Of a DNA stretch of 64,000 nt, positions 1-64,000 are shown piece by piece (position 1 is the stretch's first letter; every line of letters begins with the position of its first letter). Origin of the DNA: a virus (Duplodnaviria; Caudoviricetes). Position numbers and translations under genes: made by a program. The stretch is from positions 22,651 to 86,650 of IMG/VR virus record IMGVR_UViG_3300048890_000142; one strand, given 5' to 3'. The notes below the pieces were generated by a model. It saw nothing but the letters and a program-made list of their open reading frames with translations. It made no database searches and had not been told where the DNA came from.

Positions 1-2
1 CG

Positions 3-971
3 CTACTGCGCGGGGTGGGCCAGCCGCGCGGCCAGCGCGTCTACGATAGCGTCCGCCTCCGCGTGCGCGCCGCTGGCGACTGCGTCCTTGATCGCCTGGA
101 GGGCCGGCAGCACGTCGTCGGTCACCAGCGCGTGGAAGGACGCGTCGAGGTGCGCGAGCACGTCGGCGGAGGAGAGGTCGTTCTTCTGGTTCGCGAGCAC
201 CGTGGCGAGCATCGCCTTGCACGCCGCCGAGTCGCGGGCGGCGGCCCCGGCCGAGTTGTAGGTGTCCGTCCAGAGGTAGCTGGCCTCCAGGTTCGGTCGG
301 CCGATCTGTGCGCCCGCGATGATGGGTACCTTGTCTACCTGGATGTCTGCGGTCACGGTGGCTCCTGCCTCCAGTACTCGGACGTCCGCGGCGTAGGAGA
401 GGTCTACCCACCCGGACACGCCGGCGACGGTGCCGCGCGAGGTGTACTGGTGGGCATCGACCCTACCCGCGTAGTGGGTGATCGGGTGCCGGTTCCCGTC
501 GTTGACCCCGTACTCGGCCGCCCAGGTGATGTCCCAGTCGTAGGGCATGGAGTCGACGTCGAGCTGGGCCAGCCACGAGGTGGACGAGTAGGTGCCTACT
601 CGGCAACCGAATGCGGCGTGCACGGTCTCGAGGAACGCCCGGACGAACGGCCGGCGCTGCGAGACCGGGATGCCGCCGTTCTCGATGTCCAGGATCGGGG
701 CGAGGTAGCGGCCGTTCGGCGCGAACCTCAGGCGCCGCAACTGGGTCACGAAGACCAGGGCCTGGGAGACGGGGTCGCCCGGCTCGGCGAAGTGGTAGCC
801 GCCCCAGAGGATCTCGCGAGCGGCGCAGGCGGCGACGTAGGCGTCGGCGTGCACGATCGGCTGGTCCCCGCCGTCGGAAACCTTGATCCAGGCGAAGGTG
901 ACCGAGGCCGCCAGTGCGTCCCAGTCCGTGACGACGTTATAACGCTGGTACAGGTCGATCCCGGTAGCCAC
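3..971 (-). CDS. Endolysin, GH25 muramidase with helical C-terminal region
   Basis: GIDLY, WIKVSDG, GGYHF and LDIE (DxE) motifs, plus HQYTSRGTVAGV..VDL. GTG at 971 lies 11 nt after GGAGG; TAG at 3-5. Confidence 0.85.
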   Translation of the reverse strand: MATGIDLYQRYNVVTDWDALAASVTFAWIKVSDGGDQPIVHADAYVAACAAREILWGGYHFAEPGDPVSQALVFVTQLRRLRFAPNGRYLAPILDIENGGIPVSQRRPFVRAFLETVHAAFGCRVGTYSSTSWLAQLDVDSMPYDWDITWAAEYGVNDGNRHPITHYAGRVDAHQYTSRGTVAGVSGWVDLSYAADVRVLEAGATVTADIQVDKVPIIAGAQIGRPNLEASYLWTDTYNSAGAAARDSAACKAMLATVLANQKNDLSSADVLAHLDASFHALVTDDVLPALQAIKDAVASGAHAEADAIVDALAARLAHPAQ

Positions 972-1061
972 CGAACTCACCGCCTCCGCCGCGCTCGGAG
1001 ATCTTGCCCGTAGACTAGCAGACAGGTAGGTTAACAAGGGACGGAGACGGAGGTGCGCCTC

Positions 1062-1367
1062 GTGGGCGAACCCAGGCACGGGAGCCAGCGAGCCTACGTC
1101 AACGACGGCTGCCACTGCCCGGTCTGCCGGGAGGGCAACACCGCCCGGCACCGCGACCTGCGCAGGGGACGGTTCAATCGACGGGTACTCATCGACGGCA
1201 GGCTGGTCGCTCCCGTCCCGCCCGAGCGACACGCGTTGATGACGACGTACAACAACTGGGGATGTCGGTGCTGGCCCTGCACGCGCGCGGCCAGCGCCTA
1301 CAAGGTGGCGGCTCGCCGCAAGGGCGGGACGCCGGAGACCGACGACGCGAGAGAGGAACAGACGTGA
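1062..1367 (+). CDS. Small protein with two H..Y.N.GC.C..C zinc-binding repeats
   Basis: RHGSQRAYVNDGCHCPVC and RHALMTTYNNWGCRCWPC; GGAGG RBS 8 nt upstream of GTG. Confidence 0.65.
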   Translation: MGEPRHGSQRAYVNDGCHCPVCREGNTARHRDLRRGRFNRRVLIDGRLVAPVPPERHALMTTYNNWGCRCWPCTRAASAYKVAARRKGGTPETDDAREEQT

Positions 1368-1663
1368 CCGCCGCTGCCTATTCGATCTACTCCCGACTGG
1401 ACCCGAAGATCACCTGGAGGTTGGCCGGCCTGCTGCTGGTGCTCGGGGCGTACCTGGCACCCGGACGTCGGGTCAAGCACGGCGGTCACGGACACCTGAC
1501 GCGTCAGCCTCGACTCACCGCCGGGCTGGTCGTATCCGCCCACTATCTGGTGGCTCTGGCTCACGGCGACGACTCCGCGATCGGTCGCCGCTGGATACGC
1601 GTCGTCGGCCGCGCCGTGGCCGGTGCCGCGACGATCGGACTCGGCGTCTTGGCGGGGGTTTAA
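1364..1663 (+). CDS. Membrane protein
   Basis: GTGA overlap with the upstream gene; 2-3 hydrophobic segments. Confidence 0.55.
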   Translation: MTAAAYSIYSRLDPKITWRLAGLLLVLGAYLAPGRRVKHGGHGHLTRQPRLTAGLVVSAHYLVALAHGDDSAIGRRWIRVVGRAVAGAATIGLGVLAGV

Positions 1664-1916
1664 TCTACCGATCCGGTCGGTTCTGTGTTAACGTCAGCTC
1701 GTACAACGAGGGCGTCGATGCGTCAAAGCGTTGCCACAACTGCTGCTCCACGTAGGTTCTCGCGCAAAGGCCGTTCGGGAGGCTGAAGGTGGCTGTCTAC
1801 CTCCTGACATGAACGCGTCCTGCGTGATCGGCGCTCGCAAACGCTCGCGGCGACCTGTTGGGTGGCCTCACGGGTCGCCGCGAGCTCTCGTCAGACCGAA
1901 GGAAGGGAGTCCGACG

Positions 1917-2267
1917 ATGTTCCGGAAGTTCTTCGCCAACTTATTCGACTCGGGACCAGCGGACAGCGGCGTCTTCCGCGGACCTCGACTGTCCCAGGCC
2001 CGCTTGCTCCAGGGGCCTCGCTACGTGATCACCTTCTCGCCCGCAGGTTACGAGAACGTCCAGCTCGACTGGATGGGCGTCCTGGACGACGTCGACCTCA
2101 CCGTCGAGGAAGTACGCACCGGCTTCCAGACCTGGTTGGACACCGCCCCCCGGTCCCCGGACGGGGTGCCTCTACGGACCATCCAGGCGTGGATCAACGG
2201 GTCTTTCCGAGAGATCACCTTCCGCACCGACTGGGTCTCGGGCTTCGCAGTGCAGCGGGTCGGGTGA
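1917..2267 (+). CDS. Hypothetical protein
   Basis: GGAAGGGAG RBS before ATG 1917; globular-looking sequence; first gene of the glyco/terminase operon. Confidence 0.7.
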   Translation: MFRKFFANLFDSGPADSGVFRGPRLSQARLLQGPRYVITFSPAGYENVQLDWMGVLDDVDLTVEEVRTGFQTWLDTAPRSPDGVPLRTIQAWINGSFREITFRTDWVSGFAVQRVG

Positions 2268-2272
2268 TTCCG

Positions 2273-2467
2273 ATGGCACTCCACGTCCCCCTGCACGGCA
2301 ACGTCCGCTGCGCGACCTGCGAGCGGCCGGCCGGCGCGCTCTGGCTGTCCAACGAGTCCTTCGAAAGTGGCCGACGCGTGAGATTCAACGAGGTCACGCC
2401 CTGCGGATGTCGCGTCTATCTGCCTCGAGTCGACGCCCGGCCACCAGCTCGTAAGGTCCGCCGGTGA
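2273..2467 (+). CDS. Small Cys-containing protein (CxxC...CGC)
   Basis: ATG 6 nt after the upstream stop; GTGA overlap with the next gene. Confidence 0.55.
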   Translation: MALHVPLHGNVRCATCERPAGALWLSNESFESGRRVRFNEVTPCGCRVYLPRVDARPPARKVRR

Positions 2468-3075
2468 GCACCGTCGCGGTCTGCGTCCCCGCCATCCCAG
2501 TCCGGCGTGTCCAGCTCGCCGCGGCCCTGCGTACGGTCGCGCAGCAGACTCGACTGCCGGAGGAGATCCACGTCGAGCTGGACACTCGCCGACTCGGCGC
2601 CGCGGTCACCAGAAACCGGGCCTGGCGTCGGGCCACTACCGAGTGGGTCGCCTTTCTCGACGACGACGACGAGCTCATGCCCGAGCACCTCGAGGTGCTC
2701 ATGGGTCATCGGACGGGCGCGGACCTCGTCTATAGCTGGTTCCACCTCCCCGAGGCCGAGGACCCCCTCGCGGTACCGGTGAACGGCGTCCTACGGAGCC
2801 CCTTCGGCGTCGAGTTCGGACCCGAGCAGCGGGACTACATGATGACCACGGGTAACTTCGTCCCGGTCACCGTGCTGGTGCGTCGCGACCTCCTCGAGGA
2901 AGTCGACGGCTTCCCCGTCCCCGGCACCGAACGCTGGCCGGACGAGCACTGCGAGGACTGGGGGTGCTGGCGCGACATGCTCCAGGTCGGCGCGATCTTC
3001 CGGCACGTCCCGCAACGCACTTGGACCTGGCATCACCACGGCAGGAATACCAGCGGAAGGAGCGACAGATGGTGA
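2464..3075 (+). CDS. Glycosyltransferase family 2 (GT-A)
   Basis: VCVPAI, AAVTRNRA, WVAFLDDDDEL and EDWG motifs. Confidence 0.85.
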   Translation: MSTVAVCVPAIPVRRVQLAAALRTVAQQTRLPEEIHVELDTRRLGAAVTRNRAWRRATTEWVAFLDDDDELMPEHLEVLMGHRTGADLVYSWFHLPEAEDPLAVPVNGVLRSPFGVEFGPEQRDYMMTTGNFVPVTVLVRRDLLEEVDGFPVPGTERWPDEHCEDWGCWRDMLQVGAIFRHVPQRTWTWHHHGRNTSGRSDRW

Positions 3076-3770
3076 GCGTCCTCGTCCCCACCCGAGGGAG
3101 GCCGGAGGGCGTCGAGCGGCTGCTCGAGTCCGCCTACGATCTCTCGGAGGGACCGCTCGAGTTCGTGTTCTACATCGACGATGACGACCCCCGGGGAATT
3201 GAGACGATCGGAGTCATTCAACGTTACGGGGCCTTCGTGGTCGTCGGAAGTCGTATCACGCTCTCCCAGATGTGGAACGCGTGCTACGAGCGCGCCACCC
3301 ACGACCTGCTGATGCAGTGCGGCGACGACATCGTCTTCCGCACCCAGGGCTGGGACGTGATGTTCGCCCAGGCCTTCGAGCAGTACTCCGACCGGATCGC
3401 CTTCGTGCACGGCGACGACGGCTTCCAGCACGAGCGCATCGGGACCCACGGCGTCCTGCACCGCAACTGGGTCGAGGCGGTTGGCTACTTCGTTCCGCCG
3501 CACTTCGCCAGCGACTACAACGATCTCTGGCTCACCGAGGTCGCCGACGCCCTGAGCCGACGTGTCTACCTTCCCGGCGTGCTCACCGAACACATGCACC
3601 CGGTGGCCGGTAAGGGCGAGTTGGATCTCACCCACCAGGAGCGCCTCGAGCGCCACCGAATCGAGGACTGCGATTGGATCTGGCGGGAGACCGCCGGCGA
3701 GCGCGCGGCCGACGTAGCGAAGCTGCGCGCGGTCATCCTGCAGTCCCGAGGCGTCGAGGTCGCTTCGTGA
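3069..3770 (+). CDS. GT2-like glycosyltransferase
   Basis: VSVLVPTRGRP, FYIDDDD, LLMQCGDDIVFRT.GWD, DLWLTEVA and EHMHP motifs. Confidence 0.8.
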   Translation: MVSVLVPTRGRPEGVERLLESAYDLSEGPLEFVFYIDDDDPRGIETIGVIQRYGAFVVVGSRITLSQMWNACYERATHDLLMQCGDDIVFRTQGWDVMFAQAFEQYSDRIAFVHGDDGFQHERIGTHGVLHRNWVEAVGYFVPPHFASDYNDLWLTEVADALSRRVYLPGVLTEHMHPVAGKGELDLTHQERLERHRIEDCDWIWRETAGERAADVAKLRAVILQSRGVEVAS

Positions 3771-4468
3771 CGATCGAGGAGGACCCGACTTGGACGATCC
3801 TGGTTCCCACGCTCCAGCGGCGCGAGAACCGATTCGCGGTCCTGCGCGACGAGCTGCTGCGCCAGACCGAACCCTACGGCGGACGCGTCCGCGTCTGCGC
3901 GTTGTGGAACCGCGGCCAGCGCGCCCTCGGCGAGCTGCGCCAGGCCCTGGTCACCTACGTGCTCAGCGATTACGTGTCCTTCGTCGACGACGACGACGAG
4001 GTGCCGGCCTACTTCGTCGAGGAGGTCGTCCGCGCGCTGGAGTCCTGGCCCGATCAGGTCGGCTGGCGGATGCAGTGCATCCGGGACGGCGCCATGTTGA
4101 AGCCCACCTTCCACAGCGTCAAGTACGGCTCCTGGTGTGAGGACGACGCGGGTTACTACCGAGACGTCAGCCACCTGAACCCGGTGCGCCGGGACCTCGC
4201 GATCAAGTGCGACTTCCGGGAGGGCAGTCCTCCGGAGGACGTGGCCTGGGTCAAGCAGATGCGCGGTCTGGTTCGGACCGAGCAGATGGTGCCCGACAGG
4301 ATCATGTACTACTACCGATCGTCGTCCGCCGACAGTACCTGGCAACTGGGTAGCGTGGCCCCACCGACCGCCGAGGAGCTCGAGTCGGAACCACCTTACG
4401 TCGCCCACCGCGACTTCTTCTACCACCCGTGGTCCTACGGCCCGAACACCTGGGAGTCCCGTGTCTGA
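3767..4468 (+). CDS. GT2-like glycosyltransferase
   Basis: WTILVPTL, YVSFVDDDDEV, HLNPVRR and EDVAW motifs; GTGA overlap. Confidence 0.8.
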   Translation: MTIEEDPTWTILVPTLQRRENRFAVLRDELLRQTEPYGGRVRVCALWNRGQRALGELRQALVTYVLSDYVSFVDDDDEVPAYFVEEVVRALESWPDQVGWRMQCIRDGAMLKPTFHSVKYGSWCEDDAGYYRDVSHLNPVRRDLAIKCDFREGSPPEDVAWVKQMRGLVRTEQMVPDRIMYYYRSSSADSTWQLGSVAPPTAEELESEPPYVAHRDFFYHPWSYGPNTWESRV

Positions 4469-5420
4469 TCGAGTTCTCATCACCGGCGTCACCGGCTTCG
4501 TGGGCAGTCACGTCCTCGAGCACCAGCTGCGGATACCGGATCCGCCGTGCGTCGTCGGCGTCGGATCGTTCCGGAGCAACGGCACCGCCGACCGGGTCCT
4601 GGACGCCCTGTCGGGTCACCGTGACCTCTGCTACACGCAGCTCACGCACGACCTGACCGTGCCGATGTCCCCGCTTCAGCTACTTCAGCTGAACGGGGTG
4701 AACAGGATCGTCCACGTCGCCTCGCGCTGCTCGGTCGACGAGAGCATCCGGGACTCCGAGTCGTTCGTGCGCAACAACGTCGATCTACAGCTCACCGTAC
4801 TGGAACTCGCACGAGAGCTCGGGGTGCACCGGTTCGTCCACCTCTCCACCGACGAGGTGTACGGGCCGTACTCGCCGAGCACCCTCAACGACCACCGTCC
4901 GTCGAGCCCGTACTCCGCGTCCAAGGCCGCTCAACTGGACCTGTGTTCCGCCTGGGCGACGACCTTCGGTGTCCCGGTCTCCGTGCTCACCAGCGTGAAC
5001 ATGTTCGGCGAGAGGCAGAGTCAGCTCGCGTTCGTCCCCCGCCTGGTGCGCCTGATGCTGGCCGGCGAGCCGGTCACCGTGCACCTCAGCGACGGCGTAC
5101 CCGGCGGTCGCAACTACGTCTACGTCGGGGACGTGGCCCGACGACTCGTCGAGCTGTCCGAATCGCGGTCGGACGGAGCGGATCACCGGGTGGTCTTCGG
5201 CGCGGCCTTCGTCGACAACCTTGACCTTGCCCAACGGGTGGCCAAGATCTTGGACGTCGAGCCGAAGATCGATCTCGCAGAGGCCTCGGTCTCTCGCCCC
5301 GGCTACGACCACTCTTACGGCCTCGGCGGCGACTACAGCGTCGATTCCCTCACTCCGTTTGACTCTGCGCTACAGCGTACGGTCGAGTGGTTCGCGGAGC
5401 ATCCCAAGTGGCTGGCGTAG
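4461..5420 (+). CDS. NAD-dependent NDP-sugar 4,6-dehydratase (RmlB-like SDR)
   Basis: GVTGFVG Rossmann motif, SVDESI, STDEVYG (T-D-E triad) and YSASK (YxxxK) intact. Confidence 0.85.
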   Translation: MSDRVLITGVTGFVGSHVLEHQLRIPDPPCVVGVGSFRSNGTADRVLDALSGHRDLCYTQLTHDLTVPMSPLQLLQLNGVNRIVHVASRCSVDESIRDSESFVRNNVDLQLTVLELARELGVHRFVHLSTDEVYGPYSPSTLNDHRPSSPYSASKAAQLDLCSAWATTFGVPVSVLTSVNMFGERQSQLAFVPRLVRLMLAGEPVTVHLSDGVPGGRNYVYVGDVARRLVELSESRSDGADHRVVFGAAFVDNLDLAQRVAKILDVEPKIDLAEASVSRPGYDHSYGLGGDYSVDSLTPFDSALQRTVEWFAEHPKWLA

Positions 5421-5956
5421 ACGTCGACTGGCGCGAGATCTACGACTGGGCCGGCCTTCAGGTTCGCCAGTTGATCACGATGCATCACGACCCGGCCGAG
5501 ACCGTGCTACTGGACGTCGGCGCCGGCCAGGGGAAATACGCTCGACTATTGCCGGAGTACCGGGACATCGACGCGATTGAGGTCTGGGAACCCAGCGTCG
5601 ACCGCTACGCCCTCCGCGACATCTATCGGATGGTGCACGTAGCCGACGTATCGGACATGGTCCGTAGGCCCAACTGGACTCAGCTCTACCAGGTAGGGAT
5701 CCTCGGCGACGTCCTGGAACACATCGCGGTCGCGGAAGCTGACTACGCGCTGCGCTGCCTGGCGGCACGCTGCGCGACCCTCCTCGTCGTCGTCCCCTAC
5801 CTATACCCGCAGGGAGCGGAGGACGGCAACGAGCACCAGCGCCACCTGCAGGACGACCTGACCCCCGAGGTGATGGTTGTCCGTTACCCTCACCTCAAGT
5901 TGATCGCGCTCGAGACCCGCGACGGGCGACCGTTCAAGGGGCTCTACCGAGGGTAG
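5408..5956 (+). CDS. Class I SAM-dependent methyltransferase
   Basis: LLDVGAGQGKY motif I, IDAIEVW, GDVLEHI; the start is uncertain. Confidence 0.75.
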   Translation: MAGVDVDWREIYDWAGLQVRQLITMHHDPAETVLLDVGAGQGKYARLLPEYRDIDAIEVWEPSVDRYALRDIYRMVHVADVSDMVRRPNWTQLYQVGILGDVLEHIAVAEADYALRCLAARCATLLVVVPYLYPQGAEDGNEHQRHLQDDLTPEVMVVRYPHLKLIALETRDGRPFKGLYRG

Positions 5957-5968
5957 GAGGGACGCCCC

Positions 5969-7198
5969 ATGGCGAACGTCGGCTGGGTCGGGCTGGGCAA
6001 GCTGGGGGCGCCGTGCGCCGCCGCCCTCCAGCACTACGGCGAGCACGTCGTCCACGGCTACGACCTGCGCGGGACCGACCCGGGCGACTACTCCTGGTCT
6101 GACCTGAAGCCGGTCGAGCTCGTCGAGTCGATCGGTGACGTGGTGAAGCTCACCGACGAGGTCGTCTACGTCGCGGTCCAGACTCCCCACGCGCCGTTGT
6201 ACGGCGGCGACCGGGTGACCCCGGAGCAGCTACTCGACTTCGAGTACGCCTACCTCGTCAACGCCGTCCGCGAGGTGTGCCTCGCGGCCAGGACTCAGCG
6301 CAAGCACGTCACGATCGCGGTCGTGTCGACCGTTCTTCCGGGCACCTTCAGCCGGTACCTGCGCCAACTGGCCGACGAGTACGCCACTTTCGTCTATCAT
6401 CCGTTCTTCATCGCCATGGGTACCGAGGTGGACGACTTCGTCCGGCCGGAGATGGTCATCTACGGGACCGATCGCGACGGAGACCACGGGGTCGTCGACG
6501 AGCTGTACTCCCGCGTGCACGACGCTCCCGTCGCGAGCATGTCGATCGACAGCGCCGAGCTCGCGAAGGTCGCCTACAACACCTTCATCACGGTGAAGAT
6601 CGTGTTCGCGAACTCCCTCATGGAATTGTGCGAGGGCACCGGCGCGGACGTCGACGAGGTCACGGACGCGCTGGTCATGGGGACCCAGAGGATCACCTCC
6701 GGGCGGTACATGCGAGCCGGGATGGGAGACGGCGGAGGTTGCCACCCCCGAGACAACATCGCGCTCGCGACGCTGGGAGAGCGCCTGGGTGTCTCGACGG
6801 CCCTGAACGACTTCCTGATCCGTGCTCGGGAGGCCCAGACCAGTTGGATCGCCGACTTCGCGGTGCGCTGGACCCAACAGACCGACATGTCCGCGGTCGT
6901 ACTGGGGCTGACCTACAAGCCGGACGTCCCGCTCACGGACGGCTCGCCGGCCCTCCTGCTGGTCTCGCTCCTCGAGGAGCGCGGCGTCGGCGTGAACGTC
7001 TACGACCCGCTCCTGAACAGGGAGGAGTCGCTCCAGCACTTCCTCGACCGGTTCGGTCCCCGGGTCTACGTGATCGGTACCGAGCACGCCCAGCTCCTCC
7101 GCCAGGCGTACCCCGCCGGCAGTGTGGTCATCGACCCGTTCGGTACCGTCACCCGGTTCCCGGGCGTCACCTACGTCACCCCGGGTCGGAAGGGGTAG
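5969..7198 (+). CDS. ugd: UDP-glucose/GDP-mannose 6-dehydrogenase family
   Basis: GLGKLG, AVQTP, STVLPGT, AELAKVAYN, GGGCHPRD (catalytic Cys), LGLTYKP; GGAGG RBS. Confidence 0.88.
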   Translation: MANVGWVGLGKLGAPCAAALQHYGEHVVHGYDLRGTDPGDYSWSDLKPVELVESIGDVVKLTDEVVYVAVQTPHAPLYGGDRVTPEQLLDFEYAYLVNAVREVCLAARTQRKHVTIAVVSTVLPGTFSRYLRQLADEYATFVYHPFFIAMGTEVDDFVRPEMVIYGTDRDGDHGVVDELYSRVHDAPVASMSIDSAELAKVAYNTFITVKIVFANSLMELCEGTGADVDEVTDALVMGTQRITSGRYMRAGMGDGGGCHPRDNIALATLGERLGVSTALNDFLIRAREAQTSWIADFAVRWTQQTDMSAVVLGLTYKPDVPLTDGSPALLLVSLLEERGVGVNVYDPLLNREESLQHFLDRFGPRVYVIGTEHAQLLRQAYPAGSVVIDPFGTVTRFPGVTYVTPGRKG

Positions 7199-7206
7199 TC
7201 GAGCTC

Positions 7207-7356
7207 GTGTGGGACGTCGTCGCCTCGGTCCTGTGGTTCGGGGCGTTCTTGACCTGCGTCGCGGTCTTGACACGTTACGTTCGGCGCTCTCGGACGCATA
7301 CGCGCAACCGAGACCACGGGCTCGACGTGATCAGAGGTCGGCGAGACGTGACCTAG
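7207..7356 (+). CDS. Small membrane protein (49 aa)
   Basis: One TM helix followed by a basic tail; fills the gap between ugd and terL. Confidence 0.4.
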   Translation: MWDVVASVLWFGAFLTCVAVLTRYVRRSRTHTRNRDHGLDVIRGRRDVT

Positions 7357-7366
7357 ACTCAGCTCC

Positions 7367-8731
7367 GTGAACGGTGACCAGGTGGACGTGGGGCAGCTCG
7401 CCGCCGCCGTCGCCCGTCACCTGGAGATGTACCAGCTCCGGCCGGCCACCTGGCGTCCTCAGCCGCACCAGATTCCCCCGCCTGGCAACTGGTACGGCTG
7501 GCTGCTCAACGCCGGTCGTGGGGCCGGTAAGACGGCCGCTGCCGCGCGCTACGTCTCCGCCCACGTGCACGGACCGCCCTGCCTGCCCGGACCGGTCCCG
7601 CACTGGGTCGGCATCATCGCCCCGACGCTCGGCGACGGCGTCACCGCCTGCTTCCAGGGACCCTCGGGTCTGGGCTCCTTCGACGAGAACGCGCGACTGC
7701 TGCAGACCACCGGCGGCACAGTGGTGCGTTGGCAGAACGGGTCCCAGGCCAAGATGTTCGGCGCGCATTCTCAGGAGGATGTAGAACGCTTGCGTGCAGG
7801 GGGGAACACATGTTTGATATGGGCGGAAGAGCTGGCCGCTTGGCGCTACCTCGACGCGAGCTGGCAGCAGATGCGCTTCGGCTTGCGCAGCGGTCCCCGA
7901 CCGCACTGGGTGGCCAGTACCACCCCGAAGCCGCGCGCCCTGATCAAGAAGCTGATCAAGCAGACTCCGCATAACGTCGTCGTCACGCACGCCACCACCG
8001 ACGACAACCCGCACCTGGAGGCGCACGTCCGCGCCGCCCTGGACGAGGAGTACGGCGGCCTGCAGATCGGTCAGCAGGAGCTCTACGCCGAGATCCTCGA
8101 GCAGGACGTGCACGCCCTCTGGCAGCGCGAGGACCTCAACGAGCACCGGCTCAAGGAGGCCCCGCCGCTGGTCCGGATCACCGTCGGGGTCGACCCGTCC
8201 GGCGGCGCCGGCGAGCAGGGCATCGTCGTCGCCGGCAAGGCCTTCGAGGACTCCATCGCCAACGGGAAGGCCCAGCGCCTTGCCCACGGCTACGTGCTTG
8301 CCGACCAGACCTGCAGCCTCTCTCCGGACGGGTGGGGGCGCCGCGCCGTGCAGGCCGCCGTCGACTGGGAGGCCGACGACATCGTCGTAGAGATCAACTT
8401 CGGCGGTGACATGGCGATCTCCACGATCGCCGGCGCGGCCGAGGTCATGGGCATCTCGATCCCGATCCGGCAGACTCGGGCCTCCCGCGGCAAGCGCGTG
8501 CGAGCAGAGCCGGTCTCCGTCCTGTCTGCGCGCGGGCGCTGGCATCACGTCGGACGCTACGAGCAGCTCGAGGACCAGCTCTGCACCTGGGTTCCTGACC
8601 AGGCCGACTATTCCCCCGACCGGCTGGACGCCATGGTCTGGACCGGTTGGCACCAGCGGTTGGTCGGGACCTCATTACGAGCCCCCGGCAACTTCGGCGG
8701 CTTGGCCATCGTCCGTTCGATCATCTCGTAA
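7367..8731 (+). CDS. terL: Terminase large subunit
   Basis: Walker A GRGAGKT, Walker B IWAEE, STTPKP, nuclease VGVDPS, GKRVRAEP and SPDRLDA. Confidence 0.95.
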   Translation: MNGDQVDVGQLAAAVARHLEMYQLRPATWRPQPHQIPPPGNWYGWLLNAGRGAGKTAAAARYVSAHVHGPPCLPGPVPHWVGIIAPTLGDGVTACFQGPSGLGSFDENARLLQTTGGTVVRWQNGSQAKMFGAHSQEDVERLRAGGNTCLIWAEELAAWRYLDASWQQMRFGLRSGPRPHWVASTTPKPRALIKKLIKQTPHNVVVTHATTDDNPHLEAHVRAALDEEYGGLQIGQQELYAEILEQDVHALWQREDLNEHRLKEAPPLVRITVGVDPSGGAGEQGIVVAGKAFEDSIANGKAQRLAHGYVLADQTCSLSPDGWGRRAVQAAVDWEADDIVVEINFGGDMAISTIAGAAEVMGISIPIRQTRASRGKRVRAEPVSVLSARGRWHHVGRYEQLEDQLCTWVPDQADYSPDRLDAMVWTGWHQRLVGTSLRAPGNFGGLAIVRSIIS

Positions 8732-8760
8732 GGACGCCGACGTGAGAGGAGGTACGGTGA

Positions 8761-9779
<1,019 letters not shown>

Positions 9780-9787
9780 GGTCCAAC

Positions 9788-10255
9788 ATGGCCGGAGGCA
9801 CCCCCCGCAGTACCTCGAGTCGCGCTAAGGCGTCCGACCAGGAGCCCGAGCCGAGGGTCGCGCCGACTACTCCCTCCGGAGTCTCTCCCCGACCCGTCAC
9901 CGAGATCGAGCTCACGGTCGTCGACGCACCCAAGCTCGAGCTCCAGGAAGACGCGACACCGGACGATTCCGCGTCTCCGGAGCAGGGGCCGACGCCCGAG
10001 AGGCTCCCTCGCCTCAACGAGCGACTCAGCCCCATCAACATCATGAACTCCATCAACGACGGCTACCCCTCTCGCGCCGTCGCATTCATCCAGGGCGCCC
10101 TCGCCGGCACCGGACACGACCCCGGCCCCTTCGACGGGGTCGGCGGTCAGAAGACCAGGAATGCGCTGACCGAGTTCGCCGCGACACGCGGTCTCGAGTT
10201 GAACGACCTGGACTCCCTCGCCAGGGTGCTCGACGAGCTCGGCTTCGACGTCTGA
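9788..10255 (+). CDS. Protein with a C-terminal peptidoglycan-binding (PG_binding_1-like) domain
   Basis: IQGALAGTGHDPGPFDGVGGQKTRNALTEF; N-terminal half is Pro/acidic and disordered. Confidence 0.7.
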   Translation: MAGGTPRSTSSRAKASDQEPEPRVAPTTPSGVSPRPVTEIELTVVDAPKLELQEDATPDDSASPEQGPTPERLPRLNERLSPINIMNSINDGYPSRAVAFIQGALAGTGHDPGPFDGVGGQKTRNALTEFAATRGLELNDLDSLARVLDELGFDV

Positions 10256-10279
10256 CCAGCACGACCGAAGGAGTACGAC

Positions 10280-10519
10280 GTGAACGACTACCTGACCGCG
10301 GCCTTCTGGAAGGGCGCCCTCGACAGAGCCGTCAAGTCCGTCGCGCAGACCCTGCTCCTGCTGTGGGGCGCGGATGGAGCCGTCCACATCCTGCACGTCG
10401 ACTGGAGCGCCGCGCTCGAGGTCGGCGCCGGCGCCGCCGTCCTCTCCCTGCTCACGTCGCTGCTTTCTAGCACGACCGGGGACAAGGGCACCACGTCCAT
10501 GATCCCCGGCGCGAAGTAG
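10280..10519 (+). CDS. Holin, phage r1t family
   Basis: FWKGALDRAVKSVAQT...VDW...AVLSLLTSL; two TM helices; AAGGAG RBS. Confidence 0.85.
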   Translation: MNDYLTAAFWKGALDRAVKSVAQTLLLLWGADGAVHILHVDWSAALEVGAGAAVLSLLTSLLSSTTGDKGTTSMIPGAK

Positions 10520-10526
10520 CCGCGAC

Positions 10527-10868
10527 GTGTCCCTCCCGCTCCTCCTGCTCTTGATGACGCTCGCGACCTACCGGATCACCCGGCTGGTCGTCGAGGACAC
10601 CTTCCCGCCCGTGGCCTGGGTCCGCGAGCGCCTCACCGGGCACGAGCCCACGGTCTCGGAGCCCTACCGAGTGGACCGGTGGCGACTGATCCCCGCGTGG
10701 GTCGGAGAGCTCGTGTCGTGCTGCTGGTGCACGTCGGTATGGGTGGCCGCCGGCGTCGTCGGAGCAGTCGATCTTACGGTGGGGCTACCGTTACCCTTAC
10801 TCGCGTGGGGCGCGGTCGCCGCCGCCGCCGCGTGGACGTCCCACCTCGAGGAGTTCTTCGTCCGTTAG
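10527..10868 (+). CDS. DUF1360-family membrane protein
   Basis: LATYRITRLVVEDT...ELVSCCWCTSVWV. Confidence 0.75.
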   Translation: MSLPLLLLLMTLATYRITRLVVEDTFPPVAWVRERLTGHEPTVSEPYRVDRWRLIPAWVGELVSCCWCTSVWVAAGVVGAVDLTVGLPLPLLAWGAVAAAAAWTSHLEEFFVR

Positions 10869-10878
10869 GGAGGCTACC

Positions 10879-12696
10879 GTGGCGTGGCGCCTGCTCGGAC
10901 CCCGCTGGACGAAGACGCGACGCCCCGTATCGCCGACTCCACCGGCCCCACCCGAGGTCCTCACCTCCGCCGCACTGATCACCAGCGCGGTGAAGGCCGG
11001 TCAGCGCGTCCTCGTCCCGACCTACGTCAACTGGCAGCGCGAACTCTGGACCTACTTCGAGGAAGTGGGTGAGTTCAGCACCACCGTGAGTTGGCGCTCC
11101 GGCATGATGTCCCGAGTCCGGCTCCGTGCGGCGCGCATGCAGCCCAACACCGACGAGCCCAAGATCGTGGACAGCGGTCCCGCGGCCGACCTGGTCAACG
11201 AGCTCTTCGGCGGCATCAACGGCCAGGCCGAGGGCATGCGGACCCTGACCACACTGCTCGACGTCTGTGCCGAGGCATGGCTCGTAGGGGAGACCATCGG
11301 AGGTCGGGAGACTTGGCAGGTCCGCTCCACGGACGAGATCCGCGCCGGGCATTCCCGAGGTAGCAACTACGAAATCGTCGACGACGCCGAGTCCAGCGAG
11401 GGGCACCTGGTGTGGCGTCCGCTGGTCGCCGAGCACTTGGTCGCCCGGATCTGGAATCCGCATCCCCGGATCCGGCATCTCCCGCATGCCCCGGCGAAGG
11501 CCGCGCGCTCGGCGCTGCGCGAACTGAGCCTGGTCAACCGGCACATCCAGGCCCAGTACCTCTCCCGGCTCGCCTCGGCCGGCATCATCGTCCTGCCGGA
11601 CGAGATCACCTTCCCGGTGCGCCCGGAGTTCGAGGACGCCCCAGACCCCTTCATCGCGGAGTGGATCGAGACCGCGAAGCAGGCCATCCAGACCCCGGGG
11701 ACGGCGGCCGCGGCCGTTCCGATCCCGATGCGGGTTCCGGGCGAGTACGTCGACAAGGTCAAGCACCTCGACTTCACCCTCAAGCTCGACGACAAGATCA
11801 TCGAGAAGCGCGACTCGGCGCGCCACCAGCTGGCCACCCAGCTCAACGTCCCGGCCGACTTGCTTTTCGACACCAGCAAGGTCAATCACTGGGGCCTCTG
11901 GCAGCTCGAGGACGTGGCGATCAAGGCTTACATCGCTCCCGACGCTGAGGTCATCTGCGGGGGTCTGACCACCAGCTACCTGCACCCGCGACTGCGCGCC
12001 GCGGGCGTCGAGGACTGGGCGCAGTGGATCGTCTGGTATGACACATCCGAGATCCAGGTGCGTCCCGATCGGTCGGCCAACGCGCTCAAGGCCTACCAGT
12101 CCCTGGAGATATCCGGCAAGGCGCTGCGACGCGAGACCGGGTTCGACGAGGACGACGCTCCTACCGACGAGGAGCTCACCCAGATGGCGCTCCGTCGACT
12201 CGCGGTCAACCCGCAGGTCGGGTTCCTCGCGCTCCAGGGGCTCACCGGCTTCCAGCCCTTGGGCGGTGCCGCGCCGGCACCCGGAGCGGAGACCCCGCCC
12301 AACAAGGTCACGCCCGAACCGCGCCCGGTCGAGCACGTCGACCCGGGCGCGCCCCCGGTCAGTAGGGACGAGGAACCTCAGGCACCGGGCAAGCGACTCA
12401 ACGGGTCGGTCCGCGACGCGCTCGTCGTGCTCCAGGCCAACACCGATCACGTCATCGAGTTCAGCGTCGCAGGCTGGAAGCTGCGACACCCCCTGCTGTG
12501 CCAGGAGCACGTCTTCTCCTGCCCGTTCACGCACGTCACCTCGCAGGGCGTGACCGTGCACCCCGGTACCCTCGGCAGCTACGAGTGCCGCATGTCCGCC
12601 ACCGGCGAGCTGGTCATCGGATCTCGGGTCTTCCCGCGCCAGACCGACACCATCGAGGGGACTCCGAGGGCGGTGAACGGTGCCCGACACCACTGA
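10879..12696 (+). CDS. Portal protein
   Basis: 605 aa, positioned between terL and the protease; RIWNPHP, RLASAGIIVLP, NHWGLW and WYDTSEI resemble large actinophage portals. Confidence 0.85.
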   Translation: MAWRLLGPRWTKTRRPVSPTPPAPPEVLTSAALITSAVKAGQRVLVPTYVNWQRELWTYFEEVGEFSTTVSWRSGMMSRVRLRAARMQPNTDEPKIVDSGPAADLVNELFGGINGQAEGMRTLTTLLDVCAEAWLVGETIGGRETWQVRSTDEIRAGHSRGSNYEIVDDAESSEGHLVWRPLVAEHLVARIWNPHPRIRHLPHAPAKAARSALRELSLVNRHIQAQYLSRLASAGIIVLPDEITFPVRPEFEDAPDPFIAEWIETAKQAIQTPGTAAAAVPIPMRVPGEYVDKVKHLDFTLKLDDKIIEKRDSARHQLATQLNVPADLLFDTSKVNHWGLWQLEDVAIKAYIAPDAEVICGGLTTSYLHPRLRAAGVEDWAQWIVWYDTSEIQVRPDRSANALKAYQSLEISGKALRRETGFDEDDAPTDEELTQMALRRLAVNPQVGFLALQGLTGFQPLGGAAPAPGAETPPNKVTPEPRPVEHVDPGAPPVSRDEEPQAPGKRLNGSVRDALVVLQANTDHVIEFSVAGWKLRHPLLCQEHVFSCPFTHVTSQGVTVHPGTLGSYECRMSATGELVIGSRVFPRQTDTIEGTPRAVNGARHH

Positions 12697-15364
12697 ACAC
12701 GTCGGCGCGATGGTGGCCCTCGTCCCGAGCGAGGCCGACCTCGACCGATTCGCGCTGCCGGGCGGGGAGCCGCGCGACGAGCTGCACCTGACGCTGGCCT
12801 ACCTCGGGGACGCGGTCGACATCGCGCCCGGAGTCGCCGACGCGCTGTTCGGCTACCTCCAGGAGATCGCCGTCGAGGTGGGTGCGCCGATCGTCGCCAA
12901 CGCGTTCGGGGTGGCGTACTGGAACCCGACGGGACCGGAGCCGGCCTGGGTACTCAACGTAGGCGACGACCGCGAGGGCGCCGGACCCACGCTGGCCGAC
13001 GTACACGGCGCGGTGGAGGAGCTCACCGAGAACCTCGTCCCCACCCTGCCGGCGCAGCACTCACCCTGGCAGCCACACGTCTGCATAGCCTATTCCATAA
13101 CGGGAATATTTAACGACCTGGTCCAGCGGCTCGGACCGGTCACCTTCGATCGCTTGAGGTTCGCCCTGGGCGGCGACGTGCGCGATCTCGACCTGGGAGT
13201 ACGTGGATCACAGGCTGCTACCATCCGGTCAGCAGCGGGAGGTGACGCGGTGCCGTGGCGCAAGGTGCAGGACTCGGGAGACTGTCCGGCTGGTAAGCCG
13301 TGGGCCGTCGTGGAGGACGGCACCGACGAGCTCGAGGGCTGCTTCGCCGACGAGGCCGGGGCGGACGCGAAGATCGCTGAGCTCGTCGCCGACGAGGGAG
13401 AAGGCGGCGGGAGCGAGTACTGCGCCGACTGCGCGGAAGACGCCGACCACTTCAGCGGAGACACCTTCGCCAGCGACGCTCCCTGGAACGGCGCGGCCTC
13501 GCGGTTCAGCGACGACCAGTACAAGAAGGCGACCGCGGCCTGCGATCCCGGTGACGGCACGATCAAGGAACGCTGCTTCCTGCCCCACCACGAGCCGGGC
13601 GGCGCGCTCAACGTCAACGGGCTGCACGCCGCGGCCTCGCGCTTCAACCAGGTCAGCGGACACGACCCCGGTGCCGTAGCGCGGGCGAAGTCCCACCTGC
13701 GCTCACACTACGGAGAGGTGGGCGAGGACGTGCCCGACGTACTCAAGGCCGAGGGAGAGGTCGTGACCGCGGCCGCCCCGCAGTCCGGTGACTGCGGTCC
13801 CGGGTACCACAAGATGCCCGACGGCTCCTGCATGAGCGACGCCGAAATGGAGATCGCCGCGCGCTGGTCCGGCGTGCTGTGCGTGGAGGGGACCCCCACC
13901 GGGGACGGTCGAGAGTTCTCGCCCGACGCCCTGGACTGGGCCGATCACATGCTGCTGCGCTGGCAGAAGGAAGGCAGCCACGGCGGGGAGCACGACGTCA
14001 CGGTGACCGTCGGGCGAATTGACCGGGCCTGGCGCGACGGCCCCCTGGTGCGCGGCGAGGGCATGTTCGACCTGATGAACCCGGACGGCTTCGAGGTCCG
14101 GCGTCGGCTGGCCAGCGGGTTCGCCGGCGGCGTCTCCATCGACGCGGACGACATCGAGGACGCCGACGTCGAGCTGGTCTGGCCGGAGACCGACGACTCC
14201 GAGGTCACCGAGCTGTCCGAAGGGGACGAGATCCTCAACATGCTCTTCGGACGACCGATGAAGACCATCTACCACGGTGGGCGGGTGAGGGCCGCGACCT
14301 TGGTCGACATCCCGGCATTCGTCGAGGCCGCGATCGCGCTCACCGGCGAGGAGGGTGACGCGCAGACCGTCGCGGCGAGCGGTCACCCGGTAATCGTTTC
14401 CGACGCCCCGTGGGCCTACACGATTCGGATGCACCGCGAGCTCCCGAACGACGCCTACGCCTGGGTCGCGGCCGACGGGACGTCGCGCTCGCTGCCGCAC
14501 CACGAGCTGGTCGACGGCGAGATCGGGCCGGCGAACGTCACTGCCTGCGCGGCCGCGATCGCTAAACTCTCTACGCAGGGAGTGCTGCCGACCGCGTACG
14601 AGATTCGTGCGGCCTACGCGCATCTCGCCAAGCACCTCCGCGACGCTGGTCAGGTGCCCCCGCCCTTGGACCTCGGCGAGGGGACGCTGGTCGCCGCGGT
14701 GGACTCCGAGATGTGGCGACCTCCGCGCGAGTGGTTCCGAAACCCCCAGCTCAACGTGCCGCTGGGTACCGTGATCACCGACGACGGCCAGGTCTACGGA
14801 CACATCGCGCACTGGCAGGACTGTCACATCGGCTTCGAAGACGTGTGTACGTCACCGCCTCGCGAAGACGGTCACCCCTACTTCATGACCGGCGAGGTCG
14901 TGTGCGCGGACGGCTCGCGGGTCTCGGTCGGGCAGATCACCGTCGGCATCGGACACGCACCGTCGCACTACAAGGCCGGTCGCGCCACGGAACACTACGA
15001 CAACACGTCCGCGGTCGTCGCTGACGTGGCGGTGGGCAACGACGCGTACGGCATCTGGATGGCCGGGGCGGTTCGGCCGCACGCCGAGTCCAAGCGCGTG
15101 TACGACCTGCGCGCGTCCGGCCGGGTCAGCGGTGACTGGCGCCGGATCGGTAACCAGCTTCGACTGGTCGGGGTGCTGGGGGTCAACGTCGCCGGCTTCC
15201 TGATGCCGAACCTCACCGTGCGCGTGGCCAGCGGGGTCCAGACCGCCCTGGTCGCGGCCGGCATCCCGAAGGTCGGACCGCCTCCGATCACCGAGCACGA
15301 CCTCGACCAGCGCGCCCTACGGCTCATGATGGACAGGGTGGCCGCGCGAGTGCGCGGGACCTGA
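12680..15364 (+). CDS. Multidomain fusion of a 2H phosphoesterase and a capsid maturation protease
   Basis: HLT (H36) and HVC (H133) 2H motifs; central EGTPTGDGR..VGRI..GGVSID..AATLVDIPAF protease-like block; C-terminal GHIAHW..CHIG..HYDNT domain. Confidence 0.75.
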   Translation: MPDTTEHVGAMVALVPSEADLDRFALPGGEPRDELHLTLAYLGDAVDIAPGVADALFGYLQEIAVEVGAPIVANAFGVAYWNPTGPEPAWVLNVGDDREGAGPTLADVHGAVEELTENLVPTLPAQHSPWQPHVCIAYSITGIFNDLVQRLGPVTFDRLRFALGGDVRDLDLGVRGSQAATIRSAAGGDAVPWRKVQDSGDCPAGKPWAVVEDGTDELEGCFADEAGADAKIAELVADEGEGGGSEYCADCAEDADHFSGDTFASDAPWNGAASRFSDDQYKKATAACDPGDGTIKERCFLPHHEPGGALNVNGLHAAASRFNQVSGHDPGAVARAKSHLRSHYGEVGEDVPDVLKAEGEVVTAAAPQSGDCGPGYHKMPDGSCMSDAEMEIAARWSGVLCVEGTPTGDGREFSPDALDWADHMLLRWQKEGSHGGEHDVTVTVGRIDRAWRDGPLVRGEGMFDLMNPDGFEVRRRLASGFAGGVSIDADDIEDADVELVWPETDDSEVTELSEGDEILNMLFGRPMKTIYHGGRVRAATLVDIPAFVEAAIALTGEEGDAQTVAASGHPVIVSDAPWAYTIRMHRELPNDAYAWVAADGTSRSLPHHELVDGEIGPANVTACAAAIAKLSTQGVLPTAYEIRAAYAHLAKHLRDAGQVPPPLDLGEGTLVAAVDSEMWRPPREWFRNPQLNVPLGTVITDDGQVYGHIAHWQDCHIGFEDVCTSPPREDGHPYFMTGEVVCADGSRVSVGQITVGIGHAPSHYKAGRATEHYDNTSAVVADVAVGNDAYGIWMAGAVRPHAESKRVYDLRASGRVSGDWRRIGNQLRLVGVLGVNVAGFLMPNLTVRVASGVQTALVAAGIPKVGPPPITEHDLDQRALRLMMDRVAARVRGT

Positions 15365-15377
15365 ACGGAGGACGACG

Positions 15378-15542
15378 ATGTGCAACTGCCGCAAGAGGAA
15401 GACCACCATCGACTCGGGTACCGCCGCCGGTCAGCAGCTCACTGACCAGCAGGTAAGCGAGCTGGTCGCGTCTGCCCAGACCATCGCCACTGCGGCTGGA
15501 CAGCGTCCAATAACACCGTCATCGAATACTGCTACACTCTGA
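15378..15542 (+). CDS. Small MCxC-start protein between protease and capsid (54 aa; absent from the ORF track)
   Basis: GGAGG RBS; MCNCRKRK...; TGA at 15540-15542. Confidence 0.6.
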   Translation: MCNCRKRKTTIDSGTAAGQQLTDQQVSELVASAQTIATAAGQRPITPSSNTATL

Positions 15543-15592
15543 TCCAGTCTTAGCGCGCGGACGTCCGCACGCCCTCACTACCGGAGGCAATC

Positions 15593-17374
15593 GTGCCCGA
15601 CAAGCCTGAGGAGCTCGTGAGCGTTCCCGCAGACCTCACGCTCGTCGGTGACGACGAGCTCTCGCAGCTCGAGGTGCGCGTCACGGAGGAGTTCGACCGC
15701 ATCAACGAGGCGGACGTGACCCCGGACGGGCTCCAGTACGCGATGCAGCTCGCGGACCACGCGGACCGTATCCGAGCCGAGCTCGCGGCGCGGGTCGCCC
15801 GCACCGAGCACGCCGAGGCCCAGCACCGCGCCGCGATGCTGAAGACCCAGCAGACCCTCCGGGCTCGCATGGACCGAGGCGGCGCCGAGGGCGATGCCGG
15901 TGGTGCCGTAGCCGGAGGTGAGTCCGGGGGAGTTGACGCCGAGGCCATCGCCGCCGCGGCGGCTCGCGGTGCTACCGCGGCACTGGTGGCCGCCCTGGGC
16001 GACCGGGTGGTCGGTCGGAGCCTGGTGCAGGTGACCGAGCGGGCCGAGGGCAGCCTGAGCGCCGCACGGCGCTACCAGCCGGCCACGAAGGCGCCCGAGA
16101 AGCGACTCACGGTCACCGCGAGCGTGGACATCCCGGGCGTCGCCCGCGGTGAGGGCATCACCAACCTCGACCACCTGACCGAGATCGTCCGGCGCAAGGC
16201 ACGGTCGATGCCGGTTACCAACAAGAACCCGAACCAGCAACTCGTGGCGAGCATCCGCAACGAGTTCGACCACACCGTGGACGACCGCACGAGCCCCGGG
16301 CAGATCGACGAGCTGTTCCGGTACCTGACCTCCAAGGACAAGCAGGACTCCCTGGTGGCCGCCGGCGGCTGGTGCGCGCCGTCGGAGATCCGCTACGACT
16401 TCTTCAACATCGCCTGCGCGGACGGCTTGGTCGACCTACCGACCTTCGGCGTGAGTCGCGGTGGCGTGCAGGTACCGGTCTCCCCGTCCTTGGCCGACGT
16501 GCTCGGGACCAACCCGAACCAGGCGTTCGGCGGGTTCAGCGTGGCGTTCAACGTCAACAGCATCCCGTGGCTGTGGACCGAAGCGAGCGACATCGCGGCC
16601 GTGACCGGCTCTCCGACCAAGCACTGCATCCGGGTACCGTGCCCGACCTTCACCGACCGGCGCCTCGAGTGCTACGGCATCTGCGTCACCGCCGGCAACC
16701 TCACTGACGACGCCTACCCCGAGAGCACCGCCAACTTCATCAAGTTGATGATGGCCGCGCACGCGCACGCCATGAACGGTCAGATCATCAACACGATGGT
16801 CAGCCTCAGCTCGGCGAGCATCAGCACCGGCGGCTACGCGGTCACCAACCCGGCCTACCAGCAGATCTTCGGCGGCATCTCGCTCGGCGTGGTCGACTAC
16901 CGGGCCCGCTACGGCATGTGCGAAGACGACGTCCTCGAGGTCGTGGCTCCGTTCTGGTTGAAGTCCGTCATCCGGGCAGACCTCGCGCACCGTACCGGCA
17001 TCGAGCCCGACCAGGTCTCCGACGCGACGATCGACGGTTGGTTCACCGACCTGAACGTCCGAGTCCAGTGGGTCAACGACTGGCAGGTGCGCGGCTCCGG
17101 TCAGTTCGGCAACGCCACCCCGATGACCGCGTGGCCGGTCACCGCCGACGTCATGATCTACGCCGCCGGCACGTTCCTCCTGGGCAACGGCCTCTCGCTG
17201 GACCTCGGCGTGGTCCGCGACAGCGCGCTCAACGCGACCAACGACCACACCGCGGCCTGGACCGAGGAGTGCCACCTGGTCACCCGCGTCGGCCACGAGG
17301 CCCGGCGCTACAGCATCGCCTTCAACGTGGACGGCCGGACCGGCCAGGCCAACATCACCGGCGCCAACCTGTAG
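15593..17374 (+). CDS. Major capsid protein (HK97 fold) with N-terminal scaffold-like extension; probable hexamer MCP
   Basis: Helical/coiled N-terminal ~200 aa followed by AAGGWCAPSEIRYDF; size and position. Confidence 0.85.
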   Translation: MPDKPEELVSVPADLTLVGDDELSQLEVRVTEEFDRINEADVTPDGLQYAMQLADHADRIRAELAARVARTEHAEAQHRAAMLKTQQTLRARMDRGGAEGDAGGAVAGGESGGVDAEAIAAAAARGATAALVAALGDRVVGRSLVQVTERAEGSLSAARRYQPATKAPEKRLTVTASVDIPGVARGEGITNLDHLTEIVRRKARSMPVTNKNPNQQLVASIRNEFDHTVDDRTSPGQIDELFRYLTSKDKQDSLVAAGGWCAPSEIRYDFFNIACADGLVDLPTFGVSRGGVQVPVSPSLADVLGTNPNQAFGGFSVAFNVNSIPWLWTEASDIAAVTGSPTKHCIRVPCPTFTDRRLECYGICVTAGNLTDDAYPESTANFIKLMMAAHAHAMNGQIINTMVSLSSASISTGGYAVTNPAYQQIFGGISLGVVDYRARYGMCEDDVLEVVAPFWLKSVIRADLAHRTGIEPDQVSDATIDGWFTDLNVRVQWVNDWQVRGSGQFGNATPMTAWPVTADVMIYAAGTFLLGNGLSLDLGVVRDSALNATNDHTAAWTEECHLVTRVGHEARRYSIAFNVDGRTGQANITGANL

Positions 17375-17421
17375 TACTCGGCCGAGTGGGCGGAGGCGAA
17401 TCGGAGAGAGTGAGGTGAACG

Positions 17422-18321
17422 GTGGCCGGACCCCGGTTGATCATCGAGCCGCCGTCGTTCACCCCGTCTCCGTACGGTTTACTCACGGTCGCGCAGTTGC
17501 TCGATCCGCCGACCCCTCACTGGCAGAACGGGCTGACCTGGGAGTCGCGTTGCATGGACCCCGGCATGGGATCCTCGACCTACGACGAGTGCATCGCGGT
17601 GACCGGGGTCGGCTCGATCCCGGAGCCGAGCCAGAAGACGCCGAACACTCACCAGGTGCTGCGAGGGGCTACTCCGTTTACGCCGTTTACTCGATTCGAC
17701 TGCTCTCCCGTCGGGCTACCCGACGCGGCGGCCATGGCCCGGGACGCGCTCGCTCAAAGCGAGGCGTGGCAGGTCGAGCGGGCGTTCTGGACGGGGTTGG
17801 TGGACGGAAAGCTGATCGCGTTCCCGCATTTGGCGGCCAACGACGACGTCTTCGACGCGCAGGGGGCCGAACTCCAGTCGGCTGCCACCGTGGTCACCTC
17901 CGGTACCGCAGTAGACCTGGCCACTGGGCTCGGCCTACTGGAGGAGGGCCTGGGTAACTGCTACAACGGTCGAGGCGTGGTGCATGTCCCGGTAAGGGTG
18001 CTACCCACGCTGGACATGCACGGCATCGTACGAGTCGTCGGAGATCACCTCGAGACCCTCAAGGGAAACCTCCTCTCCGTAGGCGCCGGATATCCCGGCA
18101 CGTCCCCGACCGGCGCGAACGCGGCCGCCGGCGAGGCCTGGATCTACGCCACGGGTGCGGTGTTCTTCCTGCGGGGAGAAGTTCGGATCCTGCCCACCAC
18201 GCCGGCTTCGTTCGACCGGTCGACCAATACCATCCAGCAGATCGCCGAGCGTACCTACGTGCTGGGCTGGGACTGCTGCCACGTAGCCGCCCAGGTACGC
18301 ATCGGCGTACCGGTGACGTAG
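17422..18321 (+). CDS. Second capsid protein; probable pentamer-forming MCP
   Basis: PYGLLTVA...HWQNGLTW...ERTYVLGWDC; lies directly after the MCP, as in cluster-B-like phages. Confidence 0.6.
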   Translation: MAGPRLIIEPPSFTPSPYGLLTVAQLLDPPTPHWQNGLTWESRCMDPGMGSSTYDECIAVTGVGSIPEPSQKTPNTHQVLRGATPFTPFTRFDCSPVGLPDAAAMARDALAQSEAWQVERAFWTGLVDGKLIAFPHLAANDDVFDAQGAELQSAATVVTSGTAVDLATGLGLLEEGLGNCYNGRGVVHVPVRVLPTLDMHGIVRVVGDHLETLKGNLLSVGAGYPGTSPTGANAAAGEAWIYATGAVFFLRGEVRILPTTPASFDRSTNTIQQIAERTYVLGWDCCHVAAQVRIGVPVT

Positions 18322-18333
18322 GAGGAGACCATC

Positions 18334-19014
18334 GTGGCCGGCATCTGCGCGACGCCCATCAAGGGCACACACCTGCGCATCGTCAAGGTTGACGCCTGCG
18401 GCATCCCGGTGACCGGTGCCTCGGCCCTTTGCCTGGTCACCAAGGGCTTCGTCCAGGTCAACCAGGAGCCCGACTACGAGGCCGGCCAGGAGTTCCTCGA
18501 GAAGAACGCCGACGGCGACCTGTGCGTCAACCAGAAGGACAAGCCGCTGCTCAAGCGGATGAAGCTGACGGTGGACTTCTGCGAGGTCGACCCGGTCCTG
18601 GCAGCCTACGTGCTGGACGCCCGTCTCCTGGACACCGTGAGCCCCGCCGTTACCGGCACCGGCTTCGCGTTCATGGAGGGCGCCAACGACAATCGTTTTT
18701 CGATGGAGGTGTGGCAGCGCGTTGCCGGATCCGGTGCTTGCGATCCGTCCGGCGCGCAGCGCTACATCTACAACGCCTGGCCGAACACCGGAAACGCCGA
18801 GGTCGGCGCCTACGCGATCCAGAACGGGAAGGCGACCCTGCAGTTCGTCGCCGAGACCCAGGCCGCAGCCACCCAGTGGGGCCACGGCCCCGGCGCGACA
18901 TCGTGGCTGCCGACCGGCCGCGTGGTCAACGAGACCGGTCTGGACCACTGGCTGTGGAATATCACGACCGTGGCGCTGCCGACCGCGGCCTGCGGTCCCA
19001 CCACGCTGACGTAA
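18334..19014 (+). CDS. Major tail (tube) protein
   Basis: IKGTHLRIVKVDACG, GFVQV, EKNADGDLCV and FCEVDP resemble cluster-B-type tail tubes. Confidence 0.8.
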   Translation: MAGICATPIKGTHLRIVKVDACGIPVTGASALCLVTKGFVQVNQEPDYEAGQEFLEKNADGDLCVNQKDKPLLKRMKLTVDFCEVDPVLAAYVLDARLLDTVSPAVTGTGFAFMEGANDNRFSMEVWQRVAGSGACDPSGAQRYIYNAWPNTGNAEVGAYAIQNGKATLQFVAETQAAATQWGHGPGATSWLPTGRVVNETGLDHWLWNITTVALPTAACGPTTLT

Positions 19015-19027
19015 GGGGGGCACGCCC

Positions 19028-19846
19028 TTGAGCGCTCCCCTCACCACGCAGTTCGGCCCCTGCGACCCGTGGCCGGCCCGGTTCCCGTGCAACGTCACCG
19101 AGGTCCCCGAGGACCTGCTCCAGCAGGCCGTCGAGGTCGCCACGGAAGTCGTCTGGTCGCTGTCCGGGCGCCAGTTCGGGCTCTGCACCCAGAAGCTGCG
19201 GCCGTGCAGGAGCGACTGCGGGGACGCCCCGTGGCCCTGGGGCGGCTACTGGTCGAACCTGCCCACCGCCGGCGGGGGGAGCTGGCCGACGCCGGCGCTG
19301 ATCGGCGGTCAATGGTTCAACCTCGTCTGCGGCGGGTGCTCGGGCAACTGCTCGTGCAGCGTCGTGTCCGAGGTACGGCTGCCCGCGCCCGTGCACGACG
19401 TCGTCGAGGTGCGCCTGGACGGGTCCCCGATGGTCACCGGTTCCTACCGGGTCGACGACAACCGGCTGCTCGTCCGCACTGACGGTGGCCTGTGGCCGCT
19501 GTGCAACGACCTGAACAAGGACGACACCCAGGTCGGCACCTGGTCGGTCACCGCCCGGTTCGGCGTCGACGTCCCCGAAGGCGGCGCCTGGGCTGTCGGG
19601 GAGCTCGCCTGCCAGCTCACCAAGGCCTTCACCGGAGAAGACTGCCTGATCCCGGCCCAGGTCGTGCAGCTCATCCGGCAGGGCGCCACCCTCCAGTTCC
19701 CCAACCCGACCGAGCTGCTCAAGGAGGGCCTGACCAACCTCTATTTGGTCAACCTCTTCATCGCGACCTGGAACCCCAACAGGCTCCGGCGACGCGCCGG
19801 GACCTATTCTGTAGATTACTCAACGCCGCGGAGGACGTCGACGTGA
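19028..19846 (+). CDS. Head-to-tail adaptor
   Basis: ATEVVWSLSGRQFGLC..LRPC, CQLTKA; position. Confidence 0.7.
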   Translation: MSAPLTTQFGPCDPWPARFPCNVTEVPEDLLQQAVEVATEVVWSLSGRQFGLCTQKLRPCRSDCGDAPWPWGGYWSNLPTAGGGSWPTPALIGGQWFNLVCGGCSGNCSCSVVSEVRLPAPVHDVVEVRLDGSPMVTGSYRVDDNRLLVRTDGGLWPLCNDLNKDDTQVGTWSVTARFGVDVPEGGAWAVGELACQLTKAFTGEDCLIPAQVVQLIRQGATLQFPNPTELLKEGLTNLYLVNLFIATWNPNRLRRRAGTYSVDYSTPRRTST

Positions 19847-20367
19847 CCCAGCTGCACGGGCCCACCGCCTTCTACCAGGTGGCCTCGATCCTGGTGACCG
19901 GCGTCGCGGACGAGCTGGTTGGCAGTCTCGGCGGCGAGGTAGGTCGAGCCGGCGTCGTCCCGGCGGACGTCGTTTGGGACGACTGCAGTTGCGGGCTGCT
20001 CGCCGTCACGGTCACCCGGTTCTTCCTCTCGGACAACTTTCCCGCAGACACCACGACCACCGGGGAGATCCGCATCGGACCTTGCGATCTGCCGTGGCTC
20101 GTCGGGGAGATCCACCTCGACGTGGTGCGGTGCGCGCCTCTTCCGTCGGGACAAGAGCTCGCGCCGAGCGTAGAGGCCCTCGACGCCAGCGCCCAGGTCC
20201 TGCTCGACGACGCCTGGCGCGCCCTCAGTCGAGCGACCCAGGAGCTCTGCGCGCTCAAGGAAAACGAGATGATCATCGACTATGTGACCGGGGAGCAGAC
20301 GGCGGTCGGGCCGCTCGGCGACTGCGTGGGTACCGACCTGCGACTGCTCGTCGCGTTGGAGAGGTAG
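19843..20367 (+). CDS. Head-tail joining / tail terminator-like protein
   Basis: WDDCSCGLLAV..VVRCAP; GTGA overlap; position. Confidence 0.55.
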   Translation: MTQLHGPTAFYQVASILVTGVADELVGSLGGEVGRAGVVPADVVWDDCSCGLLAVTVTRFFLSDNFPADTTTTGEIRIGPCDLPWLVGEIHLDVVRCAPLPSGQELAPSVEALDASAQVLLDDAWRALSRATQELCALKENEMIIDYVTGEQTAVGPLGDCVGTDLRLLVALER

Positions 20368-20374
20368 GTCATCC

Positions 20375-20776
20375 GTGGCCAACGTACGGATCGACCTCGA
20401 CCAGGTGCAGCTCCAGGTCCTGCTGCGCTCCGACGACGGCGTGGTGGGCAAGGACGCAATGAAGCGCGGCAAACGGGTCGAGGCCGCCGCGAAGCGCCGG
20501 GTACGCGTCCGGACCGGCCGGCTCCAGCGTTCCATCAAGGCGCGTCGCGACCGCTCCGAGGGTGAGGCCTCGGTGGTCGTCGAAGCCACCGCCAAGCACG
20601 CCCGGTTCGTCCACGACGGCACCGGGGTCTACGGGCCCACCGGACTCCCGATCCAGCCCAAGACCCGCAGCGTGTTGAAGTTTCGCGTCGGCGGCGTGAC
20701 GATCTTCGCCCCTTCCGTGCGCGGCCAGCACGGGACCCACTTCCTGCGCGACGCGCTGCCGGCCGCCGTCGAGTAG
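20375..20776 (+). CDS. HK97 gp10-like tail completion protein
   Basis: AAKRRVRVRTGRLQRSI, ARFVHDGTG, VRGQ...FLRDAL. Confidence 0.7.
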   Translation: MANVRIDLDQVQLQVLLRSDDGVVGKDAMKRGKRVEAAAKRRVRVRTGRLQRSIKARRDRSEGEASVVVEATAKHARFVHDGTGVYGPTGLPIQPKTRSVLKFRVGGVTIFAPSVRGQHGTHFLRDALPAAVE

Positions 20777-20856
20777 CTCTTGACGCTATCGAAGACGGGG
20801 GACCGGCTCGGGCTACCGTCATCCCGACCGCCGACGTGCGGAAGGAGAGAGCAGAC

Positions 20857-21321
20857 GTGACCAGTCCCGCGACCATGGTCGTCGACCTCGACGAGGAGGG
20901 TATCCCCGACTTCACCCCGCCACCCGGGCCCAGGTTCCGGATCTATGGGGAGGTGTACGAGGGCGTCCGGGAGATCGGCGCCGACACCATCATCGAGGTC
21001 ATGGCGAGCGTGCAGAACCTCGAGGGTGAGCCCGGGGACCAAGTGCGGCTAATCAAGGAGATCATGACGACCGTCCTGGTCGCCGAGTCGGCCCAGCGCT
21101 TCGTGGCCAACATGAGTAATCGCGTCGAGCCGATCGGCCTGCGGACCCTGACGACCACCCTCAACTGGCTGATCGAGCAGTACACCGGACGCCCTACCGA
21201 GCCGGGTTCGGACTCCTCGCCTGGGTCCGAGAGCCCGGAGTCTGGCACGAGCTCGACGGCTACTACCTCGGACGAGGAGTCGACGTCCTCCGACTACCGG
21301 CTGATCGATTCCTCAACGTGA
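20857..21321 (+). CDS. Tail assembly chaperone (G)
   Basis: AAGGAG RBS; WLIEQYTGRPT followed by an S/T-rich tail; upstream of the tape measure gene. Confidence 0.8.
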   Translation: MTSPATMVVDLDEEGIPDFTPPPGPRFRIYGEVYEGVREIGADTIIEVMASVQNLEGEPGDQVRLIKEIMTTVLVAESAQRFVANMSNRVEPIGLRTLTTTLNWLIEQYTGRPTEPGSDSSPGSESPESGTSSTATTSDEESTSSDYRLIDSST

Positions 21322-21542
21322 TCTACGCGACCATGGTGCGCAACCTGCGCGGCGACGAGAACGACCCGGGTGGACCGCGCCAGAAGCTGGACAGCACGCT
21401 CGGCGTCGCGAACTGGTCGGTTCCCGGCAGGGGCCTGACGGCTCGCCAGCGCCTGCGCCAGGACAACCCCGGGACGCCGGACTGGTGGTACGGGGACGAG
21501 GACGCTTCCCAGAGCTTCCTCACGGAGATGGGAGTGGGGTGA
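21195..21542 (+). CDS. Tail assembly chaperone C-terminal part (T), reached by a -1 frameshift
   Basis: The -1 frame is open 21120-21542 and encodes WHELDGYYLGRGVDVLRLPADRFLNVIY upstream of its first start codon (21318). Confidence 0.7.
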   Translation, partial: YRAGFGLLAWVREPGVWHELDGYYLGRGVDVLRLPADRFLNVIYATMVRNLRGDENDPGGPRQKLDSTLGVANWSVPGRGLTARQRLRQDNPGTPDWWYGDEDASQSFLTEMGVG

Positions 21543-21546
21543 CGTC

Positions 21547-24237
21547 GTGGCGGAGGTGATCGGACGCGCGCTCATCCGCGTCCTGCCCCAGACGGCCGAG
21601 TTCGCCGTGCATCTCCGCAACGACCTCAAGCGCACCTTTCAGACCATCACGGACAGCTTCGCGGTCCTCGGCACCCAGGCCCTGGCCGGTGCCGGCGTGG
21701 CGCTCGGCGGGGTGGCCTTCAACCTCGCCGGCGCCTTCGCCCTGATCCCGGCCGCGGCCGGGTCGGCGACCGTGGCCCTGGGTGCCCTGGCAGTGGGGTT
21801 CCAGGGGGTCGGCAAGGCGATCAAGGATGCCGGAGACCCCAAGAAGTTCGCCAAGGACCTCGAGAAGCTGTCCCCCGAGGCACGCAAGGCGGCGATCGCC
21901 GTCAAGGACCTCGGGATCCAGGCGGGGGCCTTCCGAGTAGCGGTCCAGGACGCCCTGTTCAAGGACATGGACGCGACCATCACCAAGCTGGGCAACACGC
22001 TGCTGCCCGGGGTGAAGAAGAACTTCGTCGAGATCGCCGCAGCGGTGAACGACGGGGCCCGCGCGTTCGCGATCTTCGCCGGGTCCAAGCAGACTGTAGC
22101 CGACCTCAACAACCTCTTCGCCAACACCAAGACCTCCCTGCACATCCTCGCGCCGGCGGGGATCGCGTTCGGCAGCGCGATCCGGGACATCGTCTCGGTC
22201 GGGTCCAACTTCCTCCCGATCATCGCGAGTTCGATCACCTCGGTCACCGAGAGGTTCGCCGCCTTCATCGCGAAGGCCCGAGACTCGGGGCAGCTCAGCG
22301 CCTTCTTCGCGCGCGGGATCCAGACGCTGCACACGCTGATCGACATCTTCAAGAACCTCGGGCAGACCGTTCTGTCGATCTTCCGCACCGCCAGCGGTGC
22401 CGGCGTGGGATTCCTCCAGTCGATCGACAACATCTCCAAGGCGCTCAAGGACTTCTTCACCAGCGACCCGGGTAAGTTCGCCGTTACCCAGTTCCTCACC
22501 TCCGCCAAGGAAGCCGCGGTAGCCCTGGGTCCGGTCCTCAAGGCCGTGTTCCTGGTCTTCTCCGGGGAGATCGCGCCGATCCTGGGCAACATCGGGAAGG
22601 TCTTGGGCCCTCCCGTCACGGAGTTCGTCAACGGTCTGGGGAAAGCCCTCAAGATCGCCGAGCCGGGCATCGACGCGCTCGCGCGCGGGTTCGGCGCGCT
22701 GGTACGAGGGATCGCGCCGGCGCTGCCGGCGGTCGGCCGGTTGGCCGACATCATCGGGCAGAGCCTGGGACACGTGCTCGAGGCCCTGGCGCCGACGCTC
22801 GAGAAGGTCGTGACGGTGCTGGCCAACTCGCTGGCCCTGGCGCTGAGCGATCCCAAACTGATCAACGGCCTGATCGCCATCGGCCAGGCCTTCGGCGATC
22901 TGATCATCGCGCTGGCTCCCCTGCTCCCCAGCCTCGCCGAGCTGGCCGGCATCATCCTCAAGGCCCTGGCCGACGTGCTGTCCGCGATCGCGCCGGTGTT
23001 GGCCGACGTGATCAAGCAGTTCATCGACGCCCTGCTGCCCTTCCTTCCCGGTCTGGTGCAGGCCTTCGTCGACCTCGTGAAGGCGATCCTTCCCCTGGTC
23101 AAGGATTTGCTGCCGCCGATGGTCGAGCTGATGAAGGTGCTGCTGCCGGTGATCCGGCCGGTCCTCGAGCTGATCGTCCTGTTCCTGCGGCTCGCGGAGC
23201 CGCTCATCAAGGTCATCGCCATCCTCGTAACCGCGATCCTGAAGTTCGTCGAGGCCGTGGAGCGAGGCATCGCCACCGCGGCGAGGATCTTCAAGTTCTT
23301 CGTCTTCACGATCTCGGGGGACAGCGAGAAGGCACGGGACTCGATGGTGGAGCGGATCGCCGGCGAGGCGGTGCCCGCGGTCATCGACTCGCTGGGGCAG
23401 GCCGGGGATGCGCTGACCAGGCTCGAGGGCGGGGTCTTCCACTTCGTGACGGTCATGTCCTTCGGTAGCGACGGGGCTGCTAACGCTGCCGAGCGACTCC
23501 AGAAGCGGTCCGGCACGGCGTTCGACGGGGTGTCCAACGCGGCGACCGATGCCGCCGTCAAGCTGGTCGCTACCCTGTTTCCCAGCTTCGACGCGATAGC
23601 GGAGAAGGGAGCGGGGGCGTTCTCGGCCATCGCGGATGCCGCCAACAGGTCGTTCCTCGTCACCGTCAAGCAGTCCCGCGACATCCTGCTCCAGGTGGCT
23701 CGCATATTCAGTTCGGCCGACTTCGGTCCCGCTGGGACGGCGTTGGTCGGCAGCTTCGCCGAGGGCATGGTCAACTCGCGAGCCCAGCTCTTGATTCAGA
23801 AGGCGGCCCGTCAGGTCGTCGAGGCGGTGGCCAGCTGGTTCCCGCACAGCCCGGCCGAGGTGGGTCCGTTCAGCGGGAGGGGCTGGACTCCCTTCCGCGG
23901 ACAGGCCCTCGTGGAGGGCTTCGCCCAGGGCATTTCGTCCGAAAAGGACACCCTCAATTCGGCTCTCGGCGGCCTCTTCGGCGACGTGGCCAACCAGTTC
24001 GGCGGCGTCCAGGCACCCAACGTGCCGATGCGCGTCGGGGCGTTCGGTAGCACCGGTGGAGCCTCCTCGGCCGCCGCTGTCGCCGGCGCGTCTGCCGGCG
24101 CCGCGGCCGGTGACGTGACCGAGGTGCACGTGTTCATCGGGGAGCAGGAGCTCACCCAGCTCGTGAACGGGGTCGTCGTCAAGAAGAACCGGGACACCAG
24201 GCGCAAGGCCCTGGCCGGCACGGGGAGGGCGCGGTGA
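21547..24237 (+). CDS. Tape measure protein (896 aa)
   Basis: Long Ala/Leu/Gly-rich helical protein with periodic Pro; C-terminal WFPHSPAEVGPFSG; position. Confidence 0.92.
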   Translation: MAEVIGRALIRVLPQTAEFAVHLRNDLKRTFQTITDSFAVLGTQALAGAGVALGGVAFNLAGAFALIPAAAGSATVALGALAVGFQGVGKAIKDAGDPKKFAKDLEKLSPEARKAAIAVKDLGIQAGAFRVAVQDALFKDMDATITKLGNTLLPGVKKNFVEIAAAVNDGARAFAIFAGSKQTVADLNNLFANTKTSLHILAPAGIAFGSAIRDIVSVGSNFLPIIASSITSVTERFAAFIAKARDSGQLSAFFARGIQTLHTLIDIFKNLGQTVLSIFRTASGAGVGFLQSIDNISKALKDFFTSDPGKFAVTQFLTSAKEAAVALGPVLKAVFLVFSGEIAPILGNIGKVLGPPVTEFVNGLGKALKIAEPGIDALARGFGALVRGIAPALPAVGRLADIIGQSLGHVLEALAPTLEKVVTVLANSLALALSDPKLINGLIAIGQAFGDLIIALAPLLPSLAELAGIILKALADVLSAIAPVLADVIKQFIDALLPFLPGLVQAFVDLVKAILPLVKDLLPPMVELMKVLLPVIRPVLELIVLFLRLAEPLIKVIAILVTAILKFVEAVERGIATAARIFKFFVFTISGDSEKARDSMVERIAGEAVPAVIDSLGQAGDALTRLEGGVFHFVTVMSFGSDGAANAAERLQKRSGTAFDGVSNAATDAAVKLVATLFPSFDAIAEKGAGAFSAIADAANRSFLVTVKQSRDILLQVARIFSSADFGPAGTALVGSFAEGMVNSRAQLLIQKAARQVVEAVASWFPHSPAEVGPFSGRGWTPFRGQALVEGFAQGISSEKDTLNSALGGLFGDVANQFGGVQAPNVPMRVGAFGSTGGASSAAAVAGASAGAAAGDVTEVHVFIGEQELTQLVNGVVVKKNRDTRRKALAGTGRAR

Positions 24238-25652
24238 GCATCACCCTCACTTACGAGTCGACGCTGTCCCGCGTGAAGGTCGTGGCCACCGGGATGGGTA
24301 CCGCCACCACCGGCCTGGTCGAGAAGTCGCTCAACCAGATCACCTGGACGGTAGTGCGCGGCGGGCAGGACGCCCCGATCGTCGGCGGCACCCTCACGGT
24401 CTACGACTACGAGTTCACCTCCGACGTGGTGAATTACTACCGCGTGACGACCCCCAAGGACGTCTCCTTCGTCTCCAAGGGCACGGTCGCGCACGGAGAC
24501 AACGCCAGCCTGAACCCTGGCCTGCCGGCCGGTGGAGCCGCGGGGGACACGCTGGTGCTCACCAGCGCGATCTTCGGCCTCGCGGCGTTCCCGCAGACTC
24601 CCGCCGGGTACACCCTCATCGGCAACGCGTCGAACTTTCGCGTCTTCGCCAAGTCCCACGTGGGTGGCGGCGAGGTCGCGCCTACGGTCGCCTTTTCCGG
24701 CGGCGTCGCCGGCGACACGACCTCGGCCCAGCTCGCCTGCTTCCGCAACCTGTCGGGACCTTCTCTCGCCGACGCCCTCGCCCTGAGCCTGCGTACTCCG
24801 GCCGCGCAGAACATCGCCTACGGAGCCCTCGCGGTCAGCCCGACCCACGCCCTGATCCTCTACACCGGCTGGAAGGCCGACGACTGGACGACTACCGGGA
24901 CCCTGGCCGGCGACGGCGGAGTCGGCGTGAAGATCGACGACCCCTCCACGACCACCGGCAGTGACCAGGGGTTGGTCTGGGACTACTGCATCCAGACCAC
25001 CAAGGTCAACGTCGCCGCCGGGTCCTTCGTCGTCACCGGAGGGGGAGCGGCGCTGTCCAGCAGCATGATCATGGACTTCAAGCCGGCGGACCTGATTCAG
25101 ACCGCCAACATCACGCCCTCCATCAGTGGCGTGTGGTTGAAGTCGATCGAGTTTCCCTTCCTGAATCGGCAGCTCTTCTGCGTCACGAACATCTCGCCGA
25201 TCACCAGGCGAACGCGCACGGCGCTGTTCGACGTCATCGGTCGCAGCTATCCCGTCGCGATCACCGACCTGAGGCGCTCCAAGGAGCTCAGCGTCGACGT
25301 CGTGACCCAGACGGCGACCCAGTGGCAGGATCTGGACCTCGCTCTCTCGACCGGCGGCGAGATGTTCTTCCAGACTCCGGCCAGCTACCCGTACCCCTCG
25401 CTTTACGTCGTCGTAGGCGACGTCGTCATGGCCCGTCCACTGCTCAACAGGACCTGCAACAACGACTGGCGGGTGTTCACTCTCCCGCTCACCGAGGTCG
25501 CGGCGCCGGGCCCGGACGTGGTCGGCTCCACGGTCACCTGGCAGGGAGTACTCAACGCGTTCGCTACCTGGCAAGACGTGATCAACGCGAAGGCCACCTG
25601 GCTGGACCTCCTTCAGAGCGTGGGCACTCCGGCCGACGTGATCGTGCCGTGA
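24234..25652 (+). CDS. Distal tail (Dit) protein with an inserted beta-rich domain
   Basis: DYEF..VVNYYRV at the N-terminus and WLKSI..GRSYPVAITD at the C-terminus, separated by a ~200-aa G/A/T-rich insert. Confidence 0.7.
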   Translation: MSITLTYESTLSRVKVVATGMGTATTGLVEKSLNQITWTVVRGGQDAPIVGGTLTVYDYEFTSDVVNYYRVTTPKDVSFVSKGTVAHGDNASLNPGLPAGGAAGDTLVLTSAIFGLAAFPQTPAGYTLIGNASNFRVFAKSHVGGGEVAPTVAFSGGVAGDTTSAQLACFRNLSGPSLADALALSLRTPAAQNIAYGALAVSPTHALILYTGWKADDWTTTGTLAGDGGVGVKIDDPSTTTGSDQGLVWDYCIQTTKVNVAAGSFVVTGGGAALSSSMIMDFKPADLIQTANITPSISGVWLKSIEFPFLNRQLFCVTNISPITRRTRTALFDVIGRSYPVAITDLRRSKELSVDVVTQTATQWQDLDLALSTGGEMFFQTPASYPYPSLYVVVGDVVMARPLLNRTCNNDWRVFTLPLTEVAAPGPDVVGSTVTWQGVLNAFATWQDVINAKATWLDLLQSVGTPADVIVP

Positions 25653-25666
25653 GGGGGGGATGACGC

Positions 25667-26791
25667 GTGAGGCCAGTCAGCGCGGCGTTCAACCGCATCG
25701 TTCGGGGCAGCCACTCCATCGAGGTCGCGGCCCGGGTCCTGACCACCTACCAGGAGGGCGTGAACCCGCTCGGGACCAGCCTGCAGGTCATCCGAGGCGA
25801 GGTCCACATGGACTCCACCGCGGACGTGCGCAGCACCCTGACCCTGGAGGTCAACGGAGACGGGATGTGGCCGCTGGAGCCGACCGGGCTGCTCACCCCC
25901 TACGGAAACGAGGTGTTCGTCCAGCGCGGCGTTGTGGTGTCCGCCGACGGCTCTTCCGAGCTCGTCTCACTCGGGTACTTCCGCATCTACTCGGTGGACC
26001 AGGACGGCACCACGGACACCTCCATCACCCTGGAGTGTCGGGACCGGATGTCCGGGATCGTCGACGCGAGGCTGGAGGCGCCGATCCAGTTTCAGTCCTC
26101 GCAGTCGGTCCAGGACGTCTTCACCCAGCTCGTGCACGACGTGTACCCGACCGCGACGATCGTCTTCGACTTCGACGCGGCAGGCACCTTGCTCGGCGCC
26201 GACCAGGTGGCCGACGAGGACCGCTACGGCTTCCTGCTGGATGTGGCCCGATCTCGCGGGAAGGTCATCTACTGGGACTACGCGGGCCGGCTGCAGGTCA
26301 AGACGGCGCCGGACCCCACGGTGCCCGTCTTCGACGTCAACGCGGGACTGAACGGGGTCCTGATCCGGCTGCGGCGCACGCTGGACCGAGACGGGGTCTA
26401 CAACGCCGTCGTCGCGCTCGGCGAGTCCCCGAGCGGCGACGAGCCGGTTCGGGCGGTGGCTCGAGACCTGGACCCTGCCTCGCCCACCATGTGGGGCGGT
26501 CGGTTCGGCAAGGTGCCCCGCTTCTTCTACTCCGCCTTCATGCGCACCGTCCAACAGGCCTCCGACGCCGCGGTCGCGATGCTCCAGCGCAGCATCGGGT
26601 TGCCGTACAACGTCGACTTCACCGCGGTACCCAACCCCGCTCTCGAGCCCCTGGACCCGATCCTGATCTCGCACGAGGACAAATCGGAGCTCCACGTCAT
26701 CGAGACCCTCGCGATCCCGCTGCACAAGGACGACCCCATGTCGGGCACCACCCGCAAGCAGACCGGATCCGTGATCGAGGTGGACACGTGA
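25667..26791 (+). CDS. Baseplate hub / minor tail protein (DUF5047-like)
   Basis: GLLTPYGNEV, LGYFRI, DGVYNAVVA, FGKVPRFF and PNPALEPLD. Confidence 0.75.
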   Translation: MRPVSAAFNRIVRGSHSIEVAARVLTTYQEGVNPLGTSLQVIRGEVHMDSTADVRSTLTLEVNGDGMWPLEPTGLLTPYGNEVFVQRGVVVSADGSSELVSLGYFRIYSVDQDGTTDTSITLECRDRMSGIVDARLEAPIQFQSSQSVQDVFTQLVHDVYPTATIVFDFDAAGTLLGADQVADEDRYGFLLDVARSRGKVIYWDYAGRLQVKTAPDPTVPVFDVNAGLNGVLIRLRRTLDRDGVYNAVVALGESPSGDEPVRAVARDLDPASPTMWGGRFGKVPRFFYSAFMRTVQQASDAAVAMLQRSIGLPYNVDFTAVPNPALEPLDPILISHEDKSELHVIETLAIPLHKDDPMSGTTRKQTGSVIEVDT

Positions 26792-27468
26792 GCAACCGGA
26801 CCGACGAGATCACCCAGTTCCTCAGCGTCACCTCCTCGCTGGCCAGCGCGGGGCGCAACGGCAGCTCGGACAGCGAAATCAGCTTCCACCAGGGACGGAT
26901 CCTGTCCTGGAACGGGTCGGGCGGGACCAACTCCATCGAGGTCGCGGGGGCGGTGCTCACCAACCTGCCCGCCCTCACCTCGGCCGGCCTGATCGCCCTG
27001 CGCGAGGGCGACGTGGTGGGCGTGCTGCGCTACCGGACCTCCTACTTCATCTTGGGACGCGTCGTCGCGCTGAATACCCAGCTCGTCGAACCGCAGTGGC
27101 CGATCGTGGTCTACCCGCAGTTCCAGCGCAGCGAGGCCCTCGGGGTCGCCGGGTACACCTCTATCGCAGCCGGCTCGCTCTACACCTGGGAAGGCCGCAT
27201 CCGCGTGAGCCACCCGAAGATCGAGATCGACGGAGTGTGGGGCCAATCCAGCGGGACGAATACCACCACCTACGCGATCAAGCTCGGCGGCAACGTCGTG
27301 GGGCAGTGGACGGTGGGCGGGGCACTGGAGGTCGCCCGGCACGGGCCGTACGACATCAGCCAGTTCATCGGTCAGGACTGGCTCAAGATAGAGGTCGCGA
27401 TCACCGTCAGCACCGGTACCGGGCAAGTCGCATTCCAGCCCCTCGGCCTCTACTTCCGGCAGACCTAG
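26788..27468 (+). CDS. Minor tail protein
   Basis: OB-like FHQGRILSW...LREGDVV...YFILGRV followed by a beta-sandwich; GTGA overlap. Confidence 0.7.
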   Translation: MSNRTDEITQFLSVTSSLASAGRNGSSDSEISFHQGRILSWNGSGGTNSIEVAGAVLTNLPALTSAGLIALREGDVVGVLRYRTSYFILGRVVALNTQLVEPQWPIVVYPQFQRSEALGVAGYTSIAAGSLYTWEGRIRVSHPKIEIDGVWGQSSGTNTTTYAIKLGGNVVGQWTVGGALEVARHGPYDISQFIGQDWLKIEVAITVSTGTGQVAFQPLGLYFRQT

Positions 27469-27480
27469 GAGGTCACTCCG

Positions 27481-28083
27481 ATGCCCGTTACCCCGATCTA
27501 CGGCATCCCGTACCCGGCCCTGTCGGATCCTCCGAACGGACCGAGCCAGATGCAGGCGCTCGCCCTGGAGGTCGAGACCGAGCTGGCGCGAATCGACGCC
27601 GTCGACGGCACGCAGAACTCGAACATCGCGGCCCTGCAGTCGGCGACCAACGTCCCGACGTTCTTCATCCGCAATACCGCGGCGCAGTCACTCAACAACA
27701 CCACCTTCACCGCGCTGCTGTTCAACACTGACGACAACGACAGCGACAACGGACACAGTACGGTCACCAACACCGACCGATACACCGTGCCGAAGTCCGG
27801 CCTCTGGCAGGTGTCGGGAGGATGCAGCTTCGCGCCGAACGCCACGGGCATCAGGATCGTCCGACTGACGATCAACGGGAACAACATCGCCGGGTCGGGT
27901 AACTCTTCCCCGAACCTCGGCGGTTCCGAGTTCTCCCAGGTGATCAGTCGGGTCGCCCGCGTGCAGTGCTCGGCCGGGGACATCCTGCGGATCGAAGCCT
28001 GGCAGAGCAGCGGCGGCGCACTGAACACGGCCACAACCGACTACGTCCAGCCGAGCTTCACCGGCCAGTGGCTGAAGACCTAG
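27481..28083 (+). CDS. Minor tail/fibre protein (C1q-like C-terminus)
   Basis: PVTPIYGIPYP...QMQALA; YTVPKSGLWQVSG. Confidence 0.7.
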   Translation: MPVTPIYGIPYPALSDPPNGPSQMQALALEVETELARIDAVDGTQNSNIAALQSATNVPTFFIRNTAAQSLNNTTFTALLFNTDDNDSDNGHSTVTNTDRYTVPKSGLWQVSGGCSFAPNATGIRIVRLTINGNNIAGSGNSSPNLGGSEFSQVISRVARVQCSAGDILRIEAWQSSGGALNTATTDYVQPSFTGQWLKT

Positions 28084-28096
28084 TAGAGTAACCACC

Positions 28097-29185
28097 GTGA
28101 AGGTACTGGTCATTCCCGCTGACCGGTACGGCTGCGGCGCCCATCGGCTGATCTGGCCGAGCGAGGAGCTGCACCGCGCCGGCCACGACGTCACGGTGGT
28201 CGATCCGGGTGCGCGCCGCCTGGAGCTCCGCATGGCCGGGGACGAGGTCGTCGGCGTCAACCTCGACCCCGCCTACGAGGTCGTGGTGATGCAGCGGGTC
28301 TCGCACGCCTACCTGGCCCAGGCCGTCGGCGTACTGCGCCGGCAGGGACACGCCGTGGTGGTCGACGTCGACGACGACCTGGCCGCCATTCACCCGGCCA
28401 ACCCCGCCTTCGCGTGGCTGCACCCGACCAAGAGTCCGAAAGAGACTCTAGGCGGCCAGCCGAACCTGCACTCCTGGGCCAACGTGGCGCGAGCCTGTCG
28501 AGACGCGTCCCTGGTCACAGCGACGACGCCGGCCCTACAGCAGCGCTACGCGGCGCACGGGCGCGGCGCGGTGCTCCCGAACTACCTGGCCGAGCACTAC
28601 TACGGGATCGCGCACGAGGACTCGGACCTGGTGGGCTGGCCGGCGGCGCTGCACTCCCACCCGGACGACCCGAGCGCGGTCGGGCCCGCCGTGGCGCGCC
28701 TGATCGGCGAGGGCGTCCGGTTCCGCGGGTTCGGGCTCGCCGACGACCTGGGCAAGGTGTTCGGCGTGCCCCGAGACCAGTGGGCCAGGATCGACGGGTG
28801 CCGGGAACACATCGAGCTGGAGGACTGGCCGAGCAGGTTGGCCGAGATCGGGACCGGGCTCACCCCGCTCGCCGACACCCGGTTCAACCAGGCCAAGTCG
28901 TGGCTCAAGCCGCTCGAACTGGCCGCGGTCGGGGTACCGTGGGTCGGTTCCCCGCGCGCCGAGTACCAGCGTCTGCACCGACTGGGCTGCGGGGTGCTGG
29001 TCGACCGACCGAAGGACTGGTACTCGCGGGTCCGTCGCCTCGTGGGTGATCCTGACCTGCGAGCGGACCTCTCCGCCATGGGACGGACGGTGGCCGACGG
29101 GCTGCGCCTGCGCGACCACGCGTGGCGCTGGATGGAAGCTTGGGAACGCGCCCTGGAACTCGACGGACGACTGGTGAGGAGCTGA
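28097..29185 (+). CDS. Glycosyltransferase (GT-B, GT4-like)
   Basis: GCGAHRLIWP, VVVMQR, VVDVDDDL, PLADTRFNQAKSWLKPLELAAVGVPWV. Confidence 0.82.
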   Translation: MKVLVIPADRYGCGAHRLIWPSEELHRAGHDVTVVDPGARRLELRMAGDEVVGVNLDPAYEVVVMQRVSHAYLAQAVGVLRRQGHAVVVDVDDDLAAIHPANPAFAWLHPTKSPKETLGGQPNLHSWANVARACRDASLVTATTPALQQRYAAHGRGAVLPNYLAEHYYGIAHEDSDLVGWPAALHSHPDDPSAVGPAVARLIGEGVRFRGFGLADDLGKVFGVPRDQWARIDGCREHIELEDWPSRLAEIGTGLTPLADTRFNQAKSWLKPLELAAVGVPWVGSPRAEYQRLHRLGCGVLVDRPKDWYSRVRRLVGDPDLRADLSAMGRTVADGLRLRDHAWRWMEAWERALELDGRLVRS

Positions 29186-29190
29186 TCGAC

Positions 29191-29538
29191 GTGGCCGCTA
29201 CCCTCGACGACGCCACCTACGACGACCCGTACGACCTCGGCGACGGAGTAAGCGCCTGCTACGTCGGCTGGGCCCCCGACCGCGAGCTGAACCCGCAGTA
29301 CGAGGGCGTCCTAGACGAGCCGCGATACGGCCTGATCGAGTTCCATCGGACCCCCGATGGCGAATCCTGCAGCGGCACGGTGACCTTCGACGGCGAGGTC
29401 CAGCGGCGGATCGAGGCCTCCGATCGACCGACCTGGACGGTAGAGTCCTGGGACCCGCTGACGCTGAGTCCCTCGATCCTCTGCCAGCGGTGCGGGCACC
29501 ACGGATTCATCCGCGAGGGACGCTGGGTCAGCGCTTAA
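29191..29538 (+). CDS. DUF6527-like zinc-binding protein
   Basis: WTVESWDPLTLSPSILCQRCGHHGFIREGRW. Confidence 0.65.
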   Translation: MAATLDDATYDDPYDLGDGVSACYVGWAPDRELNPQYEGVLDEPRYGLIEFHRTPDGESCSGTVTFDGEVQRRIEASDRPTWTVESWDPLTLSPSILCQRCGHHGFIREGRWVSA

Positions 29539-29598
29539 GCGACGGTCGGGCCGGCGCCCACCACTACGAGGAGCAGGAGGCGGCACAGCGCTTCCTGA

Positions 29599-29853
29599 TC
29601 AGCACGCGTCACCGATCCTCACCGCGTTGTATTTATTCTGCGTGACCTCGTCGTGCCGGAGCACCAGTTCGTCTTCGCTGTTGACGGTCTTCTTCCCGAC
29701 GCGGCAGTCGATCACCCAGTGCTCGTGCTGGCTCTCGTCAACGAAATGGCGCTTGTCGAACACGTAGTGGTTAGGCGTGTCCTGACACGCGCTCAGCGTG
29801 AGCACCAGCGCCATGATCGCCCACGCCCCCTGCCGCCTCCATCTTCCGTCCAC
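29599..29853 (-). CDS. Lipoprotein
   Basis: Signal peptide with lipobox LSAC. Confidence 0.6.
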   Translation of the reverse strand: MDGRWRRQGAWAIMALVLTLSACQDTPNHYVFDKRHFVDESQHEHWVIDCRVGKKTVNSEDELVLRHDEVTQNKYNAVRIGDAC

Positions 29854-29883
29854 TATCTCTCCATCTCCCTTCGTTCGGTCTTC

Positions 29884-30627
29884 TCATGACTGGATCTGAG
29901 GGCGTCCCGCGCTGACCTCGGTCGCGTTTACTCGGGCCCGGCGTCCGGCTTCCCGACCGGCGACCATGGCGTTGCCGTCGCCGACCATCCGCGAAGGGCG
30001 CGCGTCCCGGATGTCCGGGTGGCTGGCGGCCATGTGCGCGTCCAAGTGGGCCGCCCGATCCACGATCGCCAGCGCAGTTCCCGGCTCGGCGATCTCGGCC
30101 TCGGCTTCGGTGGCCCTGCGCTGGGTCGTGAGTCGGTCCCAGACGCCCTCTCCGAAACTGATCAGGAACTGCCGTCGAGCACGGAACTTATCCCGGGGGG
30201 TGTCATACCACTCGCGCTCGTCGACCCACCACCTCTTGAGCGCGTCGGAAGACTGCATGCCGATCGAGGCGATCAGCATCATCGCGGCGTCCACGTCCGA
30301 CGCGTGACCCACGATGTAGAAGACGTCGTAGTTCCTGTGCGCCACGTAGAACTCGCGGCAGGTACCGAGCCCGCTGACCACGCAGTAGGCGATCTTCCGC
30401 AGCGCCATCCGGTAGGAGCCGGTCAGCTTGATGGCGACGGTCTTGATCTCCTCCCGTCGCGCGTCGTCAGGAGCCATCATCGCCTCGACCCGGGCCCGGT
30501 CGATCCCGTGCTTCGTCATCAGGGCCGCCGCGTGGGCGGTGAAGATCCGGGCCTCCTCGTCGTTGTCGGTGCCCTCCGCCTTGCGCAGCAGCTTGGCGAT
30601 TCTGTCGGCGAGCTTGTCCTCGGTCAC
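29884..30627 (-). CDS. DUF2786-domain protein
   Basis: DRIAKLLRKAEGTDNDEEARIFTAHAAALMTKHGID. Confidence 0.8.
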   Translation of the reverse strand: MTEDKLADRIAKLLRKAEGTDNDEEARIFTAHAAALMTKHGIDRARVEAMMAPDDARREEIKTVAIKLTGSYRMALRKIAYCVVSGLGTCREFYVAHRNYDVFYIVGHASDVDAAMMLIASIGMQSSDALKRWWVDEREWYDTPRDKFRARRQFLISFGEGVWDRLTTQRRATEAEAEIAEPGTALAIVDRAAHLDAHMAASHPDIRDARPSRMVGDGNAMVAGREAGRRARVNATEVSAGRPQIQS

Positions 30628-31019
30628 CGGTCACCTCCCTGGTGAATCACGACGTCGCGGTGGGCCGGGAACCCGACGGCGGGCGCCTCGTGGTGGACGA
30701 GGAAGGTGACCAGCTCCCAGGCGGCCTGGGTGCGGGTGTGCAGCGTGTAGGGGCGCGAGATCGGTCCGAACAGGGTAGCGGGGACCGAGTCCCGAGCGTG
30801 CCCGACGTCGTCGATCCCGACGCCGCGGAAGGCGCTGCGGTGGACGGTGAGGGTCCAGCCCTTCCCCGCGTCGGCCAGTCGGACCCAGCCCAGCAGGCGA
30901 TCGTTGTCGCGCCGGCGCACCTCGTAGCCGCCGAACGCGTGCCGCGCGTACCGCACGTAGACGGCGTGGCGCGCACCGCGCTGGGTGAAGACGACGTGCG
31001 GCCTGGTTCTCGTGTTCAT
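30624..31019 (-). CDS. Hypothetical protein
   Basis: GGAGGA RBS and a dedicated promoter upstream. Confidence 0.65.
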   Translation of the reverse strand: MNTRTRPHVVFTQRGARHAVYVRYARHAFGGYEVRRRDNDRLLGWVRLADAGKGWTLTVHRSAFRGVGIDDVGHARDSVPATLFGPISRPYTLHTRTQAAWELVTFLVHHEAPAVGFPAHRDVVIHQGGDR

Positions 31020-31047
31020 CGTTCCTCCGTTCCTCGGTCGTAGACTA

Positions 31048-31077
31048 ACCATACCGGTCGCGAGATCGGCACGTCAA
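31048..31077 (-). promoter_or_regulatory. SigA-type promoter
   Basis: TTGACG-18 nt-TATGGT, 29 nt upstream of ATG 31019. Confidence 0.75.
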
Positions 31078-31481
31078 GTCACTCGAACGCGGAGGGGCCA
31101 GGAATGCGCACAGGCGACGCAGACGCCGTTGCCCTCCTCGGACACCACGGACACGCTCGCGCACACCGGACAGCGCTTGCGCGCCGTCGGTCTCTTGAGG
31201 AGATCGCGCTGGTAGGCGGTCAGGCCGCCCCACACCCCGAAGTCCTCACCGCGGCCGACAATGTCGCAGTCGTCCCTGACCGGACAGCGGCCGCAGTACG
31301 ACCACTGCTCCTCGGTCAGGTAGGCAGGCTCCGCACTGTCCTCGTCGGAAGGGTCCTCGAGGAGGAAGAACAGATCCGGTGGCGCGCTTCGGCACGCGGC
31401 GTGGTCTCGCCACGCCCGCCGGTCCGCGCGCCACCGGAACCCGTTCCGGGGGTCGTCGTACGCGGGATCCGCTACCGACAA
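31074..31481 (-). CDS. whiB: WhiB-family transcription factor with a C-terminal zinc ribbon
   Basis: WRDHAAC...LFF...CGRCPVRDDC...GVWGGLT; additional CPVC...CVAC. Confidence 0.88.
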   Translation of the reverse strand: MSVADPAYDDPRNGFRWRADRRAWRDHAACRSAPPDLFFLLEDPSDEDSAEPAYLTEEQWSYCGRCPVRDDCDIVGRGEDFGVWGGLTAYQRDLLKRPTARKRCPVCASVSVVSEEGNGVCVACAHSWPLRVRVT

Positions 31482-31498
31482 CTCGACCCCCTCTCCGG

Positions 31499-31999
31499 TT
31501 AGAGCCGGGTAGCGCGGTACAGGACCCCGTCTTCGTCCTGGATGACGAACCCGCCGGCAACGGGACCGACCTCCTCGAAGACGTGCTTGGTCTGACCTCG
31601 CTCCTCGGGCGTGGCGACGGCGCCGACCTTGGAGACGAAGTCGGCCACCGTTGCCTGAATCGACGCGTTCGTGTCCTGAGGAGAGGAGGGTCCGCTGGGG
31701 AGCACGGGTCCGTTCATCGGAGGCGTCGGTGAGGACTCGGCGGGGCCGAGCAGACCGGGAACCACGTATTGCCAGGAGTTGCCGCGAATCACGGTCTCGA
31801 TCTGCTTGCTGAGATGGTTCGGGTCATTGCGGTGGTAGTAGCGGAAGCTGTTGATGCTGTCGCGCACGCGTCCCTCGGGGATGCGCGTCGACGTGGAGAT
31901 CATCTTGATCGTGACGACTTGGTTCGGATGTTTGGCGAAATAGTCGACGATCCGGTTGATGACGTCCTTGTTCCGCTTGGTCTTGGATTTATCTGACAA
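31499..31999 (-). CDS. Probable winged-helix DNA-binding protein
   Basis: IVDYFAKHPNQVVTIKMISTSTRIPEGRVRDSI; TTG start after AGGAGG. Confidence 0.55.
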   Translation of the reverse strand: MSDKSKTKRNKDVINRIVDYFAKHPNQVVTIKMISTSTRIPEGRVRDSINSFRYYHRNDPNHLSKQIETVIRGNSWQYVVPGLLGPAESSPTPPMNGPVLPSGPSSPQDTNASIQATVADFVSKVGAVATPEERGQTKHVFEEVGPVAGGFVIQDEDGVLYRATRL

Positions 32000-32094
32000 C
32001 TCGGTTCCTCCTGTCCGGCGTTCTTTGGTCTCGATCCGGTGGGCCGCCGACGCCCGGGAGGGAGTGCTGACTCCCGGGCGCCCGCGGGGCTCGG

Positions 32095-33057
32095 TCAGGT
32101 CCGCTCGAGCACGGCCTGGGCAGTGCGATTGACGAAGCGGTGGGAGTCACCCTCCAGGGCACCCAGGAAGCGCGACCGATCAGTGCGGATACCGTCGGGG
32201 CGGCTCCACTCGAAGTACTCGCTCACGGCGTTCACCAGCCCCCAGCCGGTGCCGGCAAAGCCGACCGCCGGTCCTTCCTCGAACAACTGGGTGATCGTCC
32301 GGACCTGCTCGAGGCGCTTGGGACGATCGGGTAGCACGGAGGTGAGCACCTCGCGGGCGGCCGGCGAGTCGAGCCGGACGGAGTGCAGTCGGGCGGCCAC
32401 GTCCGCGAAGGCGGAGGCGTAGTGGTCGGCCCGGGTCAGGGCCAGCTTCGCCTGGTCCAGCTTCGCGATCGGGTCGCCGACGTGGCGGATCGACCAGCGC
32501 TGCACGGCTCCGGTGACCAGGGACGAGAGGCCGAGCTGGTTCATGCACTTGTGCCTCAGGCTCAGCACCGAAATCTCGATGCCCTTGGACAGGTCATGCG
32601 AGGTGCGCAGGACCGCGTAGAGGTCGTGTTTGTCGACTTTTCCGCCCAAGTCCAAGTCAACTGCGAAGTGGTACGGGAACTGGACGACCATGAAGCCCTG
32701 CCGGCCGCCGCGCAAGGTGCCGGCGGCGACGTAACGCGGGTTGACCTCGTCCATGAAAGCGAAGGCGTCCCTATACTGCACCGGCGCGTAGCTGTCGGAG
32801 ACGAACTCGAAAAACTGCCCCGTGTCCTTCCGAACGCAGGCGAACCGGGTCTCCTCGGTCGTCCAAGCCGGGCTGAGGGGCCGCGATCGGAAGGTGCCGG
32901 ACGGCGTCCGGTAACCGGCTTCGGCGAGCTCGACGTCAAAGTCGAGGCCCCCGAGCCGCGCGGCCTCGGCCGCATCGACGTCCGGGTCCTCGATTACGGT
33001 CCCGATCTGCATCCACGGAACCTGGCGGGTGGTGAAGGTGGTGTCGGTCTGGATCAT
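32095..33057 (-). CDS. DUF932/DUF945-family protein
   Basis: PW...EAARLGGLDFDV, VSDSYAPVQYRDAF, AGTLRGG, SHD, C.NQL and IRH motifs. Confidence 0.85.
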   Translation of the reverse strand: MIQTDTTFTTRQVPWMQIGTVIEDPDVDAAEAARLGGLDFDVELAEAGYRTPSGTFRSRPLSPAWTTEETRFACVRKDTGQFFEFVSDSYAPVQYRDAFAFMDEVNPRYVAAGTLRGGRQGFMVVQFPYHFAVDLDLGGKVDKHDLYAVLRTSHDLSKGIEISVLSLRHKCMNQLGLSSLVTGAVQRWSIRHVGDPIAKLDQAKLALTRADHYASAFADVAARLHSVRLDSPAAREVLTSVLPDRPKRLEQVRTITQLFEEGPAVGFAGTGWGLVNAVSEYFEWSRPDGIRTDRSRFLGALEGDSHRFVNRTAQAVLERT

Positions 33058-33205
33058 GTGCGGTCCGGCCTCCTCGGTCTAGTCGTTCGACGTGCTGGGA
33101 ACTTTCTAGCACATAATCAAGTGCTGTGTCCACTAGCTGGACCGCGCCCGTCCGACAGGTCGAATGTCGGGTGGGACCACCGGGCGGGCGCGATCCCCTT
33201 CGAGG

Positions 33206-33430
33206 CTACGCCGGCTTCCAGGAGTGCCTCTTACCCAACGAGACGTGCCGGACCCGTCCGTCGGCCTTGAGTCGCCGGAGAGCCAGGTAGACCACGCTGG
33301 GCGAGACCTCGAGGGCCTCGGCCAGCTCGTACTTCGTCATCGAGTCCGGGGCCTCTTCGAGGACCCGTACCAGTCGGTCGTCACGCTGGATCGTCTCCTG
33401 GGGCCTCGGTCGGCCACGCCGCTTCGCCAT
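33206..33430 (-). CDS. Helix-turn-helix DNA-binding protein
   Basis: RGRPR AT-hook-like start; MTKYELAEALEVSPSVVYLALRRL. Confidence 0.75.
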   Translation of the reverse strand: MAKRRGRPRPQETIQRDDRLVRVLEEAPDSMTKYELAEALEVSPSVVYLALRRLKADGRVRHVSLGKRHSWKPA

Positions 33431-34454
33431 CGTCCGCCTCCTTCCGGGGGATCGGGCTCGGGGCGTCCCTGCGCCACCGACCCACCTCGTGCTCGACCCA
33501 GGCGTAGGTGTGCGCGACCCCGCCGACCAACGCGGTCGAGGGCTCCCAGTCCAGGTACTTGCGGATCAGGGTGTTGTCCGAGCTCCGACTCCGGACCCCG
33601 TGCGGGGCGTCCGGTAGGTACCGCCGCTCGACGGACACCTCCGCCGCGTATTCGATCGCCGAGAGGAGCTCGTCGACCGTGTGCCCCTCGGCGAAACCGA
33701 GGTTGAGCGGTTCGTCGATGTTGGATCGCGCGATCCGCAGGATGCCCTCCACGCAGTCGTTGGAGTGGGTGAACGAACGGACCTGGGTACCGTCTCCCCA
33801 CACCGCGACGTGGTCCGCGTAACCGAGCTTGATCTCGGCCACCTGGCGGCACAGTGCGGTGACCACCTGCTCGCGGCCTCCGCGCCACGGAGAGCAGGGG
33901 CCGTAGACGGCGTGCAGGCGGGCGACGCGGGTCTGCAGGCCGCCCTCTTCCTGGAAGTGCCTGCACAGTCGCTCGCCGAACAGGCGCTCCCAGCCGTGAC
34001 CGCCCTCGGCCTCGGCCGGGTAGGCGTCCTGCTCGCGCAGCGCCGCGGCGTCGCCCTCGCGCTGCAGGTGCCGCGGGTACACGGCGGCCGACGACGCGTA
34101 GAAGACGCGTCCCCAGCCGTAGTGCGCGGCGGCCTCCAGCACGTTGACGGTCGCCTTGACCGACATGGCCGGAGCGAGGTGGTTGGTGCCGACGTAGCCG
34201 ACGCCGCCGGTATCCGCGGCGAGGTGGTAGACCTCGTCGAACGCCCGGTGCTCCATGCTCGCCAGCAGCTCCAGGGGCTGGGGCTCGGAGACGTCCATCA
34301 GGTCGAAGGTCCTGGCGCTCAGGTGGTGGTCCTGCCACCAGTCGGCGCGGGACTTGCGGTCGACGGCGACCACCTCGTGGCCGTCCTTGACGAGCCGGCC
34401 GACGAGGTGGCCGCCGACGAATCCGCCGGCGCCGAGTACGAGTGCGTAGCTCAC
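33381..34454 (-). CDS. GDP-mannose 3,5-epimerase-like SDR with substituted catalytic residues
   Basis: GAGGFVG, HLAADTGG, WRGGRE and WGDGTQVRSF retained; YxxxK is HGWER. Confidence 0.85.
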   Translation of the reverse strand: MSYALVLGAGGFVGGHLVGRLVKDGHEVVAVDRKSRADWWQDHHLSARTFDLMDVSEPQPLELLASMEHRAFDEVYHLAADTGGVGYVGTNHLAPAMSVKATVNVLEAAAHYGWGRVFYASSAAVYPRHLQREGDAAALREQDAYPAEAEGGHGWERLFGERLCRHFQEEGGLQTRVARLHAVYGPCSPWRGGREQVVTALCRQVAEIKLGYADHVAVWGDGTQVRSFTHSNDCVEGILRIARSNIDEPLNLGFAEGHTVDELLSAIEYAAEVSVERRYLPDAPHGVRSRSSDNTLIRKYLDWEPSTALVGGVAHTYAWVEHEVGRWRRDAPSPIPRKEADDGEAAWPTEAPGDDPA

Positions 34455-34672
34455 GGTGGGGGTCTCTCCTCTTCGTTCTCTCGGTCGGTTCTCAGTTCGC
34501 GGTCCGGAGCCCAGCACTGGAGCCCGGCCTGGTCGTCGAGGTCGACGACCCAGCCCGCCTCTTTCCCCGCGTCCATCGGACCGCTGATCGTGCCGGAGCA
34601 CCCGGACCAGGGATGGTCCGGGGCGACGATCGTGACCCGGTCCCCCGGCGCGTAGTCGTAGCCACCTGTCAC
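34451..34672 (-). CDS. Small SH3/KOW-like protein
   Basis: PGDRVTIV...GCSGTI...WVVDLD; GTGA overlaps. Confidence 0.55.
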   Translation of the reverse strand: MTGGYDYAPGDRVTIVAPDHPWSGCSGTISGPMDAGKEAGWVVDLDDQAGLQCWAPDRELRTDRENEEERPPP

Positions 34673-34998
34673 CGAGGTACCGCCTCACTGTATTGCGGGT
34701 GGACGTGGTGCCAGGTGCCGGCCGCCGCGTCAGTCTCGGCGTGTTTGCATCCCTCGACCAGCGTGCGAGCCAGGGTCGGCACGAACAGCGCGCAGCCGTC
34801 CGAGTACCACCACTGCTCGGTCTGGATCTCGCGGATCGGGCGTCCCTCGCTCCGGTCGAAGGACTTCGGGACCGTGGTCCGCGTGGAGACGACGACGTAC
34901 TGGCCGACCTCGGTGACCACCGCGGGGTGGCACTTCGGATCGTCGTAGTACCCGCTGACGTAGTGGACGACGGCGCCCACGACGGGGCGATCGCTCAC
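34669..34998 (-). CDS. Conserved phage hypothetical protein
   Basis: PVVGAVVHYV...CHPAVVTEV...GTWH. Confidence 0.65.
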   Translation of the reverse strand: MSDRPVVGAVVHYVSGYYDDPKCHPAVVTEVGQYVVVSTRTTVPKSFDRSEGRPIREIQTEQWWYSDGCALFVPTLARTLVEGCKHAETDAAAGTWHHVHPQYSEAVPR

Positions 34999-35252
34999 GG
35001 CGTCACGTCCGGGCCGGGCAGGGGAGGCGGGAACGGCGGCACCAGGTCGGGCGCCGCGAGCCAGCCGTGCTTGTCCGCGGTGCGGAACGCTCGCGCGAAG
35101 CGCCAGCGTTCCGGATGCGGAACCGTCACCGTGCCGTCGTCGTGGTGGACTACGGGCAGGTTCCCGCCCGTGTTCTGGAACATCCACAGCAGCGGGTCGG
35201 TGATAGACAACGTCCAGGTGTCGTGCATGACCGCCTGGGTAACGTCAGACAC
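34995..35252 (-). CDS. Hypothetical protein
   Basis: RBS and GTGA overlap. Confidence 0.55.
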   Translation of the reverse strand: MSDVTQAVMHDTWTLSITDPLLWMFQNTGGNLPVVHHDDGTVTVPHPERWRFARAFRTADKHGWLAAPDLVPPFPPPLPGPDVTP

Positions 35253-35261
35253 GGCCGCTCC

Positions 35262-36137
35262 CTAGATCGGCATCTGCGGCGGGGGCGGCGGCGCGACCGG
35301 GGTCGCGGACGCCTGCTGGACCGGTGCTGGGGGAACCGGAGGAGCCTGGGGCATCTCGGGAGCTGGCGGCGCGGCGACCGGGGGCGCGTAGGCCGGGGCC
35401 TGGTACACCGGCGCCGGCGGTGCCTGGTTGGTCATCTCCGCGACGGCCGAGTCGACGGGTGCCTGCGGGGGCGCGACGGGGACCTGCTGCACCGGCGGTG
35501 CGGGAGGCGGGGGCGCCGCGTAGACCTGGGCCGGCTGCAGCGACTGAGCAGGCTGCAGCGGCTGGGCCGCCGGAGGAGCGACCGGGTAACCCGGCACCGG
35601 TGCGGGTGCCGGAGTCGCGACGGGGACCTGCGGTGCCGGCGGAGGCGGGGGCGTCGCCGGGACCCCCGGGATCCCGGGAAGGTTTGGGACACCTGGAACG
35701 CCGGGAGCTCCCGCTGCGGGAACGCCCGTGGCCGGTCGGAACCCCTCGCAGTTGTTGCGCATCTCGCCCTGCCACTCGCGGTGCCCGAGCTTGACGTAGG
35801 CCTCGCGGCCCATCAGCGCGGAGGCCACCGGGTCCAGCGAGCCCTGCGAGCCGAGCGCGGCGAAGAACTGCTCGTCCAGCCCGAACGCCTTCATGTGCCG
35901 GAAGAAGATCGAGACCGCGTTGGGGTTCTCCAGCGTCAGGACGAACTGGTTGAACACCTTGCGCGGGGCGTAGGGGCCTTCGGTAACCTCCATCTTGACC
36001 TTGATCATCGGCTTGCCCGACTGCGCGGTGGTGGCGGTCGACTCGATGATCCGGATCCGGTACTCCCCGTCGGGGAGCGCCTCGAAGCTGACGGACTTCG
36101 CGTCCTGAATCGCCTGGTTGAAGTTGATCGTCGTCAC
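35262..36137 (-). CDS. DUF669-like ssDNA-binding protein with a long Pro/Ala tail
   Basis: FEALPDGEYRIRI...SGKPMIKVKMEV.EGPY..RKVF; follows the AAA ATPase. Confidence 0.75.
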   Translation of the reverse strand: MTTINFNQAIQDAKSVSFEALPDGEYRIRIIESTATTAQSGKPMIKVKMEVTEGPYAPRKVFNQFVLTLENPNAVSIFFRHMKAFGLDEQFFAALGSQGSLDPVASALMGREAYVKLGHREWQGEMRNNCEGFRPATGVPAAGAPGVPGVPNLPGIPGVPATPPPPPAPQVPVATPAPAPVPGYPVAPPAAQPLQPAQSLQPAQVYAAPPPPAPPVQQVPVAPPQAPVDSAVAEMTNQAPPAPVYQAPAYAPPVAAPPAPEMPQAPPVPPAPVQQASATPVAPPPPPQMPI

Positions 36138-36961
36138 TGGGTGACTTCCTCTCGGGGCGCCTGCGGCGCCGGGGTTGCGATCGGCGTCGGGGTGACGCCG
36201 AAGATGACCTGCATCCAGCGTTCGATGTCGTCGCTGCTGGTGCCGGCCGCCGGTTGCGGGACAGTGATCAGGCCGCCGAGGCGGCCCTGGACCCGCTCGC
36301 CGGCCTCGAACTGCGAGTTGGGCGCGATCAGCAGCCGGCGGACCTCCAGGGTCGGCTGGCCGTTCGCGTCCACATCGCGGTCCGGGTAGAGGTACCCGCA
36401 GATGTCCATCCAGTAGGGCAGCGCGGTGGAGATCTGACCCTGCATGAACGGGACCCACTTGCCGGCCTGGGACTGCCGGGTCTCCGCGATGAAGACCACG
36501 CACCGCACGTTGATTCCGGGCAGTAGCGCGAGGTCCCGGAATCCGCGGATGGCCTTGTCCATCCGAGACAGGAGGGTGCCCCAGTCCTGGATCTTCATCG
36601 CCTCCTCGCCACGCAGGTTCTCCTTGCAGCGACGCTGGATCTCGGTGACCGAGTCGACCACCACGGAGGTGAAGGGGAGCTGGTAGGAGCGCAGCCACTG
36701 CAGGCACGTCTCCACCGTCCCCCACTCGCGCACGTGCACGACGCAGGCGTCCCAACTGCCGTCGTAGACGGGCGGGGGTCCGGCAGACGGCTCCCAGTAC
36801 ACCTTGCGCAGGTTGATGAATCGCCAGGAACCCTCGGCGTCCAACACGAGGATCGGCTTCGGGGCGGTGCCCGACAGGGTCGACTTGCCGACCTTGGACG
36901 CGGCGTGGATCAGCAGCGAGATCCGCTGGTCGGTGGTGAAGTAGCTGAGCGGTGCCGTCAC
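36134..36961 (-). CDS. AAA_24/Sak4-like ATPase (recombination)
   Basis: ASKVGKS Walker A, LDAEGS, VVVDSVTE, WG.L, IAET. Confidence 0.8.
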   Translation of the reverse strand: MTAPLSYFTTDQRISLLIHAASKVGKSTLSGTAPKPILVLDAEGSWRFINLRKVYWEPSAGPPPVYDGSWDACVVHVREWGTVETCLQWLRSYQLPFTSVVVDSVTEIQRRCKENLRGEEAMKIQDWGTLLSRMDKAIRGFRDLALLPGINVRCVVFIAETRQSQAGKWVPFMQGQISTALPYWMDICGYLYPDRDVDANGQPTLEVRRLLIAPNSQFEAGERVQGRLGGLITVPQPAAGTSSDDIERWMQVIFGVTPTPIATPAPQAPREEVTQ

Positions 36962-38532
36962 AGAGATACTCCGTCGCGCTCGAGGTAGCGGTCGTTGGGG
37001 TTCACCGGGTGGTACAGGGCGGCCAGCATGTCCTCCGCCCGGGACCCGTCGTCGAACAGGCCGCAGACGGCGAAGAAGTCGCAGTCGTAGCGGCAGCTCG
37101 GCCTGGGCGAGGGGTAGGCGACGGCGAAGTGGGACTCGCCCCTGTCGAGCCGCTCGGTGGCCGCCATGACCTCGTCGGCCGCCGCGAGCATCCGGGTCCG
37201 GTAGGACTCCAGCTCGCGGACGTTGTGGTCGACCTGTACCCGCTCGTAGAACGGCGGGGTGGCCCGCGCGGTGCGCTTCACCCGGCGCAGCATGTTGTAG
37301 AGGGCCCCGTCGCAGCGCGCCTCGCCCTCGACGGTGTTGAGCCACTCGAGCAGGTGGTAGTGCAGCATCTGCTCGTCCTGCTGGAGGGTCAGCGGCGGGG
37401 AGGCGAGCTCCTGGACGGACTTGTGGTCGACGAACATCCGCACGCCGTCTACCTCGCGATAGGCGCGGGCGTCCAGTAGGCCGATCGCCACCACCGGCCG
37501 GCCGGATGCGGTTTCCAGGTGGGCGGTGAGCGTGGTCTCCGAGGCGATGACTCGCAGGCCAGAATCGACGCCGGTCTCCTCCAGCCACTGGACGTACCCC
37601 TCGATCATGGCTCGCTCGAGATTGGTGCTCTTGGCGAACTCCTCGGCGAGGGAGGTCATCTGGTCTTGGTCGGCCCCGCGCGACTCGGCGAGGGTGGAGA
37701 TCGTGGTCCAGTCCTGCAGGATGGCGCGCTCCAGCGCCTCCCGCGGGTCGACGCGCACCTGCCCGTCCGGGACGTACCAGGCGGCTAGCGCGGCGTGGAT
37801 CCGGGTGCCGGTGGAGCGCACCCCGACGTAGTTCTCGGTCTGCAGCGCCATGCTGCGGTACCACCGCAGCCACCACCGGCGCCGGCAGCGCTTGAAGTCC
37901 TGGAGCAGCGAGTTGCTGACCGGGAACCCGGAGGGCGGGTACGGCACCTCGCTCGTTTCGTCGGGGACGGGCAAGTACTCCTCTTGGAGCCCCACGTCCC
38001 AGTTCGTCGGTACCAGGCGCGAGGTCTCCAGGAGCTCGGGTGGGACCTCGATCCCCGCGGCGACGGCCGCGAGGTCCACGTGGACGGCGGTTCCGCGCTG
38101 CGCGTCGAGGTCCCCGACCACGACCGGCGACTCCGCGTCACCTAGCTCGAGCCGGACGTTATTAGAGGTCATCCAGAGTGCGCCGTCGGCGTCGTACCAG
38201 GTGGTCGGTGAATCGGGGTCCGCGACGCACACGGTGAAGAGGTCGTCCTCGGCGTCCTCCTCAGGAGGGTCGTACTCGAGGTCCTCGAGATCCAGCAGAT
38301 GCACCACCTCGTCGAGCGTGGCGACGGGCGCACCGTCGAGCCGATTGAGCGCGGCGACGACCTTCTCCCGGTCCCCGGGTTTCCACGACTCGAGTCGCTC
38401 GATGTTGGTCAGCCGCGCGGTGCTCTTGCCCGCGAACCCGATGATCTCGGTGAGCTGGGGGCGGGTGAGCTTGTGGCGCTTGCGCGCCGCGGCGACGTCG
38501 GCGCCCGTGATGGTCTCTACCTCGTAGGTCAC
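36958..38532 (-). CDS. Cas4-like PD-(D/E)xK exonuclease with an N-terminal XRE-type HTH
   Basis: SNSLLQDFKRCRRRW, GTRIHAAL, GLLD..VDHKS, QMLHY, CRYDCDFFAVC (4 Cys); N-terminus VAAARKRHKLTRPQLTEIIG. Confidence 0.8.
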   Translation of the reverse strand: MTYEVETITGADVAAARKRHKLTRPQLTEIIGFAGKSTARLTNIERLESWKPGDREKVVAALNRLDGAPVATLDEVVHLLDLEDLEYDPPEEDAEDDLFTVCVADPDSPTTWYDADGALWMTSNNVRLELGDAESPVVVGDLDAQRGTAVHVDLAAVAAGIEVPPELLETSRLVPTNWDVGLQEEYLPVPDETSEVPYPPSGFPVSNSLLQDFKRCRRRWWLRWYRSMALQTENYVGVRSTGTRIHAALAAWYVPDGQVRVDPREALERAILQDWTTISTLAESRGADQDQMTSLAEEFAKSTNLERAMIEGYVQWLEETGVDSGLRVIASETTLTAHLETASGRPVVAIGLLDARAYREVDGVRMFVDHKSVQELASPPLTLQQDEQMLHYHLLEWLNTVEGEARCDGALYNMLRRVKRTARATPPFYERVQVDHNVRELESYRTRMLAAADEVMAATERLDRGESHFAVAYPSPRPSCRYDCDFFAVCGLFDDGSRAEDMLAALYHPVNPNDRYLERDGVSL

Positions 38533-40448
38533 TCGGTCTCCCGTGTTGCTTCGTCGACGACCGTGAACAAGTCGGTCCTGAGGATCCGCGCCTCCTCGGC
38601 GTCCAGTGCCGAGGTATCGAGGCTGGCCCTGGCGAGCTCGGCGCGGTCTCGGGTGATCTCGTCGAGGCGCAGCATCTTCTCCAGCAGCGCGTCGACCTGG
38701 TCCTCCTCCACCGTGTCTTCGGTGATGATGTCGATCACCAGGACGGACTCGTGGCGCTCGCTGCCGATCCGGTGGTTGCGGTCTTCCTTCTGACGTTCGT
38801 CGACCAGGGACCAGGACCGCTGGAGGTTGATCAGCACGTCGGCCGCGGACATGTCCAGACCGGTGCCGCCGGACTGCCCGGTGAACAGCAGGACCTTGAT
38901 CCGGCCGGCGTTGAGGGCGTCCAGGGCCTGGTCGCGGTCGTGCTGCGAGACGTCGCCGTCGATCACCGCGTGCGCGACGCCGAGCTTCTCCAGGCGCTTG
39001 GCGGCCATCCGGAGCAGTTGCTTGAACTGGGCTGACACCAGCACCGGCGGCCGGCTGAATCCCGGAGAGAGCACGCCGAGTTCCTCGAGCACGATCTCGA
39101 GCTCGTCGAGCTTCGGGGACGGTTCGCGCAGGCTGATCTTCCACGTACTCACCTTGTTGGGATCTACCCGATCGACGTCCACGCTCGCGCACGCGAACTG
39201 CATGAGGCGGGCGTTCTTGACGAGGTGGTTCTGGGCCACGAACAGGCCGCCGTCGACGGTCGTTCGCAGGTCCTGCTTGAGCTCCTCGTAGACCCGGCGC
39301 ATCTGCGGGGTGAGCTGGGTGCGCCGAGTCATCCGGGTGCGCGGAGGGAGCTGGGACAGCACGACCGCCTTGAGCATCCGCCGGAAGCGGGGATCGAGGA
39401 TCCTGAACAGCTCCTGGCGAGTATCCGGCCGGATGCCGACGAACTCCATGTTGCCGAACGCCGTGGTCTGCCCGAGGCAGAAGCGGTTGAGATAGTCGCC
39501 ACGGGTGGGGAAGTCGTCGGGCGCCACCGCGTGCATGATCGACCATAGGTCACCGGGGTGGGTGGCGATCGGCGTGCCGGTGAGCGCCCAGCGCCGCGTC
39601 ACCGACGGCGAGTGCATGACGTGCCAGACGGCGCGGGTCTGTAGGGCCTGGGGGTTCTTTCCCCGGTGGGCCTCGTCCCAGACGACCGTCCTGAACTCGA
39701 ATTCGTTGAGCTCCTTGTGGTGGACCTCGCAGCGCGCCGTGGACAGCCCCTCCTCCCCGTACTTCGGGTCGCAGGTGCGACAGCGCTTCAGACGCACCGA
39801 GCCGTAGGGCGCGAGGCGGCTGAACAGGCGCATGGCCTCGATCCCGACGAAGACGACCGCCGTCGGGTCGGCGATCGCCGCCTTGAGGATCTTGCGTCGC
39901 TTGGCGGCGGTACCTTCCACGACGTAGGGCGTGGCCGCCGGGAGCCACCGGGGGACGTGGCGCTCCCAGTGCCGCTTCACGCCGGATGGGCAGATCACCA
40001 GGGCCGGCAGGGCGTCATCGAAGCCGGCGATCGCGTGCAGCAGGCCCATGACTTGCACGGTCTTTCCGGCCCCAGGTTCGTCGGCGAGCAGGCCGGACCC
40101 GGCGGCGTGCATGAACTGCACGCCGGCGGCCTGGAACGGGTAGAGGCCCTCGAGCAGCGGGGTGTCGTCTCCGGGGTCGGGCTCGAGCTCGGTCCGCTTC
40201 CGCAGCGCGACGTCCACGCGTTCCTCGCGGACTCGCCAGGCCCAGTCGATCGCGTCCTGACCGAGGGTGAGTTGCTGGCCGAAGAGTCCTCGGGCCGTGA
40301 CGATCGAGGCCCAGGACGGGACGAGGCGCCAGGTACTCGCCTTCGCGTCCCACCGGCTGCCGGGGATCGCCTCGGCGAGGGCCTTCTCGTTCCACGCCGT
40401 GGAGAGCAGGATCTCGCCGTTCGCGGGGTCGATCGTGGCGTGGGCCAT
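38529..40448 (-). CDS. SNF2-family DNA helicase
   Basis: LYPFQ, ADEPGAGKT, WDEAH, LTGTP, GGTGLD and EDRNHRIG; Cys-rich insertion CRTC..C..H. Confidence 0.9.
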   Translation of the reverse strand: MAHATIDPANGEILLSTAWNEKALAEAIPGSRWDAKASTWRLVPSWASIVTARGLFGQQLTLGQDAIDWAWRVREERVDVALRKRTELEPDPGDDTPLLEGLYPFQAAGVQFMHAAGSGLLADEPGAGKTVQVMGLLHAIAGFDDALPALVICPSGVKRHWERHVPRWLPAATPYVVEGTAAKRRKILKAAIADPTAVVFVGIEAMRLFSRLAPYGSVRLKRCRTCDPKYGEEGLSTARCEVHHKELNEFEFRTVVWDEAHRGKNPQALQTRAVWHVMHSPSVTRRWALTGTPIATHPGDLWSIMHAVAPDDFPTRGDYLNRFCLGQTTAFGNMEFVGIRPDTRQELFRILDPRFRRMLKAVVLSQLPPRTRMTRRTQLTPQMRRVYEELKQDLRTTVDGGLFVAQNHLVKNARLMQFACASVDVDRVDPNKVSTWKISLREPSPKLDELEIVLEELGVLSPGFSRPPVLVSAQFKQLLRMAAKRLEKLGVAHAVIDGDVSQHDRDQALDALNAGRIKVLLFTGQSGGTGLDMSAADVLINLQRSWSLVDERQKEDRNHRIGSERHESVLVIDIITEDTVEEDQVDALLEKMLRLDEITRDRAELARASLDTSALDAEEARILRTDLFTVVDEATRETE

Positions 40449-40481
40449 CGGTCCGTCGTTCCTCCGGGTCCGGTCGATCTA

Positions 40482-40997
40482 TTAGTCAATAGTAGCACCC
40501 GGGTGGCGGGTGCGCTCCAGGAGCCGGCAGTAGGTCTGGGCTCGGTGGGTGGCCAGGCAGAGCAGGGCGTGCCGGGCTGCGTCGCGGACGTCGTCGGCGT
40601 CTGGAGCCTCGACTTCGGTCGGGGTCACCCAGAGCTCGAGCTTGCGCAGGAAGTCGTTGGTGGTGAAGCTCTTCGCGTCGGCCGGGCTCTGGAACACGAC
40701 CGGAATCCCGTACCGCGCGGCCAGCTCGATCACCGCGCCGATCACCTGCTGGGCGTCGGTCTGGCGGGTGTGTCTGACCGAGCCACCCGCGAAACGCTCC
40801 ATCGCGATGAGCACGTCCCCGCCGTCGGGCTGGGCGTCCTCGAGCAGCTTTCCCAGGTACGTCAGGGCGCCCTCGGGCGTCCCCTGATAGGCGCCGACCA
40901 TGAGGCCGTTGCGCAGGCCGAACACTCCGACGCTCGTGCCCGGGTCCACCCCGATCACCCAGCACGCCGGGGCGATCTCGTATTCCGTGTCTGTCAC
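40482..40997 (-). CDS. ruvC: RuvC-like Holliday junction resolvase
   Basis: IGVDPG, IAMERF, QSPADAK and DDVRDAARH. Confidence 0.75.
   Translation of the reverse strand: MTDTEYEIAPACWVIGVDPGTSVGVFGLRNGLMVGAYQGTPEGALTYLGKLLEDAQPDGGDVLIAMERFAGGSVRHTRQTDAQQVIGAVIELAARYGIPVVFQSPADAKSFTTNDFLRKLELWVTPTEVEAPDADDVRDAARHALLCLATHRAQTYCRLLERTRHPGATID
40489..40497 (-). promoter_or_regulatory. Extended -10 promoter candidate for the helicase
   Basis: TG-C-TACTAT within an AT-rich patch 41 nt upstream of ATG 40448. Confidence 0.45.
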
Positions 40998-42802
40998 GCC
41001 GCCACCAGCTCGCTGCACTCGCCCCAGTTGGGTCCGATCTCCACGCTCCAGGTGAGCGGCACGCTGAGCGTCTCGTCGTCGCTGACCACGTCGAGCAGCG
41101 TCGCGGCGACCTCGCGGACGTCCTGCTCCGGGACGTCGAGGTCGAACTCGTCGTGCACGAACAGGGTCAGGTAGTCGCCGAGGCCGGCGTGGTCGGCCGC
41201 GACCGCCTTGAGCTTGAGTAGCTCCGCCGCGGTGCCCTGGATCAGGTAGTTCACCAGGGCGTAGATCCGGCGAGCGTCGGCCACGTGCCGGCGTCCGGTG
41301 AGCGGGGAGCGTACGTAGGCGACGCCCTCGTTCGCGAGCCGGCCGTTGGCCAGCCGCTCGACCTCGCGGATCCAGGCCGGCACCCGCGGGTAGAGCGCGT
41401 CGAAGCGCCGCATGAATGCGGTACCTTCTTCCAGGGGCACGCCGGCGGTCGCCGAGAACTTCTCCGGTCCAGCGCCGTAGACGCGCCCGTAATTACCGTT
41501 TTTGACCAGATCTCGCCGCGGGTCTTCCCGTTGGAAGTCCGGCTCGTTGAAGAGGTTCCTGGCCATGTTGACGAAGAAATCACCCTCGGACAGGAACGCC
41601 TGGATCATGCCCGGGTCCTGTGAGAAGTGCGCCATCATGCGCATCTCGATCTGGTCCGCGTCGCACTTCATCCAGAGGTTACCCTCGGTCGGCCAGAAGC
41701 AGCGCCGGATCGCCTTGCCGCGCGGGCCGCGGCGCGGCACGTTCTGCAGGTTCGGGTGGTCCATGGACATCCGTCCGGTGCGCACCCCGGAGCCGCCGCC
41801 CGGCTCGAACGGGTTCTTGTCCGTACCGCCGACCGTGTTGATCGACGGGTGGATCCGGCCGTCGCGCTCGGACAGCTCGACGTAGTGGCGCAGGTAGGTG
41901 GACACCAGCTTCTCGGCTTGCCGGCGACTGAGTACCGGACCGGCGAGCGGGTGGACGTCGGCGAGCGCCTCGAGGACGTATTTGTCCAGGCTGATGCTGC
42001 CGCCCTGGGTCGTCTTGGTGAACTCGACCCCGTCGTCCCGCATGCGCCGGATCACCTGGACGCTGGATCCCGGGGAGACCCCGTAATGGGTCCGGCACCA
42101 GCGCTCCACCTCGAGCACGTGCTCGGTGAGCTGGTCGGACAGCTGCTCGACGTACTCCCGGTCTACCCGGACGCCCTTGCGCTCCATGCGCTCGGCGATC
42201 CAGGAGACGGCCAGCTCGAGCTCGTAGGCGCGCAGTGCCTCGGCCTCGACCTGGGGCCGGAGCATCTCCTCGAGCTGGTAGGTCAAGACGGTGTCCACGC
42301 CGCCGTAGAACCAGTAGGGCTCGAGGTCGACCGGGACGGTCGCCCAGTCCCAGCCGCCCCGCGTCATCGCGTCGTCGAGCTGCTGCTGGCCGACGGCGGC
42401 GCGCGGATCGATCATCCTGCGGGTGACGTTCTTCAGCGCCAGCGAGCCGGTGGACTCCAGCACGTGCAGCCGGAAGCGGGTGTCGTCCACCCGGTGCGGC
42501 GCGACGCGGATCCCCTCCCGGCGCAGCATCGGGCAGTCGTACATCGGGCCGTTGTGGGTGGAGTAGCGCCCCTCGAACTTGCGGATCGCCTCCTCGACGA
42601 CGCCGCCCCAGCGCTCGAAAGGGATGGCCCAGGCCTCGCGCGCGTCGCCGAACTGGACGAGCCGGACTCGGTCGCTGTCCTTGTCCAGGCCGGAACACTC
42701 CGTGTCCAGCGCCACCCGGTCGTGGAAGGAGAGCCAGCGCAGGAAGTCGCCGGCGGCGTCGACGGAGTCGACCAGGTGGACCTGGACGCCGTCGAGGCTC
42801 AC
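40994..42802 (-). CDS. polA: DNA polymerase I (family A, with 3'-5' exonuclease)
   Basis: ALDTE exonuclease motif; DADQIEMR (A), RDLVKNGNYGRVYG (B, Tyr at the 762-equivalent position), VHDE (C). Confidence 0.95.
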   Translation of the reverse strand: MSLDGVQVHLVDSVDAAGDFLRWLSFHDRVALDTECSGLDKDSDRVRLVQFGDAREAWAIPFERWGGVVEEAIRKFEGRYSTHNGPMYDCPMLRREGIRVAPHRVDDTRFRLHVLESTGSLALKNVTRRMIDPRAAVGQQQLDDAMTRGGWDWATVPVDLEPYWFYGGVDTVLTYQLEEMLRPQVEAEALRAYELELAVSWIAERMERKGVRVDREYVEQLSDQLTEHVLEVERWCRTHYGVSPGSSVQVIRRMRDDGVEFTKTTQGGSISLDKYVLEALADVHPLAGPVLSRRQAEKLVSTYLRHYVELSERDGRIHPSINTVGGTDKNPFEPGGGSGVRTGRMSMDHPNLQNVPRRGPRGKAIRRCFWPTEGNLWMKCDADQIEMRMMAHFSQDPGMIQAFLSEGDFFVNMARNLFNEPDFQREDPRRDLVKNGNYGRVYGAGPEKFSATAGVPLEEGTAFMRRFDALYPRVPAWIREVERLANGRLANEGVAYVRSPLTGRRHVADARRIYALVNYLIQGTAAELLKLKAVAADHAGLGDYLTLFVHDEFDLDVPEQDVREVAATLLDVVSDDETLSVPLTWSVEIGPNWGECSELVAA

Positions 42803-42963
42803 CGCGCCTGCCCGCGCAGGGTGAAGCGGGGCATGCCCTGCTCCCTCCAGTCCAGGTAACCGCAGAGGATCACGACGGAACAGATCGTGGACATGGTGCC
42901 GGACATGCCGGCGGTCCCGGCGATCGCGCCGATCAGGAAGAACGGCAGGAGGAGTCGATACAC
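42799..42963 (-). CDS. Small two-TM protein (54 aa; absent from the ORF track)
   Basis: MYRLLLPFFLIGAIAG...; GTGA overlap with polA. Confidence 0.55.
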   Translation of the reverse strand: MYRLLLPFFLIGAIAGTAGMSGTMSTICSVVILCGYLDWREQGMPRFTLRGQAR

Positions 42964-42965
42964 GG

Positions 42966-43217
42966 CTACTCCCCCGGAGAGTCGGCGGACGCCTCGGCCG
43001 CGTCGCGGTCACGGACGACCTGCTCGATCCGGCCCGCCTCGCCGTCGAGCGCGACCAGCGCCGCGCGGAAGTCGTTGATCGTGGCCAGCACCTCGACGGC
43101 GGGGACGTCGCGCAGTCCGCGCTGGTGCTCCTCGACCAGCATGGTGAGGACGTTCCACCTCTCGAACATGTGCTGGGCAGCTTCGGTGAACCGGTCTGAC
43201 ACGGGGATATTCACCAC
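42966..43217 (-). CDS. Hypothetical helical protein
   Basis: AGGAAGAG RBS. Confidence 0.6.
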   Translation of the reverse strand: MVNIPVSDRFTEAAQHMFERWNVLTMLVEEHQRGLRDVPAVEVLATINDFRAALVALDGEAGRIEQVVRDRDAAEASADSPGE

Positions 43218-43260
43218 GGACACTCTTCCTCAAGGACTGGGCTCGGCGGGGAACCGGGGC

Positions 43261-43292
43261 GGGAGGCCGGGATTACCCTATCCCGACCTCCC
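43261..43292 (-). terminator. 13-bp hairpin closing the ncRNA unit
   Basis: GGGAGGTCGGGAT-AGGGTA-ATCCCGGCCTCCC; no U-tract. Confidence 0.6.
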
Positions 43293-43300
43293 TTCATGTT

Positions 43301-43319
43301 TCCCGATTTGCAGTCAGGA
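43301..43319 (-). ncRNA. Isolated tRNA-Cys(GCA)-like anticodon stem-loop
   Basis: TCCTGA-CTGCAAA-TCGGGA; no flanking D or T arm. Confidence 0.45.
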
Positions 43320-43349
43320 CTCGCCTTACGCGCGCGGACCGACGTTTAA

Positions 43350-43460
43350 GGACACTCGGCTCTGCTGATGACGTCGCGTCTTGCCATTGGACTACGTCCG
43401 CACGGAATTGGAGCGGACGGCTGGGTTCGAACCAGCACCTCGACGTCTGTGAACCTGTCC
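43350..43460 (-). ncRNA. Circularly permuted tRNA-Gly-like RNA (YrlA/Y-RNA topology), 111 nt
   Basis: T arm GCTGG-TTCGAAC-CCAGC, then CGTCCGC-T-CCA, 7-nt linker, GCGGACG-TA, D arm; closing stems GACGTCG/CGACGTC, GGTTC/GAGCC and GGACA/TGTCC. Confidence 0.8.
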
Positions 43461-43496
43461 GGAAGATGCCCGCGCTGGGCGCTTGCTGACGATCTT

Positions 43497-43740
43497 GTAG
43501 CGGAATTCTCATTCTCGGGGCACCCGTGCCTCTACCGGTTGGGCTACCCCGACTGAGGAAGCCCTCTGCTGCGACACAGAGAGCTCCCGAATTCCCGATG
43601 CCCGCCCGGACCAACTGGTGCGAACGTCGAGAAGAAGTACTCGCGAATCGGAGCGAGTACGTCGTGTCGGGGGAGGGGTTCGAACCCCCACTGTCGGGCG
43701 CTTGTTCAGGACGGTGATCGTGAGCTTGATCTTGCGCTAC
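43497..43740 (-). ncRNA. Circularly permuted tRNA-Leu-like RNA with a ~111-nt insertion
   Basis: GCGCCCG-ACAGT, T arm, CCCCGAC-A ... GTCGGGG-TA-GCCCAACCGGTAGAGGC-A-CGGGTGC; the 5' end GTAGCG pairs with CGCTAC. Confidence 0.75.
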
Positions 43741-43949
43741 GTCTGTAGATTACCAGACTTCAAGAGCGTCGTCAACGACTCGATGTAGTCGATCACGGCA
43801 CAGCACGCGACGTGCGGGGCCGCCGCTAGCGCGCACTCAAGGCCGTAGGCGACGACGCCCTCGGTCTCGTCGGGGCCGATCGTCACGGCCGGCAACGGGA
43901 CGCCCAGCACGGCGCGCCGGGCTTCCTCAGATAGCTCCGCGCGGCTCAC
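43737..43949 (-). CDS. Hypothetical protein
   Basis: GTGA overlap; its 3' end contains the ncRNA promoter. Confidence 0.5.
   Translation of the reverse strand: MSRAELSEEARRAVLGVPLPAVTIGPDETEGVVAYGLECALAAAPHVACCAVIDYIESLTTLLKSGNLQT
43747..43775 (-). promoter_or_regulatory. SigA-type promoter of the ncRNA unit
   Basis: TTGACG-17 nt-TAATCT; predicted start near 43740. Confidence 0.75.
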
Positions 43950-44158
43950 GGGATTCGCCGGCTAGCGGATTGCCGCGCAATCCACTCAAGGTCGTTCTCG
44001 AGCTCCATCTTGGCGATCTCCCGCGAGTACTTCAATCGCGCCTGGTCGCGAGTGCTCAAGAGACCAAGGACCAGGACGCCGAGCAGGACCAGCGCCGCGG
44101 CCGCGTAGAGGATCAGGACGAGCGCCGCGAACGGGCCCGGGATCGTTATCGCGTCCAT
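43946..44158 (-). CDS. Small membrane protein
   Basis: One long TM helix; translational coupling on both sides. Confidence 0.6.
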   Translation of the reverse strand: MDAITIPGPFAALVLILYAAAALVLLGVLVLGLLSTRDQARLKYSREIAKMELENDLEWIARQSASRRIP

Positions 44159-44931
44159 CAGTCCCGGTCCCCACTGACCTGGCCGCCGTCCAAGAGGTAG
44201 CTGAAGATCGCCTCGGAGTACGAGACGTCGACGACCTCGACGAGGTTCGCCCGCTCGCGGGCGGCCTTCACCGCGTCGCGCAGCCGGTCGATCCGGTCCA
44301 GCAGCTCGCGCTGGCGGTCCCACGGCAGGGCGCCGGAGTGCTTCACCAGGCTCCAGGTGCCGACTACGTCGTCCACCTCGTAGCGGTCGACCTGGGCCGG
44401 GTGCTCCGGGGTGGCCTTGACCATCACCTCGTAGCGCCGCGTCCGCTGGGTGCGGTGGGTCTGGATCGGGTCCGTGCGGTAGTGCCCGAGCGCCTCGTCG
44501 TAGTGCCACTGCTCCGCGGGATCCAGTACCGGCATCTTGGCGACGAACGTGCGCATGTCGGTGAGCTGCTTCTCCAGCCACAGTAGGTGCGTGGCCGGGA
44601 CGGCGCGCAGGAGCGGGGTCGTCCCGCCGGCGACGTCGACCACGCTGACGTCGGCCCTCGCGACCGAGTTGGTCGCGTCCCGCGAGGCGGTCAGGTCCCA
44701 CGGGCGAGCGAGCAGGTCGGCCAACTGGCGCAGCACGTCCGCGGCCTTCACCTGGACCTTCTTGGATTCCGAAGCCAGCGGGTCGCCGCCCTCGATGTAG
44801 GGCTCGTAGGTGCGGGACAGGCCGTCGTAGATCGTCGGCTTCTGCGCCTCGCGGTGCATGGCGGTCAGTTTCTGGTGCAGGCGCTCCCGCTCGCCCTTCT
44901 CCAGGGCGAGCAGGACGTTCATCTTGGTCAC
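44158..44931 (-). CDS. Conserved coiled-coil protein (DUF7873-like)
   Basis: KMNVLLALEKG...GLSRTYEP...ESKKVQVKA...ATN..ARADV...VPATHLLWLEKQL; AAGGAG RBS. Confidence 0.7.
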   Translation of the reverse strand: MTKMNVLLALEKGERERLHQKLTAMHREAQKPTIYDGLSRTYEPYIEGGDPLASESKKVQVKAADVLRQLADLLARPWDLTASRDATNSVARADVSVVDVAGGTTPLLRAVPATHLLWLEKQLTDMRTFVAKMPVLDPAEQWHYDEALGHYRTDPIQTHRTQRTRRYEVMVKATPEHPAQVDRYEVDDVVGTWSLVKHSGALPWDRQRELLDRIDRLRDAVKAARERANLVEVVDVSYSEAIFSYLLDGGQVSGDRD

Positions 44932-44980
44932 GCGCGTCACTCCTTTGATCATCGTGATAGTGAGGTCTCAACTACCTGGG

Positions 44981-45532
44981 CTACGCCGCGAAGGCCTTGG
45001 CGCAGACGGGGCCGATGCCTCGCTCGACGGACTCGGCGGCCTTGAGGAACCGGCCGCAGTTCAGGCAGCGACCGTAGACCAGGGTCAGGGTGCGGGCGCG
45101 CTCTGCGGACATGCGGTGCTCGGGCCGGATCCTGGCGATCGCGCCGGCTGCGTACTCGAACTCGACGTTCGCGACCTCGCCGGCCTCGGTCATACGGCGA
45201 CCGCCGATCTCGACGAGCACCTTGGCGTAGAGACCGGTCTTCGACCGGTTCCATTTCACGACGTAGATGCTCGTGCCGACCTCGTAGACGCCCGGCTCGA
45301 TACCGGGAACCACTTCGCTCTGGTCGCGCGGTTGGCGCATGATCCAGTCGATCTTGTTGGACAGGGTGAGTTGGTCCGGCTGTTCGGTGGCGACCCACTC
45401 GATCGCCGCGGCCATTCGTTCGGCGCCCGTCTCGCCCCAGCTCGGGATCTGGCGCTCGGAGACGAGGCGATAGAACAGGCCGAGGGACTTCTCGGACGGC
45501 GCGTAGCGCCTGCGGGTCGCGGGGGTCGTCAT
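44981..45532 (-). CDS. DUF6011-containing protein
   Basis: C-terminal CLNCGRFLKAAESVERGIGPVCA. Confidence 0.7.
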   Translation of the reverse strand: MTTPATRRRYAPSEKSLGLFYRLVSERQIPSWGETGAERMAAAIEWVATEQPDQLTLSNKIDWIMRQPRDQSEVVPGIEPGVYEVGTSIYVVKWNRSKTGLYAKVLVEIGGRRMTEAGEVANVEFEYAAGAIARIRPEHRMSAERARTLTLVYGRCLNCGRFLKAAESVERGIGPVCAKAFAA

Positions 45533-45574
45533 GTCTGCGGTCTCCGTTCCGTCGGTCGAGTCGTACTGCTCTTG

Positions 45575-45604
45575 ACTATATCGGAGACGCGTGGACTACG
45601 TCAA
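45575..45604 (-). promoter_or_regulatory. SigA-type promoter
   Basis: TTGACG-18 nt-TATAGT upstream of ATG 45532. Confidence 0.8.
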
Positions 45605-45609
45605 CCGCG

Positions 45610-45891
45610 TTACCGACGGCGTTGAAGGCGACTATGACCGACGTGCCAGTGCAGCGGTGCCGTCTCCCCGTCTCGGTAGTCGGGTCCCCAGCGACAGGCG
45701 TAGGTGCGCAACCTGGATACTCGCCGGTAGCGGCGTCTCAGGAGTCCGCGCACGACCTGCTTCACCACCGTCAGTCGTGCGGCCCACCTGGTCGGGTAGC
45801 AGATCTTCCCGGTGTACCCGGCGCGTCGCAGGCTCCTCCGGCCGCCGTGCTGGTAGTTCCACCGCTCGGAGGGAGCGCGGGCACTAGCCAC
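45610..45891 (-). CDS. Basic Cys/His small protein
   Basis: GKICYPTRWAA...RTYACRWG...WHVGH; similar motif in 61870-62088. Confidence 0.55.
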   Translation of the reverse strand: MASARAPSERWNYQHGGRRSLRRAGYTGKICYPTRWAARLTVVKQVVRGLLRRRYRRVSRLRTYACRWGPDYRDGETAPLHWHVGHSRLQRRR

Positions 45892-46108
45892 GGTCCGACT
45901 CGTCGGGTGCCTCGTCACCCGGGACGTCCTCCCGCGCCGCGCCGAGCAGCGTCGCGAGCCGGTAGGCCGCCTGCTCCAGCTCGTTGCACGCGTACTCGCT
46001 GTCCGGGACGCCGAGTTCTGCGACGTCCGCGATGAGGTCGTCCGCGTTTCGAGAGAGCGACCAGGCGCGTTCTTCCAGATCCTCTAGACGGAGCCGGTCG
46101 ACCGTCAC
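45884..46108 (-). CDS. Hypothetical acidic helical protein
   Basis: Coupled overlaps. Confidence 0.55.
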   Translation of the reverse strand: MTVDRLRLEDLEERAWSLSRNADDLIADVAELGVPDSEYACNELEQAAYRLATLLGAAREDVPGDEAPDESDRG

Positions 46109-46335
46109 TCTGGCACCTCCACCGCGTCGCACACGGGGCAGAGGTTCGACTCCCACGCCATCTGGCAGAGCGGGCAGGGCACGTCGCCCGGCTTCGGGGG
46201 GTGCTCCTCGACGCCGCTCAGGTCGGCCCCGCACCAGCCCACGTCGGGGTCGCAGTGGTAGTAGTGGTAGACGTCGGCGTCGTCGAGCGCGGAGACCGGG
46301 TCGGGATCGCGCTCGAGGAGCGGGGCCACCGTCAT
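46105..46335 (-). CDS. Small Cys/His-rich zinc-binding protein
   Basis: HCDPDVGWCG...CPLC...CPVC. Confidence 0.6.
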   Translation of the reverse strand: MTVAPLLERDPDPVSALDDADVYHYYHCDPDVGWCGADLSGVEEHPPKPGDVPCPLCQMAWESNLCPVCDAVEVPE

Positions 46336-46829
46336 CGGACCTCCCACGCCGCGGTGTAGGTGCGCCGCGACGCCACCCCGGAGGTGACGTCCTTCCGGAT
46401 CCACGAGAGGAAACTCCGGGCGGCCTCCTCGTCGTCCACGACGCGAATGACGGCCGCGTGGTCGGGACCGTCGCCCCCGAACCAGACGCACCACTCCGTG
46501 CCCTCGTAGGCGACCCGGTCGGCCGCCGGGAGCGCGCGGTGTCCGAGCACGTCTCGGATGGCCCGATAAACCAGGGCGTCGGCCGCCAAGGTATCCACCG
46601 ACTCGACGTAGCCGTCTTCGTCGAACTTGCCCGCAACGAGGCCGGCGCGCAGCAGGGCCGTGTAGACGGGGTACTCCCAGGCGCCGTCGCCAAACGGGCG
46701 CTTGCTGGAGAAACCCTCGCCTTGTTGCCACAGGGTGGCGAGCAGCTCGAGGAGGTACCCGCGGACCGTGGTCGCGTCGACGTCGTTCTCCTCGATCGGC
46801 AGGTCCAGGACGGTCTGGGTATCGGTCAC
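46332..46829 (-). CDS. Conserved phage hypothetical protein
   Basis: TVRGYLLELLATLW..GEGFSSKRPFG..W. Confidence 0.65.
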   Translation of the reverse strand: MTDTQTVLDLPIEENDVDATTVRGYLLELLATLWQQGEGFSSKRPFGDGAWEYPVYTALLRAGLVAGKFDEDGYVESVDTLAADALVYRAIRDVLGHRALPAADRVAYEGTEWCVWFGGDGPDHAAVIRVVDDEEAARSFLSWIRKDVTSGVASRRTYTAAWEVR

Positions 46830-47755
46830 GGGCGCTCACTCTCCTGGGTCTCTCGGGATGTGCGGAGTTCGGCGATTCGGGCCTGCACGACGTCGGCCGC
46901 CCGCGTCCAGGTGGTCACCGCAGCGACGGCGTGGCAGTCGGCCGCGTCGGTGCAGCCCGGTCCGTCGCAGTCGACGCTCTCGCCCTCTTCGACGGAGCCC
47001 GACTCGTGGTCCTCGAACCTCCTGCTGGCCCGCTCGAGGAGGCGGTCGCGGAGCTGTTCCAGCTCGTCGAGGACTCCCTCGAGCCGGGGCGTCCGCGCAC
47101 GTTCCGCGTACTCGACCGCGTTGACCCACGGCGAGTTGGAGTTGCTCCACTCTCCCAGCACCTCGGCCGGTACGAACGCCTCGGCGATCCGCGTCGCCCA
47201 CTCCTCGGCGCCCTCGCGCGCGGCCACCTCGTCCTCGAGGTCTCGCCTGAGCCGATCGCGCTCGGCAGTGACCTCGCGTAGCCGCGTCTCGAGCGCGGCA
47301 TGCTGGGGCATGGCGTACTCGTGGGGCTCCGCCGAGCGACGTTCCTCGCTCTCGCAGAGAGGGCACCGCATGGCCTGGTGATAGAACCCGTGCCGGCACG
47401 CCGCGTCACCGAGCCTCGCGCCGCGATTGGCGGCCGCGTATATCGCGTCCCGCTCCGCGCCGATCAGCGGCTCCTCCAACCTGCCGGGCGCGACGCCGGG
47501 CCAGGCCTCGATCACGCCGACCGCCCGCAGGTACTCCCGGGTCTGGAGCACCACGGCGAACTGGGCGCGCCAGTTGTCCGGAACGACGGGGCGATCCAGC
47601 TCTAGCCTCAGCATCTCGCACACGACGCGGTAGCGCTCAGAGAGCGGCGGCTCGACGCCGCCCCCGCCCGGCGGAGGAGTGCCGGGCTCACGGGCCTCGG
47701 CCCCCTCGCCGGCCGTGTACCCGCCGTCCGGGGGCGGCGCCCACTGCTGTCCCAT
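46826..47755 (-). CDS. Hypothetical multidomain coiled-coil protein
   Basis: ATGA and GTGA overlaps; heptad region LREVTAERDRLRRDLE. Confidence 0.55.
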   Translation of the reverse strand: MGQQWAPPPDGGYTAGEGAEAREPGTPPPGGGGVEPPLSERYRVVCEMLRLELDRPVVPDNWRAQFAVVLQTREYLRAVGVIEAWPGVAPGRLEEPLIGAERDAIYAAANRGARLGDAACRHGFYHQAMRCPLCESEERRSAEPHEYAMPQHAALETRLREVTAERDRLRRDLEDEVAAREGAEEWATRIAEAFVPAEVLGEWSNSNSPWVNAVEYAERARTPRLEGVLDELEQLRDRLLERASRRFEDHESGSVEEGESVDCDGPGCTDAADCHAVAAVTTWTRAADVVQARIAELRTSRETQESERP

Positions 47756-48051
47756 CAGCCCGGCACCTCCTCGATCCTCAGGTGAACGGCCTCGCCGCGG
47801 CCGGCCTCGACCTCGACTCGGTACCCATGGGGAAACTGGACGTTGAAGATGTGTCGGTGTTGGATCATGACGAGATCGGTCTTCCCGGTCCTGATCCAGC
47901 CGAGGTAGTCGCCCTCGTCGTCCTCGGTCACCAGCACGGGAACCGGCTCGACGCCGTGCATCAGCACGTATGGTTCGGACCCGACGGCCCACCAGGTTCC
48001 CCTGTTGTTGCGAGCGCCGTGCATCCGCCACTCGCGTACCTGGTCGGTCAC
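47755..48051 (-). CDS. Hypothetical protein
   Basis: Coupled overlaps. Confidence 0.6.
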   Translation of the reverse strand: MTDQVREWRMHGARNNRGTWWAVGSEPYVLMHGVEPVPVLVTEDDEGDYLGWIRTGKTDLVMIQHRHIFNVQFPHGYRVEVEAGRGEAVHLRIEEVPG

Positions 48052-48491
48052 CCCTCACCACCTCCCGCCTCGATCGCGAGGCCGAACTCGCGCTGCTCGT
48101 AGCGCTCGTACACGGTCGAGCCGTCCTCGGTGCGCATGTAGGGCAGCATGACCTGTTCGAGCGCGACCATCTCCGTGGACACGATCGCGAGCTGGGCCTC
48201 GATCCAGTCCTTGAGGATCCGCCAGGCCACGCGCTCGGCCTGCTCTCGGGTGCGGAACTTGGGGGAGACGCGTTGCCGGCACATCACCGCGAACACCTTC
48301 TCCGCGTTCACCGGAAGGACGAAGGACCGGGGACCGTAGGGCGTGACGACCTCGAAGGCGATCGCCGTCGGCCGGCCGTTTTCGCCGTACTCGGTCATGA
48401 CCGCGCGGGCTCGGCCTCGGGCGAGGACGCGCTGCACCTCGGCCGCCGTCTTCTCGACCTCGATCTGGGTCGTGTAGTTAAGGATGGGCAC
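48048..48491 (-). CDS. Conserved phage hypothetical protein
   Basis: PILNYTTQI...QAERVAWRILKDWIEAQLA...FLPY-like motif. Confidence 0.7.
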   Translation of the reverse strand: MPILNYTTQIEVEKTAAEVQRVLARGRARAVMTEYGENGRPTAIAFEVVTPYGPRSFVLPVNAEKVFAVMCRQRVSPKFRTREQAERVAWRILKDWIEAQLAIVSTEMVALEQVMLPYMRTEDGSTVYERYEQREFGLAIEAGGGEG

Positions 48492-48522
48492 GGTACCTCA
48501 CCCCGATCCGCGGGCGCCCACG

Positions 48523-49416
48523 TCAGTGTCCCGGCTGGACGATCACCGGAGAGCCGGCCGGGATCGGGATGATCTGGACCTTCCCGTCCTTGATCGCCTG
48601 GTTGATCGCCTGCTGCTGCTGGTAGGCCTGGTACCCGACGATTCCGCCGGGGAAGTTCTGCGCCGCCTGCTGGTCGACCGCCGCCGCCTGTTGGCGGAGC
48701 TCGGCCGCCTGCTTCGAGGTCAGCCCGTCCTTGAGCTGGCCGCTGATGTCCGGCTTCTGGAGCAGCACCGCGTTGATCTGGAAGAGGTCCTCGCCGAGCG
48801 TCAGGGGACGCAGGATGTTCGGCAACTGTGAGAGCACGTCGCGCTCCCACTGGGACTTCGCCGCGGTGTCGGTGTAGAGCTTCGCCCAGTCGTACTTCAG
48901 CGCCTCGTTGTCTGCGGCCCGGTCCACCGCCGCGCCGACGTAGTTGCGCAGCATCTCGTCCCAGCCCGGCTTCTTCATCTGCTGGCCGCCGTCGGTGGGC
49001 GCGACGTCGTACTTGGCCCCGATCAGCTCGTGGAACATCTGGATCCGGCCGCCGGGCCACTCCTTGCCGGTGGAGTCCTTGAACGAGGTGCAGTCCGTGT
49101 TCAGGGTGAACTTCACCGTGCCGGAGACGGAGATCTCCTGGCTGTCGTGCGTTGTGGAGGTCAGGTGCGCCGAGTCCGAGCCCTGCTGGTCGGAGAAGGT
49201 GAAGTCGCGCTGCCCGACGGGGTAGTAGTAGTGGTCGTCGTTGACGTCGTTGACCTCTCGGGTACCGGACCCGATGCACTGCACGAACTTATGCGAGTCG
49301 AAGGGGCCGCCGCCGTACTGCAGGGCGATCTCGCTGGCGGTGGTGTTGGCGATCGAGCACCCGGTCACCGTCACCAGGAGAGCGGCGACGGCGAGGGCGG
49401 TGAGTCTGGTCTTCAT
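48523..49416 (-). CDS. SPFH/band-7 domain lipoprotein
   Basis: Lipobox VTGC; YYYPVGQRDFTF, TVKFTLN, C-terminal QQQAIN.AI..GKVQIIPIP. Confidence 0.75.
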   Translation of the reverse strand: MKTRLTALAVAALLVTVTGCSIANTTASEIALQYGGGPFDSHKFVQCIGSGTREVNDVNDDHYYYPVGQRDFTFSDQQGSDSAHLTSTTHDSQEISVSGTVKFTLNTDCTSFKDSTGKEWPGGRIQMFHELIGAKYDVAPTDGGQQMKKPGWDEMLRNYVGAAVDRAADNEALKYDWAKLYTDTAAKSQWERDVLSQLPNILRPLTLGEDLFQINAVLLQKPDISGQLKDGLTSKQAAELRQQAAAVDQQAAQNFPGGIVGYQAYQQQQAINQAIKDGKVQIIPIPAGSPVIVQPGH

Positions 49417-49685
49417 CAGTTGATCTCCATTCGGTCGGTCTTCAGTTCCCGTACGACGCGTCGGACGTCGGTGGCCAGCACCGAGTCGATGTCGCGGTAG
49501 AGGTCGGCCCTCTCCTCGATCTCCAGCAGCGCGCGGGCCATCAGGTCGCGCTCCCTCTTCATCCGGGCGAACTCGCGCCGGCGGACTCCGGCCCGACGCC
49601 CCAGGTACCAGGTGATCAGCCACGCTGCGGCGATCACGCCGAGCAGAACCACGCCGACGACCAGCGCCGCCGCCCTCGGGTTCAC
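49416..49685 (-). CDS. TM plus coiled-coil protein
   Basis: N-terminal TM; coupled to the SPFH gene. Confidence 0.65.
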   Translation of the reverse strand: MNPRAAALVVGVVLLGVIAAAWLITWYLGRRAGVRRREFARMKRERDLMARALLEIEERADLYRDIDSVLATDVRRVVRELKTDRMEIN

Positions 49686-49936
49686 CTCGACCCCTCCCTC
49701 TCTCGCACCCTAGACAGGCCGGCCAGCGAGACCAGCGCCCACGATCCCTCCAGCAGCAGGAACCCCCACTCCTTGTCGGCCCCGGCGAGGACCGCGAGTA
49801 TCCCGCCGCCGACGAGGTTCATCGTCAGGTAGGTGAGCGAGGAGTCCGACAGGCGCCGGGCCTGGGCGAGCGCGTAGGCCGAGAGGACCAGCAGGGCGCC
49901 GGCGACCTGGAGGACCTGGGCGAGCGCGCCGGTCAC
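49682..49936 (-). CDS. CBU_0592-like small membrane protein (PQ-loop/SWEET-like, 3 TM)
   Basis: GALLVLSAY...SLTYLTMNLVG..ILAV......FLLLEGSWALVSL. Confidence 0.65.
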   Translation of the reverse strand: MTGALAQVLQVAGALLVLSAYALAQARRLSDSSLTYLTMNLVGGGILAVLAGADKEWGFLLLEGSWALVSLAGLSRVREREGSR

Positions 49937-50310
49937 GAGCTCACGTCCTCGGTGGTGTGGGTCTCGAGATAACGCAGCCACGCGTCGCGGAGCTCGTCGT
50001 AGAGACTCGTCTCGTCGTCCTCCCCGTCGAAAACCCTCTCCTGTTCGGCGAACGATACGTCGAAGCCGGCGAGGTAGACCGGGTCGTCTTCCTCGCTAGG
50101 GGGGCGGTCGTAAGGGTCAAACCCGAGGATTCGCATCGCCTTGAAGAAGGTCTCGCCCATGGACAGGGCGGCGACGCACCAGGCGTGGTTCTCCATCCGG
50201 AGCAGCTTGCCGGCTCCTCGCACCCGGTCGCGCCATCCCGCGGGCGCGTTCTCGTCCAGCAGGGCCGCGCCCCTGCGGACCCGCTCGTCCAGGGTCAGTT
50301 CGTCGGTCAC
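49933..50310 (-). CDS. Hypothetical protein
   Basis: ERVRRGAALLDE..PGW; GAGGAGG RBS. Confidence 0.65.
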   Translation of the reverse strand: MTDELTLDERVRRGAALLDENAPAGWRDRVRGAGKLLRMENHAWCVAALSMGETFFKAMRILGFDPYDRPPSEEDDPVYLAGFDVSFAEQERVFDGEDDETSLYDELRDAWLRYLETHTTEDVSS

Positions 50311-50416
50311 TCGGTGCCTCCTCGGTCCCTCGTTCGGTGGTCTGCTGACGGGAGTGCCGGCCGATCTTGCCTCCGACCGGCGCGTCCGCCCACGGAGCAA
50401 GACGGACCTCCCTCGT

Positions 50417-50619
50417 GAGCTGGTGCGGATTCGAACCGCGTCCTCCGCTTTGGGCGACGGCCGGATCCATCCCCGGCCCCTTCCGACTCGTCCCGGATCC
50501 GCGCCCTCCATGGCGGTACGCGGTAGCCGGATTGACGGCGCGAGGCTCGTACGAGCCCCCGCCGCCCGTGGTCGGGGAGGGATTCGAACCCTCCCTGGTC
50601 CCCACTCGAGGGGGGACCA
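50417..50619 (-). ncRNA. Two tRNA T-arm/acceptor-strand modules (tRNA-like fragments)
   Basis: GAGGG-TTCGAAT-CCCTC-CCCGACC-A and GCGG-TTCGAAT-CCGC-A-CCAGCTC-A in a ~425-nt intergenic gap. Confidence 0.5.
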
Positions 50620-50736
50620 CGCCGCCTCGGTTCCCGATGTCCCCGGGAGCCGCGACGCCCGCGCGACCTCGCCGCACCTACGGTACGGCGATCCAGTTCT
50701 GACCGTCGATCACTGACTAGAACACCTCCCTCCGCG

Positions 50737-51021
50737 CTACTTCTGGGGGCAGGTCGGGTCCTTCGGCACCACCGCGACCGCGCCGTAGGGCGAGTCACCG
50801 TGGTAGAGGAAGTACAGCCGGTTACCGTGGTCGCACTTGGTGGACGCGTTGGAGAACCCGTCGGCGTCGGTGATGATGTCCACCGGGTCGCTGTTGACCA
50901 CCTTCGTGCGGTCCGAGTCCTGGAACGGCTGGGTGTACTTGTTGCCGCAGCCCGCGAGCAGCCCGACCGCGAGTGCGATCCCCGCACCGGCGACGACGAT
51001 CTTCCTGACGAGTCCGTCCAC
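50737..51021 (-). CDS. Lipoprotein
   Basis: Lipobox LAGC; DGFSNASTKCDHGNRLY. Confidence 0.7.
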   Translation of the reverse strand: MDGLVRKIVVAGAGIALAVGLLAGCGNKYTQPFQDSDRTKVVNSDPVDIITDADGFSNASTKCDHGNRLYFLYHGDSPYGAVAVVPKDPTCPQK

Positions 51022-51044
51022 GTCCTCCCTCTCCTTCGTTCGAC

Positions 51045-51362
51045 TTACCGACCGGTCATCCGGTCGGCCCGACTCAGCAGCTCGACGATGTCGGCGTCCG
51101 CGCCCGGCTCCGCGGAGCGGGCGAGCCGCTCGCGCAGGTGCTCGGCCAGTTGCTGGAGGCTGCCGGTGCGGAGCTGCTCGGCCGACTCGACGTACTCGAA
51201 CGGCCTCGGACACGAGCAGCCGCTGTCGTCGGCCCAGTACAGCCGACCCTCGGCGTCGACCCAGACGGCGGTGAGGTCGAACCAGCTCGGAGAGTCCCAG
51301 CTTATTTGGCCGACGCATTCCAGCCCGAAATTCTCGGACGAGTCGTAGACGCTCGATCTCAT
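51045..51362 (-). CDS. Conserved phage protein (DUF7574-like)
   Basis: SWFDLTAVW.D..G..YWADDSGCSCPRPFE. Confidence 0.65.
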   Translation of the reverse strand: MRSSVYDSSENFGLECVGQISWDSPSWFDLTAVWVDAEGRLYWADDSGCSCPRPFEYVESAEQLRTGSLQQLAEHLRERLARSAEPGADADIVELLSRADRMTGR

Positions 51363-51398
51363 CTCCCGCACTCCCTCCGGTCGTCGTTCGAGGTCTGT

Positions 51399-51428
51399 AG
51401 ATTACTCCAGAGCACCGCCCCCGGTCAA
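51399..51428 (-). promoter_or_regulatory. SigA-type promoter
   Basis: TTGACC-18 nt-TAATCT. Confidence 0.75.
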
Positions 51429-51526
51429 GTCCCTCTGGAAGGGGCGGAACCGGTGACCCCTCGGCGCGAGCCACCGCGCCGCGGACCGCCGGCCCCCTAT
51501 CCCCATACCCACCTCGCGGTGAGTCC

Positions 51527-51712
51527 CTACGCGCTCGGCCGCCAGTTCCGGGCGAAGTTCACCAGGCCGACGAGCGACGCGCTGAGCGTCGGCCCCGACC
51601 TGTTCTTCGAGTCGCGCACCAGGCTGCTCCCGCTGTGCAGCTCGACGCACTTGTCGTTGTGGACGACGGTACGGCTGGCCCTGCGCCAGCCCGTCTGCGG
51701 AACGGCGGTCAC
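51527..51712 (-). CDS. DUF397 protein
   Basis: WRRASR...CVEL...VRDSKNRSGPTL. Confidence 0.8.
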   Translation of the reverse strand: MTAVPQTGWRRASRTVVHNDKCVELHSGSSLVRDSKNRSGPTLSASLVGLVNFARNWRPSA

Positions 51713-51900
51713 GCGGCCACCGTCCGGACCAGCGCGGCGACCGCCTCACGGGACAAGTGGAGCACCGGCCCCCGGTCACCGTCCTTCGAGTCGCGCACCG
51801 CGTCCAGGTCGCCCGGCAGGAACACGCAGTTGTTGACGCGCTCGCTCCGGCTGGACTTGCGCCAGCTCCTACCGTTCCCGAAGTCCCTCGTAGTACCCAT
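51709..51900 (-). CDS. DUF397 protein
   Basis: WRKSSRS...NCV...AVRDSKD..GPVL. Confidence 0.85.
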   Translation of the reverse strand: MGTTRDFGNGRSWRKSSRSERVNNCVFLPGDLDAVRDSKDGDRGPVLHLSREAVAALVRTVAA

Positions 51901-52025
51901 TGGCTAACCGCCTCCCGTCTCGTCGGCGGGGCCCCGGCCCCCGCCCGGTCGGGTCCCGCACCGTCCCGCGCCGGGAACCGGGGTCCCGACGCCATCCTGC
52001 CCGAGTCGGTCGCGACTGGGCCAGG

Positions 52026-52517
52026 TCACTGGACCACCCGGGTAGCCCAGGCGTCCTCCATGCCGTCGTCGTAGCCGGCTGCCTGGGCCAGCGCTCGGGC
52101 CGACGGGGTGGTCAGGTAGACCTCGCCGTCGCGGCGCCGGGTGTAGCGCTCCACCACCTCGTGCGGGGTGCGGGCGCGCTCCACGGTCACCAGGTGGTGC
52201 TCGTCGGGGACCAGCGACACGCCGACGTTGTAGATCAGGTAGCCGGTGCCGTCGGTCAGCTTGAATATGCGGGTCTCGAACCAGCGGCAGGCCCCGCACC
52301 GGCCGCCCCGCTCGGCGAACTCGCCGGCGTGGTCCTTGTGCGTGCGGTGCTCGGAGGAGCCGAGGCCGATGAAGCGGCCCTCGATCACGAGGTCGCCGAC
52401 CTCGTCGTCGTCCCGGCCGGGAGGCAGCTCCCAGCGGCCCACCTCGTTGAGCTCTTCCTCCATCGGGAGCTCGTCGAGGTCCAGCTCGCGCGGTTGCGCG
52501 CGGTTCGTCGTACCCAT
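52026..52517 (-). CDS. Hypothetical protein (H..H..CxxC)
   Basis: GGAAGG RBS; HKDH...RCGACRWFE. Confidence 0.6.
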   Translation of the reverse strand: MGTTNRAQPRELDLDELPMEEELNEVGRWELPPGRDDDEVGDLVIEGRFIGLGSSEHRTHKDHAGEFAERGGRCGACRWFETRIFKLTDGTGYLIYNVGVSLVPDEHHLVTVERARTPHEVVERYTRRRDGEVYLTTPSARALAQAAGYDDGMEDAWATRVVQ

Positions 52518-52590
52518 GGTCAGGTCACCCTTCCTTCCGTCGATCGTCCGGTCTGCATTCGCTCGTCGCCAGGATAGCATCCTCGCTCGG

Positions 52591-52968
52591 TCACGTGGTC
52601 GGTCTCTGGGCTCGCTCGAGCCGCCTGTTGGCGATCTCCACTTGGATCCGGAGCTCCTCGACCAGGTCGTTCAGCCGCCGGTTCTCGGCGTCTCGGCACT
52701 CGAGTCGCTCCTGCATTGTCCGGATCGTCAGGAACGCCGGGTTCCGTCGCTCCTCGATCGCCTGGCGGACGTACACCGCCGCGTCCAGCAACTCCGCGTA
52801 GAGGTCCCGCAGCGCGTCGCGCCCGTTGTGCGGCTGCAGCGGGGTGCCGTACCGCTTGGTACCCAGCGCCTTGCGGCCGGCCAGGTCGGCGGCCACGAGG
52901 TCGTGGATCGCCGGCTGGTCGTCGTGGACGACGGGTAGGGGCTGGTCGCCGGGTCGCTGGCGGGTCAC
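52591..52968 (-). CDS. Probable all-alpha NTP pyrophosphatase (MazG-like) plus coiled coil
   Basis: GTKRYGTPLQPHNGRDALRDLYAELLDAAVY (ExxD). Confidence 0.5.
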   Translation of the reverse strand: MTRQRPGDQPLPVVHDDQPAIHDLVAADLAGRKALGTKRYGTPLQPHNGRDALRDLYAELLDAAVYVRQAIEERRNPAFLTIRTMQERLECRDAENRRLNDLVEELRIQVEIANRRLERAQRPTT

Positions 52969-53231
52969 GGCTCGGCCCTCGCCGGCGGCTCGGCGTGCGG
53001 GAGGTGGCCGAGCTGAGCCAGGCACCGGCACCCGTCGACCGGGCCCCAGGACGGGCACGTCGAGTTCGCCCCGGCGCGCCGGCACCCGCAGGGCTCGTTC
53101 CACCAGGTCTCGCCGCACCCGCACCGCTCGCCGTCGTGATAGCCGATGATCGACTTCCGGCACCGGTCGCAGACGAGGTACGGGTCGGCGAACTGCACGT
53201 AGGCGTGCGTGCGGGCGTGCGTGGCGGCCAC
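52965..53231 (-). CDS. Cys-rich small protein
   Basis: CDRC, CGC, CGC, CP..DGCRC. Confidence 0.6.
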   Translation of the reverse strand: MAATHARTHAYVQFADPYLVCDRCRKSIIGYHDGERCGCGETWWNEPCGCRRAGANSTCPSWGPVDGCRCLAQLGHLPHAEPPARAEP

Positions 53232-53234
53232 GTC

Positions 53235-53480
53235 CTACTCCGGTGGGTGCGGGTCGGCGACGTGACCCGAGAGCTGGGTCCGGGCGACCGCGGCGTTGGA
53301 GTGCATGCAGGCGAGGTCCAGCGCCTCGATCGCCAGCTCGAACTCGCGGCAGACCGGGACGAACCGGGAGAGCTCCTCGGCGGCGCGCAGGCAGGTCGCG
53401 CGGACCCGCTCGTGGGCCGCGGCGACGTCGCTCGTCGACGGCGGGTGGTGGGCGAAGCGCTCGTGGATCGGGGTGTTCAC
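53235..53480 (-). CDS. Acb2/Tad1-related helical-hairpin protein (DUF7681-like)
   Basis: FAHHPP...HERVRATC...VPVCREFELAIEALDLACMHSNAAVAR. Confidence 0.6.
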   Translation of the reverse strand: MNTPIHERFAHHPPSTSDVAAAHERVRATCLRAAEELSRFVPVCREFELAIEALDLACMHSNAAVARTQLSGHVADPHPPE

Positions 53481-53713
53481 GGGTCGGTCTCCTCGGTATC
53501 GAAGGTGATCGCGGTCTCGGTGGTCTCGGGCCAGTCTCCCGGCAGGTACACGTCGACGACGCGCCGACGGCGGCGCGGTCGCCAGGCCACCTCCTCGGCG
53601 CGGGACTTGCTGATCATCCTCCAGCCCCCGGAGGAGGAATATTCCCAGAGCCCCGCGACCGGCACGGTGAAGCGTTGCCCGGGGAAGCGCGGATCCTCGA
53701 CCCCGGCGCTCAC
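53477..53713 (-). CDS. Hypothetical protein
   Basis: Coupled overlaps. Confidence 0.5.
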   Translation of the reverse strand: MSAGVEDPRFPGQRFTVPVAGLWEYSSSGGWRMISKSRAEEVAWRPRRRRRVVDVYLPGDWPETTETAITFDTEETDP

Positions 53714-54123
53714 CGGCAGCGCTCCCCGTAGCCGTCGCAGTACGGGTCCTGCTCGGGATCGTGGGAGGAGCCTCGGGGAGCGCGGTGCGCGTGCGGCCGA
53801 ATTCCGGAGTCCTGCTGGTAGAGCTGCTGTTCGAGCAGCCGGATGGCGCGCAGGAAGTCCAAGACGTCGTGGGTCTCCAGGTGGGCACGGACCTCGCGCT
53901 CCAGCGCCTCGCCGCGCTCACGGGAGGCCTGGCTGATCGCCGCGTCGACGAGCGCTCGAGCGGCGTTCTGGTGCGGACCGGGAACCATCGCCGTCGCCAC
54001 GGTCGCCCGGTCGACGCGGAGGGCGACGTCCGCGGTCACCTGTTCCCTCATGGTCCAGAGACACTCGGGCAGCGGGCACGCGTAGACCGTGATGCCGAAG
54101 CCGAGGTCGTCCGGGGGCCTCAC
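53710..54123 (-). CDS. Hypothetical protein
   Basis: ACPLPECLW..REHL-like; GTGA overlap. Confidence 0.5.
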   Translation of the reverse strand: MRPPDDLGFGITVYACPLPECLWTMREQVTADVALRVDRATVATAMVPGPHQNAARALVDAAISQASRERGEALEREVRAHLETHDVLDFLRAIRLLEQQLYQQDSGIRPHAHRAPRGSSHDPEQDPYCDGYGERCR

Positions 54124-54260
54124 TTGCCGGCCCCGCAGGACGCGGGTGGCCAGTCCTTGACTAGGACCAGCAGCGTCAGGAAGACCAGCGGCACCAGCCA
54201 GCGGGCGCGCAGCCGCAGCGCCCACAGCCAGGGGCTCGCCGCCTCAGTCGGTCGTACCAT
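54120..54260 (-). CDS. Small membrane protein (46 aa; absent from the ORF track)
   Basis: GGAGG RBS; WLVPLVFLTLLVLV. Confidence 0.45.
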   Translation of the reverse strand: MVRPTEAASPWLWALRLRARWLVPLVFLTLLVLVKDWPPASCGAGK

Positions 54261-54450
54261 CTCCGCCTCCTTCCGACGTCCAGGCCCAACTAGGGCACCG
54301 GTGGCAGCCCCGCCTTCCGAGATCCAGCGTCGGGTCCTTCCGGACGCACGCCCGGCAGTCCCAGATGTGGCCGGGGTGCAGGTGCTCCTCGTTCCAGTAG
54401 TCGTCGCCGATCGGCACGTGCCTCGGCCGGTGCGGCATCTCAGACAGCAT
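54244..54450 (-). CDS. Small His/Cys protein
   Basis: HPGHIWDCRAC..GCHRC. Confidence 0.5.
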   Translation of the reverse strand: MLSEMPHRPRHVPIGDDYWNEEHLHPGHIWDCRACVRKDPTLDLGRRGCHRCPSWAWTSEGGGDGTTD

Positions 54451-54773
54451 CACCCGCCGCCTTCCTCGGGTTCGTCGCTCGCGACGAACCACACCCCGGC
54501 TCGGCCGCGCATCTCGTCCCGGACCCAGGCACGCCGGCCGCCCTCGTAGCCGTCCCGAAACCAGCCCACCTCGGGGCGCGTCGCGTGCTCGAGGCCGTAC
54601 CAGGCCACGCAGGCCGACGCGGCCAGCGCGCGGGCGCGCTCGACGTCGTGCGTGCCGAGCACCACCGCGCCGTGCTCGAGGTCGTACCCGTCCTCACCCC
54701 AGGCGTGCGCGACGACCTTCTGCGGGCGGTAGACGCGGCCGTCCGGACGGGTGATCGGGGGAAGGTCGGTCAT
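54450..54773 (-). CDS. Conserved actinophage hypothetical protein
   Basis: ITRPDGRVYRPQK...VLGTHDVERA...GWFRDGY. Confidence 0.6.
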   Translation of the reverse strand: MTDLPPITRPDGRVYRPQKVVAHAWGEDGYDLEHGAVVLGTHDVERARALAASACVAWYGLEHATRPEVGWFRDGYEGGRRAWVRDEMRGRAGVWFVASDEPEEGGG

Positions 54774-55039
54774 CGCTGCCTCCTCCGCAGTTGGTCGTAG
54801 AGAGGCGCCGTCCTGGCCCTGGCCTCCAGCGAGCGAATCAGCCACTCATGGGTCTGCTCAACGGACTCTGCTCCGGTGGCCGCGAGCGCGCCGCTCCAGG
54901 TGTAGGCGGAGTACCGGTCGGCACGGGTGGACTGCCTGACTACTGCGCCGTGCCTGCACGCCTTCCGGACGTAGGGAAAATTCCCGCCGAACACGCGAAC
55001 CGCACGCCGAGCGACCCTCAGAGAGTCCCGGACGTCCAT
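54770..55039 (-). CDS. Hypothetical basic protein
   Basis: Coupled overlaps. Confidence 0.5.
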   Translation of the reverse strand: MDVRDSLRVARRAVRVFGGNFPYVRKACRHGAVVRQSTRADRYSAYTWSGALAATGAESVEQTHEWLIRSLEARARTAPLYDQLRRRQR

Positions 55040-55040
55040 C

Positions 55041-56210
55041 TCACTCCCCCTTGACGTTCACGAGTTGGCGGAGCACGTGCCGGACCTCGACGAGGTCGGC
55101 GGCGTCGGCCATCACCCGGTCGATGTCCTTGTAGGCCTGGGGGATCTCGTCCAGGAAGGCCTCCGAGTCGCGCCACTCGATGCCGGCCATCGCCTCGCAG
55201 AGCTGCTCGTGGGTGAACGTCCTCTTGGCGGCCGAGCGGGAGAAGTTCCGGCCGGCGCCGTGCGGGCTGGAGTTCAGGGACAGGCGGTTCCCGCGCCCGG
55301 TCACCACGTAGGACGCGGTGCCCATGGACCCCGGGATCAGGCCCGGCCACCCCTCGGAGGCCTCGATCGCCCCCTTGCGGCTCACCCACACGTCCTTGCC
55401 GAAGTGGTGCTCGAGCTGCGTGAAGTTGTGGTGACAGTTGATCCGCTCCAGCTCGTTCACGCCGCCGTCGGTCCACTCCTCGAAGGCGGCCGCGACCCGG
55501 TCCATCATCTCCTCGCGGTTGAGCAGCGCGAACCGCTGCGCCCACCGGAGCTCGCGGACGTAGGTCCAAAATTCGTCGGTGCCCTCTACCAGGTAGGCGA
55601 GGTCCGGGTCGGGCAGCGCGATCCACCACCGCTCGCACAGGGCGCGGGCGACCTTGATGTGGTGTTGGGCGATCTTGTTGCCGACCCCGCGGGAGCCGGA
55701 GTGCAGGAACAGCCAGACCCGATCGTCCTCGTCGGCGGTCACCTCGATGAAGTGGTTGCCGCTGCCGAGGCTGCCGAGCTGAAGCTCCCAATTTCCGACG
55801 TAGCTACCGGGATCGAAGCGGGCGACCGAGGCGTCGTCGGCGAGCTCGCTCACGCGCTTCTCGGCGCTCGGGGTGAGGGCGGCGTTGTACTTGCCGGCGG
55901 AGAGCGGCACGGCCCGCTCGATCGCCTCGCGCAGCACCGAGCGGTCCAGCCCCTCGAGTTCGTCGACGCGCCATCCGGTCCGCACGGCTATCATCCCGCA
56001 CCCAATATCGACCCCGACCGCGGCCGGGATGAGCGCGCGGAGGGTGGGGATCACGGACCCCACGGTGGCGCCCTTGCCGAGGTGGGCGTCCGGCATCAGG
56101 GCGACGTGCGGGTAGACGAACGGCATCGACGCGGTGCGCCGAGCCTGGTCCATCGTGTCGGACTCCAGGACGCTCGCCCAGTTGATCAGCTTCTCGTTCA
56201 CTCGTTCCAC
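55041..56210 (-). CDS. rtcB: RtcB RNA ligase (3'-phosphate/5'-OH)
   Basis: MPDAHLGKG, VGVDIGCG, LGSLGSGNHFIE, LHSGSRG, HHNF, IPGSMG, SPHGAGR, LDEIPQAYK; GGAGG RBS before GTG 56210. Confidence 0.95.
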   Translation of the reverse strand: MERVNEKLINWASVLESDTMDQARRTASMPFVYPHVALMPDAHLGKGATVGSVIPTLRALIPAAVGVDIGCGMIAVRTGWRVDELEGLDRSVLREAIERAVPLSAGKYNAALTPSAEKRVSELADDASVARFDPGSYVGNWELQLGSLGSGNHFIEVTADEDDRVWLFLHSGSRGVGNKIAQHHIKVARALCERWWIALPDPDLAYLVEGTDEFWTYVRELRWAQRFALLNREEMMDRVAAAFEEWTDGGVNELERINCHHNFTQLEHHFGKDVWVSRKGAIEASEGWPGLIPGSMGTASYVVTGRGNRLSLNSSPHGAGRNFSRSAAKRTFTHEQLCEAMAGIEWRDSEAFLDEIPQAYKDIDRVMADAADLVEVRHVLRQLVNVKGE

Positions 56211-56212
56211 GG

Positions 56213-56401
56213 TCAGTACCTCCACATCAGGTCGGTGACGACGGCGTCGTCCGGTCCGGCGGCCATGGCGTAGGCGAGGAGGCCGGCCTCCAGGTAGTCC
56301 TCGGCGAGCACCGCGACCCGCCGGTAGTCCAGCACCGCCTCGCCCCGGCGCAGCCCGTCGTGGGTGGAGACGGCGACGTCGAACTCCCAGGCGGCGCTCA
56401 C
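56213..56401 (-). CDS. Hypothetical protein
   Basis: GTGA overlap; directly upstream of rtcB. Confidence 0.5.
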   Translation of the reverse strand: MSAAWEFDVAVSTHDGLRRGEAVLDYRRVAVLAEDYLEAGLLAYAMAAGPDDAVVTDLMWRY

Positions 56402-56592
56402 TCCCGCCTCCGGAGCGCGACCATGAGCGCGGTACAGCCGATGGCCGCCGCGAGGTAGGCCAGCGCCCGGGTCTCGTCGACCGGCGGGACGAACCGGTAG
56501 CCGATCCAGCCCGAGAGGTTGGCCGCGGCGCACAGGACCAGGAGCACCTCGTACCACGAGAACCTCCACGTCCTCGGTCTCCGCTCGCTCAC
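56398..56592 (-). CDS. Two-TM membrane protein
   Basis: Two hydrophobic helices. Confidence 0.6.
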   Translation of the reverse strand: MSERRPRTWRFSWYEVLLVLCAAANLSGWIGYRFVPPVDETRALAYLAAAIGCTALMVALRRRE

Positions 56593-56987
56593 CCGCGCTC
56601 CCAGCCCACGTTGGGGACGTGGCGCCAGTGCTCGCCCGTCGCACTCAGGTACCAGCCCTCAAAGTCTCCTTCCGGCCAGTGCGAGAACGGATCCGGTGCG
56701 CCAGGCTTCGGGATCTCGGCGCAGCGGAGCGCGGCCTCGGCAGCCTCCCGGTACCGACGGATCGTGCGCTCGTCTCCCTCGACCTGGTATACGAGTGCCG
56801 GGTCTGGGCACAGGGGTGGGCAGAGCTCCAGGGTCAGGGACCGGGTCCCTGGTCGGAAGCAGCACCCCGGATCCTCGCAGAGAGGCGGCCCGACCACCTG
56901 GGACCACCGAGCCAGCGCGCGAGACAGGCGCACGCGCGCCCGGTGCCGGAAGCGCAGGACGGCGGCGTCGAATTCCCGGCCGTTCAC
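56589..56987 (-). CDS. Hypothetical protein
   Basis: Coupled overlaps; Cys cluster. Confidence 0.5.
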   Translation of the reverse strand: MNGREFDAAVLRFRHRARVRLSRALARWSQVVGPPLCEDPGCCFRPGTRSLTLELCPPLCPDPALVYQVEGDERTIRRYREAAEAALRCAEIPKPGAPDPFSHWPEGDFEGWYLSATGEHWRHVPNVGWERG

Positions 56988-57301
56988 GGTCCGCTCACCT
57001 GGTCCCTGATGCCGCCCTTGTAGAGCGCGTCCAAGTCGTAGCCGGTCGCCAGCCGGCCGGAGAACACCGTGTGCTCGGGCAGGTAGTCGGTCTGGCTGTG
57101 CGAGCGGGCCAGCGCGGCGACCTCGAGCTGGGTGTAGGTCTCCTCGCCGAGCTCGTATTCGTCGCCGGCGTCTTTCTCGACGATCAGGGCGCGGAGCCAG
57201 GCCAGGGCCTCCTCGTTGCCCTCCACCGGCAGGTAGAAGTTCCAGGTCTCGCCCTCCCAGTCGCAGTTCTCGGTGAACCGCACGTAAGTCTGCTCGGTCA
57301 C
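56984..57301 (-). CDS. Conserved phage hypothetical protein
   Basis: FTENCDWEGETWNFYLP...LYKGGI. Confidence 0.6.
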   Translation of the reverse strand: MTEQTYVRFTENCDWEGETWNFYLPVEGNEEALAWLRALIVEKDAGDEYELGEETYTQLEVAALARSHSQTDYLPEHTVFSGRLATGYDLDALYKGGIRDQVSGP

Positions 57302-57474
57302 GGGCCTCTCCTCTCTTCCGTATCCGGCACCGGGTTGACCAGGACTAAGACGGCCGCGGCCGCTGACGCGCTCAGGACGGCCTCGATCGCGGCGGGGACC
57401 GTCGAGAAGAGCAGGAAGGCGGCGGCCGAGACCGCGAGGATCGCAAGCCCGTAGCCGACCAGGAGGTGCCTCAC
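57298..57474 (-). CDS. Small two-TM protein
   Basis: Hydrophobic; GTGA overlaps. Confidence 0.55.
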   Translation of the reverse strand: MRHLLVGYGLAILAVSAAAFLLFSTVPAAIEAVLSASAAAAVLVLVNPVPDTEERRGP

Positions 57475-57656
57475 CGGTCCGGCACCCACTTCCGCACGTT
57501 GGCCATGTTGTAGGTCGCCAGGGTCTCGGGTGGGCCATACCTCCCGCTAGCTTTGGCGATCAGGAGGGTGCCGTCGATCGTGACGGATAACCGATCGGTC
57601 CCCTCCGGCGTTCGCTCCTCGGTACCGTCCACGTAGGTGATCGTCCAGTCGCTCAC
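57471..57656 (-). CDS. Small beta protein
   Basis: WTITYVDGTEE...YNMANVRKW. Confidence 0.6.
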   Translation of the reverse strand: MSDWTITYVDGTEERTPEGTDRLSVTIDGTLLIAKASGRYGPPETLATYNMANVRKWVPDR

Positions 57657-58219
57657 GGGTTACCCACCTCCGCCCAGTCCGGGACGGTCGTGCCGCCCTC
57701 GACATGGTCTCCGACCAGCACCCGGCCGACCACCCAGCCCTCGTCCACCATCCGCCGGAAGGCGACCCGGAGGCCCTCCTGCACAGCGGGCGTCAGGCCG
57801 CCATGAAACGCCAGATAGCTCGCGACCTCCCTCGCGGCGAGGTCCGCGTCGTGCACGACCTTCTCCGTCGGGACCTCGCGCGCGGGCTCGGGCTCGGCCG
57901 GGCGCAGCGAGTCCAGGAGCTCGGCCACGCCGTTCTCCTCGTCGGCCTCGGCCACGCCGGTGAGGCCGCCCGCCCGCCGATCCAGCCACTCGGCCATCGC
58001 CCCGTAGACCGCGACGCGGCCGCCATCGAACGGCGGGAGGGGGTCGGTGAAGGGCTTGTGGACGGACGCCTCATCGATCATCCCCCGGCAGGCGGCCGCC
58101 CAGAGCCGCAACTCGGCCGCCACCGCGATGTGCAGGGCGGTGGTGATCCCGTCGGACAGCGCGTCGAGCACCGGCTCGAGGCCGGCGAGCCCGTCGTCGG
58201 AACATGGGAAGGCGGTCAC
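57653..58219 (-). CDS. Hypothetical protein
   Basis: GAAGG RBS; GTGA overlaps. Confidence 0.55.
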   Translation of the reverse strand: MTAFPCSDDGLAGLEPVLDALSDGITTALHIAVAAELRLWAAACRGMIDEASVHKPFTDPLPPFDGGRVAVYGAMAEWLDRRAGGLTGVAEADEENGVAELLDSLRPAEPEPAREVPTEKVVHDADLAAREVASYLAFHGGLTPAVQEGLRVAFRRMVDEGWVVGRVLVGDHVEGGTTVPDWAEVGNP

Positions 58220-58524
58220 CGGTCTACCTTCTCGGTCTCGGTCTCGGTCGGGTCCGGCACGGGCAGCCAGTAGCTCGCCACCGTCCGACGGGTCACGGTC
58301 ACGGAGTGCCCGGGGTGCGCCAGCGCGTGCCGGCGGGCCTCCTTCTTGAACTCGCTTGGGTCGATCCCGAAGGGTTCGGGGCGCAGCCTCCAGGCGCACT
58401 GCTCGACCAGGACGTCGGCGCCGTCGTCCCCCACTCCCCAGCGGCCCTCGCAGTCGGCCACCGGGTGGTAGGTCACCTCCTGGTACCGGACGTCGGCCAG
58501 CTTGGGCCTACTCGATGCGGTCAC
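58216..58524 (-). CDS. Hypothetical protein
   Basis: C...C...ARRHALAHPGH. Confidence 0.55.
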   Translation of the reverse strand: MTASSRPKLADVRYQEVTYHPVADCEGRWGVGDDGADVLVEQCAWRLRPEPFGIDPSEFKKEARRHALAHPGHSVTVTRRTVASYWLPVPDPTETETEKVDR

Positions 58525-58865
58525 GGGGTTAGTCTCCCCTCTTCCTCGGGTCGGTCGGTGGGTCTCCATCCGGGCAGGTCGAACTGGGACAGGTCCGGGG
58601 GCACCTCGCCCGTGTAGCGGACGCAGGCGCACTCGACCCACTCGTAGCCGTTGCGCTCACCGTTCTGCTTGTAGTGCTCGCGCCGGACGTCCTCGCGGCA
58701 CGTGCCGCTCTCGAGGTCGTGCGTCGCGAGGTGGTGCCCGCAGCCGCAAACCTGTGGGTCGGGCGGGCGCGGCGGGCGGCGCAACCGACGCCCGAGCAGC
58801 TGGCCCACCGCGGTACCCGCGGTCGTGGCGAACACCCCCGCGAGGAAGCTGAGCTGGTCGATCAT
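58521..58865 (-). CDS. TM plus Cys/His domain protein
   Basis: TM followed by CGCGHHLATH..C..CACVRYTG. Confidence 0.65.
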   Translation of the reverse strand: MIDQLSFLAGVFATTAGTAVGQLLGRRLRRPPRPPDPQVCGCGHHLATHDLESGTCREDVRREHYKQNGERNGYEWVECACVRYTGEVPPDLSQFDLPGWRPTDRPEEEGRLTP

Positions 58866-59233
58866 CGGTACGCCTCCCCGGCCTCGTCGAGCGCCGCACT
58901 CAGCATGTCGCGCTCCGTCGCCAGTCCGGCGTACCGCTCGCGCAGGTCCTCCAGCTCCTCCCGCACGGCGTCCAGCATGTCGCTGGAATCGGCGGCGTAG
59001 CGCGCCGCCCGGTTCGCGCGGGCCCGCTCGGCGACGAGACCCTCGGCCAGGGCGCGCAGGTCCCCGTAGGTGAGCCAGTGGGTGGCGCCGTCATGGTCGT
59101 TCCAGTGCGCGCCCGCGCCCGGCATCGCGATCGACGCCAAGAGGGCGTCCGGATCGCAGTCTCGGAAATGGTCCAGGACGCGTAGCAGGGCGAGGACCAG
59201 CTCCTCGAGGTCCCCGTCTGGTCGGGTGTCCAC
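58862..59233 (-). CDS. Hypothetical protein with coiled coil
   Basis: AAGGAG RBS. Confidence 0.6.
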   Translation of the reverse strand: MDTRPDGDLEELVLALLRVLDHFRDCDPDALLASIAMPGAGAHWNDHDGATHWLTYGDLRALAEGLVAERARANRAARYAADSSDMLDAVREELEDLRERYAGLATERDMLSAALDEAGEAYR

Positions 59234-59251
59234 CGGTCTCCTTCCGTCGGT

Positions 59252-59479
59252 CTAGTACCGCTCGCCGCGCAGCACCGCGTAGGCGTCGCGCGTGGTCGAG
59301 TAGGCGTGCCTGGCCGTCCGGGCCGACACGCACCTCCCGGTGCCGTACTCGCCGAACCGGCACTCGAGGTAGCGGCGGCCCTTACGGTAGCGGTAGTCCA
59401 GGCCCTCGTTGACGACCTCCACGGTCCAGCCGTGCTCCAGGGCCACGGCGGCCACCCGGTCCCGGGTCAGGGTCCTCAC
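59252..59479 (-). CDS. Hypothetical protein
   Basis: AGGAGGAG RBS. Confidence 0.6.
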   Translation of the reverse strand: MRTLTRDRVAAVALEHGWTVEVVNEGLDYRYRKGRRYLECRFGEYGTGRCVSARTARHAYSTTRDAYAVLRGERY

Positions 59480-59620
59480 AGGCTCCTCCTTCCGTCGGTC
59501 TCGGTCATTCGGCGTGCGGGGCACCCGCGCCGTCTGCTCTCTGCGTCGGCCGGGTTGCGGCGACCGACGTGGCCGGAGCGCGTCGCGGGTGCCCGCCTCA
59601 CCCGCCCCTCGGGTACCGGT

Positions 59621-59650
59621 AATCTACCATAGGAGGGGCCCGCCCGTCCA
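59621..59650 (-). promoter_or_regulatory. SigA-type promoter candidate
   Basis: TGGACG-18 nt-TAGATT with a TG extension. Confidence 0.55.
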
Positions 59651-59790
59651 GGGGCGCGGTCCCCGGGCCCGGCCGTCCGGCCGGATCTCCCGGGGGCCAC
59701 TTCCGACCGCGTCCGCGGACCGATCGGCTACGACCCCGCACTCTACTTATCTACCGGTCGGTAGGTAAGGCGCCGGCCCGGGTTCCCCGT

Positions 59791-60045
59791 CTACTCGAGT
59801 TCGCCCGGGCCGACTTCCGCCGCCCCGCGGGCGACGGCGACGTAGGGCAGGTCCCGACGTCGGAACTCCACGTTCAGGAACTCCGCGCGGAACCGCTCGT
59901 AGTTCTCGAAGAACTCGGGCGGGAACAGCGGCCGGACGCCGGACCAGTGGTCCGGGACGCCGTCGGCGGATACTCCGGCGATCAGCTCGGGCGGGACGTC
60001 CAGCGCCCTGCCCAGCGCCTCGAGGTCGGGCCCGCTCCCGGTCAC
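59791..60045 (-). CDS. Hypothetical protein
   Basis: GTGA overlap start; DLEALGRALDVPPELI. Confidence 0.5.
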   Translation of the reverse strand: MTGSGPDLEALGRALDVPPELIAGVSADGVPDHWSGVRPLFPPEFFENYERFRAEFLNVEFRRRDLPYVAVARGAAEVGPGELE

Positions 60046-60197
60046 GGGGTAGGGGAGCACGACCGGGCCCGGCAGGTGACGGACGGCGCGGCGATCGTCT
60101 GGGTGTCCGGGCCGGTCGGCGGAACGTACTCCACGGAGCTGACCAGCGCGGCCGAGGCGAGGGCGGCGGCCAGCGCGGCCAGCGGGGTCTTCTTCAT
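60042..60197 (-). CDS. Small secreted peptide (51 aa)
   Basis: AGGAGG RBS; MKKTPLAALAAALASAA signal peptide. Confidence 0.55.
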   Translation of the reverse strand: MKKTPLAALAAALASAALVSSVEYVPPTGPDTQTIAAPSVTCRARSCSPTP

Positions 60198-60418
60198 CGG
60201 TGAGAACCTCCTGATGTCGGGGGAGCGTGGTCGAGGTCGGGGTCGGGCAGCGGCCGCGGCAGCCGCGCGTGCCTGCGCTCCGGGTGCGGGTGCCGACACC
60301 AGCGGTAGTGCCGCCCGCCCCAGCGCCGGTCCTCGCACGGCCGGCCGGGCTCGGCGGCGCAGTACGGGCAGGTCCCGTACCGCAGCCACCGACGCCACCA
60401 GCCGTCCGCGAGACGGCT
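60194..60418 (-). pseudogene. Zinc-finger reading frame lacking an ATG/GTG/TTG start
   Basis: CPYCAAEPGRPC...HPHPER; the frame is +1 relative to the upstream ORF that stops at 60417. Confidence 0.45.
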
Positions 60419-60527
60419 ACTTCGGGTAGGTCGAGAAGTCGTCGCACCGGGCGACGAGCATCGCGACGACCACCAGCACCGCCGCCAGGCGTGGGCCGTA
60501 CAGGTACGTCCTCAGGGTTTGCGTCAC
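60417..60527 (-). CDS. Small TM peptide (36 aa)
   Basis: GGAGG RBS; LAAVLVVVAMLVA. Confidence 0.5.
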   Translation of the reverse strand: MTQTLRTYLYGPRLAAVLVVVAMLVARCDDFSTYPK

Positions 60528-60589
60528 GCGCGGGCCTCCGTTCCCTCGGTCGATCGGGTGTGGGGGTAATCTACCACACCGCGCCGCGC

Positions 60590-60799
60590 TCACCAGCTCC
60601 GCGCGGCGTGCGGCCGGGTCCGGATCTCCAGGTCCTCCCGGCACGGTGCCAGGGAGAAGTAGAGCCAGGGCACGACCAGGCTGCGGGCCGCGGACTCCAG
60701 CCGGGTGAAGCAGGCCCCGCCCCGCTGCCGGCGGCGTCCCCCGCCCCCGCCGCCCCACTCCTTGTTGTCGGCCCGGACGTCGATCAGGTCCCTGCTCAC
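60590..60799 (-). CDS. Hypothetical protein
   Basis: GTGA overlap after GGAGG. Confidence 0.4.
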   Translation of the reverse strand: MSRDLIDVRADNKEWGGGGGGRRRQRGGACFTRLESAARSLVVPWLYFSLAPCREDLEIRTRPHAARSW

Positions 60800-61155
60800 G
60801 AGCACACCTCCAGGTGGTGGACGGCCTCCTGGTCCGGGGGCAGCAGCGGGCCGCCGGGATCGGGTTCCGGGCCGCGGTCGGGCTCGGCGTCGAGGAGCTC
60901 CAGGCCGAGGTCGAGGCCCAGCCGCGCGCCGTCGGCGTGGTAGAGCCGGTGGTGCCGCACGGCCAGGGCCAGCGCCACGGACCAGGCGTCCGGGTAGGCC
61001 CAGGACGGCACGAGCTCGCCGAGCACCTCGCCGGGCAGCACCTCGGCGTGCTCCGAGGCCGCGCACTCCCAGGCCCAGCCGCCCGGCACGGCGTGCACGT
61101 AGGGGCGGCCGCGCAGGCGCAGGACGCGCAGGGCGCGGGTCGAGGGAGGCCTCAC
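60796..61155 (-). CDS. Hypothetical protein
   Basis: Coupled overlaps. Confidence 0.5.
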   Translation of the reverse strand: MRPPSTRALRVLRLRGRPYVHAVPGGWAWECAASEHAEVLPGEVLGELVPSWAYPDAWSVALALAVRHHRLYHADGARLGLDLGLELLDAEPDRGPEPDPGGPLLPPDQEAVHHLEVCS

Positions 61156-61397
61156 CGGCGCTCCCCCGTACCGGTGACCTGCCGGAGGAGGTCGGCCCTG
61201 ATCCGCTCGCCCTCCGCGCGCCAGTCCCGCTCCGGGCAGAGCCGAGCGCGGGCGACCATCTCCTCGAACCGGGCGCTCACTTCCTCGCGGCGCTCGCGCC
61301 GGTACCGCCGGTAGGAGACGCCCAGCAGCAGCCGGACGCCGAGGTACACCAGAGCCGGGTAGGCGAGGCAGGCCAGCACCGGCCCCCAGGCGCTCAC
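61152..61397 (-). CDS. TM protein
   Basis: N-terminal TM followed by an R/E-rich helix. Confidence 0.55.
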   Translation of the reverse strand: MSAWGPVLACLAYPALVYLGVRLLLGVSYRRYRRERREEVSARFEEMVARARLCPERDWRAEGERIRADLLRQVTGTGERR

Positions 61398-61873
61398 GCT
61401 GTCACCGTCCCGGCCTCGAGCGCGCAGGCGCCCGGGCAACAGAAGTGGTGGTCGCGCACGGTGCCGGTGACCCGGCAGTACGCCCAGTGGTGCCCCTGGG
61501 TCCGATTCCCCGTGCGCCGCCCGCACCGGCCGCAGGTCATGCCCAGCGACCGGTCCACGGCGTCGAGCAGGCGCGCTTCGTCCAGCTCGCCGTCGGGCGC
61601 GCCGTAGGCGGCGCGCAGCTCGGCGTACTCGGGCGCGGCGCGCAGCTCGGCCGCCTCCGCCTCGGTTCGCTCGAGCCAGCGCCCCTCGCGCAGCCTCCGG
61701 TACTTCTCGGGGTCGGAGCCGAGCTCGGCGCGCAGGGCGGCCCGCTCCTCCTCGGTGAGTCCGGGCCCCCCGCGCAGCGGCCAGGCCTCGGGCTCCTCCA
61801 GGGTCCGGGACTCCGCCTCGCGGCGCGCCCGGTAGCGCGGGTAGCCCTCGTCGGGGACGGCCAGGGCGCTCAC
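61394..61873 (-). CDS. Protein with a C-terminal Cys/His zinc domain
   Basis: CGRCGRRTGN..QGHHWAYC...HFCCPGAC. Confidence 0.6.
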   Translation of the reverse strand: MSALAVPDEGYPRYRARREAESRTLEEPEAWPLRGGPGLTEEERAALRAELGSDPEKYRRLREGRWLERTEAEAAELRAAPEYAELRAAYGAPDGELDEARLLDAVDRSLGMTCGRCGRRTGNRTQGHHWAYCRVTGTVRDHHFCCPGACALEAGTVTA

Positions 61874-62088
61874 GCGGTCACCGCCCTGCCCAGCAGCGCG
61901 GCCGGGGAGAGGTGCCCGAAGTGCCACCTCTCGGCGGCGGACTCCCGGCAGCGGTAGGGCCTCAGGTGTTCCCCCGGGTGCAGCCGGTGCGCCGCGGAGC
62001 GGGCGTCCCGGCGGCTCAAGAAGCCCCACCTGCCGCAGTCGCAGCGGGTGCGGGCGATGTCCCAGATCCGGTCCCTCGTCTCGGTCAC
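61870..62088 (-). CDS. Small Cys/His protein
   Basis: CDCGRWGFLSRRDA...RPYRC...WHFGH; GAGGA RBS; last gene of the leftward arm. Confidence 0.6.
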   Translation of the reverse strand: MTETRDRIWDIARTRCDCGRWGFLSRRDARSAAHRLHPGEHLRPYRCRESAAERWHFGHLSPAALLGRAVTA

Positions 62089-62280
62089 GCGGTCCTCTCT
62101 TCCTCTACATCGGACGGTCCGGCTCCCGCGCCCCGATGGCGTACGGTGGGCGGGCGTCCCGGGGCCGGTCCGGCAGGGGGGAAGAGCCGGCCGGCCTCCC
62201 GGGAACGCCACCCGCGGGGTCCCCCTCAGGCAGGGGACGTCCCGCGTACCGCACCAGGTCCAGGTCGAAGGGAGCCCAGC

Positions 62281-64000
62281 GTGTCGGATCCTACCACGGG
62301 TGTAGTGGACAGCGGAGCGGATCGGGAGGACGGCCGGGGGTCCGGCCGTGCGCCCGGCTGGGCGGGGGGCGCGCCGGCCGGTCCCTACGCCGCGGCCGCG
62401 TGGGCCTACCGGGAGGCCGGCTGGGAGGGCGTCCTGCCGGTGGTCGGCAAGGACGCCAACCTGCCCCGGGAGTTCACCGGCCGGGCCGGGGGCTGGCCCA
62501 GCGACGAGCAGGTGGCGGCCTGGGTCTCCAGCCGCGGCGCGGACAACCTGGCCCTGCGGCTGCCGCGCGACGTGCTGGGGATCGACGTCGACGCCTACGA
62601 CGGCCGCCTGGGCCTGGAGACCGTCGAGTGGTACGCGGAGCAGGCGGGCGAGCCGCTGCCGCCCACCTGGTACTCGACCAGCCGGCAAGACGGCTCCCGG
62701 ATCGCGCTCTACCGGGTGCCGCAGGACGTGGAGTGGGTCTCCGACCTCGGCCGGGACTCGGGCGTGCAGGTGGTGCGGCACGGGCACCGCTACGCGGTGA
62801 CCTGGCCGTCGAGGCATCCCAGGACCGGCGGCACCTACCGGTGGTACCGCCCGGACGGTTCCCCGGCGGAGGGCCCGCCGTCCCCCGGCGAGCTCGCCGC
62901 GCTGCCGCCGGCCTGGGTGCGGGCGCTGTCCCGCAGCGGCCGGCCGGCGGGCGGGCCCGGGTCCGGGGCGCCGGGGGGCGGGTACCCGGCGACGCCCAGG
63001 CCGGAGGGGGGCTGGGCGCGGGAGGACCGCCCCGCGCTGGACCAGGACGGCCGCGCGGTGGACGTGCGCCGGGTGCTGCTGGAGGGGCTGCCCCCCGGGG
63101 AGCAGCAGAACGGGCTGTTCTCCTACGCGTGCAGCATGCGGGCGCGGGGGTTCCACCGCGACGAGATGGTCGCGCTCGGGATGATCGCGATCCAGCGGAT
63201 GGTCAACCAGGACCCGGCCGACCCCTGGACCCCGGAGCACGTGGCCCGGCTCGTGGACCGGGTGCGCCGGGAGTACCCGCCGGGCGGGTACGGCGGGATG
63301 CCGGCGGAGCTGCGGGAGTTCGCGGCGCGGGTGGCCGCCGGCGGCAACGGACAGGTCCGGGACGCGGGGGAGGGTCTCGGGACGCCGGAGGGCGGCGCCC
63401 GGGTGGGCCGGGAGCCGGCCCGCGACCCCGCGGCCACGGACCTGGGCAACAGCGCGCGGGTGGTGCGGGTGCTGGGGGACCGCCTGCGCTACGCCGCGGA
63501 CCTCGGCCGGTGGCTGGTGTGGGACGGCCGCAGGTGGGCGCCGGACGCGCTGGAGCGGGCGCTGCACCTGTGCGGGGAGGTGGTGGACGACGTGCGGCGC
63601 ACCGCGCTGGCCGCCGACGACCCGGCGGACGCCCGCCGGTGGGCGGCGTGGGCGCACGAGTCGGAGTCGCTGGGCAAGCGCACGGCGATGCTGCGCGGCG
63701 CCCAGGCCATGCCGGAGCTCGCGATCCTGTCCAGCGACCTGGACTCGGACCCCCACCTGCTGGTGGTCCGCAACGGGACGGTGGACCTGCGTACCGGGAT
63801 ACTGCGCGAGTCGCGACGGTCTGACCTGTGCTCCCGGATGGCCCAGGTGGACCACGAGGAGGGCGCGCCCTGCCCCCGGTGGGAGGCGCACGTGCGGTTC
63901 CTGTGCGCGGGCAGCGAGGGCCTCGTCGCCTACCTGCGCCGGGTGGCCGGGTACACGCTGACCGGGGACGTCGGGTCCCGGGCGTTCTTCTTCCTGGAGG
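62281..64000 (+). CDS. Bifunctional primase-polymerase / PriCT / D5-type helicase (partial, runs off the window)
   Basis: GAAGGGAG RBS, GTG 62281; NLALRL..VLGIDVD, YAVTWPSRHP (Prim-Pol), QQNGLFSYAC (PriCT), TDLGNSAR..WLVWDGRRW (D5_N). Not in the ORF track because it has no stop in the window. Confidence 0.88.
   Translation, partial: MSDPTTGVVDSGADREDGRGSGRAPGWAGGAPAGPYAAAAWAYREAGWEGVLPVVGKDANLPREFTGRAGGWPSDEQVAAWVSSRGADNLALRLPRDVLGIDVDAYDGRLGLETVEWYAEQAGEPLPPTWYSTSRQDGSRIALYRVPQDVEWVSDLGRDSGVQVVRHGHRYAVTWPSRHPRTGGTYRWYRPDGSPAEGPPSPGELAALPPAWVRALSRSGRPAGGPGSGAPGGGYPATPRPEGGWAREDRPALDQDGRAVDVRRVLLEGLPPGEQQNGLFSYACSMRARGFHRDEMVALGMIAIQRMVNQDPADPWTPEHVARLVDRVRREYPPGGYGGMPAELREFAARVAAGGNGQVRDAGEGLGTPEGGARVGREPARDPAATDLGNSARVVRVLGDRLRYAADLGRWLVWDGRRWAPDALERALHLCGEVVDDVRRTALAADDPADARRWAAWAHESESLGKRTAMLRGAQAMPELAILSSDLDSDPHLLVVRNGTVDLRTGILRESRRSDLCSRMAQVDHEEGAPCPRWEAHVRFLCAGSEGLVAYLRRVAGYTLTGDVGSRAFFFLE

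What the first reader, a model, noticed from the sequence alone, without database searches (positions are those of the whole stretch)
43350..43460. Permuted tRNA-Gly mimic with a genomically encoded CCA inside the acceptor loop
Seen in sequence: perfect 7-bp acceptor GCGGACG/CGTCCGC, U73, then CCA, joined to the 5' strand by only ATTCCGT; canonical U8A9, D loop with GG and T loop TTCGAAC. Established knowledge: G1-C72, C2-G71, G3-C70 and U73 are bacterial Gly identity elements, and two-piece tmRNAs are opened at this position by RNase P and 3' trimming. Inference: it may mature into a two-piece, aminoacylatable RNA that cannot decode, for example a glycine donor or a synthetase/EF-Tu sink, rather than a closed-loop Y RNA.
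Basis: partly seen in the sequence, partly recalled or inferred. Interest (0 to 1): 0.75.

Follow-up and report, generated by a model that had tools for sequence, protein, structure and literature searches.

The report
Back-to-front tRNA mimic beside DUF7873
The flagged stretch is a real tRNA-shaped RNA with its halves in swapped order and a built-in CCA; it is the second of two such mimics that follow an unstudied gene (DUF7873) in many phages and actinomycetes, a relative of bacterial Y RNAs with no Ro60 gene in this phage.

Summary
On the minus strand, 43460->43350 folds as a circularly permuted cloverleaf. It has a 7-bp acceptor GCGGACG/CGUCCGC, U73, an encoded CCA (43411-43409) and a 7-nt linker ending in U(-1).

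It is not a lone "tRNA-Gly mimic". It is module B of a two-module RNA (module A: 43702->43517), and a DUF7873 gene (44931->44161) lies upstream on the same strand. This scan has noted the same cassette before on other DNA (180 notes, at least 113 genomes). I re-derived it independently:
- 81 of 87 bacterial loci with the RNA have DUF7873 just upstream.
- 31 of 34 phage records with the RNA have DUF7873.
- 76 of 80 DUF7873 loci chosen by protein alone have the RNA just downstream.

The closest known kind is YrlA, the Y RNA whose Mycobacterium smegmatis form is cut by RNase P and given CCA. Here no Ro60 gene is present and Rfam's YrlA model does not reach threshold.

The encoded CCA is strongly enriched in relatives (about 30-70% by sample; 1.6% expected) but not universal. 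C74 (about 90%) and U(-1) (about 70-85%) are better kept. The Gly-like G1-C2-G3 is not conserved.

Two-piece maturation is plausible and untested. Glycine charging is unsupported.

The parts
44161..44931 (-). DUF7873 (PF25283) protein gene, the conserved partner of the RNA. The likely start is GUG at 44931, 8 nt after AAGGAG; the longest ORF is 44158-44952.
   Evidence: Pfam DUF7873 at 276 bits, E 9.7e-84. ORF listed. Homologues align from residue 8-10. AF2 model pLDDT 92.4 with no clear PDB match.
43737..44155 (-). Two small ORFs lie between DUF7873 and the RNA: a hydrophobic peptide of about 70 aa at the end of frame 43946-44971, and a 70-aa ORF at 43737-43949. In other carriers this gap is only about 85-140 nt.
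   Evidence: not analysed further.
43747..43775 (-). Promoter-like site: TTGACG (43775-43770), 17-nt spacer, TAATCT (43752-43747). It lies about 40 nt upstream of module A.
   Evidence: Read from the sequence. Inference only.
43517..43702 (-). Module A, a permuted tRNA-Leu-like mimic. Closing helix CGCCCG/CGGGUG, T arm GGGGG-UUCGAAC-CCCUC, acceptor CCCCGAC/GUCGGGG, A73, no CCA. A structured insert of about 111 nt (43664-43554) sits in the acceptor loop.
   Evidence: My model R1 scores it 55.5 bits, E 1e-13, and it was not in the training set. Fold. Its D arm matched 113 ARAGORN-called tRNA genes in phage contigs, 109 of them tRNA-Leu.
43350..43460 (-). Module B (the finding), a permuted tRNA mimic with encoded U73-CCA (43412-43409), linker AUUCCGU and G+1 at 43401.
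   Evidence: R1 scores it 73 bits, but it was in the training set. The sequence is identical in contigs from four soil or rhizosphere DNA runs.
43339..43351 (-). 3' motif CCUUAAACGUCGG directly after the basal helix. The same motif follows B modules in many carriers and is present in the Ro-linked YrlA of mycobacteriophage Bxz1.
43261..43292 (-). GC-rich hairpin GGGAGGUCGGGA-UAGGGUAA-UCCCGGCCUCCC, the likely 3' end (terminator) of the RNA unit.
   Evidence: Read from the sequence. Similar hairpins follow B in L164 and L140. It has no U tract, so this is an inference.

Best explanation
The stretch is module B of a non-coding RNA unit of about 480 nt (from about 43740 to about 43261, minus strand). 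The unit carries two circularly permuted, anticodon-less tRNA mimics: A, which is tRNA-Leu-derived, and B. It belongs to a conserved cassette, DUF7873 gene -> A -> B -> hairpin, found in many phages and in actinomycete and other bacterial chromosomes. In architecture and ancestry it is a YrlA-type (Y-RNA-like) tRNA mimic.

Shown here: the permuted fold, its covariation, the tandem A/B arrangement, the tight two-way linkage to DUF7873, and the absence of Ro60 in this phage and in most complete carrier phages.

Inferred: the RNA works as a particle with the DUF7873 protein rather than with Ro60.

Also inferred: module B, with its 7-bp acceptor, 5-bp T stem, U73, C74 and U(-1)/G+1, can be nicked by RNase P and trimmed or repaired to a CCA end, as shown experimentally for M. 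smegmatis YrlA. That would give a two-piece tRNA-like head on a long bulged stem.

What the particle does (RNA repair or surveillance, or counter-defence against tRNA-targeting host systems) is not known.
For: Fold and covariation.

Homologous A/B pairs, none called as tRNA by ARAGORN.

Kinship with YrlA:
- Rfam RF02553 hits relatives at 24-45 bits, best E about 1e-7 to 1e-6 depending on the bases searched.
- My model R1 finds the YrlA of mycobacteriophage Bxz1 (36.7 bits, E 4e-8) about 190 nt upstream of its Ro-like gene gp220.
- The motif CUUAAACGYCG is shared with that YrlA.

Linkage to DUF7873:
- 81 of 87 bacterial loci have it on the same strand, ending about 100 nt upstream of A.
- The own phage has it.
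- 31 of 34 phage records with the RNA have it. The three without are exactly those whose mimics sit directly upstream of Ro60.
- From the protein side, 76 of 80 DUF7873 loci have an R1 hit just downstream on the same strand.

Ro60: TROVE is absent from the own phage. It is absent from 16 of 20 carrier phage records that are at least 90% complete. Only 1 of 120 bacterial loci has it within 8 kb. Records G013 and G019 carry both systems: closed-loop mimics sit upstream of Ro60, and the A/B pair sits directly after DUF7873.

Processing features: in bacterial B modules, C74 in 83 of 87 and U(-1) in 72 of 87; B loops are nearly always 6 nt or longer. Precedent in PMC4201824 and 10.1101/312249.
Against: There is no transcript, end-mapping, binding or processing datum for this RNA in any carrier.

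The DUF7873 fold gives no hint of RNA binding or of any activity.

In this phage two small ORFs separate DUF7873 from the RNA, and the RNA seems to have its own promoter, so co-transcription is not assured.

The encoded CCA is absent from half or more of relatives. It flips between UCCA, UCUG and UUCA within the single genus Lentzea. It may therefore be a decaying relic of the ancestral tRNA gene rather than a selected 3' end.

The host may encode Ro60, so a classical Y-RNA role cannot be excluded.

An earlier check in this scan priced the 'protein binds RNA, Ro-independent' reading at only 22 in 100.
Confidence: 0.7

Rival explanations
1. Classical Y RNA: the phage RNA binds the host's Ro60 (Rsr) and tethers or gates it, for example with PNPase. 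DUF7873 would be only a neighbour.
For: It has the YrlA architecture and shares a motif with the Ro-linked YrlA of Bxz1. Some phages place similar mimics directly upstream of Ro60. GUCGAGG at 43444-43438 is one mismatch from the GNCGAAN0-1G Ro motif (PMC4201824).
Against: There is no TROVE gene in this phage or in 16 of 20 complete carrier phages, and only 1 of 120 bacterial loci has one nearby. Where both systems exist, the A/B pair follows DUF7873, not Ro60. Rfam YrlA gives no hit here at E<=10.
Confidence: 0.12
2. One reading: module B matures into a two-piece RNA that GlyRS charges with glycine, and it acts as a glycine donor or as a sink for the synthetase or EF-Tu.
For: G1-C72, C2-G71, G3-C70, U73 and CCA are all present. 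CCA is enriched in relatives. RNase P cutting and CCA addition are shown for M. smegmatis YrlA (PMC4201824).
Against: G1-C2-G3 occurs in only 10 of 58 relatives, and the commonest start is GGC, so there is no conserved amino-acid identity. The anticodon bases C35 and C36, major GlyRS determinants by established knowledge, are absent. Many relatives lack the CCA.
Confidence: 0.08
3. A cis-acting 3' element of the DUF7873 messenger: tRNA-like structures that set the mRNA 3' end or stability through RNase P, like MALAT1/mascRNA, with no function of their own in trans.
For: In most carriers it lies on the same strand about 85-140 nt after the DUF7873 stop codon.
Against: Two modules, a long bulged stem and a 3' motif conserved across phyla are more than an end-forming signal needs. 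In this phage the RNA is 456 nt from the gene and has its own promoter-like site.
Confidence: 0.06
4. A permuted pre-tRNA that is circularised (the phage encodes RtcB) and re-opened to give a true decoding tRNA, or simply a decayed pair of tandem tRNA genes.
For: RtcB is encoded at window 55047-56147(-). The idea is raised for YrlA in 10.1101/312249.
Against: No 7-nt anticodon loop with U33 can be formed from the flanks: the closing helix is 7 bp and continues into further helices. RtcB is absent from carrier phages G002 and G004. Covariation of the closing helix argues against decay.
Confidence: 0.03

Closest known systems
YrlA (Y RNA-like A; Rfam RF02553), especially the M. smegmatis form (Chen et al. 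2014, PMC4201824; Wang et al. 2018, bioRxiv 10.1101/312249)
   Same: Circularly permuted tRNA-like head (T arm, capped acceptor stem, D arm) on a long bulged stem formed by the 5' and 3' ends. Often two RNAs in tandem. Found in actinobacteria and their phages. The M. smegmatis form has a 7-bp acceptor, is cut by RNase P, nibbled and given CCA. The motif CUUAAACGYCG is shared with the Bxz1 YrlA.
   Different: No Ro60 gene in this phage. The conserved neighbour is DUF7873. The Rfam model gives no hit on this window, and relatives score 24-45 bits against a 69-bit threshold. The CCA is encoded in the DNA in a large share of members. The acceptor loops are longer and pyrimidine-rich, whereas the Ro-linked phage copies seen here mostly have shorter caps (GAAA, CCCG, CUCG; also 6-9-nt loops), none with CCA.
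Two-piece (permuted) tmRNA
   Same: A permuted gene with an encoded CCA followed by a linker and the 5' acceptor strand, opened by RNase P and 3' trimming.
   Different: No tag reading frame, no G3-U70 alanine identity, and no tmRNA call by ARAGORN. The only cyanobacterial tmRNA match was 17 bits on a relative.
Band-7-associated tRNA and Ro-independent tRNA-like partners of RNA-repair systems (Burroughs and Aravind 2016, as cited in 10.1101/312249; I could not read the paper)
   Same: The idea of a tRNA-like RNA working with a non-Ro protein near RtcB. This phage encodes RtcB and a weak Band_7-like ORF.
   Different: That RNA is described as resembling an authentic tRNA beside a Band-7 protein. 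Here the RNA is permuted, doubled, and tied to DUF7873. RtcB is 11 kb away and absent from other carriers.
Permuted tRNA genes of Cyanidioschyzon merolae and some algae and archaea
   Same: The 3' half lies upstream of the 5' half, joined at the acceptor end.
   Different: Those regenerate an anticodon loop through a bulge-helix-bulge cut and ligation. Here no anticodon loop can form.

Membership tests
YrlA / bacterial Y RNA (RF02553) | Permuted order: paired ends, T arm, capped acceptor stem, D arm | tested here: met
   My model R1 also recognises the Bxz1 YrlA.
YrlA / bacterial Y RNA (RF02553) | Reaches Rfam's gathering score (69 bits) | tested here: not met
   No hit on this window at E<=10. 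Relatives score 24-45 bits. The accepted Bxz1 YrlA also scores only 32.5 bits, so this test is harsh.
YrlA / bacterial Y RNA (RF02553) | Encoded within about 4 kb of Ro60/Rsr (TROVE) on the same strand | tested here: not met
   No TROVE in the complete 86.6-kb phage.
YrlA / bacterial Y RNA (RF02553) | GNCGAAN0-1G motif near the 5' end (proposed Ro60 contact) | tested here: inconclusive
   GUCGAGG at 43444-43438 has one mismatch and lies next to the variable loop, not near the 5' end. Bxz1 has GCCGAGAG.
YrlA / bacterial Y RNA (RF02553) | Binds Ro60 | not testable with these tools
   Needs immunoprecipitation or EMSA.
DUF7873-linked double tRNA-mimic RNA (a class defined by this scan, not in print as far as I could search) | DUF7873 gene upstream on the same strand | tested here: met
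   linkage statistics.
DUF7873-linked double tRNA-mimic RNA (a class defined by this scan, not in print as far as I could search) | Two permuted modules in tandem, the first tRNA-Leu-like, then the CUUAAACGYCG motif and a hairpin | tested here: met
   Spacing is 253 nt here against about 145-150 nt elsewhere, because of the 111-nt insert in module A.
Canonical tRNA (RF00005) | Anticodon arm; normal 5'-to-3' order | tested here: not met
   ARAGORN finds none. The RF00005 hit overlapping module B (43412-43473) scores 15.6 bits against a 29-bit threshold, and the best whole-genome hit is 9.9 bits.
Two-piece tmRNA | Tag-peptide frame and G3-U70 | tested here: not met
   ARAGORN makes no tmRNA call. 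The pair at positions 3 and 70 is G3-C70.
tRNA-Gly identity set | G1-C72, C2-G71, G3-C70, U73 present and conserved in homologues; C35 and C36 | tested here: not met
   The acceptor set is present here but occurs in only 10 of 58 relatives. There is no anticodon.

The most novel reading that the evidence does not exclude
Module B, and often A, of the DUF7873 RNA is routinely opened by RNase P at U(-1)/G+1 and trimmed or rebuilt to a CCA end. This would give a two-piece, anticodon-less tRNA that is aminoacylated or otherwise engaged at its 3' end. Together with DUF7873 it would form a Ro60-independent particle. Candidate roles are a bait, sensor or decoy for host systems that attack tRNA acceptor ends, or an aminoacyl donor outside translation.
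Probability: 0.15. Interest if true: 0.85.

Novelty: new variant of a known kind. Interest (0 to 1): 0.6.

Why it matters
Y-RNA-like tRNA mimics are known only as partners of Ro60. Here the same RNA design, doubled, is tied instead to one unstudied protein. It occurs in hundreds of phage contigs (295 IMG/VR contigs encode the protein) and in many actinomycete chromosomes. If the pair is a particle, it is a second, Ro-independent class of tRNA-mimic RNP, possibly acting in RNA repair or in phage-host conflicts over tRNA.

For this finding in particular, the kept discriminator base, C74 and U(-1), and the frequent encoded CCA, make one question directly testable: do bacterial tRNA mimics work with an open, tRNA-like 3' end? 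In print this has been seen once, in M. smegmatis.

Tried and rejected
- ARAGORN and Rfam at gathering threshold on the window: nothing.
- blastn of the region against GenBank phages: no match.
- Relatives fetched through the neighbouring DNA polymerase (L001-L018) did not carry the RNA next to the polymerase. The closest relative (90% identical) is a fragment that lacks the region, and L004 was a chance match inside a gene.
- My first Pfam scan used the wrong frame (43946-44971) and so missed DUF7873 (corrected).
- Sequencing runs: no RNA holder listed. Only DNA contigs could be laid.
- DUF7873 found no PHROG, no PADLOC family and no PDB sequence match.
- No clear fold match for DUF7873. The best Foldseek E-value was 9e-3. 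The best VIA Z was 7.7 and covered only the helices.
- The protein atlas returned only DUF7873 clusters.
- No paper in the library holds 'DUF7873'. Burroughs and Aravind 2016 and Sim et al. 2020 are not held.
- RtcB as a conserved partner: rejected, because it is absent from G002 and G004.
- 'Encoded CCA marks Ro-less phages': rejected, because Ro-encoding G013, G019 and G042 also carry CCA-type modules.
- Words shared between the RNA flanks and the DUF7873 start region are only weakly enriched. For 5-mers, 12 of 427 control windows score as high; 6-mers are not enriched.

Full report
**1. What is there**

The window is part of an 86,650-bp virus record with direct terminal repeats and about 68% G+C. 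Its genes include a family-A DNA polymerase, an SNF2 helicase and a PD-(D/E)XK nuclease.

The finding lies on the minus strand.
- a perfect 7-bp acceptor, GCGGACG (43401-43395) with CGUCCGC (43419-43413);
- U73, and CCA at 43411-43409;
- the 7-nt linker AUUCCGU;
- U8 A9, a D loop with GG, and the T loop UUCGAAC.

The order is: paired ends, variable loop, T arm, 3' acceptor strand, loop, 5' acceptor strand, D arm, paired ends. This is a circularly permuted tRNA body whose anticodon stem is replaced by three stacked helices. The unconstrained fold reproduces this shape. ARAGORN and Rfam call nothing here.

**2. It is one of two modules**

A second permuted module (A) lies upstream at 43702-43517. 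It has acceptor GUCGGGG/CCCCGAC, A73 and no CCA. A structured insert of about 111 nt sits in its acceptor loop. A covariance model built from relatives, without module A in the training set, scores it 55.5 bits, E 1e-13. Its D arm matched 113 ARAGORN-called tRNA genes in phage contigs, 109 of them tRNA-Leu.

**3. Relatives**

I scanned for a T arm followed by a complementary acceptor strand. Tandem A/B pairs turned up first in a distant phage (G002). Pattern scans of IMG/VR then found them in many high-G+C phage contigs. ARAGORN calls none of them a tRNA.

The structure is supported by covariation:
- In 36 sequences, 83% of cells are paired against 58% in shuffles.
- The covariation score is 0.638 against 0.192; 0 of 500 shuffles reach it.
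- With partners slid by 1-3 columns, pairing drops to 40-49%.

The acceptor and T stems were used to select the sequences, so they prove little. The closing helix was not used for selection. It pairs at 4.13 of 5 against 3.07 +/- 0.12 in a flank-swap control, with 39 different sequence pairs.

**4. Relation to YrlA**

The architecture is that of YrlA, the tRNA-mimicking bacterial Y RNA (PMC4201824; 10.1101/312249).
- Rfam's YrlA model hits several relatives below threshold; the best is 44.7 bits, full length, E about 1e-7 to 1e-6 depending on the bases searched. It does not hit this window.
- My model R1 finds the accepted YrlA of mycobacteriophage Bxz1 (36.7 bits, E 4e-8), about 190 nt upstream of its Ro-like gene gp220. 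Rfam's model scores that RNA only 32.5 bits.
- The Bxz1 RNA carries CUUAAACGCCGG after its D arm. The same motif follows module B here (43351-43339) and in many relatives.

The RNAs are therefore kin. Both papers report that M. smegmatis YrlA, which has a 7-bp acceptor, is cut by RNase P, nibbled and given CCA in vivo.

**5. The partner is not Ro60 but DUF7873**

TROVE is absent from this phage. It is also absent from 16 of the 20 carrier phage records that are at least 90% complete.

They are mostly actinomycetes: Nonomuraea, Lentzea, Plantactinospora, Planotetraspora, Streptosporangium and others.
- 87 of these loci carry module B, and 79 of them have an A partner found upstream by the strict scan.
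- Only one has a TROVE gene within the 8-kb locus.
- 81 of the 87 have the same ORF on the same strand, ending about 100 nt upstream of A. This ORF is Pfam DUF7873, 400 bits.

The phage has DUF7873 at 44931-44161 on the minus strand (276 bits). My first Pfam scan used the wrong frame and missed it.

DUF7873 is present in 31 of 34 phage records that carry the RNA. Wherever I checked, it lies directly upstream on the same strand. The three records without it (G007, G008, Bxz1) are exactly those whose mimics sit directly upstream of Ro60; those mimics have no CCA, with loops from tetraloops to 17 nt.

Two phages (G013, G019) have both systems. Closed-loop mimics sit upstream of Ro60, and the A/B pair sits after DUF7873.

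I also tested the linkage from the protein side. 295 IMG/VR contigs encode DUF7873. Of the best 80 loci, 76 have a model hit just downstream on the same strand.

This scan had noted the same cassette before on other DNA: 180 notes in at least 113 genomes. My derivation was independent up to that look-up, and it agrees.

**6. DUF7873 itself**

The AF2 model is confident (pLDDT 92.4, pTM 0.79). It shows four long helices and a beta sheet. There is no clear fold match in the PDB, no PHROG, PADLOC or PDB sequence hit, and no paper in the library. Its activity is unknown.

**7. The CCA question**

I used three samples that do not depend on the loop sequence.

| Sample | n | N-CCA at 74-76 | C74 | U73 | U(-1) |
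|---|---|---|---|---|---|
| Phage B modules found by T arm plus 3' motif | 17 | 12 | 15 | 13 | 15 |
| Protein-ascertained phage set, non-Leu-like elements | 58 | 29 | 51 | 32 | 41 |
| Protein-ascertained phage set, Leu-like elements | 33 | 14 | 31 | 12 | 18 |
| Bacterial B modules | 87 | 28 | 83 | 80 | 72 |

CCA at a fixed place is expected in 1.6% of cases, so it is enriched 20- to 45-fold. It is still far from universal.
- Within Lentzea the same acceptor stem carries UCCA, UCUG or UUCA.
- Common variants such as UCUACGU and UCUUCGU are one or two transitions from UCCACGU.

C74 (about 90% in every sample) and U(-1) (about 55-90% by sample) are the steadiest features, and U73 is nearly fixed in the bacterial B modules. 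B loops are almost never short stable caps: only 1 of 58 is 5 nt or less.

This pattern fits the M. smegmatis route: RNase P cut, nibbling back, CA addition. It fits a relic under partial constraint equally well. The Gly-like G1-C2-G3 is found in only 10 of 58 relatives. There is no anticodon, so a glycine identity is not supported.

**8. Other data**

- DNA contigs from four soil or rhizosphere runs carry the region. Module B is identical in all of them. Module A differs at four sites, all in loops or in the insert.
- The phage encodes RtcB at 55047-56147 on the minus strand and a sub-threshold Band_7-like ORF. RtcB is absent from other carriers.

**9. Verdict**

It is a permuted tRNA mimic with features of an RNase P substrate, but it is not a specific glycine mimic and not a lone element.

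It is module B of the DUF7873-linked double tRNA-mimic RNA. This is a YrlA-like RNA with a different conserved protein neighbour. As far as I could search, it is not in Rfam or in print.

Still inferred and untested: function, protein binding, processing and charging.

Noticed in passing
window 43554-43664 (-): Module A's acceptor loop holds an insert of about 111 nt. It contains a terminator-like hairpin (43660-43637, followed by UUCUUCU) and a second strong hairpin. Inserts of more than 30 nt in acceptor loops recur in 16 of 91 phage elements. The two halves of A might be made as separate transcripts.
   Followed up: partly
window 43301-43319 (-): Downstream of module B there is a 6-bp hairpin with the 7-nt loop CUGCAAA, shaped like an anticodon arm (GCA). 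I did not test whether it is conserved.
   Followed up: no
window 50417-50619 (-): A second intergenic spot holds two T-arm-like hairpins (GGAGG-GUUCGAAUC-CCUCC and GCGG-UUCGAAU-CCGC). Model R1 gives only a partial hit at 50593-50558 (19 bits, E 0.001). No complete permuted module is present.
   Followed up: partly
window 55047-56147 (-) and 48670-49293 (-): The phage encodes an intact RtcB RNA ligase (388 bits) and an ORF with a sub-threshold Band_7/SPFH match (19.1 bits against a 23.6-bit cut-off). Both are themes of RNA-repair systems that use tRNA-like RNAs.
   Followed up: partly
window 43703-43745, 43461-43516 and 44915-44975 (-): The single-stranded flanks of the RNA and the DUF7873 start region share short words (CAAGAU, GAUCAA, CACGAU, CUCAC). 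GAUCAA abuts the Shine-Dalgarno sequence. The enrichment is weak: for 5-mers, 12 of 427 control windows score as high.
   Followed up: partly
G013 (L321, L150) and G019 (L322, L201): Two phages carry both systems. Ro60 has its own closed-loop YrlA-like RNAs upstream, and a separate DUF7873 gene is followed by the A/B pair 4-6 kb away. This argues that the two are distinct systems.
   Followed up: yes
L395 (Plantactinospora sp. WMMB782, 8.2-Mb contig) 1263-4572: Here the DUF7873-A-B cassette sits inside an array of 16 tRNA genes. In several phages (G002, L140, L150, L178, L202) it also adjoins tRNA genes.
   Followed up: no
window 43737-44155 (-): Two small ORFs, one a hydrophobic peptide of about 70 aa, are wedged between DUF7873 and the RNA in this phage. 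Other carriers have only about 85-140 nt in that gap.
   Followed up: no
L339 2975-3075 (Mycobacterium phage Bxz1, record positions 129974-130074): The Ro-linked YrlA of Bxz1 carries CUUAAACGCCGGUGG directly after its D arm. The same motif follows module B of the DUF7873 RNAs, so it is a shared and unexplained signature of both kinds.
   Followed up: partly
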